Shown here: positions 1 to 64,000 of the stretch, in pieces
How positions within the stretch are numbered: the stretch's first letter is position 1
Layout of the letters: every line of letters starts with the position of its first letter
From: Neptuniibacter sp.
GTDB lineage: Bacteria; Pseudomonadota; Gammaproteobacteria; Pseudomonadales; Balneatricaceae
Assembly (NCBI GenBank): GCA_050789425.1
Contig: JAILXS010000003.1
Location: 162,417 to 226,416, forward strand
DNA: 64,000 bases
Direction: 5' to 3'
Translations under genes and position numbers: made by a program
The notes under the pieces: generated by a model
Databases searched by the model: none
What the model saw: the letters and a program-made list of their open reading frames with translations, nothing else
Told to the model about the DNA's origin: nothing

Positions 1-474
1 GAATTCCCCAACTGTATGTGCAAAACCAAGAATTGAACCTGTCAGGATGCCCGGTCGAATCAGGGGTAAAGCGATAGTGAAGAAAGAGTCTATGGGAGAG
101 GCTCTAAGTGTTGCCGCAACTCGAAGAGGATTTGTGCCTAAAGAATCAAACGCATTCCGTATTGGTTGGACAACAAATGGCATTGAGTAAAAGACAGAGC
201 CTATTACAAGGCCAGTAAAAGTAAATGGCAGTCGAAGGCCAAGTGTTGAATCTAACCATTGTCCAAAACCGCTGTTAGGGCTTAGTAAAATGAGCAGATA
301 AAAGCCCAGAACTGTCGGTGGCAAAACCAGAGGCAATGCAACCAGTGTGGCAATAACTTCGCTCCACCAGCTTTTGGAGCGGGATAGCCACCAAGATAGA
401 GGTATACCTACCAGGAGTAGGATAATAGTGGTTACTGTTGCCAGCTTAAGAGTAAGTAAAATGGCTTCAAGCAT
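1..474 (-). CDS. modB: Molybdate ABC transporter permease ModB, partial (C-terminus runs off the window)
   Basis: The minus-frame translation from the ATG at 474 reads [14 protein letters not shown]...[11 protein letters not shown]...GFAHTVGEF. It is multi-TM with a ModB/CysT-type permease signature. It lies 24 nt downstream of modA. Confidence 0.8.
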
Positions 475-498
475 CCTGCTCTCCTTAAGTGCCAGGCT

Positions 499-1236
499 CT
501 AAAGGTAATACCCATGGTTACGAATAATCGTTATTGTCTCCGGCGCTTTCAAAAAGCTCATGAATTCATGAGCAATGCTGTTGTCATGACCGCTACGCAA
601 CAGAACTGCATCTTGTTTAATGGGTTGATGAAGCTCTCTCGGAATGAGCCAGTAATTACGAGTATCTTTTCCAATAAGCTGTGAGAGGGAAACGAAGGCG
701 AAATTTACATTCCCGGTTTCAGCAAATTGAAATGTCTGAGCTATGTTTTCCCCGTATACAAATTTTGTTGCATTCTGTTCTGGTACTCCCAGATTTTCTA
801 AAACATTGAGTGTTGCCGAACCGTAAGGGGCTGTTCTGGGGTTGGCAATTGCCACGTTTTGTCTTAACAAAAGTTGAGGTAGCTGGCTTGACTCAAAGTC
901 AGTAAATCTGAGTTTTAAGCTGTAAAGTGCAACCCTGCCCTCTGCATAGGTAAAGCGAGTACCGCTTACACCGTTACCATCTTCAATTAGTTTCTTAGGG
1001 CGAGCTTCATCCGCGGCAAGAAAAATATGATAGGGAGCACCGTATAGAATCTGTGCATAAAGTTTACCTGTAGATCCGAAGCTTAAAACAACCTTGCTCT
1101 GGTGTTTCTTTTCAAATGCATACGCGATCTCTTTAGCTGCAGCAGTAAAGTTAGAAGCTACTGCGACATTGATCTTTTCAGCAAATAAAGGGGAGCAAAA
1201 CAGGTAAAGTACAACGAGCGTATAGAATCTTTTCAT
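499..1236 (-). CDS. modA: Periplasmic molybdate-binding protein ModA
   Basis: The ORF track gives 499..1248. I prefer the second ATG (MKRFYTLVVLYLFCSPLFA, a signal peptide). The mature part, INVAVASNFT...SFGSTGKLYAQI..GAPYHIFLAAD, is typical of ModA. Confidence 0.85.
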   Translation of the reverse strand: MKRFYTLVVLYLFCSPLFAEKINVAVASNFTAAAKEIAYAFEKKHQSKVVLSFGSTGKLYAQILYGAPYHIFLAADEARPKKLIEDGNGVSGTRFTYAEGRVALYSLKLRFTDFESSQLPQLLLRQNVAIANPRTAPYGSATLNVLENLGVPEQNATKFVYGENIAQTFQFAETGNVNFAFVSLSQLIGKDTRNYWLIPRELHQPIKQDAVLLRSGHDNSIAHEFMSFLKAPETITIIRNHGYYL

Positions 1237-1282
1237 GTTTAGTCTCATCCAGGTAAATAGAAATGAAGTTGTTACTTACTAC

Positions 1283-1298
1283 AGCAATTTCTGTACCT
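1283..1298 (-). promoter_or_regulatory. Candidate sigma54 -24/-12 promoter for modAB (AGGTAC-AGAAA-TTGCT on the minus strand)
   Basis: The GG-N10-GC spacing is correct and the element ends ~47 nt upstream of the modA ATG. The first consensus base is mismatched. Confidence 0.45.
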
Positions 1299-1360
1299 TC
1301 AAAAAATCTTTAGGTTTTTCAAATGGTTAAGATTATGAGTTGTGTGGAGGAATATGTAAT

Positions 1361-1376
1361 TGTCATGTTTGTTACA
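1361..1376. promoter_or_regulatory. NifA-type UAS (TGTCATGTTTGTTACA, TGT-N10-ACA)
   Basis: Exact TGT-N10-ACA about 65-80 bp upstream of the candidate modA sigma54 promoter. Confidence 0.4.
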
Positions 1377-1501
1377 AAGGCGTTTTAGTGTTGCTTAATG
1401 TCGTTTACTTTTGTGACTTAAAACTAGGGTAAAAGGCTAACCTTTTGTTTTTATTAGCGGCATGAATTTTGTAACAGGTAGAGATAAAAACGGAGGTTAA
1501 G

Positions 1502-2158
1502 ATGATTGCACAGTTTTATATGACACCCGGTTCCTGTTCTACAGGTATTCATATTCTACTTGAAGAACTGGAGTTGCCTTTTGAGGTCTATCTGGTTGAT
1601 CTGATTAAGGGGGATCAACTAAAAGAGAGTTATTTACAACTTAATCCGCGTGCCACCATTCCTATGTTTATCCCTGCAGGTGGCGAGCCGCTTACTGATT
1701 ATCTTTCTATATCCTGGTGGCTTGCTCGGCAGCATCCTATGTATAAGCTTCTCCCCGATGGGATTGAGAATGAAGTTAAAGCGCTGGAGATTATGAATTT
1801 TGCGGTGAGTGAGATACATGGCCGTGGATTTACCCGGATTTTTACTCCAGAAAAATACCTCAACGAAGAAGAGCAGATAGTTAACCAGCTTAAGCAACAA
1901 GGAATGGACATAGTGGTGAATGGATTCAGGCTGATTGAGCAAATGATTGATAAGGTGAGCGCAACTAGTGGGGAGGGTTTGATTTTTGAGAATCTGAGTG
2001 TGGCGGACACAGCTTTATTTTATGTTGAATTCTGGGCTGACCGAACTGGAATAGCCTTACCACTCCGCTGTGAAAAGCATTATCAGGTGATGTTAGAACG
2101 ACCTGTTGTACGTCAGGTTTTAAGTGAAGAAGGATACGGAAATTTGTTTTATCAATAA
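1502..2158 (+). CDS. Glutathione S-transferase family protein
   Basis: 218 aa. The N-terminal thioredoxin-like GST fold is recognisable (YMTPGSCSTGIHILLEELELPFE..LNP.ATIP). A GGAGG RBS precedes the ATG. Confidence 0.7.
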   Translation: MIAQFYMTPGSCSTGIHILLEELELPFEVYLVDLIKGDQLKESYLQLNPRATIPMFIPAGGEPLTDYLSISWWLARQHPMYKLLPDGIENEVKALEIMNFAVSEIHGRGFTRIFTPEKYLNEEEQIVNQLKQQGMDIVVNGFRLIEQMIDKVSATSGEGLIFENLSVADTALFYVEFWADRTGIALPLRCEKHYQVMLERPVVRQVLSEEGYGNLFYQ

Positions 2159-2496
2159 TCAAACAGCCCTTCTTGTCTGATTCTGGCTTTAAATGCTTTC
2201 ATGACGGGTCTCGAGATAACGGTTTCGGCAAGTACGCGCTGTTCATATGCCTCCAGTTTCAAACTTTCGTCCTGCGAGTTTCTGGTTCGGTCTATAAGCT
2301 GATGTACATCTTTGGGTAAAAGAGAATGCTTCTGGTATCGGACATGGTCATAAAGCGTGGCCATGACGATTTTTTCATCGGATGGCATTTTACATTTACC
2401 GTCTATGATTTTGAGCATAACCGCGATAGCACAGTCCACCTCTGTGGGTTTAAAATCATGTTCTGATACCCAGTGTTCAATGTGTTTGATGAGCAT
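2152..2496 (-). CDS. Hypothetical protein, 114 aa, co-operonic with a NifX-like protein
   Basis: An ORF with a 20-nt overlap on the upstream gene's stop. I recognise no family. Confidence 0.5.
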   Translation of the reverse strand: MLIKHIEHWVSEHDFKPTEVDCAIAVMLKIIDGKCKMPSDEKIVMATLYDHVRYQKHSLLPKDVHQLIDRTRNSQDESLKLEAYEQRVLAETVISRPVMKAFKARIRQEGLFDY

Positions 2497-2854
2497 GGGA
2501 ATAGCCTTTTATTCCTTTCTGAACGTAATCCAGAAGGGATTCCTCTATAGCTTCATAAGCATAATCACTGACCGATTGAACACCTATGTTTTTCAGCTTT
2601 TCTATTGGCCCATCGCCAATCTTTGCGACAAATACGGCTTTGCAATCATCAATGGTCTGAAGAATCATCTCCATAGCGGACTGGCTGCCTGTATTACCGT
2701 GACAATAGTGTTCTACTTCCCGACGGTGAAGAAACACGCATTGGTCATTAGTGACCTTGTAGATCAGGAAGGCTTTAGCATGGCCAAAGTGAAGATTGAT
2801 TGATATGGCATCTTTACTGGCAACGGCTAACAGAATGGACGAATAGTTCTGCAC
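2477..2854 (-). CDS. NifX/NifB-C-terminal type (dinitrogenase FeMo-cofactor binding) domain protein
   Basis: 125 aa with ILLAVASKD...HFGHAKAFLIY...AVFVAKIGDGPIEKL, typical of the Nitro_FeMo-Co fold. It has a GTG start with a GAGG RBS 7 nt upstream. Confidence 0.75.
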   Translation of the reverse strand: MQNYSSILLAVASKDAISINLHFGHAKAFLIYKVTNDQCVFLHRREVEHYCHGNTGSQSAMEMILQTIDDCKAVFVAKIGDGPIEKLKNIGVQSVSDYAYEAIEESLLDYVQKGIKGYSHAHQTH

Positions 2855-2948
2855 GATCTTTACCTCGACAGTTTATTTCTCTGAAACAGCTCTCTTGTAA
2901 GATTCAGTTCCGTTTCTTGTAGGTTGTTTGCGTATTAAATCTTAAGAT

Positions 2949-2964
2949 TGCAATTCCTATACCA
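2949..2964 (-). promoter_or_regulatory. Candidate sigma54 promoter (TGGTAT-AGGAA-TTGCA on the minus strand)
   Basis: Strong match to TGGCAC-N5-TTGCA, correctly oriented upstream of the 2854 GTG. Confidence 0.6.
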
Positions 2965-2974
2965 TCAAGAAAGT

Positions 2975-2990
2975 TGGCTTATTAATTGCT
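2975..2990 (+). promoter_or_regulatory. Candidate sigma54 promoter (TGGCTT-ATTAA-TTGCT)
   Basis: GG-N10-GC with flanking consensus bases, ending 34 nt before the hemerythrin ATG at 3024. Confidence 0.55.
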
Positions 2991-3023
2991 GAACCCTGTA
3001 AAAGTTTCTAACAGGTGTAGGTC

Positions 3024-3413
3024 ATGCAGCAGCTTAAGTCTCCAGCCCTTTATCTTTTAAATAATGCAGAGATCGATGAGGATCATCTCTCTTTTGTAGA
3101 AATCACCGAACAACTTAAACAGGCCGGTTCTGAAGAGTTTAAGAAACTTTTCAATACTCTCGTTGTTCATACTGAAAGGCATTTTTACAGAGAGGAACTT
3201 CTCATAGAGCAATTTAATTACCCCGGTAAAAATGAACATTGCGGTGAACATAATCGCGTGTTGGGGGAATTGAGGCAGTTAAATGAGCGGGTTCAGAAAG
3301 GCCGACTCGCCATGGCAAGATCCTATATAAATGAACGTGTTGAAGAGTGGTTGCATCAACATATAACCAATATGGATGCGGCATTGGTCAAGTATATAGA
3401 GGACCATTCATGA
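3024..3413 (+). CDS. Bacteriohemerythrin-like protein
   Basis: 129 aa with the di-iron ligand pattern: DEDHLSFVE, HTERHFYREE, HCGEHNRV, WLHQHITNMD. Confidence 0.75.
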   Translation: MQQLKSPALYLLNNAEIDEDHLSFVEITEQLKQAGSEEFKKLFNTLVVHTERHFYREELLIEQFNYPGKNEHCGEHNRVLGELRQLNERVQKGRLAMARSYINERVEEWLHQHITNMDAALVKYIEDHS

Positions 3414-3667
3414 GTGCCGTGTTACAGCATATCAAACAGCTGGAAGATGGCTTAAAAGCGCTGATCACTCTCAAGGAACAGCCAGTTGAAGGTAGTTGGA
3501 TTATGGAGGTTGAATTGAATTATCAATCACATTCAGTTGGTTCAACCAGCTTTACATTGAATGGCTATTCAGAAGAAGAGGCTCAGGCCTTAGTTAAAAG
3601 CTTGAATAAAAATCATTACATTATGAAAGAGATTGACCATTTTCTGTCGGGTGACTGGGGTGAATAG
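3410..3667 (+). CDS. Hypothetical protein, 85 aa, translationally coupled to the hemerythrin (ATGA overlap)
   Basis: The internal ATG of ORF 3347..3667 overlaps the hemerythrin stop. No family recognised. Confidence 0.5.
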   Translation: MSAVLQHIKQLEDGLKALITLKEQPVEGSWIMEVELNYQSHSVGSTSFTLNGYSEEEAQALVKSLNKNHYIMKEIDHFLSGDWGE

Positions 3668-3671
3668 TATT

Positions 3672-3687
3672 TGTCGCAAAGTTTACA
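3672..3687. promoter_or_regulatory. NifA-type UAS (TGTCGCAAAGTTTACA)
   Basis: Exact TGT-N10-ACA about 110 bp upstream of the sigma54 promoter at 3795. Confidence 0.65.
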
Positions 3688-3794
3688 TAACGGAAAAAAA
3701 AGGTAATGGAGTAAAACTGACAAAAAGTTCTGAATTTATTACATGAAGAGCTGAAATTTCCTGCCAGTTCTTTATAAATCAATGGATTAGATTT

Positions 3795-3810
3795 GGGTAT
3801 GCATATTGCA
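3795..3810 (+). promoter_or_regulatory. Sigma54 promoter (GGGTAT-GCATA-TTGCA)
   Basis: GG at 3796-3797 and GC at 3808-3809, canonical spacing, with TTGCA at -12. It ends 55 nt upstream of the ATG at 3865. Confidence 0.7.
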
Positions 3811-3864
3811 CTTAGCTAATAAAAACCCGCTTATGTGGTTAATTATGAACTCTGGAGTCTAATC

Positions 3865-4422
3865 ATGTTATTTGACACTTATAAAGAAAAAGGCCTGCTT
3901 TTTAACGTCAATTTTATCGAGCCAACTGATACTGAGCTGCAAGCCTACCGTGGAGAGCTGATTCTTATTGAAGGTGAAATTGGTGATGATAAAGGTCACG
4001 CAAAACCTCCAGTTGAAGTGATGCGTGGTGCGGTTATGTTGGCGGATGAAAAAATAAAAATGCTGGTAGGTGCTGTAGATACCATTGCATCAATTCCTGT
4101 ATTGGTTGAGAAGTATAAGGCTGATTTTGATGCGGGTATGTCTGCCCTGCTTTATGTGGTTGACCTGGAAGATTCAGTTATTACAGAAATTGAAGGTTAT
4201 AGTTTTACTTTGATTCCAATGTCACAAGGACTGCCATGGAACGAGACAATGGAAGAGCTGGCTATGGAAAAAAGTGATTTTAAAGGTCAGACGCCAGGTA
4301 ACAAGCTGGTAACCATGTATGAAGAGTTAAAGAGCTATAAACCTAAGTTTGAGACTGTAACGCTTGAGCAGGCTCTCTCTATGGCGACTGATACTGTTCG
4401 TGAAGGCTGGGGTGCAGTTTAA
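3865..4422 (+). CDS. Hypothetical protein, 185 aa, putatively NifA/sigma54-dependent and monocistronic
   Basis: The ATG at 3865 has a GGAG RBS (the ORF track starts at 3835). The protein is soluble and acidic. No family recognised. It is followed by a strong terminator. Confidence 0.7.
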   Translation: MLFDTYKEKGLLFNVNFIEPTDTELQAYRGELILIEGEIGDDKGHAKPPVEVMRGAVMLADEKIKMLVGAVDTIASIPVLVEKYKADFDAGMSALLYVVDLEDSVITEIEGYSFTLIPMSQGLPWNETMEELAMEKSDFKGQTPGNKLVTMYEELKSYKPKFETVTLEQALSMATDTVREGWGAV

Positions 4423-4476
4423 GCCTTTTCCTGGTAGGAACCTCACTCACTGACTACTGGGATAATAAGGCACCAT

Positions 4477-4512
4477 AAAGCCCGCTTTGTTGTAGCAAAG
4501 CGGGCTTTTTTT
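4477..4512 (+). terminator. Rho-independent terminator
   Basis: AAAGCCCGCTTTG-ttgtag-CAAAGCGGGCTTT followed by a T-run. Confidence 0.85.
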
Positions 4513-4587
4513 CTGGAGTATAAGGATGTGTTTGAAATATAGTTGCTGTCATTACCGATTAAATATTTCCTGCTGAACAATAATTCT

Positions 4588-4845
4588 ATGAGATGGCAAC
4601 TGGCTTTTTTTTCATTGCTTAGTCTGATTGTGATGACTGGGATCGACTATATGATTGGTCCTGCAGCCGAATTTTTAAATGCATACTCAGCTTTATTGCG
4701 TTTATTCAGTGGCGAACCTGAAATACCTGATTCATTAGTAGCGCAGCTAATAGGCGAGACGGGTGAGTTGCTGGTGGTTGTATTGATAAATATGTTAATC
4801 GGGGGCTTGCTGACAGTGCTTTACCGAATGCTGTACAGGCGTTAA
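4588..4845 (+). CDS. Possible small membrane protein (about 85 aa)
   Basis: Two hydrophobic segments (WQLAFFSLLSLIVMTGI, LLVVVLINMLIGGLLTVL). There is no clear RBS or promoter, so it may not be expressed. Confidence 0.3.
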   Translation: MRWQLAFFSLLSLIVMTGIDYMIGPAAEFLNAYSALLRLFSGEPEIPDSLVAQLIGETGELLVVVLINMLIGGLLTVLYRMLYRR

Positions 4846-4960
4846 TACCTGGCTTAAGCACGAAAACTTTGATCAGTATGAATGTCAGTGCGGGACTTGT
4901 TTTTCAGCTAGAGCTAGCCAAAGAGATTCTTACATTGGGGTGGTACAGAGAATAACCGCG

Positions 4961-5314
4961 TTATTCTAGCAACCAAGAGACCTTTCTGATGACTCGGCGG
5001 TATTCAATACCTTGATCATTAAGTCGGTGTCCATACTCGCGAAACTTTCCACTATTAAGAGTTTCAAGAGCGAAATGATGGATTTTTAGTAACACAAAGT
5101 GCTCAACCGGTATGGATAATTCGCGGATCTCGCTGACGACCTGTTCTGGTTTGTTCTGCATAGCTGAAATGGACTTTCTGATGGCGAGTAATGGGTTATA
5201 CGCATGTAAGGGTGGTCTTAACTCGCCACTGTTAAGCAGCTTTTCAGCACAGCATTCAAACTGTCTCAGTTCTGTAGGTGGAAATATATTCCAGACTAAG
5301 CGTCGAACGTTCAT
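4961..5314 (-). CDS. Hypothetical protein, 117 aa, last gene of the iscA-nifUS operon
   Basis: The ATG at 5314 lies 6 nt after the upstream stop. No family recognised. Confidence 0.5.
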   Translation of the reverse strand: MNVRRLVWNIFPPTELRQFECCAEKLLNSGELRPPLHAYNPLLAIRKSISAMQNKPEQVVSEIRELSIPVEHFVLLKIHHFALETLNSGKFREYGHRLNDQGIEYRRVIRKVSWLLE

Positions 5315-5319
5315 ATTCC

Positions 5320-5796
5320 CTATTCTTCCCACTCGTCTTCTGCGAAATTATCAAAACGATCAACAGACTGACAGGTTTTTTTATTGAGGATATTTTTTAA
5401 CCAGAATTCTTGCTTACCATTTAGTTGTTTCTGGATATCCTCAATCAGCTCGTCGACATCGGGGCCGCCTTTTACCTTAAAAGGTGTGATGCCCAGTGAT
5501 ATAAGCTGTTTAGTGGCAGAGCCACCTATAGAGCCGCAATAGACCACATCTGAACCGATCAGCCATTTTATTTTGGGTTTGAGTTTGTCTTCGTTACCGT
5601 CCTTTTTTTCGTAAGCAAAGGACTGTTCAGCGATTAGTTTTGCTTCATCACTATTAACGGAGTACACAAAGAAACCCTGGGATGAACCAAAATGCTGGTC
5701 AACCATATCCCCGTCCATGGAGGCAAAGGCAACGATCAAATCTTGAGGTGCGGTACTGACATCAGAAACGCATGAATATGAGTTGTTACTCATCAA
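5320..5796 (-). CDS. NifX/NafY-like FeMo-cofactor-binding domain protein, 158 aa
   Basis: IVAFASMDGDMVDQHFGSSQGFFVY...YCGSIGGSATKQLISLGITP, with the acidic tail DEWEE also seen in NifX at 10821. Confidence 0.75.
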   Translation of the reverse strand: MMSNNSYSCVSDVSTAPQDLIVAFASMDGDMVDQHFGSSQGFFVYSVNSDEAKLIAEQSFAYEKKDGNEDKLKPKIKWLIGSDVVYCGSIGGSATKQLISLGITPFKVKGGPDVDELIEDIQKQLNGKQEFWLKNILNKKTCQSVDRFDNFAEDEWEE

Positions 5797-5877
5797 TCAC
5801 AGCCTCCGTTTTTCTTCAGAAAGAGATATGCAGCTCAGGGGAGAAATCCTACCCCCTGGCTGCTACAGAAAATTCAA

Positions 5878-7086
5878 CTACGCATATACAGGAGCAAATG
5901 CTGCTTCTGGATTTTCAACTGGCCCGTTATCGCTCCAGTATGGGGACAGCTTGCGGAGTTTTGCTACGATCGGTGGGATCTCTTCAATTACTCGCTCAAC
6001 CTCTTCCATGGTGTTGTATCGGGAGAAAGAGAATCGTACTGTTCCGTGAGCAGCGGTATAAGGTATACCCATTGCACGCATTACATGTGAAGGCTCAAGC
6101 GAGCCTGAAGTACAAGCGGATCCACTTGAAGCTGCAATGCCGACTTTATTCATCAACAGTAAAATTGCCTCGCCTTCAATGTATTCGAAAGCAATGCTGG
6201 CTGTATTCGGCAAGCGGTTATCTGGATCGCCTGTTACAAAGCTGTGAGGAACAGCAGCAAGGATGCCCTCTTCAAGCCGATCACGCATCTCTTTTACGTG
6301 CGTGTTTTCAAATTCAATATTCTGCATGGCTAATTCGCAAGCTTTACCCAGGCCAATAATCGACGCGACGTTTTCAGTACCTGCACGGCGACCACGTTCC
6401 TGGTGACCGCCACGAAGAAGCGGACGGAAACGAGTACCCCGTTTTAAATAAAGAACCCCTACACCTTTAGGTGCGTGAAGCTTATGACCGGAAAGAGACA
6501 ATAGATGAATATTACTCTCTTTAAGATTTACGGGGATTTTGCCAACCGCTTGAACCGCATCGGTATGGAACATGACTCCGGCTTCCTGGGCCATATCAGC
6601 CATTTTTTCAACTGGGAACAGCGTACCACTTTCGTTGTTGGCCCACATCACACTAACTACCGCAACTTTATCGCTGAGGAGTTTTGCGTATTGATCAAGA
6701 TCAAGGCGGCCTTTGCTGTCCACTTCCAATTTATGGATAGTGTAACCCTCTGTTTCCAGATATTCGCACAGAGTTAGCACTGCAGGATGTTCAACAACCG
6801 TGGTAATGATCTCTTTACGTTCAGGCTGCGCTTTAAGTGCAGATAAAATAGCCGTGGAATCTGCTTCACTACCACAGGAAGTAAAGATGATTTCTGAATC
6901 GTGTTCTGCACCCAGTATAGACTGCACCTGTTGACGCGCCTTTTTGAGTGCGAAGCCAACTTTGTTACCAAAGCTATGCAGTGAGGATGGGTTGCCGAAC
7001 TGTTCGCTGAAGTAAGGAATCATCTCCTCAACAACGGCAGGATCTACCATTGTTGTTGCGTTATTATCAAGATAGATATCGCTCAT
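5878..7086 (-). CDS. nifS: Cysteine desulfurase NifS
   Basis: 402 aa with IYLDNNATT, the PLP lysine motif SLSGHKLHAPKG and the active-site SSGSACTSG. Confidence 0.95.
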   Translation of the reverse strand: MSDIYLDNNATTMVDPAVVEEMIPYFSEQFGNPSSLHSFGNKVGFALKKARQQVQSILGAEHDSEIIFTSCGSEADSTAILSALKAQPERKEIITTVVEHPAVLTLCEYLETEGYTIHKLEVDSKGRLDLDQYAKLLSDKVAVVSVMWANNESGTLFPVEKMADMAQEAGVMFHTDAVQAVGKIPVNLKESNIHLLSLSGHKLHAPKGVGVLYLKRGTRFRPLLRGGHQERGRRAGTENVASIIGLGKACELAMQNIEFENTHVKEMRDRLEEGILAAVPHSFVTGDPDNRLPNTASIAFEYIEGEAILLLMNKVGIAASSGSACTSGSLEPSHVMRAMGIPYTAAHGTVRFSFSRYNTMEEVERVIEEIPPIVAKLRKLSPYWSDNGPVENPEAAFAPVYA

Positions 7087-7088
7087 GA

Positions 7089-8000
7089 TTAACCTCCCAG
7101 TCCAACTAACTCATCTTTCTTTTCAACCTGTACCAGGCGTACAAATTCACCGAGAGCTTCGATCAGCTGTTGTTGAATTCCACCTAGTGTCATTGCTGCC
7201 ATCTGGCAGCCCATGCAAGCGCCTGTCAGTTTTACGTAGATATCTTTGCCTTCTACATCAATTAATTCACAGTCGCCGCCATCAGCTTTAAGTGCAGGTC
7301 TTACCTGCTCAATGACATCCATGATGACTCTGATACGTTTCAGGTCGGATAATTTTCCATCGTCTTCAGGCGCTTTTTCGGTCTTTTTCGCTGCTGCAGG
7401 AATGACACTTGCTGCTTCAAAAGTCTGGCCATTTTCAGCCATAACTTTAGTAAGGATGTTCTCAATTCCTTCATGGCATGCAGAGCAACCACCACCGGCT
7501 TTAGTGTAGTTTGTAACATCTTCTACAGTTGTCAGGTTATTAGCTCTGATGGTGTCTTCAATCATTACTTCATCAATTGCAAAACACTTACAAACCAAAG
7601 CACCTTCGTCATGATCGTCTGCCCATTCTTCACCTCGGTAATCAGCTATAGCAGCCTCTAAAGCTTCGCGGCCCATCACTGAGCAGTGCATTTTTTCCGG
7701 GGGTAAACCGTCGAGATAGTCAGCAATATCCTGGTTTGAAACTTTCAAGGCTTGATCAAGGGTCATTCCTTTAATGATTTCTGTAAGCGCTGAAGAAGAT
7801 GCGATGGCAGATCCGCAACCGAAAGTTTGAAACCCAGCATCCAGAATAATCTCAGTTTCTGGTTCAACCTTAAGGGTTAACCTCAATGCATCACCACAAC
7901 TTAATGAACCTACATCACCTGTTGCGTTTGCTTCTTCAATCGCACCGGCATTTTTAGGGTTGTAAAAATGTTCTTTAACCTTTTCAGAATAATCCCACAT
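7089..8000 (-). CDS. nifU: Fe-S cluster scaffold NifU
   Basis: 303 aa. It has the N-terminal IscU-like domain ([19 protein letters not shown]), a central 2Fe-2S domain ([12 protein letters not shown]) and a C-terminal Nfu domain (GACMGCQM). Confidence 0.95.
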
Positions 8001-8038
8001 GATTAAATTCCTCTTTAATTCTGTTTACCGGCCAATGG

Positions 8039-8362
8039 TTAACCTGCGAAAGACTTACCACAGTTACAGCTTTCTGTGGCATTCGGGTTTTCAAACTTAA
8101 ACCCTGTACCTTCGAGTCCATCAAGAAAATCTACTGTGACGCCTTCAAGAAGTTCGACACTTTCGTTATCCACCAGGATCTTTACGCCATCACAGTCGTA
8201 AACCTGGTCTGTATCTGCACTGGTTTCTTCAAGTTTCATTCCATATTTGAAACCTGAACAGCCGCCACCATCTACACGGATACGTAAGCCAAAAATGGGT
8301 TTATCTGCTTGGTTGATAAACCGGGATACAGCATTTACTGCACTATCTGTTAACTGAATCAT
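8039..8362 (-). CDS. iscA: IscA-type A-type carrier (IscA-nif)
   Basis: 107 aa with GGGCSGFKY and a C-terminal CNCGKSF. Confidence 0.9.
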   Translation of the reverse strand: MIQLTDSAVNAVSRFINQADKPIFGLRIRVDGGGCSGFKYGMKLEETSADTDQVYDCDGVKILVDNESVELLEGVTVDFLDGLEGTGFKFENPNATESCNCGKSFAG

Positions 8363-8401
8363 TCCTATGCCCCCACTAAATGAGTGTTCTGAAATGGTTA
8401 G

Positions 8402-8417
8402 TGCAATCTGAGTGCCA
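8402..8417 (-). promoter_or_regulatory. Sigma54 promoter of iscA-nifUS (TGGCAC-TCAGA-TTGCA)
   Basis: Perfect consensus, ending 40 nt upstream of the iscA ATG. Confidence 0.85.
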
Positions 8418-8511
8418 TAAGGGTGTTTACAGAGAATTGCTTTTAATAACAGAAAGATAGAGGTCTTTGTTGATGGTTTCTTTTAGTGCTTTGGTGCGAC
8501 AAATAATAGAT

Positions 8512-8527
8512 TGTAGTAATTGCGACA
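8512..8527. promoter_or_regulatory. NifA-type UAS (TGTAGTAATTGCGACA)
   Basis: Exact TGT-N10-ACA about 100 bp upstream of the promoter. Confidence 0.7.
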
Positions 8528-8545
8528 ATGACAAGCAGACAAAAA

Positions 8546-8983
8546 TTAATCACCCAGAAGTATTTCGTAGGACTTTTTGAAGAGTAAGCGATCGATGACT
8601 GGAACTTTAAGTAATTCCATAAGAGTTATGTAGTTGCATTCGATATTAAGTTGCGGCGGTTCTGGGGTGTTCAGTTTTACCAATGCTATAGCGGTAAGGT
8701 TTTGGGGGGTTTCTACCCAGCTAAGTAGCGGAGTAACCACTTCAAGGCAGTTGACATCAACGCAAAGCTTTTCTGCCAGTTGCTTTAAAGGTAATGCAAC
8801 GTGTGGTGCGGGTGGCAGTTTTTCATGAGAGATATCAAGCGTTGCCAAAGGATCGAGAGAAGAAGGTAAGCAGGCTGTAGCTTGCTTATTTTCGAGGGAA
8901 ACCAGAAAGTGTAATCTGGCACTGAGCGGATTAAGGTGTACCAGAATAAACTTTAATTCTGCCTGCTGTGGTGATCCGTTCAT
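8546..8983 (-). CDS. Hypothetical protein, 145 aa
   Basis: An ORF at the end of the nifEN...fesI transcription unit. No family recognised. Confidence 0.5.
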   Translation of the reverse strand: MNGSPQQAELKFILVHLNPLSARLHFLVSLENKQATACLPSSLDPLATLDISHEKLPPAPHVALPLKQLAEKLCVDVNCLEVVTPLLSWVETPQNLTAIALVKLNTPEPPQLNIECNYITLMELLKVPVIDRLLFKKSYEILLGD

Positions 8984-9019
8984 TATGAGCAGTCCGTGGT
9001 GATAGGTATTTGGGATAGG

Positions 9020-9391
9020 TTAGATTGTTGGCATTAATGTGATTTCTGAGCGCAGATTGTCTTTGTTCTGGCCCCAGACAGATACCAGCTCGGCCCAGCG
9101 GCCATCTGTGTTTGGTAATTCGCAGATAAGATCAATTTCAAGCATTAGGCTGCCATCACCGTTTATCACAAGGTTGCCTCTGCGCTGGCTGTTTAGATCA
9201 GCCCAGCGCCCACACAACGTTTCCTGACGAGAAAAAGGATCTTCTCTGGACTCAAATGCAAAATTCTCTATTCGGGGTATATTGTCTGAATTGAGACCTG
9301 ATTTTTTAATCGTTGTCTGGGCACACTCCAAAGCATTTTGGATAAGCGCAGTAAACTTCTCTTTGAGCGATATTTCTGCTGTAACCTGCAT
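9020..9391 (-). CDS. Hypothetical protein, 123 aa
   Basis: The ATG at 9391 lies 5 nt after the fesI stop (the ORF track start at 9403 is a TTG). No family recognised. Confidence 0.55.
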   Translation of the reverse strand: MQVTAEISLKEKFTALIQNALECAQTTIKKSGLNSDNIPRIENFAFESREDPFSRQETLCGRWADLNSQRRGNLVINGDGSLMLEIDLICELPNTDGRWAELVSVWGQNKDNLRSEITLMPTI

Positions 9392-9396
9392 AATGA

Positions 9397-9720
9397 TTAC
9401 CAAACGGCTTCCGGTGCCAGGAATTCAGGTATCGGTTCACCCCCGAGTATATGTTGCTCCATGATCTGTGCAGCTTTTTCAGGTGTTACATTGATATACA
9501 GGTAAGATCCTGGATATATCAGTACGTTGGGGCCGCAATCGCATGGGCCCAGGCAGCCGGTTGCTGTAACAGCAGCTTTATTAAACAGATTCCGTTTTGC
9601 GATCTCTTCCGAAAAATACTGTGTGATCTGCGCAGCCCCAGAGGCACCACAACTTCCACGTGGATGTCCCTCTGGGCGCGTTTGGTTACATATAAATAAG
9701 TGAATTTCTGGTTTTGGCAT
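9397..9720 (-). CDS. Thioredoxin-like [2Fe-2S] ferredoxin (FeSI-like)
   Basis: MPKPEIHLFICNQ..CGASG...GCLGPCDCGPNVLIYP, with an AGGAGA RBS before the ATG at 9720. Confidence 0.8.
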   Translation of the reverse strand: MPKPEIHLFICNQTRPEGHPRGSCGASGAAQITQYFSEEIAKRNLFNKAAVTATGCLGPCDCGPNVLIYPGSYLYINVTPEKAAQIMEQHILGGEPIPEFLAPEAVW

Positions 9721-9764
9721 GACAGCTCTCCTGATTTGAGATGGCAACTCTGACTACAGCGTTA

Positions 9765-10073
9765 TCAGGCTGCAGCCTCCTCATGACTATGGCACTTTTT
9801 CGGACAAACGCGAACGCAGGACATGCAACCAATGCAGTCATTCTCGTCTGCAATTGCCATGACCTTCATTTCATCGTCATCATCCCAATCATCATCGTCA
9901 TCGACGTCGTCGTTTAACGCTTCTGAACGATCTACCAGTTCAAATACATCCCTTGGGCATACCTTGTAGCAGCGTCCACAGCCGATGCAGGTTTCCTGGT
10001 TTAGATCATTTATAAAACTAGGGGTCCACTCATCTCCCCCCCGGGTACGCCCTTTAATCAGCTCAGCAGACAT
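9765..10073 (-). CDS. fdxB: nif-specific ferredoxin III (2x[4Fe-4S]) with an Asp-rich insert
   Basis: CIGCGRCYKVCP and CIGCMSCVRVCP motifs. The ATG at 10073 has a GAGGAG RBS. It occupies the usual position after the DUF269/DUF683 genes. Confidence 0.8.
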   Translation of the reverse strand: MSAELIKGRTRGGDEWTPSFINDLNQETCIGCGRCYKVCPRDVFELVDRSEALNDDVDDDDDWDDDDEMKVMAIADENDCIGCMSCVRVCPKKCHSHEEAAA

Positions 10074-10105
10074 ACGACCTCTCCTCAATAAGTTTACTGA
10101 ATGCT

Positions 10106-10309
10106 CTATTGTGCAGCACTCAGTTTTGCCTCGGCCTCTTTCCAGGCCAGACAAGCATTCAGTGTTTTCTGTGCAAGTTCAGGTAATCGTTCGTAATCGG
10201 ACCAGAGTTGATCCTCAACCAGATCATGAACTTCTGATGCGCACTCAGTTGCAATTCGTTTGGCTTTACGTGCTTGTTTTTGAAGCGCCTTAAATTCTTC
10301 ATCAGTCAT
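10106..10309 (-). CDS. Small nif-cluster protein (DUF683 / CCE_0567-like)
   Basis: 67 aa and helical. Its position directly after the NifX-associated protein matches A. vinelandii orf4. Confidence 0.65.
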   Translation of the reverse strand: MTDEEFKALQKQARKAKRIATECASEVHDLVEDQLWSDYERLPELAQKTLNACLAWKEAEAKLSAAQ

Positions 10310-10318
10310 GGCAATCTC

Positions 10319-10789
10319 CTAGGCTTCAGCTGCGTCACGGTATTTAGTGATTGCTGCTATTGCTTTATCGATTAATTTGGTTGCGTCTTCTTCCATTTTT
10401 TCTGGAGAATCAAAGCCAAAGCGATGAACATCACGGAGTGATTTATCTAATGCAACCAATTTGCCAACCATGATGAGCGCACGGCCAAAACCTTCGTGGC
10501 TGAGATTTACCATAGGGACAGCCATCAACTGACATTCTCGTTCAATGCTCACGGCAAGGGCGTTATAAAACGCTTTAACGCGAGAAATGATGATTTCATC
10601 CGGATCACCAACAACAGGGATTTCACGTCGACGTTCTTTGGTGAGGATCATAGGATCCAAAACTTTTTCGTCACTCCAGCTATCGTATGTTCCGTAACTA
10701 TCAACGGCTCTTAATTGCACAATCATCTGTTTGATGAAAGGCGAGTTCATAACTTCGCTGCCTTCGGCAACACATAGTGCTTCACTCAT
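10319..10789 (-). CDS. NifX-associated nitrogen fixation protein (DUF269)
   Basis: 156 aa immediately downstream of nifX. The sequence and position match the conserved orf3 of nifENX operons. Confidence 0.8.
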   Translation of the reverse strand: MSEALCVAEGSEVMNSPFIKQMIVQLRAVDSYGTYDSWSDEKVLDPMILTKERRREIPVVGDPDEIIISRVKAFYNALAVSIERECQLMAVPMVNLSHEGFGRALIMVGKLVALDKSLRDVHRFGFDSPEKMEEDATKLIDKAIAAITKYRDAAEA

Positions 10790-10820
10790 GATTTACTCCC
10801 CAGCTCTAAATAGAATTTGT

Positions 10821-11294
10821 TTATTCTTCCCAACTGTTACTGTCCATTGGGCTGAATGTATTACCTAATAACCGTTTTTCCCGTTCAATGGCTTTGGCAA
10901 GCCAGCTGCCGGGCCCTTGCTTGATCTCTTTCTGTAATGCCTTTATTAGCTCATGTACAGGGGCTTCTTCGGTAACTCGGATCGGCTGTATACCTGTGGT
11001 GATTAACCGTCTTACTGCGGAAGCACCGCAGGCATAGCTGTATACTGCTGCGCAGCCGTCGAGATAATCGATTCTTGCTTGTAGCTTATCCTCGCCATGC
11101 TCCATATCGTCACAAAACTCTGCAACAGATAGCAGGTCTGCCTGAGTCATGGATATTCCATAGATCTGTATGGTCTGGGCGTAACCAAAATGCTGATTCA
11201 CGGTCTTGCCATCACTGGTTGAAAACGCCACACGTAACATGTAATTTTCATTGGATTCCCGGACGACATTCAGGTGACGTGACACCGGAACCAT
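10821..11294 (-). CDS. nifX: FeMo-cofactor carrier NifX
   Basis: The ATG at 11294 lies directly after the nifN TGA, giving 157 aa. It reads RVAFSTSDGKTVNQHFG...YACGASAVRRL. Confidence 0.9.
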   Translation of the reverse strand: MVPVSRHLNVVRESNENYMLRVAFSTSDGKTVNQHFGYAQTIQIYGISMTQADLLSVAEFCDDMEHGEDKLQARIDYLDGCAAVYSYACGASAVRRLITTGIQPIRVTEEAPVHELIKALQKEIKQGPGSWLAKAIEREKRLLGNTFSPMDSNSWEE

Positions 11295-11295
11295 A

Positions 11296-12681
11296 TCAAC
11301 CTCCCTGCTGGTGTCGGATGTCGGCTCTCTCTTCTTCCCGTTTCTGAGAATAAACGGAGTAATAAGGAGAGATCTCTTCATGTTGGGCTACTCGCATATT
11401 GGCAATATCAAACAATGCCTGTTGAATGCCACGGTAACCTACCCAAACTCGGTTAAATCCCCCCAGGTGGTCATACTGCGGAAATCCTGCCCTCAGATGA
11501 GGTAGATGTAGCCTCTCTGAGCACTCAGCCAGATGGCTGTTTCCGATCACAAATTCGGCTTTGTTTTCCAATGCCAGTTGCTCAAGATCCTGAAGGTCAC
11601 CTTTCTGCACAGTTTCCAATGCAATCTGCTTAAGAGCGGGTCCTTTATCGGGACTGACAGCAGCAACAACTTCACCGCCCATGCTGACGACAAGGTCATG
11701 CATTGCGAGAAGCAGATCAGGATCGGCGGCTATAGCAACACGCAGTTGCCCCAGCATAAAGTGGGTGTCGAGCATGGCGTCCTGAAGCTGACGGCGCTGC
11801 CTGCGCCAGCGGTTAGGGACCGGCATGCCCGACAGATCAGACAGAGTCATAAGCCAGCGATCGACCTCTGTCATGGTGTGGAGGTGGGGGAAAGCTGTGT
11901 AGGGCACACCGGTTTTATCGTTTAATTTTTTTGCGGCGGTTTCCAGAGAGCTACCAACCACCAGGGTCATACGGCTCTCTGCAGCAATACTGAGTTCATC
12001 CATGGTCAGTCCACCTGTTGTAAGCGAACTGAACTCTTCATTGGGAAGGTGCCCATCAAGTGAGCGTGAAAGGTCCGGAATCAGTAATGGTCTTAGCCCA
12101 AAACTCTCAACGGTATCGATTACAAATTCCAAATCACCTGGAGTCAGGTGGCTGCCACATAAAATATTGACCTGTTTTGCACGAAGCCCAGACCTTTCAC
12201 TGGGTTCAATCAGCTGATCTATGATAGCGGCGGTAGCTGAAGCATAACCTGTTTCAAAGCAGCCGCTGAAATCAGGCACATTCACTTTCACTACAGCGAC
12301 TTTTTCATGTTCCGGGTAACGCTTACGGAACTCATGAATTGCGAGATTCATATCACAACCCTGAGTTTCAGCGAGGCCTGTAGAGCAAACTCCTATGATT
12401 GCTGGTTTCTGCTTTTCTGAGATAGTTTTAAGGGCCTCAACCACATTCTCGTCAGCGCCCATCACAGAGCTGACCTGATCCATGGCGGTTGTCTGAAGCG
12501 GGATCGGCTCTCTGAAATGACGAACAAAGAATACTTTTGCAAAGGCGGTACAACCCTGGCTGCCATGCATCAGCGGCATTGCGTTACTGAAGCCAAGAAA
12601 AGCCAGTGTGGCGCCCATGGTTTGACTGGCTTTGAGCGGATTAACTGAGAGTGCCTTTTTACGTTTATTTAAGGTAGCCAT
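11296..12681 (-). CDS. nifN: FeMo-cofactor scaffold subunit NifN
   Basis: 461 aa with [32 protein letters not shown]. Confidence 0.95.
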
Positions 12682-12683
12682 AC

Positions 12684-14093
12684 TCAGCCCTCCATCTGTA
12701 ACAGTTCAGTTTCAGTCGTGGAATCGCCCCAGGGTGCGGGCTCGCGAACGGCTGACCAGATTGGGCTTTCAATGGTAATCGCCAGTTGTTTTACAAGCTC
12801 CAACATGCCGTCGTAGCCGGCATAGCCAAACTCACGTTCCTGGTTGATGTCCAGAAACGGAATACGAGCTTTAAGTGCTGTGTAAAGGTTCCGGCCACCC
12901 GCAATCAGGATGTCGGCTTTATATTCGTGAACAATATTGATCAGCTCTTTAGCACCACCCTCTTCGATCATTTTGGTGTCTTCACCCATCAGTTCTCGAA
13001 TTCGGGCTTTATCTTCTTCGGTAGACTTCTTGGTGCCCGTCGCTACGACAACCATGCCGAGGTCCTGCAAGGCTGAAACTACTGACCAGGATTTAACCCC
13101 GCCGGTGTAAAGTAATACCCGTTTGCCACTGAGACGTTCTCGCCAGGGTTCTAGTGCATCACGGATCTTCTGCTCTTCTCGCTCGATCAGTTTCTCGGTG
13201 CGGTCTGTGAGATCCGGGTCATCGATCAAACGAGCAAAGTCCCGCAAGGCCTGAGATGTATCAGAAATGCCGTAGAAACTGCCTTCAAACCAAGGGGTGC
13301 CATAGCGGTCTTCAAGCTTACGGGCAACATTAACCATCGCTTTAGAGCAAACCATCATATTAACTTCGGCGCGATGCATGGACTGAACTTCATGGAAACG
13401 AGCATCACCTGACAGTGTGCAGAGTACGCGTATGCCCAGTTCATCCAGTAGTGGTAATACATGCCAGAATTCACCTGCAATGTTGTACTCACCCACTAGG
13501 TTCACATCGTGAATCGTCATGCCTGGAGTTGTAGGCTCTGGCTTAGGTTCAGGTTCTTTGGTTCCGATAACGTGCTTAACCATTGCTTCACCGGCAATGC
13601 GGTTGCCGAGATTTTTTGTGCCATAAAAGCCAGCACCATCTACCGGTACTACCGGTGTTCCCCACTGTTCTGTAGCCGCTTTACATACAGCGTCGACATC
13701 ATCGCCGATTAAAGCAGGAACACAGGTGTTATAGACAAAAACAGCCGCGGGATCATATTCTTCAACTGCCTGTTTAATTGAGTGATACAGGCGTTTTTCA
13801 CCCCGACCCATAATGACGTCTTGTTCGGTAAGGTCGGTGGTCATTCCTATGCGGTATAGCTCCGGGCCGCTTGAGCGTGTTCCGCGGTTATCCCATGAGC
13901 TACCTGCGCAGGCAATCGGTCCGTGCACAATATGAGCTACATCCGCAATGGGTAACAAAGCAATCTGCGCTCCGTCAAAAGCACAACCACCCGCAGACGC
14001 ACCCGGTTGGGGTTTTGCACAACCAGATTTCTCCTTTTTGTTGTGCTCACAAGCGGGTTCGTCAAGTAACTCAGCAATCTCTTTGGCTTTCAT
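12684..14093 (-). CDS. nifE: FeMo-cofactor scaffold subunit NifE
   Basis: 469 aa with GCAFDGA...HGPIACAG, homologous to NifD. Confidence 0.95.
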
Positions 14094-14169
14094 ATTTACC
14101 TCCGATCTGTAAAAGATCTGCGGATTGTGCGTGACATTTTTTCACTAAAAAGAGTTTATAAAGTGATAA

Positions 14170-14185
14170 TGCAACAGATATACCA
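14170..14185 (-). promoter_or_regulatory. Sigma54 promoter of nifEN (TGGTAT-ATCTG-TTGCA)
   Basis: Strong consensus, ending 77 nt upstream of the nifE ATG. Confidence 0.8.
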
Positions 14186-14224
14186 GCGGTAACTCATTGA
14201 TTTTTAGTGAAAGGGGTTCATGGA

Positions 14225-14240
14225 TGTAGCAAAGATGACA
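14225..14240. promoter_or_regulatory. NifA-type UAS (TGTAGCAAAGATGACA)
   Basis: Exact TGT-N10-ACA only about 40-55 bp upstream of the promoter, so unusually close. Confidence 0.6.
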
Positions 14241-14271
14241 TAACAACCCCACACTTAAAAAAACAGCTTTG

Positions 14272-15012
14272 TTAACTATTCGACAAACGTTCTTTTACCA
14301 AACTGCTGACTTCAGGATCAGGATCGTCGGTCAAACCTTCTAAGAGGTTTAACGGTGCTCTCATTGCAGCGGTAAGTCGTACTGTCCAGTCCGGATCTTC
14401 AAGCATTAAGGCCATCTCTTCCGGTTCCATCCTTTCAGCAACTATTCGTCTTACTTCGGACTCCGGGTCGTTGGACATCAATGCAAGGCTTACAATGGGT
14501 AGACGTTTGGCAACAATTTTTCTTACCTGGCGATCTTCATCTCTGATCATGCGAAATAAACGACCTTCAGGTATCCGCTGTGCCACATAGGCACGTACCA
14601 AGTAGTCTTGGTCTTCAGCCATTTGCTCCAGTTGTTCGAGATTAATGCGATCGGCAACCGTGATCCTCACTTCGCGATCTTCGTCATTCATCAATTTGGC
14701 AAGCTGATCGCGAGGCAAACGGTAGGCAACCGCTCTGCGCACGGCTTCATCCGGGTCATTAACCATTTTTTCGAGCGCTGTTAAGGGTGAATAGCGAACC
14801 GCAATGGCTCTGCGTTCCCAAAAACTGTCTTGTAAGTAATAAAGGGACAGTTCCGGATTCACTCTTAAAAACCGGTCTATCTGACGACCGCTTTGAGCCA
14901 CAATGCATGCATCACCCGGGATACAGCGCCCGGCCAGAAGTAATGTGGACTTAAAGCGGCAGAGCCGACAATCTGCAACAGGTGTCAGATCGTCTCCGTT
15001 AGTCATCATCAA
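14272..15012 (-). CDS. lrv: Leucine-rich-variant (LRV) repeat protein with an N-terminal Cys cluster
   Basis: The N-terminus carries CRLC..C..C. It is followed by repeated ~24-aa DxDxxVRxxVAxRLP units, as in the A. vinelandii Lrv protein between nifY and nifE. Confidence 0.8.
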   Translation of the reverse strand: MMMTNGDDLTPVADCRLCRFKSTLLLAGRCIPGDACIVAQSGRQIDRFLRVNPELSLYYLQDSFWERRAIAVRYSPLTALEKMVNDPDEAVRRAVAYRLPRDQLAKLMNDEDREVRITVADRINLEQLEQMAEDQDYLVRAYVAQRIPEGRLFRMIRDEDRQVRKIVAKRLPIVSLALMSNDPESEVRRIVAERMEPEEMALMLEDPDWTVRLTAAMRAPLNLLEGLTDDPDPEVSSLVKERLSNS

Positions 15013-15271
15013 TCACCTCGGCAATGACTACTCCACTTGAGCTTTCGGGATCATTTGTCAGGCATGAACAGTGGTTGTCGGAATTGACCAGATAGAGGTT
15101 AAACCCTTTCCCTTCACTGTATGGCTTGGCAGTTGCTCCGATGTCGTCGTCAAAACACCAGTTGAAGTGGATCTCCGGAAAGTGCTTGCGAAGTGCAGAT
15201 ACAAGTTCTTCCCCGATCTCTTCCTGGCTCACAAATTGATTGATTTCGTTTAGTTCTGCGACTTCAATCAT
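14999..15271 (-). CDS. Small conserved nif-cluster protein (orf1-like), 90 aa
   Basis: ATGA overlap with the nifY stop. The position matches the orf1 that follows nifY in Azotobacter-type clusters. Confidence 0.6.
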   Translation of the reverse strand: MIEVAELNEINQFVSQEEIGEELVSALRKHFPEIHFNWCFDDDIGATAKPYSEGKGFNLYLVNSDNHCSCLTNDPESSSGVVIAEVIDDD

Positions 15272-15978
15272 GCCTCTTCCTCCTCTGTTTGGGAGAAACG
15301 AATACGTTCTTCAGGTGTCTGCCCCATTACTTTGGCAAGCCATGGTGGAGGGTTGTTTGCAATGACAGCAGATAAATCGGTCATGCGTTCAAGGCTATCA
15401 CCACCGTCTGGTTGTTTTATTGGATGCAAACCTGCACGAATGACTTTGGCAGCAGCTGGCCCACCGATAGAAACTGTGTAAAGAAGTTGGCAGTCTTTGA
15501 TCAGTCCGGCACGGAATACATTTTTGTCTTCCGTATCTTTAGGGACTATCGCTTCGCGAATATCGATCAGTCGGAATTCTTTATCTGAAACCTGATACAC
15601 AAGATAACGGGAGCAGGAACCAAAATGGCCGTCGATCAAGGTGGTGTGATTTGAAGCGCAGGCAACTTTTATGGAGCCTGGCATATCGCCTTCTGTATAA
15701 GGTACGGTTTCTGGAAGAGGTTCCTCTTCCATACTGACGCCAATGCCTTTTAGAAGGTTGATCGCCTGTTTCAGGAAACTGGGTTCAATCTCATCCAGTT
15801 CACCGCCTGAAGCCTGGCGTAATTTGTTGACTTTAAGGCGAGCTAGTTTGGTCTCGGTAATTGGCAGACCAACCGCATCTACCAAAACAGTCATCAGACG
15901 CTTAGCATCTGTATCCGGGAGTGCTCTGGATGCGAGGCCTATACGTAAAGCAACCTCATTGGAAATCTGAGTTGACAT
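15268..15978 (-). CDS. nifY: NifY/NafY-type FeMo-cofactor insertion chaperone
   Basis: 236 aa with an N-terminal NafY-type domain and a C-terminal NifX-like domain (KVACASNHTTLIDGHFGSC..VSIGGPAAAKV). It lies after nifT. Confidence 0.8.
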   Translation of the reverse strand: MSTQISNEVALRIGLASRALPDTDAKRLMTVLVDAVGLPITETKLARLKVNKLRQASGGELDEIEPSFLKQAINLLKGIGVSMEEEPLPETVPYTEGDMPGSIKVACASNHTTLIDGHFGSCSRYLVYQVSDKEFRLIDIREAIVPKDTEDKNVFRAGLIKDCQLLYTVSIGGPAAAKVIRAGLHPIKQPDGGDSLERMTDLSAVIANNPPPWLAKVMGQTPEERIRFSQTEEEEA

Positions 15979-15990
15979 GACAACACCTCC

Positions 15991-16203
15991 TTATCCTCGA
16001 CGTGCTCTGAGAGTTTTAGGCAACGAAGGTGCCTCGCTCAGAGGGTCAATAAAATACTTAGTGCCGTCGGTGAGTTCGATTAACCCGCCCCACTTGTCCT
16101 CAGCTTCAAACTCAATTGAAGCGATCTCATCTTCCTGGTCTTTTTTAGCAACGTAGAGGGTCATTTTCCCCTCACTATCTTTGCGAATCATAACGTTAGG
16201 CAT
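15991..16203 (-). CDS. nifT: NifT
   Basis: The internal ATG at 16203 has a GGAG RBS. It gives 70 aa, MPNVMIRKDSEGKMTLYVAKKD...LPKTLRARRG, matching the NifT family. Confidence 0.9.
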   Translation of the reverse strand: MPNVMIRKDSEGKMTLYVAKKDQEDEIASIEFEAEDKWGGLIELTDGTKYFIDPLSEAPSLPKTLRARRG

Positions 16204-16233
16204 AACTAAGTCTCCGACAACAACAGTAAGATC

Positions 16234-16251
16234 GGGGCAGTACCCTGCCCC
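16234..16251 (-). other. GC-rich stem-loop in the nifK-nifT spacer (GGGGCAG-tacc-CTGCCCC)
   Basis: A 7-bp perfect stem with no following T-tract on the minus strand. Confidence 0.4.
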
Positions 16252-16380
16252 TGATGGGATTACTTTGGGATTGATAACGAAAAGCTCGGGGACATACCCA
16301 CTGGCGTTAGCCAGTGAGTACAAAGCAGACCAATTATCTGATGCCCGAAAGCAATCTGTAGTCACTACAATGACAAGGGC

Positions 16381-17952
16381 TTAACGCACCAGGTCATAGT
16401 TGTAGTCTGTGGTCTGCATACCACGGGTTTCGTCATCCAGACGCTCCAACACTGCGTTAACAATAGTAGTTAACATCTGCATAGCACCTTCATAACCTAA
16501 GGTAGTCTGGCGATGCATGTGATGACGGTCGAAGATTGGGAAGCCCAGACGGATCAAAGGTACTTCAAACTCTTTACCTTTGTGCAAAGTATCACGGGAG
16601 ATCTCTTTACCGTATGAGTTACCGATCAGGAAGTCCGGCTTATTAGTGAAACACAGGGAACGCATGTGCCACAGGTCTTTACCAATATGAACTTCACAAT
16701 CAGCACCAAATGGAGATTCAGCAAGCATTGCTTCCATTGCTTTTTTCCAACGCTTGTTAGCGTGGTTACACAGAATATGTGTAGGTTCAGCGCCTAGCTC
16801 CATCAGGAACTTAGATAGACCCATTACAAAGTCTGCATCTCCGTACAATGCGAACTTCTTACCATGTAACCAAGTGTGAGAATCGGTCATAGCGTCTACA
16901 AGACGGCCACGCTCAATTTCAAGCTTCTCACCTACTGGTTTACCGGTAATTTTAGACACTTCCATCAGGAATTCGTCAGTCCAATCCAGACCCATAGGGA
17001 TGTTCAGCTTAGGAACTTCATGTTTCCAAGTGTTGGATACGAATTTCTTGGTTTTAACAAGCTGCCAAGGCTGCAACATGATGGTATTAAGTGCATTTGG
17101 TGCATCCTTAATCTCATCCATTGTTGTACCACCTTCATACATACGGTACTGACCATCAGCAGGTGTATCCAAAACTTCTGTTGGATCGGATAGCAGATTC
17201 GCATCTACACCCATATCTTCCATCATACGGTTGATTACACGGAAGTTACCCAGATAAGTTTCAAAACCTGGAACCAGGTTCAGCTTACCGTTACTACCAA
17301 CTTCCTTATCTTCCATGTAGTTCAGAGTAAAGTAACGAGCAATACCCTCGAACATGTTGTCCCAACCGGTTGTGTGGCTACCCACGAAACTCGGTGTATG
17401 AGCAAACGGAGTTGGGAACTCCTGCTCGATATGGCCTTCTTTTTTCGCGTTACCAATGAACGCGTTAAGGTCATCACCGATTACCTCAGCCATACAGGTA
17501 GTAGAAACTGCAATCATCTCTGGCTTGTACAGTGCTTTCGCATTTTCCAAACCATCGAACATGTTTTTCTGACCACCAAATACCGCTGCGTCCTCTGTCA
17601 TAGAGTCTGATACGCAAGCAACAGGTTCTTTGAAGTGACGGTTAAAGTAAGTACGGAAGTAAGCAACACAACCCTGTGAACCGTGTACATATGGCAGAGT
17701 TTTTTCAAAACCCAGTGCACACAGTACAGCGCCCAGAGGCTGACATGCTTTAGCAGGGTTAACCGTTAGCGCTTCACGCTGGAAGTTAAGCTCCTGATAC
17801 TCTTCTGTTGTCGTCCACTGGAAAACTTCATCGATCTTTTCCTGTGGGTGTTTTTCCTCGAAATTATCACGCTTCTTAGCCAGCATGTCCTGGTAGTCAT
17901 CTTCCAGGAACAGCGGATAACTCGGTTTGATATTGTCTACTGATTGACTCAT
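16381..17952 (-). CDS. nifK: Nitrogenase MoFe protein beta chain NifK
   Basis: 523 aa with ALTVNPAKACQPLGA..YVHGSQGCVAY. Confidence 0.97.
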   Translation of the reverse strand: MSQSVDNIKPSYPLFLEDDYQDMLAKKRDNFEEKHPQEKIDEVFQWTTTEEYQELNFQREALTVNPAKACQPLGAVLCALGFEKTLPYVHGSQGCVAYFRTYFNRHFKEPVACVSDSMTEDAAVFGGQKNMFDGLENAKALYKPEMIAVSTTCMAEVIGDDLNAFIGNAKKEGHIEQEFPTPFAHTPSFVGSHTTGWDNMFEGIARYFTLNYMEDKEVGSNGKLNLVPGFETYLGNFRVINRMMEDMGVDANLLSDPTEVLDTPADGQYRMYEGGTTMDEIKDAPNALNTIMLQPWQLVKTKKFVSNTWKHEVPKLNIPMGLDWTDEFLMEVSKITGKPVGEKLEIERGRLVDAMTDSHTWLHGKKFALYGDADFVMGLSKFLMELGAEPTHILCNHANKRWKKAMEAMLAESPFGADCEVHIGKDLWHMRSLCFTNKPDFLIGNSYGKEISRDTLHKGKEFEVPLIRLGFPIFDRHHMHRQTTLGYEGAMQMLTTIVNAVLERLDDETRGMQTTDYNYDLVR

Positions 17953-18059
17953 TTCAATCTCTCCTCCCGCGCCACTAATCTGTGAACAAACGGGTTAACA
18001 TGGGTAGAAGTGCTCACGATGCATTGCGCTAACAAGCACCGTGAACCTCTAAAGCCAAC

Positions 18060-19541
18060 TTAGGCGCTGGCAGCAACTGCTTCTTCAGCAGTTTCATCAG
18101 CCTGCCAAGGTGCCTGCAGTTTTTTCCAACATGGGTTGTTCAGGGTCATATCCATATCGCGGGCAAAGATAGCGAAGCCATCGTAGCCATGATATGGGCC
18201 TGAGTAGTCCCAGCTGTGCATCTGACGGAAAGGCACACCCATCTTCTGGAAGATGTACTTTTCTTTGATACCGGAACCGATTAGGTCAGGCTTAACCTTC
18301 TTAACAAACTCTTCGAATTCGTAACCAGTTACGTCATCGTAAAGCAGAGTAGCGTTGCCCATCTCTTTGATAGTACGGTCGTAATCATCGTTATGAGCGA
18401 ACTCATAACCAGTACCTACAACTTCCATACCCAGATCTTCATACGCACCAATTACGTGGCGTGGACGCAGACCACCGATGTAAAGCATTACGCGCTTACC
18501 TTCGAGACGTGGACGGTACTTATCGATAACTGTCTGATACTCAAGCTTGTACTTAGCGATAACTTCTTCAGCTTTCTGCTGAATAGACTCATCGAAGAAC
18601 GCAGCAATTTTACGTAGAGATTCATCAGTTTTTGTTGGACCAAAGAAGTTGTATTCCATCCAAGGAATGCCGTACTTCTCTTCCATGTGACGTGAGATGT
18701 AGTTCATAGAACGGTAGCAGTGAACCAGGTTCAACTTAACCTTAGGTGTCAGCTCCATCTCAGAGATAGTACCGTCACCAGACCATTGAGCTACAACACG
18801 TAGACCCATCTCTTCAAGCAGGATACGGGAAGACCAAGCATCACCACCGATGTTGTAGTCACCAATGATAGCAACGTCATAATCGGTTTTCTCAAAGCTA
18901 TCGTCATCATCACGTTTATCCAGTGCCCAATCACGAACCGCATCGTTCGCAATGTGGTGACCCAGTGACTGAGATACACCACGGAAACCTTCACAACGTA
19001 CAGGAACAACAGTTTTACCTGTATCTGCAGTTGCTTTTTTAGCTACCGCTTCAATGTCGTCACCAATCAGACCGATTGGACATTCAGACTGGATAGATAC
19101 GCCTTTGTTAAGTGGGAATAGAGATTCCACCTCTTCAAGAAGCTTAGCCAGCTTTTTATCGCCGCCGAATACAATGTCTTTCTCCTGGAAATCAGAAGTA
19201 AAGTTCATAGTAACGAACGCGTTAACGCCGGTAGTACCGATATAATAGTTACGACGACCATTACGTGAGTACTGACCACAGCCAACTGGGCCGTGTGAGA
19301 TGTGGATCATGTCCTTGATAGGACCCCAAACCACACCTTTAGAACCTGCGTAGGCACAACCACGGATGGTCATAACACCTGGCAGGGACTTCTTGTTAGA
19401 CGTGATACATTTTTTAGACTGCTCAACAGATTGATCGTTAGTTGCAAGGTGCTTAGCACGATCTTTCTTTGCTTTAGCAGGATAGACTTCTAGCACTTCC
19501 TGAATGAGTGCATCAGTCTCTTCGCGTGACATGGTTGACAT
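18060..19541 (-). CDS. nifD: Nitrogenase MoFe protein alpha chain NifD
   Basis: 493 aa with the [10 protein letters not shown] (FeMo-co Cys) and [14 protein letters not shown] (FeMo-co His) regions. Confidence 0.97.
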
Positions 19542-19627
19542 AACCTGTCTCCTTTACATTATGGGTTGCGAGCAGAAGCTAATCCGCTACATGCTCGTCA
19601 AAAGTAAAACGCTGTGCTGAAGAGCAA

Positions 19628-20566
<939 letters not shown>

Positions 20567-20579
20567 TCACGTCACTAGG

Positions 20580-20595
20580 TGCGAAACTCGTACCA
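20580..20595 (-). promoter_or_regulatory. Sigma54 promoter of nifHDKTY (TGGTAC-GAGTT-TCGCA)
   Basis: Correct GG-N10-GC spacing, ending about 80 nt upstream of the nifH ATG. Confidence 0.8.
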
Positions 20596-20610
20596 ATTGA
20601 AAATAGTTTT

Positions 20611-20624
20611 TCAATCTATTGATA
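20611..20624 (-). promoter_or_regulatory. IHF-like site (TATCAATAGATTGA, WATCAANNNNTTR)
   Basis: Matches the IHF core and lies between the nifH promoter and the UASs. Confidence 0.45.
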
Positions 20625-20643
20625 ATAAAGGATTAATTTTAAT

Positions 20644-20659
20644 TGTTAGGAATGCTACA
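20644..20659. promoter_or_regulatory. NifA-type UAS (TGTTAGGAATGCTACA)
   Basis: Exact TGT-N10-ACA. Confidence 0.65.
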
Positions 20660-20691
20660 CAGGTGTTTTGCACGACAAATCGTCGGTTGTC

Positions 20692-20707
20692 TGTTGTAAT
20701 TCCAACA
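20692..20707. promoter_or_regulatory. NifA-type UAS (TGTTGTAATTCCAACA)
   Basis: Exact TGT-N10-ACA. It is ~100 bp from the nifH promoter and ~117 bp from the divergent plus-strand promoter. Confidence 0.7.
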
Positions 20708-20823
20708 AAAAATATAGGGTTTTGTCGTTGTTGTATCTTTTGCCGGAATAAACCACTCACTCATATCTGATTTAGCGACAAAATTACGACTGTATTTTGG
20801 TTAACTCATTGATTTTTAAGGCG

Positions 20824-20839
20824 TGGCCCGAGTATTGCA
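20824..20839 (+). promoter_or_regulatory. Sigma54 promoter divergent from nifH (TGGCCC-GAGTA-TTGCA)
   Basis: Strong consensus, ending 48 nt upstream of the ATG at 20888. Confidence 0.7.
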
Positions 20840-20887
20840 GAAAGCATTCTATCTATTAATGTATTAAGACCTGCGGGAAGCATTGTT

Positions 20888-21733
20888 ATGTACACAGAAT
20901 TGATTGAAGGCATTAAATCGGGAAAGATCGTGCCTTACTTGGGCCCTGGAGCACTGGCAGATGTCGTCAGTGTCAATGACAAATCCCCTATTCCAGCGGA
21001 TAGCGATAGTTTGATACTGGCTATGAATAATGGCCAGCCCATGGCGCCGCGTTTGATGTATGAGTTCCCGCGTGCAGCTATGAATCTGGAAAATAAAAAG
21101 GGTCGTAGTTTTATCACTCGTTTTATGAATGATACCTACCTGAATACAGAATGGACTGAAGGTAAGCTGTATAGCTGGCTGGCTGATCTAGATGCGCCAT
21201 ACGTTATTGATATAAACCGTGATACACAGATGATTACTCAGTACGCAAATCGTGAACATATTCTGATTCAGGGTTTATCAAGAGTAATGGGAACAGACTT
21301 CCGGTATAAGCTGTTTAAGTATAACGGTAAAAAGTATTCCGAGATCGAACTGAGTGAAGTGATGGCGGGTTTACCTATTCTGTTTAAACCCCATGGGTCT
21401 CCTGTGCCGGAAGCTAACTACATAGCATCAGATGCTGACTTTGTAGATTACATCACTGAACTGATGGGTGGTTTTGCCATTCCTGAATTCATGAAATTGT
21501 ATCGTCAAAATAAACAATACCTGTTTCTGGGAATGCGTTTTACGCGTGATACTCAGCGTATGGTTATGGGTGATATGGTTTATTCTGCTGATAAAAAGCA
21601 GACAGGTTGGGCCTTTATTGAAGAACCTACAGATAAAGAACGTCGTTTTCTTAAGCTTAAGAATGTGGAGATTATCGAGGAACCGTTGAGCAACTTCCTT
21701 GATGCTGCCTATGGGTTGGCTGAAACCGCTTGA
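20888..21733 (+). CDS. SIR2-like (SIR2_2-type) domain protein, 281 aa
   Basis: Motifs recalled from the SIR2_2 family are YLGPGA near the N-terminus, VIDINRD (cf. TNYD), LFKPHGS (cf. KLHGS) and YLFLGMRFTRD (cf. GYSxxD). The CDS itself is well supported. The family call needs a profile search. Confidence 0.6.
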   Translation: MYTELIEGIKSGKIVPYLGPGALADVVSVNDKSPIPADSDSLILAMNNGQPMAPRLMYEFPRAAMNLENKKGRSFITRFMNDTYLNTEWTEGKLYSWLADLDAPYVIDINRDTQMITQYANREHILIQGLSRVMGTDFRYKLFKYNGKKYSEIELSEVMAGLPILFKPHGSPVPEANYIASDADFVDYITELMGGFAIPEFMKLYRQNKQYLFLGMRFTRDTQRMVMGDMVYSADKKQTGWAFIEEPTDKERRFLKLKNVEIIEEPLSNFLDAAYGLAETA

Positions 21734-21748
21734 GTTGAGTTCGTAATT

Positions 21749-21777
21749 AAAAAGAGCGCTTGATGCGCTCTTTTTTT
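21749..21777. terminator. Bidirectional rho-independent terminator
   Basis: AAAAAGAGCGC-ttgat-GCGCTCTTTTTTT between convergent genes. Confidence 0.85.
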
Positions 21778-21782
21778 ATCTC

Positions 21783-22313
21783 TTATTTCAATAACGCTTC
21801 TATTGCCAACTTTAACTGAGTGTCAATTTCAGGGTCTTTAATTGTTTGCGTTTTTGTATCAAAAGCCTCTCTGAATCGTGGAACAGAAATATCTGCAAGT
21901 ACCTCTCCTGCAAAATGGGGAGCTGAATTTTTCGCTTGTGCCAGAACATTCTTAGCACCGCCCGGTCCCGGAGATGTCGCCATGATGATCATGGGTTTAT
22001 CCTGAAATACTTTTTTGTCGATGCGTGAGGTCCAGTCAAACAGATTTTTGTAGGCCGCTGAGTATGTGCCGTTATGTTCGGCATATGAGATAAACAACAC
22101 GTCTGCCGCGCCAATCTTGCTGTAGAACTGTTGTGCTAATGCAGGGGGTTCTCCAAATTCGGCTTCCCTATCTACGCTGAATAACGGAAGTTCAAAATCG
22201 TTAAGATCGAGAACTTCAACCTCTGCGCCCTGAACCAGAGTGGTAGCATAGGTCACGAGCTGTTTATTGATCGAATTACGGCTATTGGTTGCTGCGAAAG
22301 CCAGAATTTTCAT
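21783..22313 (-). CDS. NAD(P)H-dependent FMN reductase family protein
   Basis: The internal ATG at 22313 gives MKILAFAATNSRNSINKQL...FISYAEHNGTYSAAYKN, 176 aa, a flavodoxin-like fold. Confidence 0.75.
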   Translation of the reverse strand: MKILAFAATNSRNSINKQLVTYATTLVQGAEVEVLDLNDFELPLFSVDREAEFGEPPALAQQFYSKIGAADVLFISYAEHNGTYSAAYKNLFDWTSRIDKKVFQDKPMIIMATSPGPGGAKNVLAQAKNSAPHFAGEVLADISVPRFREAFDTKTQTIKDPEIDTQLKLAIEALLK

Positions 22314-22409
22314 GATGCCTCTCTTCAATGCCCGTTCAAGGTAAGTGATAAAGCAACATAACGGAATTAATAGAGTGACGCCACTGAGAGAATGGAAATG
22401 TCTAACCGC

Positions 22410-22441
22410 AAAAATAAAACCGGGAGCTAAATCGCTCCCGG
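22410..22441 (-). terminator. Rho-independent terminator after the FeSII-like gene
   Basis: On the minus strand: CCGGGAGC-gattta-GCTCCCGG followed by TTTTATTTTT. Confidence 0.8.
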
Positions 22442-22477
22442 CCACCCATACAACATATAACTGACCATTAATAGGTC

Positions 22478-22846
22478 TTAAGCGCCACCTGGCTCTCCGG
22501 TGAATTCAATCAACAGATCTTCGTCCGTAATGATTGTCTGACAAGCCAAACGGTAGGTAGGAGGCAGATCTTTAACTTCTGCTTTTTCCTGTTCAGCTTT
22601 TGGCAGTTTGCCTATGGATTTAAGAACACCCTTCTCTTTATCAGTAAGCATCATGCCTTTGATGCGCATACCATCAAGATGAGTGACTTTTACCAGGCAG
22701 GAACCACAAACACCATCTTCACATTCACAAGGAATTTTGATGTTGTTTTCTTTTGCCAGACCTAAGAGCGTGTTGCGCTTACCCGCTACAGCTTCAACCT
22801 TAAGGTTTTTCGCCATAATAGGAGACGTGAAATAAACGTTAGCCAT
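22478..22846 (-). CDS. [2Fe-2S] ferredoxin, Shethna protein II (FeSII)-like
   Basis: 122 aa, the length I recall for A. vinelandii FeSII. It has [14 protein letters not shown]...YRLACQT cysteines and an internal lid-like [21 protein letters not shown] segment. Alignment is needed to confirm. Confidence 0.65.
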
Positions 22847-22888
22847 TAAATAGCTCCCTCACTTTCGTTGTAATGGAATACAGCTAGG

Positions 22889-22904
22889 AGCAAGAAGCGA
22901 ACCA
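22889..22904 (-). promoter_or_regulatory. Candidate sigma54 promoter (TGGTTC-GCTTC-TTGCT)
   Basis: Correct GG-N10-GC spacing, ending 43 nt upstream of the ATG at 22846. There is no perfect UAS upstream. Confidence 0.4.
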
Positions 22905-23067
22905 CAATATAACCAACTGATATTTAAAAGTATTTTCTAAATCTGCGTAGATATGCGTTGTTGATGTGACATTTTTTGTCGTAGACGTGACGAATCAATC
23001 AGACCAGACCGTCCTGTAGGTAGCGTTACCTACAAGACTCATTGGTTGGTCTGTGCTCGCTGATAGA

Positions 23068-23397
23068 TCAGTTAAGGGCTGATTTCTCAACCTCGGGTTC
23101 TTCACTACCGGAACCCATATATTCCTCAAAGTGAGCAACGTATTCCTGCATATTGCCATCGTAAAGCTGGCGAAAACGGTTGGAGAAATAATCAATTGCT
23201 TTAGGTCGGCTTTCTTCAAGCGCTTCAGCACTGGTTACACTGCTAGCAGCAATGTAAGCATTATACCGAGCTGCAGCGTAGATAAAGGCAACACCGGTTT
23301 TATGATCACCATATTTAGCCCCCATTTCGTTTGCTATCTCGATCAGTTTATTAGTGGTATCAAGAAACTCATCGTCCATTAATTCCTGTTCACTCAT
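23068..23397 (-). CDS. DUF3144-like small helical protein, 109 aa
   Basis: The AFIYAAARYNAYI core is shared with the paralog at 40690 (AVMHAASRFNAYH). Confidence 0.55.
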   Translation of the reverse strand: MSEQELMDDEFLDTTNKLIEIANEMGAKYGDHKTGVAFIYAAARYNAYIAASSVTSAEALEESRPKAIDYFSNRFRQLYDGNMQEYVAHFEEYMGSGSEEPEVEKSALN

Positions 23398-23418
23398 ATC
23401 AGCGACCTCTCTAAATAA

Positions 23419-23688
23419 TTAACCGTCTAGTTGAACCAGATGTGTATTCTGCTTTGCCAGATATTGCTCCATTGTGAAGGCCTTAACGCTCAGCGCATGG
23501 AGAATACCGGACTTGAGTTCGGCTTCGAATAATTTCAAAACCCGTTTTTGGCGATCCAGCAGCGATTTGCCTTCAAAGGCTTCGCTGATGATGCTGACGC
23601 TGAAATTGCAGTCTTCACCGCTAATATCCAGCTCTGCACCCGGGAATTCGCCTAAAAGTCTTTCTTCAATTGCTTTAGGGTCGATCAT
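23419..23688 (-). CDS. BolA family protein
   Basis: 89 aa with F.GKSLLDRQKRV......LKSGILHALSVKAFT, typical of BolA/IbaG. It lies directly after the monothiol glutaredoxin. Confidence 0.8.
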   Translation of the reverse strand: MIDPKAIEERLLGEFPGAELDISGEDCNFSVSIISEAFEGKSLLDRQKRVLKLFEAELKSGILHALSVKAFTMEQYLAKQNTHLVQLDG

Positions 23689-23689
23689 C

Positions 23690-24004
23690 TCAACTCCCTG
23701 CTGTATCCAGCATTGGTTTCAGGCTGCCGTCGTCTGCCATCTCACAAATAACGTCAGAACCGCCCACCAATTCACCTTTGATAAACAGTTGCGGATAGGT
23801 AGGCCAGTCAGAGATTGAAGGTAGTTTTTCACGAATAAAAGGCGCTTCCAGTACGTTTACAAAACTGTAGCTGGCACCCAAGGTTTTAAGGGCATTCACC
23901 GCATTGCGCGAAAAGCCGCATTTAGGATCATCCGGTGTGCCTTTCATATAAAGCAGAATCGGGTTGGTCGCTAATTGATTGCGAATTTTGTCTTCAGTAC
24001 TCAT
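23690..24004 (-). CDS. Monothiol glutaredoxin (Grx4/Grx5 type, nif-linked)
   Basis: 104 aa with the CGFS active site (PKCGFSRNAV) and WPTYPQLFI. Confidence 0.9.
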   Translation of the reverse strand: MSTEDKIRNQLATNPILLYMKGTPDDPKCGFSRNAVNALKTLGASYSFVNVLEAPFIREKLPSISDWPTYPQLFIKGELVGGSDVICEMADDGSLKPMLDTAGS

Positions 24005-24019
24005 ACCAACATACTCCTT

Positions 24020-24388
24020 TCACGCGCGTTCATTTGTGCGTGCTGAAATCATCTTCAGGATCTTGCGGTTAGCCGCCAGATCCAATGCTGTAAAATCGTC
24101 CAGCGTTTTCAGAGATGGGTCTGCGCCCTCCTCCAGCAGCAGTTCAACCATCTCGGTTTTGCCTGCTGAAGCGCTGTAAATCAGAGCGGTTGCGCCACCC
24201 TCATTCTGATGATTGATATCAATGCCATGCTGTATCAGAAGAGCAGCTACTTCTCTGTCTTCGCGGTAGCAGGCAAACCACAGTGAATTGTTCCCTTCAT
24301 GGTTTATCTCATCGATATCAACACAAGGTAATAACTTAATAATCTCTACCAGGTCACCATCCAGTACTGATGTGATCAGCGGGGTCAT
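24020..24388 (-). CDS. Ankyrin-repeat protein, 122 aa
   Basis: About three ANK repeats (GNNSLWFACYRE..VAALLIQHGIDIN, GGATALIYSASAGKTEMVELLLEEGADP). Confidence 0.8.
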   Translation of the reverse strand: MTPLITSVLDGDLVEIIKLLPCVDIDEINHEGNNSLWFACYREDREVAALLIQHGIDINHQNEGGATALIYSASAGKTEMVELLLEEGADPSLKTLDDFTALDLAANRKILKMISARTNERA

Positions 24389-24750
24389 GAGAAGATCTCG
24401 CTTTTCTGAATTAAAACCTGCTGTTCCTCGGCGAAATCTTTAACTTTTAGAAACTTCTTCCAGGCAGTAAATCCACCCTTGACGCTAAAACAGTTCTGGA
24501 ACCCAAAGTCGGCAAACAACTTGGCCTTTTCAATGCTGGAATGTCCCAGATAACAGTAAACAATGATGTTTTTATCCTTCGGTGTACGTTTGATTAAAGC
24601 CATAGTGTTATGGTCGCTTAGATTAATGGCGTCCGGGTGGCGAGAGCTGATGTAATCACGTTGATCCCGAGTGTCCAGAATTAGTGCGCCTTTCGTGTTG
24701 ATAAGCTCTTCTGCTTCCTGAACGGTAATCTCTGTAATCTGTGACATCAT
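24385..24750 (-). CDS. Rhodanese-domain sulfurtransferase (RhdN-like)
   Basis: 121 aa with the active-site loop VYCYLGHSS. It has ATGA overlaps at both ends. Confidence 0.85.
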   Translation of the reverse strand: MMSQITEITVQEAEELINTKGALILDTRDQRDYISSRHPDAINLSDHNTMALIKRTPKDKNIIVYCYLGHSSIEKAKLFADFGFQNCFSVKGGFTAWKKFLKVKDFAEEQQVLIQKSEIFS

Positions 24751-26354
24751 TCCCCCCTCTTTAAGTGGTAATAACCGGATAGTTGTGTAATTCGGCTGTC
24801 TTTGATGGGTTCGCCTACGGCAAAGCCATATAGAGCCTGCAGGCTTTTATCTTCCAGCCCCAGAAGTTCGTGGATGGCATCATCAAAGAAGCAGCCAATA
24901 CCTGTTCCGCTGTAGCCCTGAGCTGTTGTTTGTAGATAGAGTTGTTGACCAAGCATGCCCGCTTCGAGATAAAGGTCGGAATAGCTACCTTGATCCAATT
25001 CGGAATAAAGGGCTGCGTATTCGCCCAAAAAGAACAAGGTAAAGCAGCTGTTTGCAGCGATAGCCTGATTGCAACTTAACTGCCCTACTGCTTTACGGGT
25101 ATTGCTGGATTTTATTAGCCAGCTGTTTGGGATGCCTTCAAGGCTTGTTTCACTCCAGGGCTGCCAGCGTTGAATGCAGTTCTGAATAAGTGTTGCGCCT
25201 GAATCTGATCTTGGGATTAGATAAATTCCTGGTTCAAGCCCCTCTACAGAATGTACAAAGCACAGAATATGAATAGCGGTGCTGTCTGGAATAAGCTGGG
25301 TGCTTCCTGGTATTAAGGTACTGATCAGTTGTTCAAAGTCAGCAAGGTTGTATGTGGCAGTCCCATTATAGGCCTGCCCGCTTCGCCGACTAAGAATGAT
25401 GTCAGCAGCATTCTGGCTGGTATCGGTACCGGTAGGTTTGTTATTTCCGATACATGTTAGAGATGGTGTAGTTGTCAGCTCATTTGCTTCTGCGGTTTCC
25501 TGAGCATTTGGCCAGTTAATTACAAATTCACTGCCAAGATTATTTGCGGTTCCTTGCCATTCGCCAGAAAATACCAGAGGAAAAATAGAATCTTCCTTGT
25601 CTAACTGGGTATCCGCACGACTCACACGGTAGATCCATTCAGGGTACTCTTTACCCTGGCCTTTAAAACCTGAATCTGGGAGTCCACAGAGGCTGCGCAA
25701 TTGTAGTTTGGACATGGTGACAGGTGATAAACGCCAGCCCAGCATACCCGCCACCGCATGGCACTGTGACAACTGGTGACCTGCATCAAGCCAGCAGTAG
25801 CGTAACGCTCGCTCTCCGTACTTCCATAGCTCTCGCTGGATAACGCTTGTCTGAATAATGTGAATATCAAATGTGTTCAGAATATCCAGCTCACGACGCA
25901 ATTCGAGCTGATGGCTGTATACATTGTAATGATAGATACCTGCATTGCAGAACATCGTGTGTGGTAATAGCAGGTAAAGCTCACCTGGATGAAGGTTACC
26001 ACTAGAAGGTACTGCTCTTAATGACCAGCTGTCAGGGCCATAGGTTTTCCATGCAGTCAGCCCCGCGCAAAACTGAAGGAAAAACGAAATATTTTCCAGT
26101 GTCAGCATTTCTGGAATGTGTTGGCCGTTCATCAGCTCAGTAAAAAAATAGGGTTTATGATCGCCTCGGCTAAATACTTTGAGGTCGATGGTTTTTGTGC
26201 CTTCGTACTGACGAAACGGATCAGGTTGATCATCCCAATCAAGGGTTTCAGGACCCGGGGCGTAGCCTTTGAAATGATGTTTAGTCAGTTCATGGTAATT
26301 ATCCATAAGCTCACTCAAACTTCTCTCTATTGGGTACGTTTGTGCAGATGTCAT
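24747..26354 (-). CDS. Tandem nitroreductase-fold protein (SagB/ThcOx-type dehydrogenase family)
   Basis: About 535 aa with an N-terminal YHELTKH signature and two nitroreductase-like halves. The ATG at 26354 directly follows the nifQ stop. Confidence 0.7.
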   Translation of the reverse strand: MTSAQTYPIERSLSELMDNYHELTKHHFKGYAPGPETLDWDDQPDPFRQYEGTKTIDLKVFSRGDHKPYFFTELMNGQHIPEMLTLENISFFLQFCAGLTAWKTYGPDSWSLRAVPSSGNLHPGELYLLLPHTMFCNAGIYHYNVYSHQLELRRELDILNTFDIHIIQTSVIQRELWKYGERALRYCWLDAGHQLSQCHAVAGMLGWRLSPVTMSKLQLRSLCGLPDSGFKGQGKEYPEWIYRVSRADTQLDKEDSIFPLVFSGEWQGTANNLGSEFVINWPNAQETAEANELTTTPSLTCIGNNKPTGTDTSQNAADIILSRRSGQAYNGTATYNLADFEQLISTLIPGSTQLIPDSTAIHILCFVHSVEGLEPGIYLIPRSDSGATLIQNCIQRWQPWSETSLEGIPNSWLIKSSNTRKAVGQLSCNQAIAANSCFTLFFLGEYAALYSELDQGSYSDLYLEAGMLGQQLYLQTTAQGYSGTGIGCFFDDAIHELLGLEDKSLQALYGFAVGEPIKDSRITQLSGYYHLKRGE

Positions 26355-26356
26355 TC

Positions 26357-26953
26357 TCACTCCTCCGGCCCAAAGCAATCATCATAAGCTGCGCACTGTT
26401 CGCAACTTGGAGCTCTGCACACATAACTTCCTCCAGACTCGCAAAGTTGTTTGTAAAGGAATCTTTTCCATTTCATATCTTTGTGATTCAAAGCTTTGAG
26501 GTCTGGGTATACCAGTTGTATAAAATCTGAGAGCCAGCTTCTGTCAGGGAAACCTAAATCCCTCCATAAGTGATCGCCACCCATGCAGCCAGTTGCAACG
26601 ATGATAGAGATTTCAGCTTCAAATAATTGATTACGATGGGTTTCTAACAATTCATAAAGCTCCTGAATTTCATCTGCGCGCATACGTAGTAGCTCGTCGC
26701 GGAGCATGCTGCGTTCAATATCCACGGGGTTTGGGGCGAAACTTTGTAAAAACCAGGGTGTCATGTCAGGAAAGCGCCGATCAAAAAACTGCTGGAAGCG
26801 TTCTTCACCCAGGCCCATATGCAGGGGTAATACACCAGTTGATTCCCTGGGTGCAATGATAAGTCTGGCAATATACTGGTCGATCAGACGTTCTCGACTG
26901 GCACCTAGTAATTGCATATATCTGTTATCATGGTCAGTCGCCATCATCAACAT
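26357..26953 (-). CDS. nifQ: NifQ (Mo processing for FeMo-co)
   Basis: C-terminal C-x4-C-x2-C-x5-C motif (CRAPSCEQCAAYDDC). Confidence 0.9.
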   Translation of the reverse strand: MLMMATDHDNRYMQLLGASRERLIDQYIARLIIAPRESTGVLPLHMGLGEERFQQFFDRRFPDMTPWFLQSFAPNPVDIERSMLRDELLRMRADEIQELYELLETHRNQLFEAEISIIVATGCMGGDHLWRDLGFPDRSWLSDFIQLVYPDLKALNHKDMKWKRFLYKQLCESGGSYVCRAPSCEQCAAYDDCFGPEE

Positions 26954-26961
26954 AACGGTCC

Positions 26962-27375
26962 TCAGCTGCAGGCTTGCTGTGAATGGGTTCTAGGACAGGT
27001 TTCTATATCCTCTTGAGGTAACTGCTGTAGACCTATTACACGGTTCAACATCTCGGCATCGAAACCTTGGTAATAGTTATCCGCAATTTGCATAAGTGGC
27101 CTGCGGATAAGTAAAGGGTCATTACATAAGGCATCAATAACTGCATCCGGCTGTGTAATTCGTAGTTTTAACGCTCCGGATTTGAGATCTGGATGGCTGC
27201 GGTTTATCCAGTTTTCACATGCAGCCCTATCCAGATATGGAATCAGAGATTCTTTACTCCAGGATTCCGTTAACAGGTTTCTGGCATCCACCTCATGGCC
27301 TGCTTCCCGTAGCAGCTTTTTCTGCTTGGTGTTGTTAATACAACCAGGCTTTTCGTAGAAGATTACTGTTGCCAT
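26962..27375 (-). CDS. nifO: NifO (ArsC/Spx-fold)
   Basis: 137 aa with VIFYEKPGCINNTKQKKLL. It lies between fdxN and nifQ, as in A. vinelandii. Confidence 0.75.
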   Translation of the reverse strand: MATVIFYEKPGCINNTKQKKLLREAGHEVDARNLLTESWSKESLIPYLDRAACENWINRSHPDLKSGALKLRITQPDAVIDALCNDPLLIRRPLMQIADNYYQGFDAEMLNRVIGLQQLPQEDIETCPRTHSQQACS

Positions 27376-27385
27376 GCCATTTCAC

Positions 27386-27664
27386 CTATCTTGCTGAAAT
27401 TTCCTCAATGGCTTGCTGCATCTTCTCAGGTGGTATGCCTGTGAGAGAACCAGCAGGGTTGACCTCTGAACCAAAGGCATCCAGGATTGCTCCCTCAATT
27501 GGGCAGATGCTGGCACATTGAGTGTCTGAAAAATCCCCTTCGCACTCAGTACACTTCTTGGAATCGATCATGAAGTGGGGGTCAGCGTTATAGATGGCAT
27601 CGCTGGGGCATACATCGATGCATGCCCAGCAGTTAACACAGCTTTCAATGATACTTAGAGCCAT
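27386..27664 (-). CDS. fdxN: 2x[4Fe-4S] ferredoxin FdxN
   Basis: CVNCWACIDVCP and CTEC...CASICP motifs, immediately after nifB. Confidence 0.85.
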   Translation of the reverse strand: MALSIIESCVNCWACIDVCPSDAIYNADPHFMIDSKKCTECEGDFSDTQCASICPIEGAILDAFGSEVNPAGSLTGIPPEKMQQAIEEISAR

Positions 27665-27674
27665 AATTAATCTC

Positions 27675-29177
27675 CTAAATCTCAGCTTTTTTCAGCTCAG
27701 TGGATTCATCCAGACGGCCTGAAGCAATCATCTCCTGATATAAAGACATAACAGCTTCTTCAATCGGCTCCATTGCATATTCACCATTTGGTTCAATGCC
27801 AGCCTCTTCAAGCAGTCCCCATGGTTCAAATCCAATCTTCGAACAGAGGACAGCTTCACAGCCACTCAAAGATCGGATGCTGCCAGCCAAAGCACTTTCT
27901 TTCTCACCACAGGTGTCATTACCAATGCAATACTGATCCACTTTTCGATGACCGATAAACCGAACACCATTGCTTGATGCTTCATAGATCAAGAATTCTG
28001 TGGCATGACCAAAGTGCTGGTTGATTACTCCGCCACCACTGGTAGCAACCGCCATCAATACTGGGCGGAAATCCTTGTTGTTTGCGGTAGGCCCTGATGG
28101 AACTTTGACTGCTGCTAAGCGTTCTTTCTTCGCTTGTTTCTCAGCAAGTTCCTCTTCGATTCCCTGATGAACAATGGCACGGGTCTTCATTGCTGACTCG
28201 TAGTCGATATCCATCTCTTCGATCTTATCAAGGGTAAACTCAGAACCACGATCTTCCCCAAGAAGGCCAACGGCATCAGCACGACATTGACGACAGTGGC
28301 GCATCATATTCATGTCGCCTGCGCACTCATCCTGCAGATCCTGTAGCTCTTCATCAGAAGGTCCGCGCTGACCCATTACACCGTAGAAAGTACCGTGCTC
28401 AGCTTCAGCGATCAGAGGCATTACGTTGTGTAGGAAGGCACCCTTCTGTTTCACAACCTTGCTTACCTCTTTCAGATGTTCATCATTCACACCCGGGATT
28501 AACACGGAGTTAACTTTTACGAGAATGCCCTTCTCGACCAGCATCTCCAGGCCTTTCTGTTGTTGCTCAATTAAAATCCTGGCACCTTTCTCTCCACGGA
28601 TACGGCGATTGTTCCAGTAAATCCAAGGGTAGATCTCGGCTCCAATTTTAGGGTCGAGTGTATTAATGGTGATTGTTACGTGGTCTATGTTGTGTTTAGA
28701 CAGTTCTTCAACACAATCAGGAAGTGCAAGCCCATTCGTAGAAACGCAGAGTTTAATATCTGGTGCTTCTGCACTCAGGCGTCTGAACGTTTCAAATGTT
28801 CTTTCTGGGTTTGCAAGTGGATCACCAGGTCCTGCGATACCTAAAACGGTCATCTGAGGAATGTTCGCTGCAACCGCTTTGGTTTTCTTAACTGCCTGAT
28901 CCGGAGTTAAAAGTTCTGAAACCACACCAGGGCGTGATTCATTTGCGCAGTCGTATTTTCGGTTGCAGTAATGGCACTGGATATTACAGGCCGGAGCAAC
29001 AGCGACGTGCATTCGCGCAAAATAGTGATGCGCCTCTTCGGAATAACAAGGGTGGTTATGTACCTTTTCCCGGATTTCGTCTGGAAGGTGGTTTAACTGA
29101 TCATCAGTACTACCACAGGCACTTGCACTGCATCCCCCTTCAACTTCAGGGGCTTGATCGATAACATTCAGTTCCAT
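27675..29177 (-). CDS. nifB: Radical-SAM FeMo-co biosynthesis protein NifB (with a C-terminal NifX-like domain)
   Basis: CNIQCHYCNRKYDC radical-SAM motif and a C-terminal VAVATSGGGVINQHFGHA domain. The ATG at 29177 has an AGGAGA RBS. Confidence 0.95.
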   Translation of the reverse strand: MELNVIDQAPEVEGGCSASACGSTDDQLNHLPDEIREKVHNHPCYSEEAHHYFARMHVAVAPACNIQCHYCNRKYDCANESRPGVVSELLTPDQAVKKTKAVAANIPQMTVLGIAGPGDPLANPERTFETFRRLSAEAPDIKLCVSTNGLALPDCVEELSKHNIDHVTITINTLDPKIGAEIYPWIYWNNRRIRGEKGARILIEQQQKGLEMLVEKGILVKVNSVLIPGVNDEHLKEVSKVVKQKGAFLHNVMPLIAEAEHGTFYGVMGQRGPSDEELQDLQDECAGDMNMMRHCRQCRADAVGLLGEDRGSEFTLDKIEEMDIDYESAMKTRAIVHQGIEEELAEKQAKKERLAAVKVPSGPTANNKDFRPVLMAVATSGGGVINQHFGHATEFLIYEASSNGVRFIGHRKVDQYCIGNDTCGEKESALAGSIRSLSGCEAVLCSKIGFEPWGLLEEAGIEPNGEYAMEPIEEAVMSLYQEMIASGRLDESTELKKAEI

Positions 29178-29237
29178 CAGTTTTTCTCCTGTTGCCCTCA
29201 CCGGCCATCATTCGATTCTGTATCTTGACTTATGTAT

Positions 29238-29253
29238 TGCAATCAATGCGCCA
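29238..29253 (-). promoter_or_regulatory. Sigma54 promoter of the nifB operon (TGGCGC-ATTGA-TTGCA)
   Basis: Near-perfect consensus, ending 61 nt upstream of the ATG. Confidence 0.85.
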
Positions 29254-29306
29254 CATCCTAATCTTTTGTTTTTCAAGGATTTTTGTTTTTATTGGTTTGT
29301 TTTTTT

Positions 29307-29322
29307 TGTAACAGTATTTACA
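29307..29322. promoter_or_regulatory. NifA-type UAS (TGTAACAGTATTTACA)
   Basis: Exact TGT-N10-ACA. Confidence 0.7.
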
Positions 29323-29335
29323 GATTAGGATGGAT

Positions 29336-29351
29336 TGTCGGTTCTCTTACA
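29336..29351. promoter_or_regulatory. NifA-type UAS (TGTCGGTTCTCTTACA)
   Basis: Exact TGT-N10-ACA, 29 bp (start to start) from the first site, so nearly in helical phase. Confidence 0.7.
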
Positions 29352-29658
29352 TAGATTAATAGCTGAAGAATCAGACCTACCTTTGAATAGATAAGAATAA
29401 TGAGCAGCAGTTTTTTGGGGTGGATAATTGAAAACTCTATACAATTCGAATGTCTGATTAATAAGGGAATGAGTACTGTTATTGGTTAAACTATGATCTA
29501 GGCCAAGGAGTTGTGCCTTTATGGTGTGTATATTCACGCCAGCTTCCCGCCTGTAGTTTGAAATAAGGCTGAATGGCTTTCAAAACGTGTTAATCAATTC
29601 GAGATGTATGATGCCCGTTTGTGACATATATACTGATCTGAATATAGGATTATACGAA

Positions 29659-29862
29659 ATGACGCTTGAGCCAGAGATCAAAATAATTCAATCCCCATGT
29701 ATCCGAAACTGCTGTCTGGATGATGAGGATGTATGCCTCGGCTGTTTTCGCACAATTCATGAGATTACTGGTTGGAACGCTTCGTCTGCTGAGGAAAAGC
29801 AGGCTGTGCTGGAACGTTGCTCACTCCGAAAACAAAATCGTTCAAGTTTATTTAGCTCCTGA
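29659..29862 (+). CDS. DUF1289-type small Cys-rich protein
   Basis: SPCIRNCCLDDEDVCLGCFRTIHEITGW pattern. The start at 29659 is preferred over the ORF-track start. Confidence 0.6.
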   Translation: MTLEPEIKIIQSPCIRNCCLDDEDVCLGCFRTIHEITGWNASSAEEKQAVLERCSLRKQNRSSLFSS

Positions 29863-29872
29863 GTAAATACAT

Positions 29873-29895
29873 AAAAAAGCCCGCCAGGGGCGGGC
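29873..29895 (-). terminator. Rho-independent terminator after nifA
   Basis: On the minus strand: GCCCGCC-cct-GGCGGGC followed by TTTTTT. Confidence 0.75.
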
Positions 29896-29916
29896 AAAGT
29901 TGCCAAGGTTACAATA

Positions 29917-31512
29917 CTAAATTTTCTTAAGTTCAATGTTCATAGTCTGGATGCGATAAGCTATTTGGCGTGGCGTCATATTAAGTAAACGAGCGGCTTT
30001 AGCCTGAACCCACCCTGTCTGCTCGAGAGCAGCGATAACTTTGCTTCGCTCATCCATCTCCGAACCAGAATCGTTTTGAAATTCACTTTCTTCATCAAAT
30101 CTGACGGTGCTGGATTCCATGGGTGATTGGATTGATGACGGCGGAGGCATTGCATCTGCCGTAGTATTGAAGCTGAAATCGTCCTCTTTTATACATCCTT
30201 CATCTGCCATTATGGATGCTCTTTCTAATGTGTTTTCAAGTTCGCGAACATTACCGGGCCAGCTATAGGTCATCAGCTTTCGTACCGCCCGATCATTGAT
30301 TGTTAATTTTCTACCCTGGGCTTTACCTATTTTTCCGAGTAAAAAGTTAACAAGTTCAGGTACGTCCTCGATGCGTTCACGTAATGAAGGCAGATTGATC
30401 GGCATAATATTGAGCCGGTAGTATAGATCTTCCCTGAAGTTGCCCTCGCGAACCTCTTTCTCCAGATCCCGATTGGTTGCAGCAACGACACGTACTTGAA
30501 CGGAGATAGTTTTGTTACCCCCTACCCTTTCAAACTCACCTTCCTGCAGAACACGAAGAAGTTTGGCCTGAAACATCGGTGAAATTTCACCAATTTCATC
30601 GAGGAATAGCGTGCCTTTATCTGCTTGTTCAAAACGCCCCTGTCTTGAACGGGTGGCTCCGGTAAAAGCTCCTTTCTCATGACCAAAAAGTTCTGATTCG
30701 AGAAGGTTCTCCGGTAAAGCTGCACAGTTAAGGCGGACGAAACTGTTATGTGCTCTTGGCGAATTGTAGTGTATTGCGCTGGCAACCAGTTCTTTACCTG
30801 TACCTGATTCACCACGGACTAAAACGGTGGTGTCCCACTTTGAAACCCGTCGAATCTGATCAAACATTTTAACCATTAATGGAGTATGTCCAACCATGAG
30901 TTTCTCGAAGCCAAACTTCCCGCGTACTGTTCGCCGGAGCTCATCGCGCTCGCTTTCGAGTTCCTGGTGCTGGTTTTTTACTTCACTCATCAGGCGGATT
31001 AATTGAGCCAGAAGGTTGGCTATCATCACCAGATACCGACACTCTTCTGCTAGGAATCGCATAGGGTCAGATACCGGTTGCGCTGCAAGGACCCCTGCAA
31101 CTTCACCGTTACTGTCTTTAACGGGTACGCCGATAAAAGGGAGATTCCATTCAAATAACTCCAGTCGGTCCAAAAACCGTTGTTCATTATCAAGGTTAGG
31201 TAAAACAATGGATTGATTGGATTTTAAGATGGTACCAACTAATCCTTCACCAGCCTGGTACTTGGCGGCATCTTTGGCTTTCTGGATGTCATCGTTATGA
31301 CTATGAATGGCGCTAATATATAAGTGTTCCTGTTCATAATCTTTTAAAGCGATGAGTCCATTTTTCATACCCCCTTCATGATGCAGGATCTCCAGTACTT
31401 CATCCATGCTGGGTTTGAGGTCCAGAGAACGTGTCAGCGTCCATGAGATCTTATCTAAAATACAAAGCTGGCGTTCAAGAAGTTCGGTACGGGTAATAGC
31501 TGTATCAGACAT
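29917..31512 (-). CDS. nifA: Sigma54-dependent activator NifA
   Basis: It has a GAF domain, an AAA+ domain (GESGTGKE, ESELFGHEKGAFTGA) and a C-terminal HTH. The ATG at 31512 has an AGGAGG RBS and lies 10 nt after the nifL stop. Confidence 0.95.
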   Translation of the reverse strand: MSDTAITRTELLERQLCILDKISWTLTRSLDLKPSMDEVLEILHHEGGMKNGLIALKDYEQEHLYISAIHSHNDDIQKAKDAAKYQAGEGLVGTILKSNQSIVLPNLDNEQRFLDRLELFEWNLPFIGVPVKDSNGEVAGVLAAQPVSDPMRFLAEECRYLVMIANLLAQLIRLMSEVKNQHQELESERDELRRTVRGKFGFEKLMVGHTPLMVKMFDQIRRVSKWDTTVLVRGESGTGKELVASAIHYNSPRAHNSFVRLNCAALPENLLESELFGHEKGAFTGATRSRQGRFEQADKGTLFLDEIGEISPMFQAKLLRVLQEGEFERVGGNKTISVQVRVVAATNRDLEKEVREGNFREDLYYRLNIMPINLPSLRERIEDVPELVNFLLGKIGKAQGRKLTINDRAVRKLMTYSWPGNVRELENTLERASIMADEGCIKEDDFSFNTTADAMPPPSSIQSPMESSTVRFDEESEFQNDSGSEMDERSKVIAALEQTGWVQAKAARLLNMTPRQIAYRIQTMNIELKKI

Positions 31513-31522
31513 GTCACCCCTC

Positions 31523-33136
<1,614 letters not shown>

Positions 33137-33164
33137 CTATGACAAAGATTAGTCATTACGCAGT

Positions 33165-33180
33165 TGCAATATATAAGCCA
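33165..33180 (-). promoter_or_regulatory. Candidate sigma54 promoter of nifLA (TGGCTT-ATATA-TTGCA)
   Basis: Strong consensus, ending 38 nt upstream of the nifL ATG. Confidence 0.6.
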
Positions 33181-33277
33181 GATATTTAAACCTTAGTATT
33201 AATGGGTGTTTAGGCGATATTAGCGTTGATTGAACAAATGCTTTACGCACCAAAGCAGTACAAATAGTGATCAATTT

Positions 33278-33293
33278 TGTTGCAATCCCTACA
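33278..33293. promoter_or_regulatory. NifA-type UAS (TGTTGCAATCCCTACA)
   Basis: Exact TGT-N10-ACA in the nifL/rnfA divergent region. Confidence 0.65.
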
Positions 33294-33315
33294 AATTAAA
33301 GGAGGTCGGTTTTAG

Positions 33316-33331
33316 TGTAGGATTTTCAACA
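33316..33331. promoter_or_regulatory. NifA-type UAS (TGTAGGATTTTCAACA)
   Basis: Exact TGT-N10-ACA. Confidence 0.65.
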
Positions 33332-33332
33332 T

Positions 33333-33348
33333 TGTCATTATTCAAACA
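33333..33348. promoter_or_regulatory. NifA-type UAS (TGTCATTATTCAAACA)
   Basis: Exact TGT-N10-ACA, but only about 45 bp from the rnf promoter. Confidence 0.5.
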
Positions 33349-33391
33349 GTACAAAAACCTACCCACTTCTTTAAATTCAATAACTTAGCCA

Positions 33392-33407
33392 TGGCACGCT
33401 AAATGCA
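33392..33407 (+). promoter_or_regulatory. Sigma54 promoter of rnfABCDGEH (TGGCAC-GCTAA-ATGCA)
   Basis: Near-perfect consensus, ending 48 nt upstream of the rnfA ATG. Confidence 0.85.
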
Positions 33408-33454
33408 CCTACTGTAGTAATTCGTAATTGTTCTGGATATTTGAGGTGAAGCTT

Positions 33455-34027
33455 ATGGAACTCGTTACCCTGCTGGTTGGAACAGTGCTGGTTAATAATG
33501 TTGTTCTGGTTAAGTTTCTTGGTCTTTGCCCTTTGATGGGGGTCTCAAATAAATTCAGCACGGCTACAGGTATGGGTGTTGCTACTACCTTTGTTTTAAC
33601 GCTTTCCTGTATCACCGGCTGGTTAATGGAGCATTACATCCTCGCCCCATTTGGTCTTCAGTTTTTAAGAATAATTTGTTTCATTCTGGTAGTTGCTGCA
33701 GTAGTGCAGTTCACCGAGATGATGATTAAAAAAACCAGCCCGTTATTACATAGAACACTGGGTATCTTTCTCCCTCTTATCACGACTAACTGTGCCGTGC
33801 TTGGTGTGGCTCTGATTAATATCAGTGAAGGATTTACCTTTATTCAAAGCATTGTTTACGGGATTGGGGCATCTATAGGTTTTACGGTGGTGTTGATTAT
33901 GTTTGCAGGTCTCAGGGAGCGCCTGGCGTTATCAACAGTGCCTGCAACATTTGAAGGGACTCCGGTAGCGCTTGTAACTGCGGGTGTTCTTTCTTTGATT
34001 TTCATGGGTTTCAGCGGGCTTGTATAA
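33455..34027 (+). CDS. rnfA: Rnf complex subunit A
   Basis: 190 aa polytopic membrane protein starting [26 protein letters not shown]. Confidence 0.92.
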
Positions 34028-34054
34028 GCTCATAATTTTTACGGGAATAAAATT

Positions 34055-34579
34055 ATGTTTGTAACCATTACTGTGCTCACCTCATTAGGTCTTTTACTGG
34101 GTTTTGCTTTGGGTTATGCGGATAAAGTATTCGCAGTTGAAGAAGACCCGCTTATTAAAGATGTAGAAGGCATGTTGCCTGGTACCCATTGCGGTCAATG
34201 CGGATTTACAGGTTGCAGCGGTGCTGCTGAAGCCATGGTTCAAGGGGATGCTGAAGTAACCTGTTGCCCCCCAGGAGGTGCTTCATTAGCAAAAACACTG
34301 GCTGAAAAGCTTGGCGTGACAGTTGATCTCAGCGATATGGCTGAAGGCCCTTTGACGGCTTCAATAAAAGAATCTCTATGTACAGGATGCTGTCGTTGCT
34401 ACCGGGTCTGCCCAACTGATGCCATTGTTGGTGCCAATAAGCAGCTGCATTACATTTTTAAAGATGCTTGCACAGGTTGCGGCAAGTGTGTGACAGCGTG
34501 CCCTGAAGATTGTATTGCACTCCATCCGGAAGAGGAAACTCTGGATAACTGGCACTGGCCAAAACCTGCAGCGGTATAG
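34055..34579 (+). CDS. rnfB: Rnf complex subunit B
   Basis: An N-terminal TM segment, a CGQCGFTGC cluster and two 4Fe-4S motifs. Confidence 0.92.
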   Translation: MFVTITVLTSLGLLLGFALGYADKVFAVEEDPLIKDVEGMLPGTHCGQCGFTGCSGAAEAMVQGDAEVTCCPPGGASLAKTLAEKLGVTVDLSDMAEGPLTASIKESLCTGCCRCYRVCPTDAIVGANKQLHYIFKDACTGCGKCVTACPEDCIALHPEEETLDNWHWPKPAAV

Positions 34580-34582
34580 CTT

Positions 34583-36064
34583 ATGTTGTTTAATAAATTA
34601 CATATTCGTGGCGGTGTTCATGCTGATGAGCGTAAAGAACAAAGCACTGATAAGCCAATAAAAAAGTTAGGCATACCGCCACTACTGTCTATTCCATTAA
34701 GTCAGCATTCTGGGCTGGCCGCCAGACCTGTTGTTCAAGAAGGACAGTACGTCAAAAAAGGTGAGCTGATAGGTTCAAGATCTGGTGATCGCTCTGCCAA
34801 TATTCATGCGCCAACATCTGGTTATATTGCTGGTGTAGGTCAGATTCAGGCACCGCACCCTTCCATGCTGAGCTACGATGCGATCCATTTGGAACCAGAT
34901 GGCTTGGATCTTAACTTTGAGCAGACATTAAAAGTTGATCCTGTTGAGCTTTCTGCGAATGAAATCGCAGATTTAGTTGATAGTGCAGGTATCGTGGGTC
35001 TCGGTGGTGCAGTTTATCCCGCAGCCCTGAAGCTAAAAGCGGGTGCTAAGCAAGCGGTTAATACGCTTATCCTGAATGGCAGTGAATGTGAGCCATACCT
35101 AACCTGTGACGACATGCTAATGCGTGACCGTGCGACAGAGATAGTAAGTGGTGCGTTGTTGATCAAAAAGGCAATAGGCGCCGAAAAAATCGTTGCTGGT
35201 ATAGAGGATAATAAGCCGGAAGCAATTCAAGCAATGGAAGCTGCCGCAGCTAAGTACGAGGATGTTGAAATACGGGTCATACCGACTCGTTACCCTATGG
35301 GGTCTGCAAAGCAGCTCATAAAAGTAATTACAGGCAAGGAAGTGCCCAGTGGTGGGCGTAGTTCTGATGTTGGTGTTCTTGTGCATAACGTGGCGACTAC
35401 TTATGCAGTGCATCAAGCGCTGTATGAGCAGATACCTCTAATATCTCGTGTAGTAACGGTATCAGGGCACTGTATTCAATCACCTCAGAATGTAGAGGTG
35501 CTGTTGGGCTCTCCGGTTCAGTGGGTCATTGATCAATTAGGTGGTTTTGTAAGCACTCCAAACAGATTGCTGATGGGTGGGCCGATGATGGGTCAGGTGC
35601 TTCCTAATACTGGTGTGCCTATTACCAAAGGTGCCAGCGGAATTCTTGCTTTAACGGATGAGGAGGTAAACCCTGATGAGGTGTCGCCTTGTATTCGTTG
35701 TGGAAGTTGTATGAAGGCCTGTCCAATGGGTCTGGTGCCATTGGAAATGGCCAGGACGGCTCGGGCTGATCAGTATGAAGAATCTAAAGAGTACGGTTTA
35801 AGTGATTGTATTCTTTGTGGTTCTTGTGCGTATGTATGCCCATCTCACATTCCTCTTGTGCAGTATTTTCAGTTTGCTAAAGGCAAGCTTAAAGAGTCTC
35901 AGGTACAGGAGAGTAAAGGAGAATATACCAAGTCTCTCTCTGAGCAGAAGCTTGCGCGAATGGAGAGAGAGGCAGCAGCAAAAGCAGCAGCAAAAGCTGC
36001 TAAAGCGGCCAAAGCTAAAGCCAAGCGTAAGCCCGTAAAGAAAGCTGTTGAGGAGGTATCCTGA
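34583..36064 (+). CDS. rnfC: Rnf complex subunit C
   Basis: 493 aa with CIRCGSCMKACP and CILCGSCAYVCP. It has an Ala/Lys-rich low-complexity tail. Confidence 0.92.
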   Translation: MLFNKLHIRGGVHADERKEQSTDKPIKKLGIPPLLSIPLSQHSGLAARPVVQEGQYVKKGELIGSRSGDRSANIHAPTSGYIAGVGQIQAPHPSMLSYDAIHLEPDGLDLNFEQTLKVDPVELSANEIADLVDSAGIVGLGGAVYPAALKLKAGAKQAVNTLILNGSECEPYLTCDDMLMRDRATEIVSGALLIKKAIGAEKIVAGIEDNKPEAIQAMEAAAAKYEDVEIRVIPTRYPMGSAKQLIKVITGKEVPSGGRSSDVGVLVHNVATTYAVHQALYEQIPLISRVVTVSGHCIQSPQNVEVLLGSPVQWVIDQLGGFVSTPNRLLMGGPMMGQVLPNTGVPITKGASGILALTDEEVNPDEVSPCIRCGSCMKACPMGLVPLEMARTARADQYEESKEYGLSDCILCGSCAYVCPSHIPLVQYFQFAKGKLKESQVQESKGEYTKSLSEQKLARMEREAAAKAAAKAAKAAKAKAKRKPVKKAVEEVS

Positions 36065-36065
36065 T

Positions 36066-37124
36066 ATGTTGGTAGCATCACCTCATGCTCATGATCGAAG
36101 TTCAATTGAGCGAACGATGTATCTGGTTTGTATGGCATTAATTCCTGCTACGTTGTTTGGATTCTATCTGTTTGGGTGGCCCGCAATAAATTTATGGTTT
36201 TTATGTGTAACCACCGCCATTCTCAGTGAGATGTTTTGCTTGTTTCTGGCTGGAAAAGCCCTGAAACGTTCACTGGATGGTTCTGCAATTCTAACCGGAT
36301 GGTTAATAGCTATGACCCTTCCACCCTGGGCTCCATGGTGGATCGCTGTGGTCGGCACTTCATTTGCAATCATGCTCGGTAAACAGCTGTATGGAGGGTT
36401 GGGTCAGAATCTGTTTAACCCCGCTATGCTGACACGAGTAGCTTTGCTGATATCTTTCCCTGTAGAGATGACAACCTGGGCAAATGTTAACCCTATAACA
36501 TCTGTGACCGCTCCTGATTTTTTTGAAAGTCTGGCCATAACATTTTCTGCAACGCCCCTGCCTGATGCGGTCACTGGAGCAACACCGTTGGGCTACGTTA
36601 AAACAGCCTTGACGACAAATGTGCCTGTAACAGTCTCAGTGGCAGAGGTTTTTGCAGTAAAAGATGCATTTATGGGTTTTACACGCGGCAGCATGGGTGA
36701 AACATCGGCTTTTCTGCTGCTTCTTGGTGGTATTTACCTGCTTTGGAAACGTGTTATTAGTTGGCATATTCCATTGTCTATTCTTGTATCCATTTTGGTT
36801 GTGGCTTATCTCTTCAATGTCATTGATCCAGAGCGATATGAGCCGCCGCTTATGCATATTCTTTCGGGTGGCATGATCCTTGGTGCGTTTTTTATAGCTA
36901 CAGATCCAGTTACATCGCCTAATGATCCTAAGGGTCAGATTCTGTTCGGTATTGGCATTGGACTTGTAGCTTACATTATTCGTACCTGGGGTACTTTCCC
37001 TGAGGCAGTTGGATTTGCTGTGCTGTTTATGAATGCACTAACCCCTATTATTGATCGCTATATGCGCCCAAGAATTTACGGCTATAACCTTCAAGGGCAG
37101 CCACTTAAAGCTGGGGAGGAGTGA
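36066..37124 (+). CDS. rnfD: Rnf complex subunit D
   Basis: Polytopic membrane protein with the FIATDPVTSP flavinylation motif. The ATG at 36066 is 1 nt after the rnfC stop. Confidence 0.92.
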   Translation: MLVASPHAHDRSSIERTMYLVCMALIPATLFGFYLFGWPAINLWFLCVTTAILSEMFCLFLAGKALKRSLDGSAILTGWLIAMTLPPWAPWWIAVVGTSFAIMLGKQLYGGLGQNLFNPAMLTRVALLISFPVEMTTWANVNPITSVTAPDFFESLAITFSATPLPDAVTGATPLGYVKTALTTNVPVTVSVAEVFAVKDAFMGFTRGSMGETSAFLLLLGGIYLLWKRVISWHIPLSILVSILVVAYLFNVIDPERYEPPLMHILSGGMILGAFFIATDPVTSPNDPKGQILFGIGIGLVAYIIRTWGTFPEAVGFAVLFMNALTPIIDRYMRPRIYGYNLQGQPLKAGEE

Positions 37125-37128
37125 GAAT

Positions 37129-37809
37129 ATGAGATCAGTAACGAATGTGGCCAGACCTAGCTTCACTCAGCGTATTGGTTATCAGGCAGGCCTTCTTGGT
37201 GGAATGGCAATGATCATCAGTATCATGTTGTTGATGGGAGAGCAAAGTACACGTGAAGATATCAAGCAGCGTTTAGAAGAAGATAAACGAGCACTGCTGA
37301 ATCAGGTGTTGCCTGCCTCTATGTACAACAACAATCCGCTTGAGAGTCTATACGAGTTAAAAGAAAGCCCGTTTCCAGGACATAGTATGGCGTACATCGC
37401 CGCTATTGATGGCACTTTATCAGGCATGGCTATGGAAGTGGTCGGTAAGGGTTATACCACGGACATTGTAGTTTTGCTTGGAGTGAATGCTAAAGGTGAA
37501 ATTACCGGTGTGCGAACTATCAGTCATGCAGAGACTCCTGGTCTCGGAGACAAGATTGAAATCAAAAAAGATGACTGGGTCACAACCTTTAACGGTTTCT
37601 CATTAGAAAACCTTTCTGAATCACAATGGAACGTTAAAAAAGATGGTGGTCATTTTGATCAGTTTACCGGCGCAACTATTACGCCACGAGCTGTAGTTAC
37701 AGCCGTACACCAGGGCTTGATTCAGTTTGATAAACAGCGTGCCTATATACAGAAGCATCTCACCGAGAGTGCTTCAGTTGGTGGTCTTGTCACAACGGAG
37801 GAAGAATAA
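37129..37809 (+). CDS. rnfG: Rnf complex subunit G
   Basis: 226 aa with the FTGATITPRA FMN-attachment motif. The ATG at 37129 has a GGAGGAG RBS. Confidence 0.9.
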   Translation: MRSVTNVARPSFTQRIGYQAGLLGGMAMIISIMLLMGEQSTREDIKQRLEEDKRALLNQVLPASMYNNNPLESLYELKESPFPGHSMAYIAAIDGTLSGMAMEVVGKGYTTDIVVLLGVNAKGEITGVRTISHAETPGLGDKIEIKKDDWVTTFNGFSLENLSESQWNVKKDGGHFDQFTGATITPRAVVTAVHQGLIQFDKQRAYIQKHLTESASVGGLVTTEEE

Positions 37810-38501
37810 TGACACAACCTACATATCAGGAGATCTGGTCTGAAGGACTGTGGAATAACAATGTGGTCCTCAGTCAGATGTTGGCTCTTTGTCCCTTGAT
37901 GGCAGTTACAACAACGGCAAGTAATGGCTTAGGGATGGGTTTCGCAACCCTCGTGGTGATGCTGGCTTCGAATTTGTTGGTGTCCATGCTCAGAGGCATT
38001 ATCACACCACAGGTACGTATACCGATCTATATTTTGTTAATTGCGTCGATGGTGACGTTAGTCGATCTGTTTTTGAATGCTTGGATGCATGAGCTTTACA
38101 AGGTTCTGGGCTTGTTTATACCGCTTATTGTAACCAACTGTGCAATTTTAGGTCGTGTTGAAAGCTTTGCTTCAAAACAGAGTATTGCACCCTCTTTAGT
38201 CGATGGTTTGGCAATGGGGTTGGGCTTTACCTGGGTTTTAGTATTGCTTGGCGGTATGCGTGAGTTTTTCGGTAGCGGAACGCTGTTTGCGGATGCATCT
38301 TTGTTGCTTGGTGAGTCATTTTCTTTCATTGAGATGACTGTATTTCCGGATTACGGCGGTACTCTTCTGTTTATTTTGCCGCCGGGCGCATTTATTTGCC
38401 TTGGGATCATTCTTGCGGGTAAGCGTGTTACTGACAGATTAATTGCATCGCGTAAAGATGCTAGTTCTGTAGGTGCGAATCTGGAGGAAAGTTCTGCATG
38501 A
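37809..38501 (+). CDS. rnfE: Rnf complex subunit E
   Basis: 230 aa, paralogous to RnfA (LALCPLMAVTT). Confidence 0.92.
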   Translation: MTQPTYQEIWSEGLWNNNVVLSQMLALCPLMAVTTTASNGLGMGFATLVVMLASNLLVSMLRGIITPQVRIPIYILLIASMVTLVDLFLNAWMHELYKVLGLFIPLIVTNCAILGRVESFASKQSIAPSLVDGLAMGLGFTWVLVLLGGMREFFGSGTLFADASLLLGESFSFIEMTVFPDYGGTLLFILPPGAFICLGIILAGKRVTDRLIASRKDASSVGANLEESSA

Positions 38502-38761
38502 AAGTTTCTATCGCCTATGCCGGAGAAAATAAGCAGTTTTGGTATGAATTTGATATCGATGAAGAAAGCACCGTTGAGACTGCTATTGATGCATCTGGCA
38601 TTCTGGATGAGTGCCCCGAAATCAATATCAAACGGCAGAAAATCGGTATTTTTGGAAAATATACGAAATTGACTGCGCAGCTTGTTGATGGTGATCGAAT
38701 TGAGATTTATCGGAAAATCGTACGTGTTATGGATGAAGATGATGACGACGATGATGATTAA
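38498..38761 (+). CDS. rnfH: RnfH (ubiquitin-like fold) with a poly-Asp C-terminus
   Basis: 87 aa with MKVSIAYAG....W.....E..TV..AI..SGI. It ends in EDDDDDDD. Confidence 0.85.
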   Translation: MKVSIAYAGENKQFWYEFDIDEESTVETAIDASGILDECPEINIKRQKIGIFGKYTKLTAQLVDGDRIEIYRKIVRVMDEDDDDDDD

Positions 38762-38803
38762 ACGGTTGGTGTTCTCTGGTCTGATATTTGTCAGACATTT
38801 TGA

Positions 38804-38828
38804 TCCCCACTTTGTGGGGATTTTTTTT
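38804..38828 (+). terminator. Rho-independent terminator after rnfH
   Basis: TCCCCAC-ttt-GTGGGGA followed by T8. Confidence 0.85.
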
Positions 38829-38888
38829 GTACCCTAAAAGGTTTGTAGTAAAGCCAACAATGCTTACTAAATGTCGCTGGTTGATTTC

Positions 38889-38904
38889 TGTATGATTTGT
38901 TACA
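38889..38904. promoter_or_regulatory. NifA-type UAS (TGTATGATTTGTTACA)
   Basis: Exact TGT-N10-ACA about 72-87 bp upstream of the nifF promoter. Confidence 0.65.
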
Positions 38905-38975
38905 TAAATTAATTTTTATGCCACGCACCCTTCTTTATTTGTTTTATATCAATGGCTTGAGGCCTTTATTAACAA

Positions 38976-38991
38976 TGGTACGCTCCCTGCA
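38976..38991 (+). promoter_or_regulatory. Sigma54 promoter of nifF (TGGTAC-GCTCC-CTGCA)
   Basis: Correct spacing, ending 66 nt upstream of the ATG at 39057. Confidence 0.8.
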
Positions 38992-39008
38992 TTACTCCTA
39001 ATAAGTAG

Positions 39009-39602
<594 letters not shown>

Positions 39603-39657
39603 TTGCGTGCAGTTCCATACTTTCTCTTAACTTCTGGCATATTGCCAGGCCCCTTAC

Positions 39658-39685
39658 GCGTAGCTCGTTGAGCTACGCTTTTTTT
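39658..39685 (+). terminator. Rho-independent terminator after nifF
   Basis: GCGTAGCTC-gtt-GAGCTACGC followed by T7. Confidence 0.85.
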
Positions 39686-39730
39686 CCGCGGGTTTAATAC
39701 CTGTCCGTTTTAGCTTTTCAGGAGTTTTTT

Positions 39731-40363
39731 ATGTTCTCCAATAGCGGCAAGCCTTCAAATATTGTAAGCAGCTTAGTGCCAATGGTAGTTGAGCAAACTA
39801 CCCGGGGTGAAAGGGCCTACGATATTTTTTCGCGATTGTTAAAAGAACGAGTGATTTTTTTGGTGGGTCCAGTAGAGGATCACATGGCAAATCTGGTTGT
39901 AGCGCAGCTTCTGTTTCTTGAGGCTGAAAATCCGGATAAAGATATTCATCTATATATAAATTCCCCGGGAGGCTCAGTAACAGCTGGAATGTCTATTTAT
40001 GACACCATGCAGTTTATTAAGCCAGATGTGAGCACTATGTGTCTGGGTCAGGCAGCCAGTATGGGGGCATTTCTTCTCGCGGGTGGAGCCAAGGGGAAGC
40101 GTTTCTCTTTACCTAATTCCAGGGTGATGATTCATCAGCCTTTAGGTGGTTATCAAGGCCAGGCAACAGATATTGAAATACATACCAAAGAGATTCTAAG
40201 TATCAGGCATAAGCTTAACTCGTTGCTCGCGGAACACACTGGTCAATCATTGGAAACTATTCAGCAAGATACTGATAGAGATAATTTCATGATTCCTGAA
40301 GCGGCAAAAGATTATGGCTTGATTGATGATGTTATCAATGCCCGGTCGATTTCTGGTGAGTAA
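39731..40363 (+). CDS. clpP: ATP-dependent Clp protease proteolytic subunit ClpP
   Basis: 210 aa. The catalytic Ser (GQAASMG), His (MIHQP) and Asp (TDRD) contexts are intact. Confidence 0.9.
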
Positions 40364-40368
40364 GTGTT

Positions 40369-40671
40369 ATGCCTGTACCTACAGATTTTGATTTTTTTTA
40401 TCTCAGTTACAGCGGTATTTCCTTACCGCTGAAACTAGTCAGTCCTATAGATGCCGCTAGCACGCAGAACCGGAATACTTTTTTTGCAGAAAAGCAGAAC
40501 GCGGACGGGCTATCCATTGAAATTGCTAAATTTACCTACGGTGAGATGGATCTCTTACATAAATACATTTATGACGAGTCCGGGATGATTGTGAAGGCTG
40601 AAATCACTGACGGTGAAGGTGAAATCCAACACTTCTCGTTTGACTCGCAAGGCAGACCATATCCAGTTTAA
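40369..40671 (+). CDS. Hypothetical protein, 100 aa
   Basis: An ORF 5 nt after the clpP stop. No family recognised. Confidence 0.55.
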   Translation: MPVPTDFDFFYLSYSGISLPLKLVSPIDAASTQNRNTFFAEKQNADGLSIEIAKFTYGEMDLLHKYIYDESGMIVKAEITDGEGEIQHFSFDSQGRPYPV

Positions 40672-40689
40672 ACAACCAGGAGAAGGAAG

Positions 40690-40956
40690 ATGTTAGAAGC
40701 GGATTTTTTTGAAGTATCGGATGAGTTTGTGAATTTGGCTAACGAACTTACTCAAGAGTGGGCGCAGCCTATGGTTAGTGCAGCGGTTATGCATGCTGCA
40801 TCACGTTTTAATGCTTACCACTTAATGACAGAAGGTGCGCCTGACGATATGAATGTTGCGGTGGATTTTCTTACAAATCAGTATCGTCAGATGCTGATCG
40901 AGAATTTACGCGAACTCAAAAGTGATCAGAGTAGCGAGTTAAAAGGTGATATTTGA
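40690..40956 (+). CDS. DUF3144-like small helical protein, 88 aa (paralog of 23068..23397)
   Basis: The shared core is VNLANEL......AAVMHAASRFNAYH...A.DFL.NQYRQML, compared with IEIANEM...AFIYAAARYNAYI...AIDYFSNRFRQLY. Confidence 0.55.
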   Translation: MLEADFFEVSDEFVNLANELTQEWAQPMVSAAVMHAASRFNAYHLMTEGAPDDMNVAVDFLTNQYRQMLIENLRELKSDQSSELKGDI

Positions 40957-41382
40957 GTGGGAATTAATTTCTTGCTCTTTTTCCGCAGCCTCTCCACAGG
41001 CGTGTATATCTTGTGGTTTATCGTCTTCCTCTTTATAGCCGTTTTCTAGCAGGCCATGTAAAAAAGCAAGAGCTGCACGTTCTGGATGGAACTGTTTTGT
41101 AATGTAAACGTGGGTGTCACGTTCTAATAGGCGTTGAATAACCCCCTTCCCTGCGGACCTTGCCACTACTACATCTACAGAGTGTATAGGGTGGCGATTA
41201 CCTCCATCAGCGCGAACATGCCAAAGGTGCAGGCAGGCTTCTTCATCGAGTTGTATCTGCCAGCCGAACTGTACTAAACCATCGCTACCTGAAAAATAGA
41301 TGTCCCAGTCCAGCGCTCTTCCCGCATGCTCAGCAATTATTCCATTTTCAACAGGTACTGCAATTAATAATGGCTTCGCCAT
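40939..41382 (-). CDS. NifX/NifB-type FeMo-cofactor-binding-like domain protein, 147 aa, divergent
   Basis: LLIAVPVENGIIAEHAGRA...VVVARSAGKGVIQRL resembles the Nitro_FeMo-Co fold. It is the last gene after clpX. Confidence 0.55.
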   Translation of the reverse strand: MAKPLLIAVPVENGIIAEHAGRALDWDIYFSGSDGLVQFGWQIQLDEEACLHLWHVRADGGNRHPIHSVDVVVARSAGKGVIQRLLERDTHVYITKQFHPERAALAFLHGLLENGYKEEDDKPQDIHACGEAAEKEQEINSHSNITF

Positions 41383-41430
41383 AATATCCTCCTGCTAAGG
41401 CCCCTCACAGAGTGAGGAAGCCCAGGTAAT

Positions 41431-42723
41431 CTATACCGATGCGACAGTAGAGGTCGTTTCCTGTTCGGTAGGGTCAAGTAAGATCTCTTTTACGATAAGT
41501 TCATTTGCTTCATCAACTTCATCGCGGTCTACAATAACTTGCTTAATTGCAGGGTTTGACGGCATTTCGAACATACATTTGCGCAATATAGATTCCACGA
41601 TAGAGCGAAGGCCACGCGCTCCTATGCCACGGTTACAGGCCATTTCCGCAATACGCATTAACGCATTGTCAGTAAACTCGAGGTCGACCCCCTGGTATGA
41701 GAACAGTTGACGATACTGTTTCTGTAGTGAGTTTTTAGGCTCAGTTAGAACCCTGACCAGGGCCTCGGCATCCAGTTCATGAAGGAAGGTTACAACTGGA
41801 AATCGCCCTATAAATTCTGGGATTAGTCCAAATTTCTGCAGATCTTCCGGCTTGAGCTCTGCCAAAAGTTCATCATGTGTATGTTCTTCTTCCGGGGCCA
41901 CAAAATCGGCCTGGAAACCAATACCGGTGCCGTCTGGTTTAAGACGTCCGCGAACATGATCTTCAAGACCGGGAAAAGCGCCACCTACGATAAAGAGAAT
42001 ATTGGTAGTATCAATCATCTCATCACCGCTCTCTGAGCGCCGGCCACTCTTTGGTAGTTTAACTTCATGACCCTCGACCATTTTCAGAAGTGCCTGTTGT
42101 ACTCCCTCGCCTGAAACGTCTCGGGTTGATGTAGCTCCCCCGCTCTTGTCAGCGAGTTTGTCAATCTCATCAATGTACACAATGCCCCATTGTGCTCTCT
42201 GAATATCGCCGTCGGCAGCATCAACAAGTCTGCGTAAAATTACGTCTACATCTTCACCAACATAGCCTGCTTGTGTAAGAGACGTTGCATCAGCCACTAC
42301 AAATGGAACCCCGATAACCCGAGCCAGGCTTTTAACCAATAGAGTTTTGCCGGTGCCTGATGGGCCTACCATAAGGACATTGGATTTTTCCAGCTCAACA
42401 CCGCCATCTATGTCGGTAATTGATTCGCTTTTATTCAGGTTCAACAGGCGTTGATAATGGTTGTAGATGGCAACAGAAAGAATCTCTTTAGCTCCACCCT
42501 GATCGATCACATATTGATCAAGATGATCCTTTATCTCTTTTGGTTTCATCAGAGATTCAGCAAGATCGTTCTGCTTGGCTTTTTGCCCCCAGCTGCTGGA
42601 AACTTTGTGTGCTAAATCTACACATGCAGAGCAAATATAGCCTTCATTCCCAGAGATAAGGGGGACTTCTGCTGACTGTGGTACGCCACAGAAGGAACAT
42701 TTAATTTTGTCTTTATCACTCAT
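41431..42723 (-). CDS. clpX: ClpX ATPase (nif-linked copy)
   Basis: The ATG at 42723 overlaps the nifM TGA. It has the zinc-binding CSFCG...CSAC domain, Walker A GPSGTGKT and IYIDEIDK. Confidence 0.9.
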
Positions 42724-43595
42724 GAATTCACCAATTGAGGCATGCCGGCCTGAAGATTTAACTGTTCGTTGATCCATTTGCGCTGATGTATGGAACGTTG
42801 GCGATCAGTTAGTGAGGCTTTTAACTTAGGCAGGACTTCTGTAAGCGGAACGGTACGCGGCTCTTCAATTTCATCACAGTAAATAAGGTGATAACCCATA
42901 GGCGATAAAATAGGTTTGCTTATCTCTCCTAGCTCCATATCAAAGAGAACTGAATCGATTTCAGGGTAGAGCTGCCCTTGTTCCACATGACCAATTTTAC
43001 CCCCGTGTAACGCTGTGGGGCACTCAGAATGTTTTTGGGCTTGTTCGTGAAAGCGTGATTTCTTTTTACAAATCCGTTCACGAATTTCATTGATGCGCGC
43101 TATAACGCTTTGATGCTGATTTTCTTCAAAGTCTTCATTAATGGTAATCAGAATATGATGCGCTGTTCTTCTTTCTTTAACCTGAAAGCGTTCCGGATGC
43201 ATGTAGTAGAACAGCTCTACTTCTGCATTAGTAACCTCTTCACATTCAGCAGATACTCGATCCAGAACCGCTTCAACTTGAAGATCATGGCGAACGCCTT
43301 CTTTTAGAAGGTTCAGGTTGAGATCGGCTGCTTCCAGAGCTTGCTCAAAGGAAATATAGCTGTCATATCTTGATGTGATTTCATCAATAGATTGATTGAC
43401 CATTCTTTCAGAAATAACTACGCCTTGATTCTGATCGGAATTAAGTACCGCATATTCAATTCCAAGCTGATTTGATATGCGGTTTGCTACTTCCTTTTTC
43501 TGTAGATCAGTAAGGCTTTCAGGCGCACATTCATACTGACTCCAGGACAATTTGAATAGCGCATAGATAGAAAGTGGGTTATTACTGGATTGCAT
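42720..43595 (-). CDS. nifM: NifM (parvulin-type PPIase for NifH maturation)
   Basis: About 291 aa with a C-terminal parvulin domain ([13 protein letters not shown]....GQLYPEID...F....[13 protein letters not shown]). Confidence 0.85.
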
Positions 43596-43596
43596 A

Positions 43597-44058
43597 TTAA
43601 CCTCCCGCCTCGACAGCCTGGGCTGGAACAGGTTCAAGTGCCCTTTCAGGTATAGAGATGCTGTGGCCGTTTATGTGAAGGTTGTAGTGAATGTTAGATT
43701 GGTCCTCGCGCAGTACGCCTTCAATCTCACCTTCATCGCCTTTACTGGCAATATGTTGATCTTCCATTTTCAGATCGCAGGTCACTAGCACTCTGTCACG
43801 ATACTCAAATCGGTTTTGTATCCACTCTTCAGCAGCAGAGATGAGTTCTTCCTCACGGCATCCGACTGTACGGCCAGCATCCAAAAAATGAACACGGTAA
43901 ATCAGTTGATCCTGAAGATAAGTCCCGACATCGTAGACGCAACCAGTTTCTCCGCGCCTGATCAGTAACTCACCGACTTCACTGCCTGGGTAAGTACCGT
44001 CATTTCTCACATTTCGGATCAGTCGTACTTCGCTGCCGTATTCATATTTAGGTTTCAT
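43597..44058 (-). CDS. nifZ: NifZ
   Basis: MKPKYEYGSEVRLIRNVRNDGTYPG... is the characteristic NifZ N-terminus. Confidence 0.9.
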   Translation of the reverse strand: MKPKYEYGSEVRLIRNVRNDGTYPGSEVGELLIRRGETGCVYDVGTYLQDQLIYRVHFLDAGRTVGCREEELISAAEEWIQNRFEYRDRVLVTCDLKMEDQHIASKGDEGEIEGVLREDQSNIHYNLHINGHSISIPERALEPVPAQAVEAGG

Positions 44059-44064
44059 GGCATA

Positions 44065-44391
44065 TCACTCCAGAATCTGATCAAGAGGGACAAATGTCGA
44101 CTGCGGGCCTTTCATGTGAAATACGCGAAATACTTTTTCTGTCAGGGCATCTGATTCAACGAAATCCTGATAGGCTTGTTGTAATAAGCTCTTATAAACA
44201 GCTTTTACTTCTTCCTCAGACATAGAATCATCGGGTTCCCCGGCTTTGTTTAAATAATCATGGTAGCGCTGCATGATATGCAGTCGGTTTACCTGCACTA
44301 TGCTACGATCAAAATCAATGCCAAAAAAATCCAGAAATTCTTCAGCCGAACTCAGTTCTTCAAGGTCTTCTATAAATTCAAAATCACTCAT
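44065..44391 (-). CDS. nifW: NifW
   Basis: 108 aa with EELSSAEEFLDFFGIDFD...VNRLHIMQR, typical of NifW. Confidence 0.9.
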   Translation of the reverse strand: MSDFEFIEDLEELSSAEEFLDFFGIDFDRSIVQVNRLHIMQRYHDYLNKAGEPDDSMSEEEVKAVYKSLLQQAYQDFVESDALTEKVFRVFHMKGPQSTFVPLDQILE

Positions 44392-44399
44392 GTATCACC

Positions 44400-44930
44400 T
44401 CACGCGCTCATACGATGTTTAAGGCTGTATATTCCTTTCTGGTTGTACGCTACTTCCAGAAGATGCCCTGCTCCAAGGCGGTCAGAACTGTCCAGTTCAA
44501 CCACTTTTTCCAGCCGTTCTATGCCCTCGTCTATCTGACCTAGCCTTAAACACAGATATCCGCTGCCTTTAAGTGCCAGAAGGTAAAAGCGAACCATGCC
44601 GAAGGATTCCAAAAGTCCATATGACATTGCTTCAAGGTTCATTTGTCGCCAGTTGCGATCAAAATTGAATAATTTTCCTGATGTTCTCAGTGATTGCTCT
44701 GCAATATTCAATGCATCTTCGTATCGGTGCTGGTAGTAATAAAAACGATACAATCCAACCAGAACCATCAAGTTATTAGGAGCCAGTTGCTGTGCCTTCA
44801 ATAAAAAAGGCTCGGACTCTCCGTCTTCATAGGCTTCAGCCGCTTTCTCCAGAAGACTGATTACCTCAACTTCAACAGGTTTGTCGAAATAAAGGTCATC
44901 CACTTCGAAGCTATGTAAATCCATAATCAT
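44400..44930 (-). CDS. TPR-like helical repeat protein, 176 aa
   Basis: Repeated helix-pair pattern ([29 protein letters not shown]). It has an ATGA overlap with cysE. Confidence 0.5.
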
Positions 44931-45718
44931 TCCCCCCGGGCATAATGTTTGCCATCAGGACAATCGTTGTCGCAGATCTCACTGTAAGACTCGCATTGGC
45001 CGTACAATTTGAGCTGATAGCCTGATTCCAACGCACCGTGCTCTTCAAGTCGGGCTTCCAGCTTGTCTATTCTTTCTAAAAGACAAGCGATTGCGCGACC
45101 TACTGGGTCAGGAATCATGTGATGGTTGAGGTTAATACCATGTGTGCCGGCATTAACTTTCTGATCGGTGACAATGCGTCCAGGTATGCCAACAACAGTG
45201 CCACCTTCTGGAACATTGCTTACGACTACAGAATTGGCGCCTACTCGTGCATCGGCCTCTACCGTTATTGGTCCAAGAACCTTAGCGCCGGCTCCAATTA
45301 GAACTCGGTTGCCAAGTGTTGGGTGGCGTTTTCCTTTGTTCCAGCTGGTTCCGCCAAGAGTTACACCGTGATAAAGAGTAACGTCATCACCCAATACAGC
45401 GGTTTCACCAATGACAACACCCGCACCGTGATCTATAAATAGGCGCTGACCTATTTGAGCACCTGGGTGTATGTCAACATTGGTGAATAAGCGTACTAAA
45501 AAGGCGAGAAATCTAGCGCTAAATAGCCAGCCACCAGACCAGAGTCTGTGAGCAACTCTATGCATTAATAATGCATGCACACCTGGGTAAGTGAGTAAAA
45601 TCTCGAAAACGCTACGTGCAGCCGGGTCGCGATCAAAAACACACTTAATGTCTTCTTTCCAGGTAGCGAAAAGCCCTTTTTCGTTGCTGATGGCTTCCGC
45701 TGTGGCTGAGGTGCTCAT
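44927..45718 (-). CDS. cysE: Serine O-acetyltransferase (nif-linked CysE/NifP) with a Cys-rich C-terminal tail
   Basis: Hexapeptide repeats ([35 protein letters not shown]). The tail is [16 protein letters not shown]. Confidence 0.9.
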
Positions 45719-45766
45719 GTCACTCTCCTTGTTTAGCGCTGATCTTCGCTACGAACTTCGGTTTGC

Positions 45767-45788
45767 GTGCTGTTCTTGCAAACAGCAC
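45767..45788 (-). other. Stem-loop in the nifV-cysE spacer (GTGCTGTT-N6-AACAGCAC)
   Basis: An 8-bp perfect stem with no T-tract. Confidence 0.35.
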
Positions 45789-45874
45789 CTCTCTCTGTTT
45801 CAACCATGAAGCCTCGGAACAAAAGGTTCTGACGCATCATGTTTAGATGCTTGGCTTCTGTCATTGGGTGTGAC

Positions 45875-47041
45875 TTAGTACGCATAGTTGGATGTTTCAT
45901 AAGTTTTCCCCTCAGAGTGAATACACTCTTCGCTAAGTTTAATCAGCTCTATCTGAGACAGGCTGCGTTTGTTGCTTGTAACTATTTGTCTGATTCGGTT
46001 TAAGAGTGAGCTGGCTTGCTCCCGAGTGAGTGCAATACCTAGCTCTTTGTAGACGTGCTTAACGATACTTATGCCGGAGTGTTTGCCCAGCACCATAGTA
46101 TGTGTTCGGCCAACAGTAATTGGATCCAACCCCTGATAGTTACGCTGATCTTTCAGTAAGCCATCCGTATGGATTCCTGATTCATGTGTAAATACATGGC
46201 TGCCTACAACGCTCTTCTGGCTTGAAACTGTTCGTCCTGATGCGTTTTCAACTAAAGCTGAAAGTGGTTGAAGGCTGTGGCTATCAACACCAGTGTCAAT
46301 CCCGTAAAGCTGAGAAAATCCAATAACAATTTCTTCCAGTGCTGCATTTCCTGCTCGTTCTCCAAGGCCATTAACGGTTGTGTTTACGTGAGTTGCTCCA
46401 GCTGACACTGCTGCAAATGTGTTCGCTGTTGCCAGGCCGAGATCGTCATGGGCATGCATCTCAATTTCGAGATCAGTCTCTGCTCTGAGTTGCTTTATTA
46501 CGCTATGAAGAGCAAAAGGTTCCATTAAGCCAAGGGTGTCTGCATAGCGCATCCGTTTTGCGCCTGATTGTTCAGCAACCTCGTACATGGCTCTAAGAAA
46601 ATCTATGTCCGCTCTTGATGAATCTTCACAGCCAACACTAATACTGAAACCCAGATCCAATCCTTTGCGGACAAAATAATCTATCTGCTTAAGAACCCAG
46701 TCTGGTGTTTTGTTCAGCTTGTGTTTTATCTGTTGGTAGGATGAGGCAATGGATAAATTTAGCACCTCTACACCGGTATTTTTTGCAGCTTTAAGGTCTT
46801 CATCGCACATCCGACACCAGACCATCAGTTGTGGACGCTCTGAAAGAGCAGATATGGTACGGATTACTTCGCATTCTGCCGGGCCCATTACTGGGATGCC
46901 TACTTCAAGTTCCGGTACACCTGCTTCGAATAACGCAGAAGCTATCTGGATTTTTTCGTCAGCATTAAAAGCTACGCCAGCGGTTTGTTCTCCGTCGCGA
47001 AGTGTTGTGTCGTTGATGACTACAGATTGAGTTGCTGGCAT
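45875..47041 (-). CDS. nifV: Homocitrate synthase NifV
   Basis: VINDTTLRDGEQ and HAHDDLGLATAN motifs. The start is 47041, or 47053 as in the ORF track. Confidence 0.93.
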   Translation of the reverse strand: MPATQSVVINDTTLRDGEQTAGVAFNADEKIQIASALFEAGVPELEVGIPVMGPAECEVIRTISALSERPQLMVWCRMCDEDLKAAKNTGVEVLNLSIASSYQQIKHKLNKTPDWVLKQIDYFVRKGLDLGFSISVGCEDSSRADIDFLRAMYEVAEQSGAKRMRYADTLGLMEPFALHSVIKQLRAETDLEIEMHAHDDLGLATANTFAAVSAGATHVNTTVNGLGERAGNAALEEIVIGFSQLYGIDTGVDSHSLQPLSALVENASGRTVSSQKSVVGSHVFTHESGIHTDGLLKDQRNYQGLDPITVGRTHTMVLGKHSGISIVKHVYKELGIALTREQASSLLNRIRQIVTSNKRSLSQIELIKLSEECIHSEGKTYETSNYAY

Positions 47042-47075
47042 GTTGTACCCCACCTAAAGTTTCTATTAGGTACAG

Positions 47076-47091
47076 TGCAAACAACATTCCA
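47076..47091 (-). promoter_or_regulatory. Sigma54 promoter of the nifV operon (TGGAAT-GTTGT-TTGCA)
   Basis: Correct spacing with TTGCA at -12. Confidence 0.75.
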
Positions 47092-47162
47092 ATAAATAAT
47101 TACTTTTAAATCAAGTAGTTGCTAATGTTCTACATGATTGAATCACAACAAAAATCAGGTTT

Positions 47163-47178
47163 TGTAAGGAATACGACA
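47163..47178. promoter_or_regulatory. NifA-type UAS (TGTAAGGAATACGACA)
   Basis: Exact TGT-N10-ACA about 72-87 bp upstream of the promoter. Confidence 0.65.
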
Positions 47179-47249
47179 CGGTTTTAATGTCTTGATTGAT
47201 CAACAGGAAATAATAGCTGCAGGGAGCTCTGCCCTACAGCAAAGTACTG

Positions 47250-48569
47250 TCAGATTAAACGCTGAAGAAACTCAGCCAGATGCATAGTATTACGATTAGA
47301 ATACTGTTTGATTTGAGATTTGCAGGAGAAGCCATTTGCTATAATTACAGCGTTTTCATTGTTTTCCAGCACTTCTTTTAGTGTCAGATTAAACATCTTT
47401 TCAGAATCAGGTTGGTGTTCAACTTCATATGCAAAGCTGCCTCCACCCCCGCAACAGCTTGAATCTATAAATTCAAAATTCAAGTCGGGAATGAGTTTTA
47501 AAATCTTCCGGACTGATTTCATCGCGCCTACGGCTTTCTGGTGGCAGTGTCCATGGATCAGCAGGTGATCCTGAGTTGGTGTAAACCTAAGATTAAAACG
47601 GCCTGTACTTATCTCGCGGGCAAGGAATTCCTCAAAAAGAAAGGTGTTGTCACTCAATTTTTGTGACTCTTTCCCTAAACCTAGCAATTTATACTCATCT
47701 CTAATCATAAGTGTGGATGATGGTTCCAGCCCTAGAACAGGAATAGATTGCTCAACATAGGGTTGTAATTGCGAAAGTAGTTGAGAGGCTTTATCTTTGC
47801 TTGCCTCAATTAAACCTGCAGAGAACCATGTCCGCCCCTCAATTATTGCAGTTTTCTGGCCAATCAGTCGCACGTCATAACCAGCCTTATCGAGTATGTC
47901 GTAAGCTGCTGCTATAACTTGAGGTGAAAAGCCCTTGGTGAAGCTATCTGCTAATAAGACAATTGTTTTGTCGGTTATTTCTGGGGCTGTTAGTAGTAAA
48001 TCTTTTGTAATTTGGCTAGCGCTTGGTAAAGGTAATTGCACTTTTGTGCTGATACCCAGGCCTTTCTCTATAATTCTGGATATAAAGCCGGATTTGTTTC
48101 GGGTCTTAAATAAAAACCTTAGCAACTTAGGGTATTCAAGTAATTTGGGAAGGTTAGCGAAAAGAATATCTCTAGTAAGAAATGGACGATCTGAAAGGCT
48201 TTTAGCCAGATATTCTGCTCGTATTGCGGAAATATCAAGCCCGGTTTCACACTCCCTCTTACAGCCTTTGCAGCCGATGCAGGCAGACATGGACTCATCT
48301 AATAAACGTTTTTCTTCTTCTGTGATTTCGCCGTTGAGTGAACGTTTGAGAAGTCGGCTTCTGCCGCCTGGTGAGAAAGCTGCATCTTGGCGGACTCTGA
48401 AACTTGGGCACATTACGCTTTTATTTACAGGCCTTAAGCAAACCATGCTATTTATACAGACGGCTACGGCTTTAGCAAAGTTTCCGCCTGTTTTGGGTAT
48501 GTCCGCGTAAGCATCACCCTGACCTTCGTTTTCATAGTCTGACCAGTCTAACTTAGGTTCCATCATCAA
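47250..48569 (-). CDS. (Fe-S)-binding oxidoreductase with CCG domains (GlpC / heterodisulfide-reductase-like)
   Basis: 439 aa with two ferredoxin-like Cys motifs (CINSMVC..CPS, CIGCKGCKREC) and a C-terminal CCGGGGSF. Confidence 0.7.
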   Translation of the reverse strand: MMMEPKLDWSDYENEGQGDAYADIPKTGGNFAKAVAVCINSMVCLRPVNKSVMCPSFRVRQDAAFSPGGRSRLLKRSLNGEITEEEKRLLDESMSACIGCKGCKRECETGLDISAIRAEYLAKSLSDRPFLTRDILFANLPKLLEYPKLLRFLFKTRNKSGFISRIIEKGLGISTKVQLPLPSASQITKDLLLTAPEITDKTIVLLADSFTKGFSPQVIAAAYDILDKAGYDVRLIGQKTAIIEGRTWFSAGLIEASKDKASQLLSQLQPYVEQSIPVLGLEPSSTLMIRDEYKLLGLGKESQKLSDNTFLFEEFLAREISTGRFNLRFTPTQDHLLIHGHCHQKAVGAMKSVRKILKLIPDLNFEFIDSSCCGGGGSFAYEVEHQPDSEKMFNLTLKEVLENNENAVIIANGFSCKSQIKQYSNRNTMHLAEFLQRLI

Positions 48570-48644
48570 CTACCTTTTATAGAATTACAGGTTCACTGCA
48601 GATTGCTCCTTGAGCGTATCCGGAAAATCCAGCATGGAGTTAAT

Positions 48645-48660
48645 AGCAAAACCTAAGCCA
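48645..48660 (-). promoter_or_regulatory. Candidate sigma54 promoter (TGGCTT-AGGTT-TTGCT)
   Basis: Correct GG-N10-GC spacing, ending 76 nt upstream of the ATG at 48569. Confidence 0.5.
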
Positions 48661-48773
48661 GTCAGCTTGTAGCCAGTAACGTATTGATTGCTATTGATAT
48701 TTCTTAAGCGCATTAAATCATGTCTTAAAAATACAGGTTATTGTAAGTATGAGAATGTGGCAGAAAATGTTTT

Positions 48774-48789
48774 TGTAGCATTTGCTACA
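48774..48789. promoter_or_regulatory. NifA-type UAS within a larger palindrome (TTTGTAGCA-tt-TGCTACAAA)
   Basis: Exact TGT-N10-ACA about 115-130 bp upstream of the candidate promoter. Confidence 0.55.
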
Positions 48790-48810
48790 AAGCGACTAAT
48801 GAAGAGTATT

Positions 48811-49707
48811 TCAGGCTTTATTTTGGTAAAGATTGATAGCTAAAGAGAGGATTCTTTCGTTTTCATATAGTTTTTTATACCAGTCACCACGAATACCAGA
48901 AAGTCCATAGTATGCTCCAGCAATCTGGCCGCAGACAGCAGCTGTTGTATCTGCATCGTCACCTAGATTTGCTGCTAATAGAACAGCGTCGTTGAAGTTG
49001 TCTGTTTTGTAAAAACACCATAAGGCTGCTTCTAAGCATTCTATGACATAGCCACTGCCTTTGATCTGGTCTTTAGTTTTTTTGAGGAAATCCAGATTGG
49101 CAATACGAGCAACTTTTTTGCTTTTTGGGGTGTAATCCAGACGCATTAGTTCTGATCTGTGTGTGCCAGATAAAATCTGTTTTATTAGTGATCCGAGATA
49201 ACAGCATGCATCCAGACATTCAGGTGCGGAATGAGTTGTTCGTGATGAGTCCATAATGTAGTGATAATAATCGGGGGCCGTATAGTAAAATAATATGACC
49301 GGGGCTAGGCGCATTAAGGAGCCGTTTCCTGCTGACATAGGGTCGGTATCACCGCAGAATGGCTTTTTGCTTGATTGGTATGCATGTAATGCATTGGCTA
49401 CGGTGGTGCCAATGTCAAAACACTTTCCGGTGCTGCTGTTTTTGCCTTGCTTCCACCATTGGAGGTATCGATCCATTTGGTCTGCTGCATCAAATCCTTT
49501 GCGATCAATTAAGGATTCAGCAAGGCAGATGGCCATTGACGTGTCATCGGTCCACTGTCCTGGTTTAAGGAAAAACGGCCCACCACCCACCATGTCAGTA
49601 ATCGGCTCAAAACTGCCTCGATGTTTAAACTCAAGGGTGGTTCCAATAGCATCACCCACAGCCAATCCAATCAGGCATCCTTGAAATCTATCTTGTAATT
49701 CCATCAT
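48811..49707 (-). CDS. ADP-ribosylglycohydrolase family protein (candidate DraG-like)
   Basis: 298 aa with GLAVGDAIGTTLEF, QWTDDTSM and GDDADTTAAVCGQIAGAYYG, the ARH metal-binding motifs. It is divergent from draT. Confidence 0.8.
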   Translation of the reverse strand: MMELQDRFQGCLIGLAVGDAIGTTLEFKHRGSFEPITDMVGGGPFFLKPGQWTDDTSMAICLAESLIDRKGFDAADQMDRYLQWWKQGKNSSTGKCFDIGTTVANALHAYQSSKKPFCGDTDPMSAGNGSLMRLAPVILFYYTAPDYYHYIMDSSRTTHSAPECLDACCYLGSLIKQILSGTHRSELMRLDYTPKSKKVARIANLDFLKKTKDQIKGSGYVIECLEAALWCFYKTDNFNDAVLLAANLGDDADTTAAVCGQIAGAYYGLSGIRGDWYKKLYENERILSLAINLYQNKA

Positions 49708-49774
49708 TTTGCACCAGTAAAATTTGTTGGAAATTATTCAGTTTTTGACTTGAAGCAGCCTGCATTGGTTGCAA

Positions 49775-50647
49775 ATGATGTTATTTTCAACCCGTATAAA
49801 TTATGGCCAATCAATAATGCCTATAGATTTGCTTTCAGCAGAGACTGAATTACCTGGATCAGTACACTTGCCAATCAATAGGTGCAATTACCCTGCCACT
49901 ATTTTGGGTAGTCATGCCTTTCAGGAACACCCTGAACCAATACATATAGATTATGTTCAGGCTTTTCATCGTTATCTATTTGAACGACTTGATGCCATTG
50001 AAAGTGCTGTTGAGAGGGCCTTGTTGTTCGATGAGTACATGCAGGTTTCTTTTTTGTTGGGGCATCCTGATCAAATTGGACTTGATGAAAACAGCCAAAA
50101 AGTTAAGCGTCATAAGTTTGACTATAAGCGATTGATACGGGGCTGGATGTTTGATTCAAATGGTCGCGAAGGTGCGGTTTTAAAAGGCTGGGTGGAAACA
50201 AGGTTTGGCTTATGTGCCCGCAGTCATAATGGGCCACTTAGGAATTCTGGGTCAGGAAACTACCAACAGTATCTGTCTGATCGAAGTCAGGGGTTGTATA
50301 ACACTAACGGTATAGAGAGTCAGTTGGATCTTCTTTATACATACTGTCAATATGAGCTCAAAAGGCAAGATATGGAGAAGTATTTAACTCTTTATCGAGG
50401 CACGAACGAACTGAAGCAATATGAACATTTGTTTGCTGATAATAATAAGCAGCGTATCGTGCTGTTAAATAATTTGAATTCATTTAGCGATAAAAAGGAA
50501 TATTGCGACAACTTTGGTGACCATGTGTTTAGGTGCAAGGTTCCTTTTTGCAAACTCTTCTTTTTTCCTGGATTGCTGCCTGGTCTTTTGAAATGCGAGA
50601 ATGAACACCTTGTCATTGGAGGTTTGTATTCAATCAAAGTTCTTTGA
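49775..50647 (+). CDS. draT: NAD+--dinitrogen-reductase ADP-D-ribosyltransferase DraT
   Basis: Motifs I recall from Rhodospirillum/Azospirillum DraT are HPEPIHI, GAVLKGWVETRFGL, QLDLLYTYCQ, LTLYRGTN, LNNLNSFS and EHLVIGG. The start is uncertain (49769 TTG, 49775 ATG or 49817 ATG). Confidence 0.85.
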   Translation: MMLFSTRINYGQSIMPIDLLSAETELPGSVHLPINRCNYPATILGSHAFQEHPEPIHIDYVQAFHRYLFERLDAIESAVERALLFDEYMQVSFLLGHPDQIGLDENSQKVKRHKFDYKRLIRGWMFDSNGREGAVLKGWVETRFGLCARSHNGPLRNSGSGNYQQYLSDRSQGLYNTNGIESQLDLLYTYCQYELKRQDMEKYLTLYRGTNELKQYEHLFADNNKQRIVLLNNLNSFSDKKEYCDNFGDHVFRCKVPFCKLFFFPGLLPGLLKCENEHLVIGGLYSIKVL

Positions 50648-50656
50648 ATGTACCCC

Positions 50657-50983
50657 TCAGCGCCCAAAATACTGATCAATCATTTCCGGCAATTTATCAA
50701 ACAGCTCCATTTCAAATTTATCTATCTCCAGATTAAAATGTTGCAGGTATTTGGATGCGTGATCGCGTGTAAGAGGTCTGCCGCCAATACTGTAGTCAAG
50801 TTCCGGCAGGGTTTTGTCATGTCTTGGGATGATTTTCCAGTTCATAAAGCCTGAATTAAGATTGGCAAATGACTGGTGGGCTTTAGCGCAAAAGCTTGCT
50901 ATGTGAGAGACGCCCTGTGGACCTAAGCAGCCCGCTTCGACACGGAAAATAACGGTAATTTTCTTTTCTTCTGGTAAAGACAT
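50657..50983 (-). CDS. Hypothetical protein, 108 aa
   Basis: An ORF convergent with draT. No family recognised. Confidence 0.45.
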   Translation of the reverse strand: MSLPEEKKITVIFRVEAGCLGPQGVSHIASFCAKAHQSFANLNSGFMNWKIIPRHDKTLPELDYSIGGRPLTRDHASKYLQHFNLEIDKFEMELFDKLPEMIDQYFGR

Positions 50984-51167
50984 TAAATTGTTCTTGTTTG
51001 GTTTTGTGGTTCTTGTAATTGCTGTGAGTCTACAACAAATGCGTTTCTAAAACGTAATGTACTTTAGTCCTCTGTTTAATTTATTGATGTTCATTAGTAA
51101 TTCTGACTATAAGTATTGAAATGCTTTATAATCGCGCGTCCGCTAATTTGCTTGATAAGGGTTAACC

Positions 51168-52409
51168 ATGAAATTTGCAGCCTTGGATTTTGCTTCAGAG
51201 ATACAGTCGGCTCTGGATGATTGTGGCTATTCTGAGATGACGCCGATCCAGGAAAAAGCAATTGTACCTGCTCGCCGGGGCAAGGATATTCTTGCCAATG
51301 CTCAGACCGGAACAGGTAAAACTGCTGCATTTTCTCTACCGATTATGCAGAAAATAGCGGATAAACCACAGGCGTTAGAAGCTAACTGCGCTCGAGCAAT
51401 TATTTTGACGCCTACCAGGGAGTTAGCCCAGCAGTTACAAGAGACAATCGGTCGCTATAACAGCTACTTAAACCTTAGAGTTTTATCTGTTTATGGTGGG
51501 GTTAACATTGAATCCCAGCAGAAGAAGCTTAAGCATGGAGCGGATATTCTTATCGCCACGCCAGGTCGTTTGCTGGAGCTGTATTCAGCTGCGAGCCTTA
51601 ATCTGTCCAAAGTAGAGTTTGCTGTGCTTGATGAAGCAGACAGGATGTTGGATATGGGCTTTGTTTCTGATGTTCTGGCAATTCTTGAAGCAACGCCAAA
51701 ACAACGACAAACGCTTCTCTTCTCAGCCACTCTTTCCGATGCCGTGCATAAGCTTTCGACAAAAATTCTTAGCCGTCATGAGCAGATCAAGGCATCCAGG
51801 CAGAACAGTATAGCGGACACAGTAGAGCACGTTGTGTACCCCGTAGAAGAGCGACGCAAAGCAGATTTGTTTGCGGAGCTGATCAAGGAGCAAAACTGGT
51901 TTCAGGTTCTGGTGTTTACTAGTACCAAGGCTCAGGCAGATGAGTTGATGCAAGATCTCAAAATCGATGGTATCGATGCAGTCATTTGCCACGGAGATAA
52001 AAGCCAGGGAGCACGCCGACGTGCAGTCTCAGATTTTAAAGAAGGTAAGGTTCAGGTATTGGTGGCAACCGAGGTTGCAGCTCGTGGTCTGGATATTCAG
52101 GGACTTGAGCACGTAGTAAATTATAATCTCCCCTATCTTGCTGAAGATTACGTACATCGTGTGGGCCGAACTGGCCGCGCAGGGATGAAGGGGCATGCAA
52201 TATCGTTTGTTAGCCGTGAAGAAGAAACTGCACTGGCAAATATAGAGCGTTTAATAGGCTCGCAGATAAAGCGAATCTACAAGCCGGGTTTCGAAGTCGG
52301 TAGTCGCGATGGTTTGCGTAAACGCATACATAAAAAAGGGCCGAAAAAGCGCACCAATAAAGCGACCCGTACACAGATAATCGGTAAGCGAGCCGCCAAG
52401 AAGAGATAG
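51168..52409 (+). CDS. DEAD-box ATP-dependent RNA helicase (RhlE-like)
   Basis: AQTGTGKT, PTRELA, DEAD, SAT and HRVGRTGRAG motifs, with a basic C-terminal tail. Confidence 0.9.
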   Translation: MKFAALDFASEIQSALDDCGYSEMTPIQEKAIVPARRGKDILANAQTGTGKTAAFSLPIMQKIADKPQALEANCARAIILTPTRELAQQLQETIGRYNSYLNLRVLSVYGGVNIESQQKKLKHGADILIATPGRLLELYSAASLNLSKVEFAVLDEADRMLDMGFVSDVLAILEATPKQRQTLLFSATLSDAVHKLSTKILSRHEQIKASRQNSIADTVEHVVYPVEERRKADLFAELIKEQNWFQVLVFTSTKAQADELMQDLKIDGIDAVICHGDKSQGARRRAVSDFKEGKVQVLVATEVAARGLDIQGLEHVVNYNLPYLAEDYVHRVGRTGRAGMKGHAISFVSREEETALANIERLIGSQIKRIYKPGFEVGSRDGLRKRIHKKGPKKRTNKATRTQIIGKRAAKKR

Positions 52410-52414
52410 ATTGT

Positions 52415-52606
52415 TCAGAATCTCTCGTGTTCTGTGCTTTGACGCTTTACTGAGCGTGCTGCATTGTAATCTTCGAAATTCTGTTTGTTGCGTTTAGGTT
52501 TAGATGTCTTGCTTTTTGCCCGAGGCTCTTGCTCTTCCATGAAGAAGTTATCTTCCATGTCGTCACTGTCATAGGACAGATCGTTTAGTCTCAGTTTGCT
52601 GCTCAT
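52415..52606 (-). CDS. Possible small charged protein, 63 aa
   Basis: ORF only, with an acidic N-terminal half and a basic C-terminal half. Confidence 0.3.
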   Translation of the reverse strand: MSSKLRLNDLSYDSDDMEDNFFMEEQEPRAKSKTSKPKRNKQNFEDYNAARSVKRQSTEHERF

Positions 52607-52764
52607 GAGTTTGTATGTCCGTTAGTCTTGTTCTTTTATTTCAGGTTGTTACGTCAATTACACCGAAAGTGATCATATAAAAACCTGTTTATGTGACCAT
52701 TAAATTAAAAGCCTGTGACATTTGCGTGTAGATGGCGCGGCAATATAAAGGGAGAAAAACCTGA

Positions 52765-53673
52765 ATGAACAGCAAGGAAGAAGTAAAAGGAATTTACTAT
52801 GCTGTCCTGGCTTTTGTAATCTGGGGCTTGGTCCCGGTTTATTTTAAAGCTGTAGATCACATAGAACCTCTTGAAGTGGTTTCCCATCGTGTGATCTGGT
52901 CTGCCCTGTTTCTTGCGTTGGTTTTAATGCTCTCACGTCGATTGTTAGTGACTTTCAGGATGCTCAAGTCTTCCAGGCTGATGCTTGGTTTGTTGTTTTC
53001 AGCACTGGTTGTTTCTATCAACTGGCTGGTATTTATATGGGCGGTTGGCCAGGAAAAGATTGTTGAAACCACGCTCGGTTATTTTATTAATCCATTGATA
53101 AATATAGTTTTTGGTTTTTTTATTTTTTCTGAGCGTTTGCGTTTTCTGCAATGGTGCGCTGTAGCTTTGGCAGCTGCTGGGGTTGCTTATCAGTTAATAA
53201 CTTTCGGTGAATTACCCTGGATTGCGCTGGTGCTGGCTTTGAGTTTTTCAACTTACGGTGTGCTTAGAAAGAAGATTAAGGTTGATGCGGTAGCTGGGCT
53301 CTTTATTGAGACACTGTGGTTATCTCCTTTAGCAATTATTTACCTTTTGGTACTTAATCATTATGGGCAGCTGCAGTTTTTTCAGGAAGGTACGGATTCG
53401 ATGTTTTTGTTGCTGGCTGCCGGGCTAGTAACAAGTTTTCCTTTACTGGCTTTTGCGGCCGGTGCTAAAAGAATAAGTCTGACTCTACTCGGATTTATTC
53501 AGTATCTGGGCCCTTCTTTAGCGCTCTTGATTGCTGTTTATTACTACAACGAACCAATGGATATGCAAAGACTGGTCACATTTGTGTTTATATGGGCAGC
53601 TTTGGTGTTGTTTACAGTAGAAGGTGTTGTTTATCAGAAAGGTAAACTGTCAGCTCAGGATGAGCTGAACTGA
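52765..53673 (+). CDS. rarD: EamA/RarD family transporter
   Basis: 302 aa, 10-TM type, with the N-terminus KGIYYAVLAFVIWGLVPVYFK typical of RarD. Confidence 0.8.
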   Translation: MNSKEEVKGIYYAVLAFVIWGLVPVYFKAVDHIEPLEVVSHRVIWSALFLALVLMLSRRLLVTFRMLKSSRLMLGLLFSALVVSINWLVFIWAVGQEKIVETTLGYFINPLINIVFGFFIFSERLRFLQWCAVALAAAGVAYQLITFGELPWIALVLALSFSTYGVLRKKIKVDAVAGLFIETLWLSPLAIIYLLVLNHYGQLQFFQEGTDSMFLLLAAGLVTSFPLLAFAAGAKRISLTLLGFIQYLGPSLALLIAVYYYNEPMDMQRLVTFVFIWAALVLFTVEGVVYQKGKLSAQDELN

Positions 53674-53688
53674 CAGAAGGCAGGCAGA

Positions 53689-54594
53689 CTACAGCTCGCT
53701 CATTATGCTGCGCACTTTTTCCAGATATACAGGTTCGGGTAATGCTCCGCTATCATACAGCGATTGCAACTTACGCAGCCTTTCCTCGATGCTTCCGCTT
53801 GAGGCAGTTATGGTAGGTTTTGCTTGTGTCTGTTGCTCTAGCTTCTTGATTCGAGCTTCCAGTTGGTCTGTTTCTACAGACTTTTGGCGTTCAGAAAAAT
53901 ATTTCTCTTCCACGCGCTGCTGTTCATTTTTTGTGATGGCATATTCATAGTTCTGGTTTGTGTTAATCGCCAGCCAGTCGTTACGAGAATTTACTTTTGC
54001 TGCTCCATCAAAAGCGTGGATTTTCCAATCATAAGGGAATGGCTTCAGGATATTTCCGGTATCCAGGTCATTCTTTATGCGCCCATAGGTCCCTGTAATG
54101 CCTGAGCGCGACTGTTTGGCTAAGAGGTCACCATGAACCGTGCCGAACAGTACGTTTAGCTGTTGGCCTTTCAGGAAGGCTGTGCCGCTTACAGAGAGTC
54201 GTTTACGGCCAATAAATGAGGATCGGTAATCTGAAACGGAAAATTTTAAAACTTCATTGGTATTTATCCGGCCCAGTCCTTCACTGATTTTTTTGCCAAG
54301 AAGATCTATTTCACGATCGGTAAAAACTCGTTGTAAATTTAGCTCATCATCATCCCAGAAAGAATTCTCAGGATTGTATGGACTGTCTTGAACCTGAACC
54401 TGACTTAGAATTCGAGCAATTTTTTCTGCGGGAACAGACGCAGGATGATTGTTGTTAGTCGCTCCTTCAAGTGAGCTCACGGAAACATAATCAACCTGGT
54501 TCTTCCAGATATGTTCAGGCTCAGCCTGAGATGATGATGAAAGGAAAAATAGTGCTGGCAGTAGCCAGATAGTTTTAAATTTTATGGTCTTCAC
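53689..54594 (-). CDS. Secreted protein with a C-terminal SHOCT-like motif
   Basis: A signal peptide (MKTIKFKTIWLLPALFFLSSSSQA) and the C-terminus LRKLQSLYDSGALPEPVYLEKVRSI. Confidence 0.55.
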   Translation of the reverse strand: MKTIKFKTIWLLPALFFLSSSSQAEPEHIWKNQVDYVSVSSLEGATNNNHPASVPAEKIARILSQVQVQDSPYNPENSFWDDDELNLQRVFTDREIDLLGKKISEGLGRINTNEVLKFSVSDYRSSFIGRKRLSVSGTAFLKGQQLNVLFGTVHGDLLAKQSRSGITGTYGRIKNDLDTGNILKPFPYDWKIHAFDGAAKVNSRNDWLAINTNQNYEYAITKNEQQRVEEKYFSERQKSVETDQLEARIKKLEQQTQAKPTITASSGSIEERLRKLQSLYDSGALPEPVYLEKVRSIMSEL

Positions 54595-54848
54595 AGCGGT
54601 GGTCCTTTTCTTAATTGTTATGGACCGGATAACGCAAGAACTGTGCCTTTAAAATAAAGCAGTATTTAGCTAAAAATGGCTGTTTTTGATGTTATTTATG
54701 CCGTTTTGAAGGTGGTTGCTACACTCTGTGTCAGATTGATGCTCCACTCTGTAATAGTCAGTAATTAATCAGGCTAACGCATCTATCCTTTGTGGGAAAA
54801 TAGCAGTAAAGTTCTGCTCAAATTTAAATTGTGAAAATACGTAAAAAA

Positions 54849-55649
54849 ATGAATATGGAACTCATACAAGATCGCTTTTATAAACTGAGAAGCAATCGGT
54901 TTTTTGAGCTGTTTGTGGTTGCTGTTATTTTGTTTTCAGCCATCGTAATTGGCGCTAAAACCTACGATATACCTGAAAACGTTCTCACTGTTATGGGGTG
55001 GCTGGATACCGGCGTCACCTTGTTTTTCTTAATTGAGATTACAATACGCTTTATGGGTGAGCCTGATAAAAAAAGGTTCTTTTTTAATGCCTGGAATGTA
55101 TTTGATACGCTGATAGTTGTAGTGAGTCTGATCCCTATACAGGACAGTGAAATGGCCCTTATTGGCCGTCTGATACGTATATTCAGGGTGCTGCGTATGG
55201 TCTCAATCGTTCCAGAGCTACGCCTGCTTCTGAACTCATTGATCAAGGCCTTGCCTCAGCTTGGGTATGTGATCCTGTTGATGTTCATCATCTTCTATAT
55301 CTATGCCGCAATTGGCGCCTCATTTTTTGTAAATATCAATGAGACTCTATGGGGTGATATTTCTATAGCCATGCTCACCCTGTTTCGTGTCATGACATTT
55401 GAAGACTGGACCGATGTCATGTACGAAACCATGGCTGTTTATCCATTCAGTTGGTTCTATTACCTGACCTTTATTTTCCTTACGACCTTCGCATTCCTGA
55501 ATATGGTTATTGGTATTGTCGTTAATGTGATGGAGAACGAGCATGCCCAGGAGGAGAAGGAGAAAGCTATTGCTGAAGGTAAGCTAACTATTGAAGACCT
55601 CTCCAATCAGATAGAAGAGCTTAAAAAGCTTATTGAAGAGAAAAAATAG
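54849..55649 (+). CDS. Bacterial voltage-gated cation channel (BacNav/NaChBac family)
   Basis: Six TM segments, an S4 with Arg every third residue (RLIRIFRVLRMVS), the pore TLFRVMTFEDWTDVM and a C-terminal coiled coil. Confidence 0.8.
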   Translation: MNMELIQDRFYKLRSNRFFELFVVAVILFSAIVIGAKTYDIPENVLTVMGWLDTGVTLFFLIEITIRFMGEPDKKRFFFNAWNVFDTLIVVVSLIPIQDSEMALIGRLIRIFRVLRMVSIVPELRLLLNSLIKALPQLGYVILLMFIIFYIYAAIGASFFVNINETLWGDISIAMLTLFRVMTFEDWTDVMYETMAVYPFSWFYYLTFIFLTTFAFLNMVIGIVVNVMENEHAQEEKEKAIAEGKLTIEDLSNQIEELKKLIEEKK

Positions 55650-55680
55650 CATTATGGCGGCTGGATTAAATTAAGATAAT

Positions 55681-55878
55681 TCAGTCGTCAGTATCTATAT
55701 CATGGTATAGATTTAACGGGGCCTTGCCCTTCATATAAAGCTCATTGCAGATGCTGCACCAGTCTGGTTGCTGGCTATCCCCTATTTTCTTCACAGCCTC
55801 GGACCAGAGTTCACGATTTTGCTCAAGTAATCGTTCTGCGCATGACGCGCAATTGCCATCCTTTTCCATGCTATGCAT
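55681..55878 (-). CDS. Possible small Cys-pair protein, 65 aa
   Basis: CASC ... CSIC pairs suggest a zinc-ribbon-like fold. ORF only. Confidence 0.35.
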   Translation of the reverse strand: MHSMEKDGNCASCAERLLEQNRELWSEAVKKIGDSQQPDWCSICNELYMKGKAPLNLYHDIDTDD

Positions 55879-55935
55879 CCAGCTGTTTATTCAGAAATGA
55901 AACTTCAACCATTCTAAGAAGAAATTAAAAGGTTG

Positions 55936-56328
55936 TCATCTAGCCTTAGGTTTATAGGCACAGTAGCCAGGTTTTGGTCCGATTTTGGGGTGGTTGCGGC
56001 ACGTATCAGGGCGATTCTGATAGATATCACATAGACGTGTTTTCTGGTTGAGGTAGATACAGTCGTCGTTTGAAAACCTTGAAAGCGTATACACTTCAGT
56101 TTTGTGATTAAAATGCCCAACTACGCCCTGTTTCATAAGCCGCTTGGCAAGCTTTTTCGCCGGTTCATCTACTTCAAAAGCGTCTGCAAGGCCCATTCTA
56201 ACTAAGTCACTAAACCGTACTTCTACTGGCAGGCTACAGCATGTGCCCATACAGCTCTGGCATAGACTGCTTTTGTATTTAGCCCAGGTAGATAGATCGT
56301 CGATATTGGCGGCTGGAATGTTTTGCAT
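55936..56328 (-). CDS. YkgJ-family cysteine-cluster (zinc/iron-chelating) protein
   Basis: CQSCMGTCCS motif with a second Cys group downstream. Confidence 0.6.
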   Translation of the reverse strand: MQNIPAANIDDLSTWAKYKSSLCQSCMGTCCSLPVEVRFSDLVRMGLADAFEVDEPAKKLAKRLMKQGVVGHFNHKTEVYTLSRFSNDDCIYLNQKTRLCDIYQNRPDTCRNHPKIGPKPGYCAYKPKAR

Positions 56329-56545
56329 AGGTTGAGTTTTTAAGCGTTCTTTGTGGGGTGGTGATCATACATTAATCCGTATTTATGAACCAGAAAGGCG
56401 ATGCTCAAGGCTTCTCTCCTTTCTTCCGCGCCTCATGTTTTCTGAAACCACCGTGATTTCTGCTAATTTAAAGGTGAGACAGTGCGGCCATGGGTCTTGG
56501 GATTCATTGGTTCTGCATGAATTTATCAGAAGAGCTGGGGTTGTT

Positions 56546-56938
56546 ATGAATAGGCTAATAATTATATCTCTGATAACTGCTATAGCGGGATGTGCATCAC
56601 CACCGAGATCTCTATCAGGAGAATATTATTTGATTGATACAGGTCGTGGTCTTATGTGTCATGTTACAGAGTGTTATTACCTTGATTTGATCGGGGCATC
56701 ACATAATGAGTTGGATGTGGCGAAGGCTTTTGGTTTGCCTGCCAGAAATTACACTTGGTCTACTTCTGAGTTTGTAGGGTTGTTAACAAATCCACCAGAA
56801 GATTTATATCCTGTTTATAAATTATCGGAAACCGAATACAAAATTCCTAAGAATTCCGCTACAGATGCGGGTTTTCGAGTTTTAAATGAAGAGGATTTAA
56901 TTCTTTACAGAATCGGTGGGGATGGTAAAAGCCTGTAA
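56546..56938 (+). CDS. Putative lipoprotein, 130 aa
   Basis: The internal ATG gives MNRLIIISLITAIAGCASP, a lipobox. Confidence 0.55.
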   Translation: MNRLIIISLITAIAGCASPPRSLSGEYYLIDTGRGLMCHVTECYYLDLIGASHNELDVAKAFGLPARNYTWSTSEFVGLLTNPPEDLYPVYKLSETEYKIPKNSATDAGFRVLNEEDLILYRIGGDGKSL

Positions 56939-56947
56939 TTTTGCAGC

Positions 56948-56974
56948 AAAAAAAAGTGGCCCATTAAGGGCCAC
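56948..56974 (-). terminator. Rho-independent terminator after the aldehyde dehydrogenase
   Basis: On the minus strand: GTGGCCC-ttaat-GGGCCAC followed by T8. Confidence 0.75.
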
Positions 56975-57050
56975 AATCAAACGCAAGAAGCTACATGAAT
57001 AGCTTAGTGGTCGGAACCCGCATTGCTGCGGATTCCTTAGCCAAATCGGC

Positions 57051-58571
57051 TTAGAAGAAGCCCAGTGGGCTTTCGCTGTAGCTAACCAGCATGTTTTTAG
57101 TCTGCTGGTAGTGCTCCAGAATCATCTTGTGAGTTTCACGGCCTACACCAGACTTCTTGTAACCGCCGAACGCAGCGTGTGCTGGGTACAGGTGGTAACA
57201 GTTCATCCATACTCGACCAGCCTGGATGCCACGACCCATCCGGTAAGCGATGTTGGTGTCGCGAGACCATACGCCAGCACCAAGACCGAACTCAGTGTCA
57301 TTTGCGATAGCCAGTGCTTCAGCTTCATCTTTAAATGTAGTTACGGAAACTACTGGGCCAAAGATCTCTTCCTGGAAAACGCGCATGTCGTTTGTGCCTT
57401 TAAGAAGAGTAGGTTTGATGTAGTAACCTGAACCGTATTCACCGTCCAGTTTCTCAACACCACCACCAGTAAGAACTTCAGCGCCTTCTTCACGACCGAT
57501 GTCGATGTAACCCAGGATCTTATCGAACTGTTCCTGAGATGCCTGAGCGCCAACCATTGTTTCAGTATCTAGTGGGTTACCACGTTTGATCTGTCCAATA
57601 CGGTCAACAACTTTAGCCAGGAACTCATCTGCGATGTCTTCCTGAACCAATAGACGTGAAGGGCAAGTACAAACTTCACCCTGGTTAAAGAATGCCAGTA
57701 CAGCACCTTCAACAGCTTTGCTAACGAACTCGTCGTCCTGAGCCATAACGTCATTGAAGTAAACGTTAGGAGACTTACCACCCAGTTCAGTAGTAGATGG
57801 GATGATGTTCTCAGCAGCACATTTCATGATGTGAGAACCTACTGGTGTAGAACCAGTGAATGCAATCTTAGCGATACGAGTGCTTGATGCCAGCGCCTGA
57901 CCTGCTTCTCCACCGAAACCGTTAACAACGTTCAGTACGCCTGCTGGTAGTGCTTCTGCGATGCACTCCATCAGGACCAGAATAGAAACTGGAGTTGCTT
58001 CAGCTGGTTTCAGGACAATAGAGTTACCTGCTGCCAGTGCTGGTGCAATTTTCCAAGCTGCCATCAGCAGTGGGAAGTTCCAAGGAATGATCTGACCTAC
58101 AACACCCAGTGGCTCGTGGAAGTGGTAAGCAACAGTAGTTTCATCGATCTCACCGATAGAACCTTCTTGAGCGCGGATGCAACCAGCGAAATAACGGAAA
58201 TGGTCTGCCATCAATGGTACGTCAGCAGCCAGTGTTTCACGTACGGCTTTACCATTATCCCAAGTTTCAGCTACTGCCAGTTTTTCCAGGTTAGCTTCGA
58301 TCAGGTCCGCACATTTCAGAAGTACGTTCTGACGCTCGATCGTTGAAGTCTTACCCCAGGATTCTTGCGCTGCGTGTGCAGCGTCTAATGCTAAATCAAT
58401 GTCTGCTGCATCGGAGCGAGGAATTTCACAAACAGCTTCACCAGTAACAGGAGAATGATTGGTGAAGTACTGGCCATTAACAGGAGCGACCCACTCACCG
58501 TTGATAAAGTTGCCATAACGTTCGTTGAATGAAACAACAGAGCCTTCTGTACCCGGCTTAGCGTAAATCAT
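57051..58571 (-). CDS. NAD-dependent aldehyde dehydrogenase
   Basis: 506 aa with [15 protein letters not shown] and EVCTCPSR (catalytic Cys) motifs. Confidence 0.9.
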
Positions 58572-58885
58572 CTTCTAAGTGCCTCTTTTGTTGTTATAAA
58601 CTGCCTATGAATAAGACTCGACAGTAATAAGTTACTTTACAGACCAATATTAGCCATCACCTCCGAAATACAGGTATCATCCCTTGGCATCGAAGGATTA
58701 CTTATTTAGTACTAATTAACGCGGCCAGTCACAAACATCTCTTTTTGCCATTGATTATTATTAGGCTTATATTGTGTTCATAACTCTTTGATTAGATGGT
58801 AATTTGTTTGCAAAGATTGGTTCTTATATTAAGTTTATAAGTATCAATTGGGCATAAATCCCTACGCTACCTAAGGTGAGCCGTT

Positions 58886-59680
58886 ATGACGCAGATATAC
58901 AAAGTTGATAGCTGGAAGGAGTTTTTGCAACTTGTTGAGTCCGAGGAATTACGCGGCTGGGCGTTTCGTGGCCAAAGGGATTCCAGCTGGGTTCTTGAGA
59001 GCTCTCTGACCCGTAGATTAAAACAATTTGTGCCTCAGGAAATCTGGAAAGAAAGAGAAGGACGAGCGATTCGTGTATTTAAACGCAAGGCGCATCACTT
59101 TCTAAATGATACCTCCTCCCTCAATGATGATTTTCGCTGCCTTGCATTAATGCAGCACCATGGCGCACCCACTCGTCTGCTTGATTTCACCAAATCACCT
59201 TATGTTGCCAGTTACTTTGCTCTGCAATCCTGTACAACACCGGCTGCGGTTTATGCTGTTAACACGCCAGCCTTATGGCACGAAGCAACACCGCCGGGTT
59301 ATCCCGAGCTGACGCGAGAGGCAATCGACCCGAGAAATAAGGATGCATTGCAGAAATACTATTTTTCGAACGATTATCCAGTTGTCTGGCCAGGTGAACC
59401 ATGGACTATGGATCGCCGTATTGTGGCTCAGGCCGGGACATTCATGCTTCCTGGTCAGGTTGGTACCTCGGTTGAGAGCCTTCTGAGTAACTATATTTAT
59501 GACAAACCTTTGCTAGTAAAAATCATCCTCTGTCCTGAAATAAGGAAAGAGGCTATGGAGGCGCTATACAGAATGAACATTACTAATGCGACTCTATTTC
59601 CTGACCTTGATGGACTTGCACGTTCAATATCCTATGAGCTTGAAGTTAGCTGGGTGGGTTCATCTGGGCCCTTAAAATAA
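58886..59680 (+). CDS. FRG-domain protein
   Basis: 264 aa with WAFRGQRDSSW.LESSL and LMQHHGAPTRLLDFT, as I recall for the FRG domain. Confidence 0.6.
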   Translation: MTQIYKVDSWKEFLQLVESEELRGWAFRGQRDSSWVLESSLTRRLKQFVPQEIWKEREGRAIRVFKRKAHHFLNDTSSLNDDFRCLALMQHHGAPTRLLDFTKSPYVASYFALQSCTTPAAVYAVNTPALWHEATPPGYPELTREAIDPRNKDALQKYYFSNDYPVVWPGEPWTMDRRIVAQAGTFMLPGQVGTSVESLLSNYIYDKPLLVKIILCPEIRKEAMEALYRMNITNATLFPDLDGLARSISYELEVSWVGSSGPLK

Positions 59681-59741
59681 GCGCGCTTTCCGCTACACGC
59701 AGGAAAAGATAAAATAGCCAGATTCTTTTGACTGGTTATTC

Positions 59742-60404
59742 ATGATGTCTTATACCGCCCCGCAGATCGAACCCATTTCAGCTTGGTCTTCACACCTCTT
59801 TGTTGTTTCAAATCCAGATCATGAGTTCTTGAAAGATGAGCTTCTGGAGCATATTTATCATTATCAGGACAATCAGGTTCAGACTATCGCTAGTGATGTG
59901 GCTGTTACGGCAAAACATCAGCTGAGTGAAAGTAAATTGTGCTTTCTGGAGTCTCAGGAGGCGGTGATTATGGAATTACGCCGAATGCTTGAGGAACTTA
60001 TCTCAGCTGTGGCATCCGAGGTGAATCGTGACCACTGGCCGGAAGGAGCTGAAGGCGATGCTTCAATAATTGAGTCATGGTTTCATGTAACAAAAAATGG
60101 CGGTTACCACGATGTGCATTCACATCCGAATTGCTCGTGGTGCGGCATATACTATCTTGATCCAGGTGAAAGTGATTTGGGTTCCAGAAATGGTGTAAAT
60201 CGTTTTTATGATCCTCGAGTCAATGCGGATCATTATTCTGATGCCGGGTCTGCATATATTAATCAGCAGGGCTTTTGGGATTTTGAGCCAGTGGAAGGCC
60301 AGATCGTGATTTTCCCCTCGTATCTTAAGCACTCTGCACTCCCCTATTTTGGTGATAAGGATCGAGTGGTTATTGCTTTTAATGCGGTGATTGATCTGGC
60401 CTGA
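59742..60404 (+). CDS. Putative 2OG-Fe(II) oxygenase-like protein (TIGR02466-like)
   Basis: 220 aa with a HDVHSHPNCSWCGIYYL...FPSYLKHS pattern. Confidence 0.45.
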   Translation: MMSYTAPQIEPISAWSSHLFVVSNPDHEFLKDELLEHIYHYQDNQVQTIASDVAVTAKHQLSESKLCFLESQEAVIMELRRMLEELISAVASEVNRDHWPEGAEGDASIIESWFHVTKNGGYHDVHSHPNCSWCGIYYLDPGESDLGSRNGVNRFYDPRVNADHYSDAGSAYINQQGFWDFEPVEGQIVIFPSYLKHSALPYFGDKDRVVIAFNAVIDLA

Positions 60405-60422
60405 TCAGTAGTATTGTCAGTA

Positions 60423-60809
60423 TCACTGCCAGGTGACAACTTTACCTCTATCAAACAGGTGGCCGGACTGAACTTTCTGATAGCTTATAAATATATTGCT
60501 ATAAGAAACACCGCTTCGTTTTGATACCGAGAATGCTAAACACTCCAGCATAGTTTGTATGGCATCGGCTTTATGGAAGCTTGGTGCGTGCAGGTCCACC
60601 AGAATTGGGTGGCTGCCGGTTTGAGGTTGGGTTGCTGGCAATAAACCAGCGACAGCATAATGACGTGGGGGAATAAATTCCCAAGTGACCGTTATGTGCT
60701 CGATGCTGATATCCGTTCTTCGAGCAAAGTCATCCGTGATGCTTTTAATCATCCCTGGTACATCAACGTCATTATCGAACGGCAAAGACTTTATACTGAT
60801 AAGAGGCAT
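60423..60809 (-). CDS. Possible tautomerase-superfamily protein
   Basis: The ATG at 60809 gives MPLISIKSLP (Pro-1 after Met) and about 128 aa. The support is weak. Confidence 0.35.
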   Translation of the reverse strand: MPLISIKSLPFDNDVDVPGMIKSITDDFARRTDISIEHITVTWEFIPPRHYAVAGLLPATQPQTGSHPILVDLHAPSFHKADAIQTMLECLAFSVSKRSGVSYSNIFISYQKVQSGHLFDRGKVVTWQ

Positions 60810-60886
60810 AGGTCTTCTCAATTCATTTTTAAAAAACTTAAGCTAGATGAAACCAACTTAAAAAACAAGAGCTTATTGTTCGAGTG

Positions 60887-61252
60887 TTATTTTCTTTCGG
60901 AATTAAGAATATATTCTTCTAGCTTTTTATCAACACCGAAGATGTGACGTTTCAGCCATTCAGAGAGAAATGATGACAGCATATCCCGCAAGCCTGAATC
61001 ATAACTATGGTGTTCATCGATCATTCTCTGAAGCTCGGCTCTGAACTTGTTATGGGCTTGTAGGTGTTGTTCGTACTCTGGGTAATTAAGCTGCAGCATA
61101 TAGGCTTCTTCCATCAGGAAGTGGTGTTCTGCGTAGTCGTTAAGGCGCGCAAAAGTGCTGCTATCGACATGCTCTGCTTTAATTTCATCAATCAGCTCAA
61201 ATAAGACCTGATGTTGCTTATCCTGCCAGATCAGTTCACTGGTAATTATCAT
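60887..61252 (-). CDS. Bacteriohemerythrin
   Basis: 121 aa with LIWQDKQHQVLFELI, YAEHHFLMEE, HLQAHNKF and WLKRHIFGVD. Confidence 0.8.
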   Translation of the reverse strand: MIITSELIWQDKQHQVLFELIDEIKAEHVDSSTFARLNDYAEHHFLMEEAYMLQLNYPEYEQHLQAHNKFRAELQRMIDEHHSYDSGLRDMLSSFLSEWLKRHIFGVDKKLEEYILNSERK

Positions 61253-61466
61253 GGATGCCTCTGATTATTGTTTTTGCACCAATCCCCTATCCTGCAATAT
61301 TTGTAAGTTAATGGAACTGATCTGCATCAGTAGCTTTGATATGTTTTAAGGCTCGGAACATGATTTACAAATTATTTACATAATCCAAAACATTGTCTGA
61401 CTTTTGCCAATCAACACGGGCGTACATTGCTATTAACCATTTGAATCAATGTGTAGGATAAAAATC

Positions 61467-62804
61467 ATGAACAGTTTCAGATTTCTTAAAATGTTTGGCG
61501 TGCTTTTGGCGGCTGTAATCACGCTGCTACCCTCTATGCTAGTTCAGGCTAAACAAGTTGAATTAGATATTAGTCTGGCCACACCGGTGATTGAGGCTGA
61601 AAAGCGCCATAGTACCTTTATCAAGATATCTCTGGAGGGGCTTAAACATTATCAGGAGCAGGCCCGGATTCCTGCAAATATAGCAATTGTTCTGGACAAG
61701 TCAGGCTCTATGCAGGGAGAGAAGATTCAAAGAGCGCGTGAGGCCGCAATCATGGCAATCAAGCGCCTTAACGGAAACGATATAGTTTCGGTTGTAAGCT
61801 ACGATACCCGGGTTAAGGTCATTGTACCGGCCACTAAGGTTAGTGATAAAAAAACAATATTCAGAGCCATTAACAGCATCAGAGCTAATGGTAATACAGC
61901 TCTTTTTGCAGGCGTAAGTAAAGGTGCGCACGAGCTGCGTAAGTTTCTGGATATTAACAAGGTAAACCGGGTTATATTGCTGTCTGACGGCTTAGCAAAC
62001 GTTGGCCCTAGTACTCCGAACGAATTGGGTAGCCTGGGGTTGTCACTGGCAAAGGAAGGGATGAGCGTGACGACCATTGGTCTGGGTTTAGGCTATAACG
62101 AAGATCTTATGACAAAGCTTGCAGGCTATAGCGATGGCAATCATGCTTTCGTTGAAAATGCTGATGATCTGGCAGAGGTTTTTCAGTATGAGTTCGGTGA
62201 TGTTCTCTCAGTGGTTGCACAAGGTGTAGAGATAATTATCCACTGTCAGAATGATGTTAAGCCTCTGCGAATTCTAGGTCGAGAGGCTGAAATTCGCGGC
62301 AGTAAGGTTTATACACGTATGAATCAGCTTTACAGTCAGCAGGAGAAATTCATCATTCTCGAAGTTGAGATTCCTGCGCAGAAAGCTGGAAGTGAACTCA
62401 GTCTGGTTGATGTAAACGTAAATTACACTGACCTTTATTCAAAAAAGAGTGAAAACCTTAAAAGCAATGTCGCTGCATTATTCAGTCGTTCGCAACAAGA
62501 AGTACAAAGCGCTGTTGATGCGGAAACATACGAGTCTGCAGCTGAACAGGTTGCTAACGAATTAAACCGGGAAGCAGTGCTGTTGCGCGATAAAGGCGAT
62601 ATAGAAGGTGCCAAAAGCATCCTGCAAAAAAGTGCAGATTATCTGGATAATCTAGGGCAGTCATTAGCGTCACCGAAGTTGCTTGAACAAAAAGAGGAAG
62701 CTCTACAGGATGCTGACGATCTCGAAAACGAAGAAGAATGGAATAAAAAGCGTAAAGAGCTGAAAGAGCGTCAATACAAACGCTCAACTCAACAAAGTTA
62801 TTAA
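61467..62804 (+). CDS. Secreted von Willebrand factor type A (VWA) domain protein
   Basis: A signal peptide, a MIDAS motif (VLDKSGSM) and LLSDGLAN. Confidence 0.8.
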   Translation: MNSFRFLKMFGVLLAAVITLLPSMLVQAKQVELDISLATPVIEAEKRHSTFIKISLEGLKHYQEQARIPANIAIVLDKSGSMQGEKIQRAREAAIMAIKRLNGNDIVSVVSYDTRVKVIVPATKVSDKKTIFRAINSIRANGNTALFAGVSKGAHELRKFLDINKVNRVILLSDGLANVGPSTPNELGSLGLSLAKEGMSVTTIGLGLGYNEDLMTKLAGYSDGNHAFVENADDLAEVFQYEFGDVLSVVAQGVEIIIHCQNDVKPLRILGREAEIRGSKVYTRMNQLYSQQEKFIILEVEIPAQKAGSELSLVDVNVNYTDLYSKKSENLKSNVAALFSRSQQEVQSAVDAETYESAAEQVANELNREAVLLRDKGDIEGAKSILQKSADYLDNLGQSLASPKLLEQKEEALQDADDLENEEEWNKKRKELKERQYKRSTQQSY

Positions 62805-64000
62805 TGCGGAATAAATCTATTTTGAAAAAAACACCCCTGCTTTTGATGATCCTGATTCTGCTGCCAGTGCTATTGCTGTCCTGGTACTCAATCAAGCTGG
62901 AAAAGCAGCAGCAATTGCTGCTGGGGCATCAGCTCACAGGTTTGATTGAAACTCAGCTTTTAGAAGTTGATCAGCAATTGCAGGGGCATTTTTTTAGAAT
63001 GGAGAAGGCTCTAAGGAATGCATTCGATGATCAGTTTTCTCTTAAAGATTCTGAATATATCCATGACCATTTGCGTGAGTTAGAAAGAAGCAGCCCGTAT
63101 GTGGATCAGATATTTATACTTAATCGCAATAAAAAAACTATTTACCCTGCGCTGCCTGATTCAAGTTTCCAAGAGCAGGTGTTTTTGGAGCAGTACCGCC
63201 CTCTTTTATCTCAAGGCCATCTTTTTTCCATAAAGACTGAATTAACAATTAGGTCAGAAGATTCGGCTGCAGCGACTGAGGACGAGTTAATAGAACTGGA
63301 GCGCTCTGCTGAAACTGTCGGGATTGTCAGCGCGCAGCTTAAATCAGCACCTGCTGCTCCTGAACTGGAAATATCTTCAAGGAGAATTGCTGAGTCTGAA
63401 TCTGAAACGGAACTTAGGATCGGTTATGACGCCATGTCTGATAGTGAAACAAAATCAAACCTGGCAGAGACCAAATCTGAGGCTGAGCTGCTTCAGTCAG
63501 ACGCTTCCGGATGGATAGCCTGGCATCAGGGCGCGGATTTGCAGCACATCTACTGGATAGAAGACCCGGATGGTCAGGTATTTGGTTTTAAGCTTAATGG
63601 CCAGCGACTCTTGTCTGATCTTCTGAATATATTGCCGGATCAATCAAGCGCTCAGATTCATAACTCATTAACCAATTCTGCAATTCGGCTGGTAAATAGT
63701 CAGAGCTTGACCACTTACGAATGGGGAGAGTTAACCGAGATAGATAAGCAGCTTAAACCATTAGAGATACTTCAGTTAAGCCATCCTCTGGGAAGCTGGC
63801 ATCTAGAGTTTTATAGCCCCTCTTTACAGGCGCCTGCAACTAACTGGTTAGAGAAATTAATGATTCTAGCTTTAGTCTTAACTGGTTTACTGGTCATCGG
63901 CTGGATTGTTTATAGAGAGCAAACCAGAGCCACAAGGCTTGCGGAGCAAAGAGTGAACTTTGTTAATCAGGTCTCCCATGAGCTCAAAACGCCTCTGACC
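62804..64000 (+). CDS. Sensor histidine kinase, partial (runs off the window)
   Basis: The ATG overlaps the VWA stop (TAATG). It has an N-terminal TM segment and a second TM near 63850. A HisKA box, VNQVSHELKTPLT, lies at the window end. Confidence 0.75.
   Translation, partial: MRNKSILKKTPLLLMILILLPVLLLSWYSIKLEKQQQLLLGHQLTGLIETQLLEVDQQLQGHFFRMEKALRNAFDDQFSLKDSEYIHDHLRELERSSPYVDQIFILNRNKKTIYPALPDSSFQEQVFLEQYRPLLSQGHLFSIKTELTIRSEDSAAATEDELIELERSAETVGIVSAQLKSAPAAPELEISSRRIAESESETELRIGYDAMSDSETKSNLAETKSEAELLQSDASGWIAWHQGADLQHIYWIEDPDGQVFGFKLNGQRLLSDLLNILPDQSSAQIHNSLTNSAIRLVNSQSLTTYEWGELTEIDKQLKPLEILQLSHPLGSWHLEFYSPSLQAPATNWLEKLMILALVLTGLLVIGWIVYREQTRATRLAEQRVNFVNQVSHELKTPLT

Follow-up and report, generated by a model that had tools for sequence, protein, structure and literature searches.

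The 64-kb stretch of Neptuniibacter DNA analysed here (the window) holds an entire nif region of gammaproteobacterial type, nifLA included, in which profile searches recognise nifLA, nifB, nifQ, nifHDKTY, nifENX, iscA-nifUS, nifV, nifM, rnf and fldA. It raises the question of what a gene for a 185-aa protein resembling no named family is doing there behind an apparent NifA-type promoter of its own. As judged from sequence, this gene is a genuine, self-contained and previously unnamed member of the NifA regulon; we infer in the same way its NifA dependence, its use of IHF, the ends of its transcript and its biochemical role. The explanation that we consider best as a whole, and probably correct, is a NifA-regulon unit under UAS/IHF/sigma-54 control, from a family that lives in nif context, with an accessory role for nitrogenase. 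The features are as follows.

3672..3687, no strand assigned: NifA UAS TGTCGCAAAGTTTACA, an exact TGT-N10-ACA read directly from the sequence, 124 nt 5' of the -24 GG
3777..3789, + strand: candidate IHF site AATCAATGGATTA (consensus WATCAANNNNTTR), by exact consensus match only
3795..3810, + strand: predicted sigma-54 (-24/-12) promoter GGGTATGCATATTGCA, exact GG-N10-GC with GG at 3796-97 and GC at 3808-09
3854..3857, + strand: RBS GGAG, with the ATG (3865) 7 nt further on
3865..4422, + strand: CDS of 185 aa, member of an unnamed conserved family, from ORF reading and homologues
4477..4515, + strand: rho-independent terminator, 14-bp stem AAAGCCCGCTTTG/CAAAGCGGGCTTT with 7 G-C pairs, 4-nt loop and T-run
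29917..31587, - strand: nifA, the putative trans-activator of the 185-aa gene (TIGR01817, 676 bits, cutoff 529)
31523-33127: nifL, just upstream of nifA (TIGR02938, 576 bits)

The initial annotation had named an exact TGT-N10-ACA at 3672, a -24/-12 promoter ending in TTGCA at 3795-3810 and a GGAG RBS, and direct reading finds all three: the first at 3672-3687, the second with exact GG-N10-GC and its -12 element TTGCA at 3806-10, the third at 3854-57. An IHF-type site between UAS and promoter was absent from that list of elements. In the mechanism that we propose, NifA would bind the UAS at 3672, and an IHF-type bend at 3777 would let UAS-bound NifA meet sigma-54 RNA polymerase at 3795-3810; the transcript would start near 3821 and stop at the hairpin 4477-4508. 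The product, 185 aa long, is acidic, soluble and free of cysteine. The Klebsiella-type nifH promoter consists of a UAS, an IHF site and a -24/-12 element, and the 185-aa gene has this three-part architecture at comparable spacing. It differs in the base before the -24 GG, which is G (GGG) instead of the consensus T (TGG), in having a single UAS, and in an IHF-like site that abuts the -24 element, unusually close at 7 nt 5' of its GG.

All three motifs are in excess in the window, with 32 occurrences of TGT-N10-ACA (19.2 +/- 4.2 expected), 39 of GG-N8-TTGCW (21.9 +/- 5.1 expected) and 15 IHF consensus sites (4.5 +/- 2.1 expected), and they cluster ahead of nif operons. From the background rates we estimate that only about 0.04 UAS and promoter pairs in the right order and at the right distance would arise by chance before any of the roughly 60 genes of the window. 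About ten other operons share the UAS/(IHF)/-24/-12 layout with its GG-N10-GC: those of modA, iscA-nifUS, nifE, nifH, a pnfA-like gene (20888-21733), nifB, rnfA, fldA, nifV and a GlpC-like gene (47250-48569), the last with a UAS/IHF/sigma-54 promoter of its own. IHF sites take the equivalent position at the nifE, nifH, pnfA-like, fldA, nifV and GlpC-like promoters, and the 124-nt distance from UAS to GG compares with 56-133 nt at nifE, nifH, fldA and GlpC-like.

The same arrangement recurs upstream of homologues. TGT-N10-ACA is present at 58 of 76 loci, against 101 of 1448 control windows (7%), and UAS and sigma-54 promoter are kept together at 56-58 of the 76. The two are 88-91 nt apart at 32 of 56 loci, a distance typical of the family (against 124 nt here), and the family consensus places the UAS, TGTCG..cgACA, about 150 nt before the ATG and the promoter, TGGCAcG....TTGCt (TGGCAcGaataTTGCt), about 55 to 60 nt before it. 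When the window is aligned with four Amphritea loci, UAS, promoter and RBS stand out as conserved islands: the UAS is kept as TTGTC..ACA in all four, and the RBS stretch ACTCTGGAGT is invariant in all five sequences. The promoter GGGTATGCATATTGCA is homologous to AGGTAYGCTAATTGCA in Amphritea and to TGGTATGCATTTTGCT in L015. The architecture is retained even at isolated loci that lie among unrelated genes and more than 10 kb from any nif gene. The reading of this stretch as a control region of NifA/sigma54-type layout is borne out, the full layout being present, the UAS conserved and nifA encoded in the window.

The exact UAS is missing from about 18 of the 76 loci. Some homologues (L005, L072, L073 and L075) combine a sigma-54 promoter with no exact TGT-N10-ACA, as might be the case if another enhancer-binding protein (e.g. 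NtrC) controlled the gene, or if it were driven mainly by read-through and were a general nitrogen-stress gene instead of a NifA-specific one. A hemerythrin-orf85 pair, with its stop at 3667, lies directly upstream; a terminator scan found none between the pair and the 185-aa gene, so read-through transcripts are possible and the monocistronic transcription first proposed may not be strict, and a sigma-54-like element GGCTTATTAATTGCT lies ahead of the hemerythrin at 2976-2990. We nevertheless consider such control improbable: the exact NifA-type UAS is position-conserved in 58 loci, inspection by eye of the sequence read shows no NtrC-type site, and the unit is like the other NifA promoters of the window in every part. 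At its 3' end, the strong rho-independent terminator noted earlier at 4477-4512 is confirmed by the 14-bp stem and T-run and by a folding energy of -40.9 kcal/mol (z = -4.2). A strict scan finds a terminator 3' of homologues at only 12 of 80 loci, which makes it a feature of the window and not of the family.

The protein itself (20.6 kDa, pI 4.39, no Cys, no hydrophobic segment) agrees with its first description as an acidic soluble product of the ORF at 3865..4422. A longer ORF from GTG 3835 is not the gene, because the homologues all begin at the Met of ATG 3865. The description of the protein as an orphan, however, fails. Separate searches, with clustering at 90%, return 240 homologues for the window protein and 839 for an Azoarcus homologue; the family forms 128 clusters at 50% identity and spans Gamma-, Beta- and Zetaproteobacteria. 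Homology thus places the protein in a widespread, conserved and so far unnamed family, all members of which are annotated "hypothetical". They are full-length at about 186 aa (nearly all 185-190 aa), and mean column identity is 74% across 28 sequences from several orders. Cultured carriers include Amphritea atlantica DSM 18887, Azovibrio restrictus DSM 23866, Marinobacterium litorale DSM 23545 and Oceanobacter mangrovi. Sequencing runs containing the window sequence (X1-X12) hold low-depth metagenome contigs with adapter ends; for the homologue L012, from a Ctena orbiculata symbiont, run X13 resembles genomic DNA and run X14 is of erratic depth.

Searches of Pfam and NCBIfam profiles with the protein give no match, in keeping with the earlier statement that it belongs to no recognised nif, naf or other family, and Pfam searches with 41 family members at E <= 1 give scattered noise only. 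Profile HMMs for NifW, NifZ, NifT, NifX/NafY, NifQ, NifO, CowN, DUF269 and other nif accessory proteins do not match it, nor is there a family match among PDB sequences; tblastn against plasmids likewise finds nothing. The lack of any curated family might be taken to mean that the ORF encodes no real protein. Hundreds of homologues are full-length, constant in size and share conserved motifs, the RBS is conserved, and an AlphaFold2 model reaches pLDDT 94 and pTM 0.88; the conservation of the ORF effectively refutes that idea.

Two AlphaFold2 models have pLDDT values of 87.9 and 94.0, the latter being the one with pTM 0.88, and a Foldseek search of PDB with both yields no fold match by significance or by TM >= 0.5. 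The fold is confidently predicted and has no counterpart among solved structures. The best PDB hit is the McrC chain of the McrBC complex (E = 5e-3 to 1e-2, TM 0.30-0.36), and the best E value against BFVD is only 0.06. A defence or phage origin, suggested by the weak McrC similarity, was rejected because PADLOC and PHROGs models gave 0 matches. A relationship to GNAT proteins was also dismissed, since the profile match to 3jvn is partial (E = 0.03) and Foldseek did not support it.

By its distribution, the family appears to be nearly confined to the vicinity of nif genes or to sites with a NifA/sigma-54-type promoter. Core nif genes lie within 10 kb at 35 of 80 loci, and 71 of the 80 are nif-linked by neighbourhood or promoter. 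Most commonly the gene stands alone: at about 55 of 90 loci, the nearest gene in the same orientation is more than 120 nt away. Where it does have an operon partner, this is most often a GlpC/HdrD-like Fe-S protein (12 of 90 loci), in many cases followed by glutaredoxin and BolA. L021, L026 and L027 have the operon order 185-aa gene, GlpC-like, Grx, BolA, SagB-like; L035, L040 and L056 have 185-aa gene, GlpC-like, NifX/Y-like; L049 has Grx, BolA, NifX/Y-like, 185-aa gene, and L045 the same with one extra, unassigned ORF before the 185-aa gene.

This partnership leads us to favour, tentatively, a role as a cofactor-less accessory or adaptor that may act post-translationally to keep nitrogenase or its metal clusters functional in oxygen-respiring diazotrophs, a proposal whose basis is gene neighbourhood only. 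The role would probably be exercised together with the NifA-controlled GlpC/HdrD-like Fe-S protein, often with glutaredoxin and BolA as well. A bolder version, which we regard as rather doubtful, is that the family founds an undescribed fold and is the dedicated, cofactor-less partner of a NifA-controlled HdrD/GlpC-like Fe-S protein. Together with glutaredoxin and BolA they would make up a thiol-redox/cluster-maintenance module on which oxygen-respiring Proteobacteria of marine and soil habitats depend to fix nitrogen efficiently.

Other neighbours point elsewhere. NifX/Y-like genes are the most frequent (within 4 kb at 25 of 90 loci, directly adjacent in L023, L048, L049 and L068), and mod/TOBE genes are also recurrent; in L011-L013, L015 and L019 (Thiodiazotropha and Thiohalomonadaceae) the 185-aa gene is immediately 5' of nifEN. 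Distant members (24-28% identity) adjoin NifS-like, Nitro_FeMo-Co, NifU and TOBE/NafY-like genes, one of them being followed by TOBE and a DIMCO_N/Nitro_FeMo-Co gene. The Pseudothauera gene order is modE-modABC-modD-TOBE-185-aa gene, and in the window modA is 2.6 kb away. Such contexts would suit an accessory of Mo or FeMo-cofactor trafficking that works with NifX/NifY/NafY carriers, TOBE/Mop and ModA instead of a thiol/Fe-S module. We think this rather unlikely: NifX/Y-like genes abound in nif clusters of every kind, which gives them a high background rate as neighbours, Mo and FeMo-co genes are absent from the vicinity of many loci, and the protein has neither a Cys or His cluster nor a known Mo- or cluster-binding motif.

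Hemerythrin is a further neighbour: it lies within 4 kb at 17 of 90 loci, and both in Amphritea and in the window it is directly 5' of the gene. In the relative L009 the homologue follows hemerythrin-orf85 without a promoter of its own. PnfA-like (SIR2_2) genes are neighbours at 14 of 90 loci. Since the named carriers of the family are apparently all oxygen-respiring or microaerophilic Proteobacteria, the protein could belong with hemerythrin and PnfA to a layer of oxygen protection or activity control that modulates nitrogenase activity microaerobically, and a P. stutzeri pnfA mutant does have reduced nitrogenase activity under microaerobic conditions (PMC2820453). This too we hold at low confidence: the association is one of proximity only, and no cofactor motif, redox or other, was found in the protein. 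Proteins of the FeSII (Shethna) type need Cys ligands; the 185-aa protein is unrelated to them and, having no Cys, cannot supply the conserved ligands of a FeSII-type ferredoxin or Fe-S carrier. Neither of the family alignments, A1 or A2, contains a conserved Cys column. The cofactor-less accessory role remains the reading that we tentatively favour.

Several known systems offer comparisons for such a role. CowN is a small soluble NifA-dependent protein, encoded by a stand-alone gene, that protects nitrogenase from CO; it affects how nitrogenase works, not how it is made. The 185-aa protein is also small and soluble, with a stand-alone gene behind a NifA-type promoter, but CowN is about half its size and the family has no Pfam match at E <= 1 beyond noise. 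It is comparable as well to NifW, NifZ, NifT, NifX/NifY/NafY, NifQ, the NifX-associated protein and nif-specific ferredoxins, which are small, encoded in nif clusters, NifA-controlled and mostly non-enzymatic maturation helpers; the classical nif accessory HMMs, however, match other genes of the window and not this one, and its predicted fold has no PDB counterpart. PnfA of P. stutzeri A1501 (PST1325) depends on NifA and sigma-54, is preceded by a UAS and a -24/-12 promoter of its own and is reported only in diazotrophs; it is a 31.7-kDa protein with a SIR2_2-like domain, encoded divergently from nifH, and its biochemistry is unknown (PMC2820453). The 185-aa gene, too, has its own UAS and -24/-12 promoter among nif genes, but its product is 20.6 kDa without a recognisable domain, and the window has a separate PnfA-like copy, to which it is unrelated in sequence (BLASTP E = 6.4).

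Regulon data for P. stutzeri A1501 also list PST1344, PST1324 and PST1323 (PMC2820453). In Azoarcus BH72, azo3080 is induced 8-fold on N2 and is NifA-dependent (5.4-fold), and the regulon data list azo0536, which adjoins a hemerythrin (PMC3916325). The synteny in Azoarcus indigens (clpA/rraA neighbours) does not fit azo3080, and no homology of the 185-aa gene with any of these genes is claimed. A search for nifH in E. coli genomes, for an engineered strain with the A1501 island, found no match.

Aerobic proteobacterial nif clusters carry many conserved hypothetical genes that are not part of the minimal Klebsiella set on which engineering relies. The present family is distinctive among them in keeping its own NifA/IHF/sigma-54 promoter even far from all other nif genes, in its strong conservation over three proteobacterial classes, and in a confident predicted structure without a solved relative. 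It is a clean candidate for a helper of nitrogenase that has so far gone unrecognised, and one that can be tested. A knockout without phenotype would make it one more dispensable member of the regulon. Should the thiol-redox/cluster-maintenance module prove true, it would represent an accessory function outside the Klebsiella minimal nif set that is relevant to nitrogenase in aerobic hosts. If the family matters for activity under oxygen, it would bear on the transfer of nitrogen fixation to aerobic hosts and on diazotrophs of marine heterotrophic or symbiotic habit, Thalassolituus, Thiodiazotropha and Sedimenticola among them.

The initial annotation read the target gene, 3865-4422 (+), as a unit with its own NifA/sigma-54 control region, ribosome-binding site and terminator, and each of these elements is found in the sequence, together with an IHF site that it did not list.

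Elements of the target unit
3672-3687: NifA upstream activator sequence (UAS), exact TGT-N10-ACA, TGTCGCAAAGTTTACA
3777-3789: exact match to the IHF consensus, AATCAATGGATTA, between UAS and promoter
3795-3810: -24/-12 promoter, GGGTATGCATATTGCA, GG at 3796-97, GC at 3808-09, 10 bases between
3854-57: ribosome-binding site GGAG, 7 nt 5' of the ATG
3865-4422 (+): target ORF, stop codon at 4420-22, 185 aa
4477-4508: terminator hairpin with a 14-bp stem and T-run

The promoter has a single flaw, a G before the GG where the consensus has T, and the 3' region folds much more strongly than shuffled sequence (z = -4.2). The product, described as acidic and soluble, is indeed so by composition (20.6 kDa, pI 4.39, no cysteine, no hydrophobic segment). 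A longer ORF from GTG-3835 was rejected as the gene because the homologues all start at the Met of 3865. Right after the terminator lies a small ORF (4543-4845, +, ATG at 4591) with a hydrophobic N-terminus; since no relatives of it were found across 80 related loci, it probably lies outside the target unit.

The claim that the protein is an orphan was wrong. A search of a 90%-clustered collection yields 240 homologues at E <= 1e-3, the Azoarcus indigens homologue used as query yields 839 matches, and 128 clusters emerge when 50%-identity representatives are searched exhaustively, almost all of 185-190 aa and aligned over their full length. In every case the source name is "hypothetical" or "uncharacterized."

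Named carriers of the target family
Gammaproteobacteria: Amphritea, Thalassolituus, Oceanobacter, Marinobacterium, Ketobacter, Marinagarivorans, Candidatus Thiodiazotropha, Sedimenticola, Thiomargarita, a Beggiatoa relative, Tolumonas, Imhoffiella, Methylotetracoccus, Plasticicumulans
Zetaproteobacteria
Betaproteobacteria: Azoarcus, Azovibrio, Pseudothauera, Gallionellaceae, Hydrogenophilaceae

Mean column identity is 74% across 28 sequences from several orders. G30, W125, K136, K140 and G183 are invariant in the whole family, and R29, G37, P49, D138 and K147 almost so; the alignments contain no conserved cysteine column. That no nif, naf or other family could be recognized agrees with searches of Pfam, NCBIfam, PADLOC and PHROGs, none of which matched the target protein, and with a Pfam scan of 41 members that gave only scattered noise. 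A family profile run against all PDB sequences reached a best E of 0.03. AlphaFold2 models from 28 sequences (pLDDT 87.9, pTM 0.83) and 41 sequences (pLDDT 94.0, pTM 0.88) have identical secondary structure, a seven-stranded beta region and one long helix followed by a helical C-terminal part, where the most conserved residues sit. Foldseek found no significant match to either model in PDB (the best, the McrC chain of the McrBC complex, had E of 5e-3 to 1e-2 and TM of 0.30-0.36), and a BFVD structure search found no match. Given these empty searches, the family is unnamed, and its predicted fold is without a solved relative detectable by the tools used.

The region upstream of each homologue was inspected in 80 loci from species-representative genomes. 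An exact TGT-N10-ACA occurs within 350 nt upstream in 58 of the 76 usable loci, against 101 of 1448 random 350-nt windows from the same loci (7%). GG-N9-TGC at -35 to -120 from the ATG is also present in 56 loci, 32 of them with a UAS-to-promoter spacing of 88-91 nt. The family UAS consensus is TGTCG......cgACA, mainly at -140 to -159, and the promoter consensus TGGCAcG....TTGCt, mainly at -60 to -69; against four aligned Amphritea loci, the window shows islands of conservation at the UAS, promoter and ribosome-binding site. The architecture is kept in homologues outside the nif cluster, as in isolated loci flanked by a solute-binding protein and Dus (L007), by c-di-GMP signalling genes (L024, L067), or by DAHP synthase and a porin (L076, Azovibrio restrictus). 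Azoarcus loci L072 and L073, with the gene between clpA and rraA, keep the sigma-54 promoter without an exact UAS, and distant members (24-28% identity) have sigma-54 promoters too (TGGAACCGTTTTTGCA, TGGCGTGCTTCTTGCT). One distant homologue (L085, about 780-850) has an unusual order: its sigma-54 promoter TGGCCCCGGTTTTGCA comes first and the exact UAS TGTCGCATTGCCGACA follows, some 40 nt 5' of the ATG. Comparison of homologous upstream regions thus upholds the first regulatory reading well, and gives strong comparative support to predicted NifA/sigma-54 control. The mechanism would very probably be the textbook one: NifA at 3672-3687 would contact sigma-54 RNA polymerase at 3795-3810 through DNA looping, assisted by an IHF-type bend at 3777-3789, and the transcript would run from about 3821 to the hairpin.

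NifA itself, assumed by the initial annotation, is encoded 26 kb from the target, in a window that is a complete gammaproteobacterial nitrogen-fixation region.

Nitrogen-fixation and associated genes in the window
Regulators and cofactor genes: nifL-nifA (29917-33127), nifB, nifQ
Structural genes: nifHDK-nifT-nifY
Assembly genes: LRV protein, nifENX, NifX-associated protein, fdxN, iscA-nifU-nifS, nifV, nifM, clpX
Electron supply and transport: rnf, fldA, modA
20888-21733 (+): PnfA-like gene, 281 aa, SIR2_2 domain, divergent from nifH
47250-48569 (-): GlpC/HdrD-like gene, 439 aa, 4Fe-4S dicluster and CCG domain

Three motifs are over-represented in the window: TGT-N10-ACA (32 vs 19 +/- 4 expected), GG-N8-TTGCW (39 vs 22 +/- 5) and the IHF consensus WATCAANNNNTTR (15 vs 4.5 +/- 2.1; at 3777, 14190, 20612, 20802, 38947, 47109, 48677 and eight other positions), and they lie ahead of nif operons. 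A UAS followed by GG-N10-GC precedes modA, iscA-nifUS, nifE, nifH, the pnfA-like gene, nifB, rnfA, fldA, nifV and the GlpC-like gene, with an IHF site shortly 5' of the -24 element at six of these ten, as at the target. Given this shared layout, the target control region is one of about eleven of like design. At seven putative NifA promoters (target, nifE, nifH, pnfA-like, fldA, nifV, GlpC-like) an IHF site lies 6-30 nt 5' of the -24 element, an unusually short gap. The divergent nifL-rnfA intergenic region holds three TGT-N10-ACA within 70 nt (33278-33348), which may serve both promoters.

In 35 of 80 loci the homologue has core nif genes no more than 10 kb away; 71 are nif-linked once rnf, nifQ, nifM or the UAS/promoter pair is counted too, and most of the remaining nine are truncated contigs or lack an exact UAS but have a sigma-54 promoter. 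The site within nif regions varies: after hemerythrin-orf85 in Amphritea (as in the window), before nifE in Thiodiazotropha, between a nifY-like gene and nifH in Thalassolituus and Oceanobacter, and after nifHDKTY-LRV in Zetaproteobacteria. Distant members either follow a NifS-like gene, with Nitro_FeMo-Co, NifU and ferredoxin genes close by, or precede TOBE and a NafY-like gene. In X14, a sequencing run of unknown kind examined for the Ctena orbiculata symbiont locus (L012, 10839-11506), word depth exceeds 1000 on two short nifE pieces, is ~12 on the target homologue and ~0 between; the nifE peaks may be conserved segments common to another abundant organism.

The gene was also called monocistronic. 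A co-directional neighbor within 120 nt on either side is absent in about 55 of 90 loci, so the stand-alone form of the window is usual, and the 3' terminator is strong; however, no terminator was found between the target and the hemerythrin-orf85 pair (3024-3667, +), and read-through transcripts into the target are possible. In the Marinagarivorans locus L009 the homologue lies directly 3' of orf85 and lacks its own promoter, and a strict scan places a terminator 3' of the homologue in only 12 of 80 loci. The hemerythrin (129 aa) shares an ATGA overlap with orf85, an 85-aa ORF without family match that adjoins the target homologue in eight loci (Amphritea, Marinagarivorans, Ketobacter, others). 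Ahead of the hemerythrin is a sigma-54-like element, GGCTTATTAATTGCT (2976-2990), with no exact UAS nearby, and a second in the opposite direction (2949-2963).

Several kinds of neighbor recur when every ORF up to 4 kb from the gene is clustered across 90 loci.

Neighbors of the target family (loci of 90)
NifX/Y-like: 25
Hemerythrin: 17
PnfA-like (SIR2_2): 14
GlpC/HdrD-like CCG Fe-S protein: 12
Glutaredoxin (Grx): 11
BolA: 9

Gene orders in family loci
L021, L026, L027: target, GlpC-like, Grx, BolA, SagB-like
L035, L040, L056: target, GlpC-like, NifX/Y-like
L049 (Thalassolituus): Grx, BolA, NifX/Y-like, target
L045: as L049, plus one extra unassigned ORF before the target

Two rival readings of the role are somewhat less likely than the one favored below, and about equally so. 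Neighbors of the NifX/Y, TOBE and mod types are the basis for a role in Mo or FeMo-co trafficking; in the other reading, the protein would act with hemerythrin and PnfA to protect against oxygen or to control activity. The tightest links are to the GlpC-like gene, co-directional with gaps of 0-52 nt. In other genomes this gene lies directly 3' of the target homologue, and genes for glutaredoxin, BolA and a SagB-like nitroreductase-family protein frequently come next. The window copy has its own UAS (48774), IHF site (48677) and sigma-54 promoter (48645). To our knowledge the GlpC/HdrD-like protein has no assigned nitrogen-fixation function. Without cysteine or cofactor motif, the target is itself unlikely to act in electron transfer or as a metal-cluster carrier. 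The GlpC-like links and that gene's control region favor, tentatively, a cofactor-less adaptor or chaperone that, alongside this set for thiol redox and Fe-S trafficking, would help maintain nitrogenase or its clusters in working order, a suggestion drawn from composition and neighbors.

Downstream of nifQ (24020-26378, -) are genes for a 543-aa SagB-like nitroreductase-family protein, for a rhodanese and for an ankyrin-repeat protein, a trio seen again near homologues in Thalassolituus and Oceanobacter loci. A DraG-like protein (48811-49707, -) scores 364 bits with a Tri1-type ADP-ribosylarginine hydrolase model vs 163 bits with DraG, both under cutoff; no DraT was recognized among the scanned ORFs. 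Divergent from it, a 292-aa protein (49769-50647, +) without NCBIfam or PADLOC matches occurs alongside the PnfA-like gene in six related loci.

CowN, a small protein that protects nitrogenase and comes from a stand-alone NifA-dependent gene, is a functional analogue of the target and by none of the tests made here its relative. Nearest in kind to the target is PnfA of P. stutzeri A1501, the product of a NifA/sigma-54-dependent gene reported only in diazotrophs, whose mutant has lower nitrogenase activity under microaerobic conditions (PMC2820453). The window's PnfA-like gene, preceded by a UAS pair, an IHF site and GG-N10-GC of its own, fits this PnfA by size, position and regulation (PMC2820453); its product is unrelated to the target in sequence. 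Unassigned hypothetical genes in the NifA regulons of Azoarcus BH72 (azo3080, azo0536; PMC3916325) and P. stutzeri A1501 (PST1344, PST1324, PST1323; PMC2820453) could be candidate homologues. The target unit is a putative accessory gene of the NifA regulon, not previously named, made unusual by its wide conservation, its portable promoter and the lack of a detected solved structural relative.
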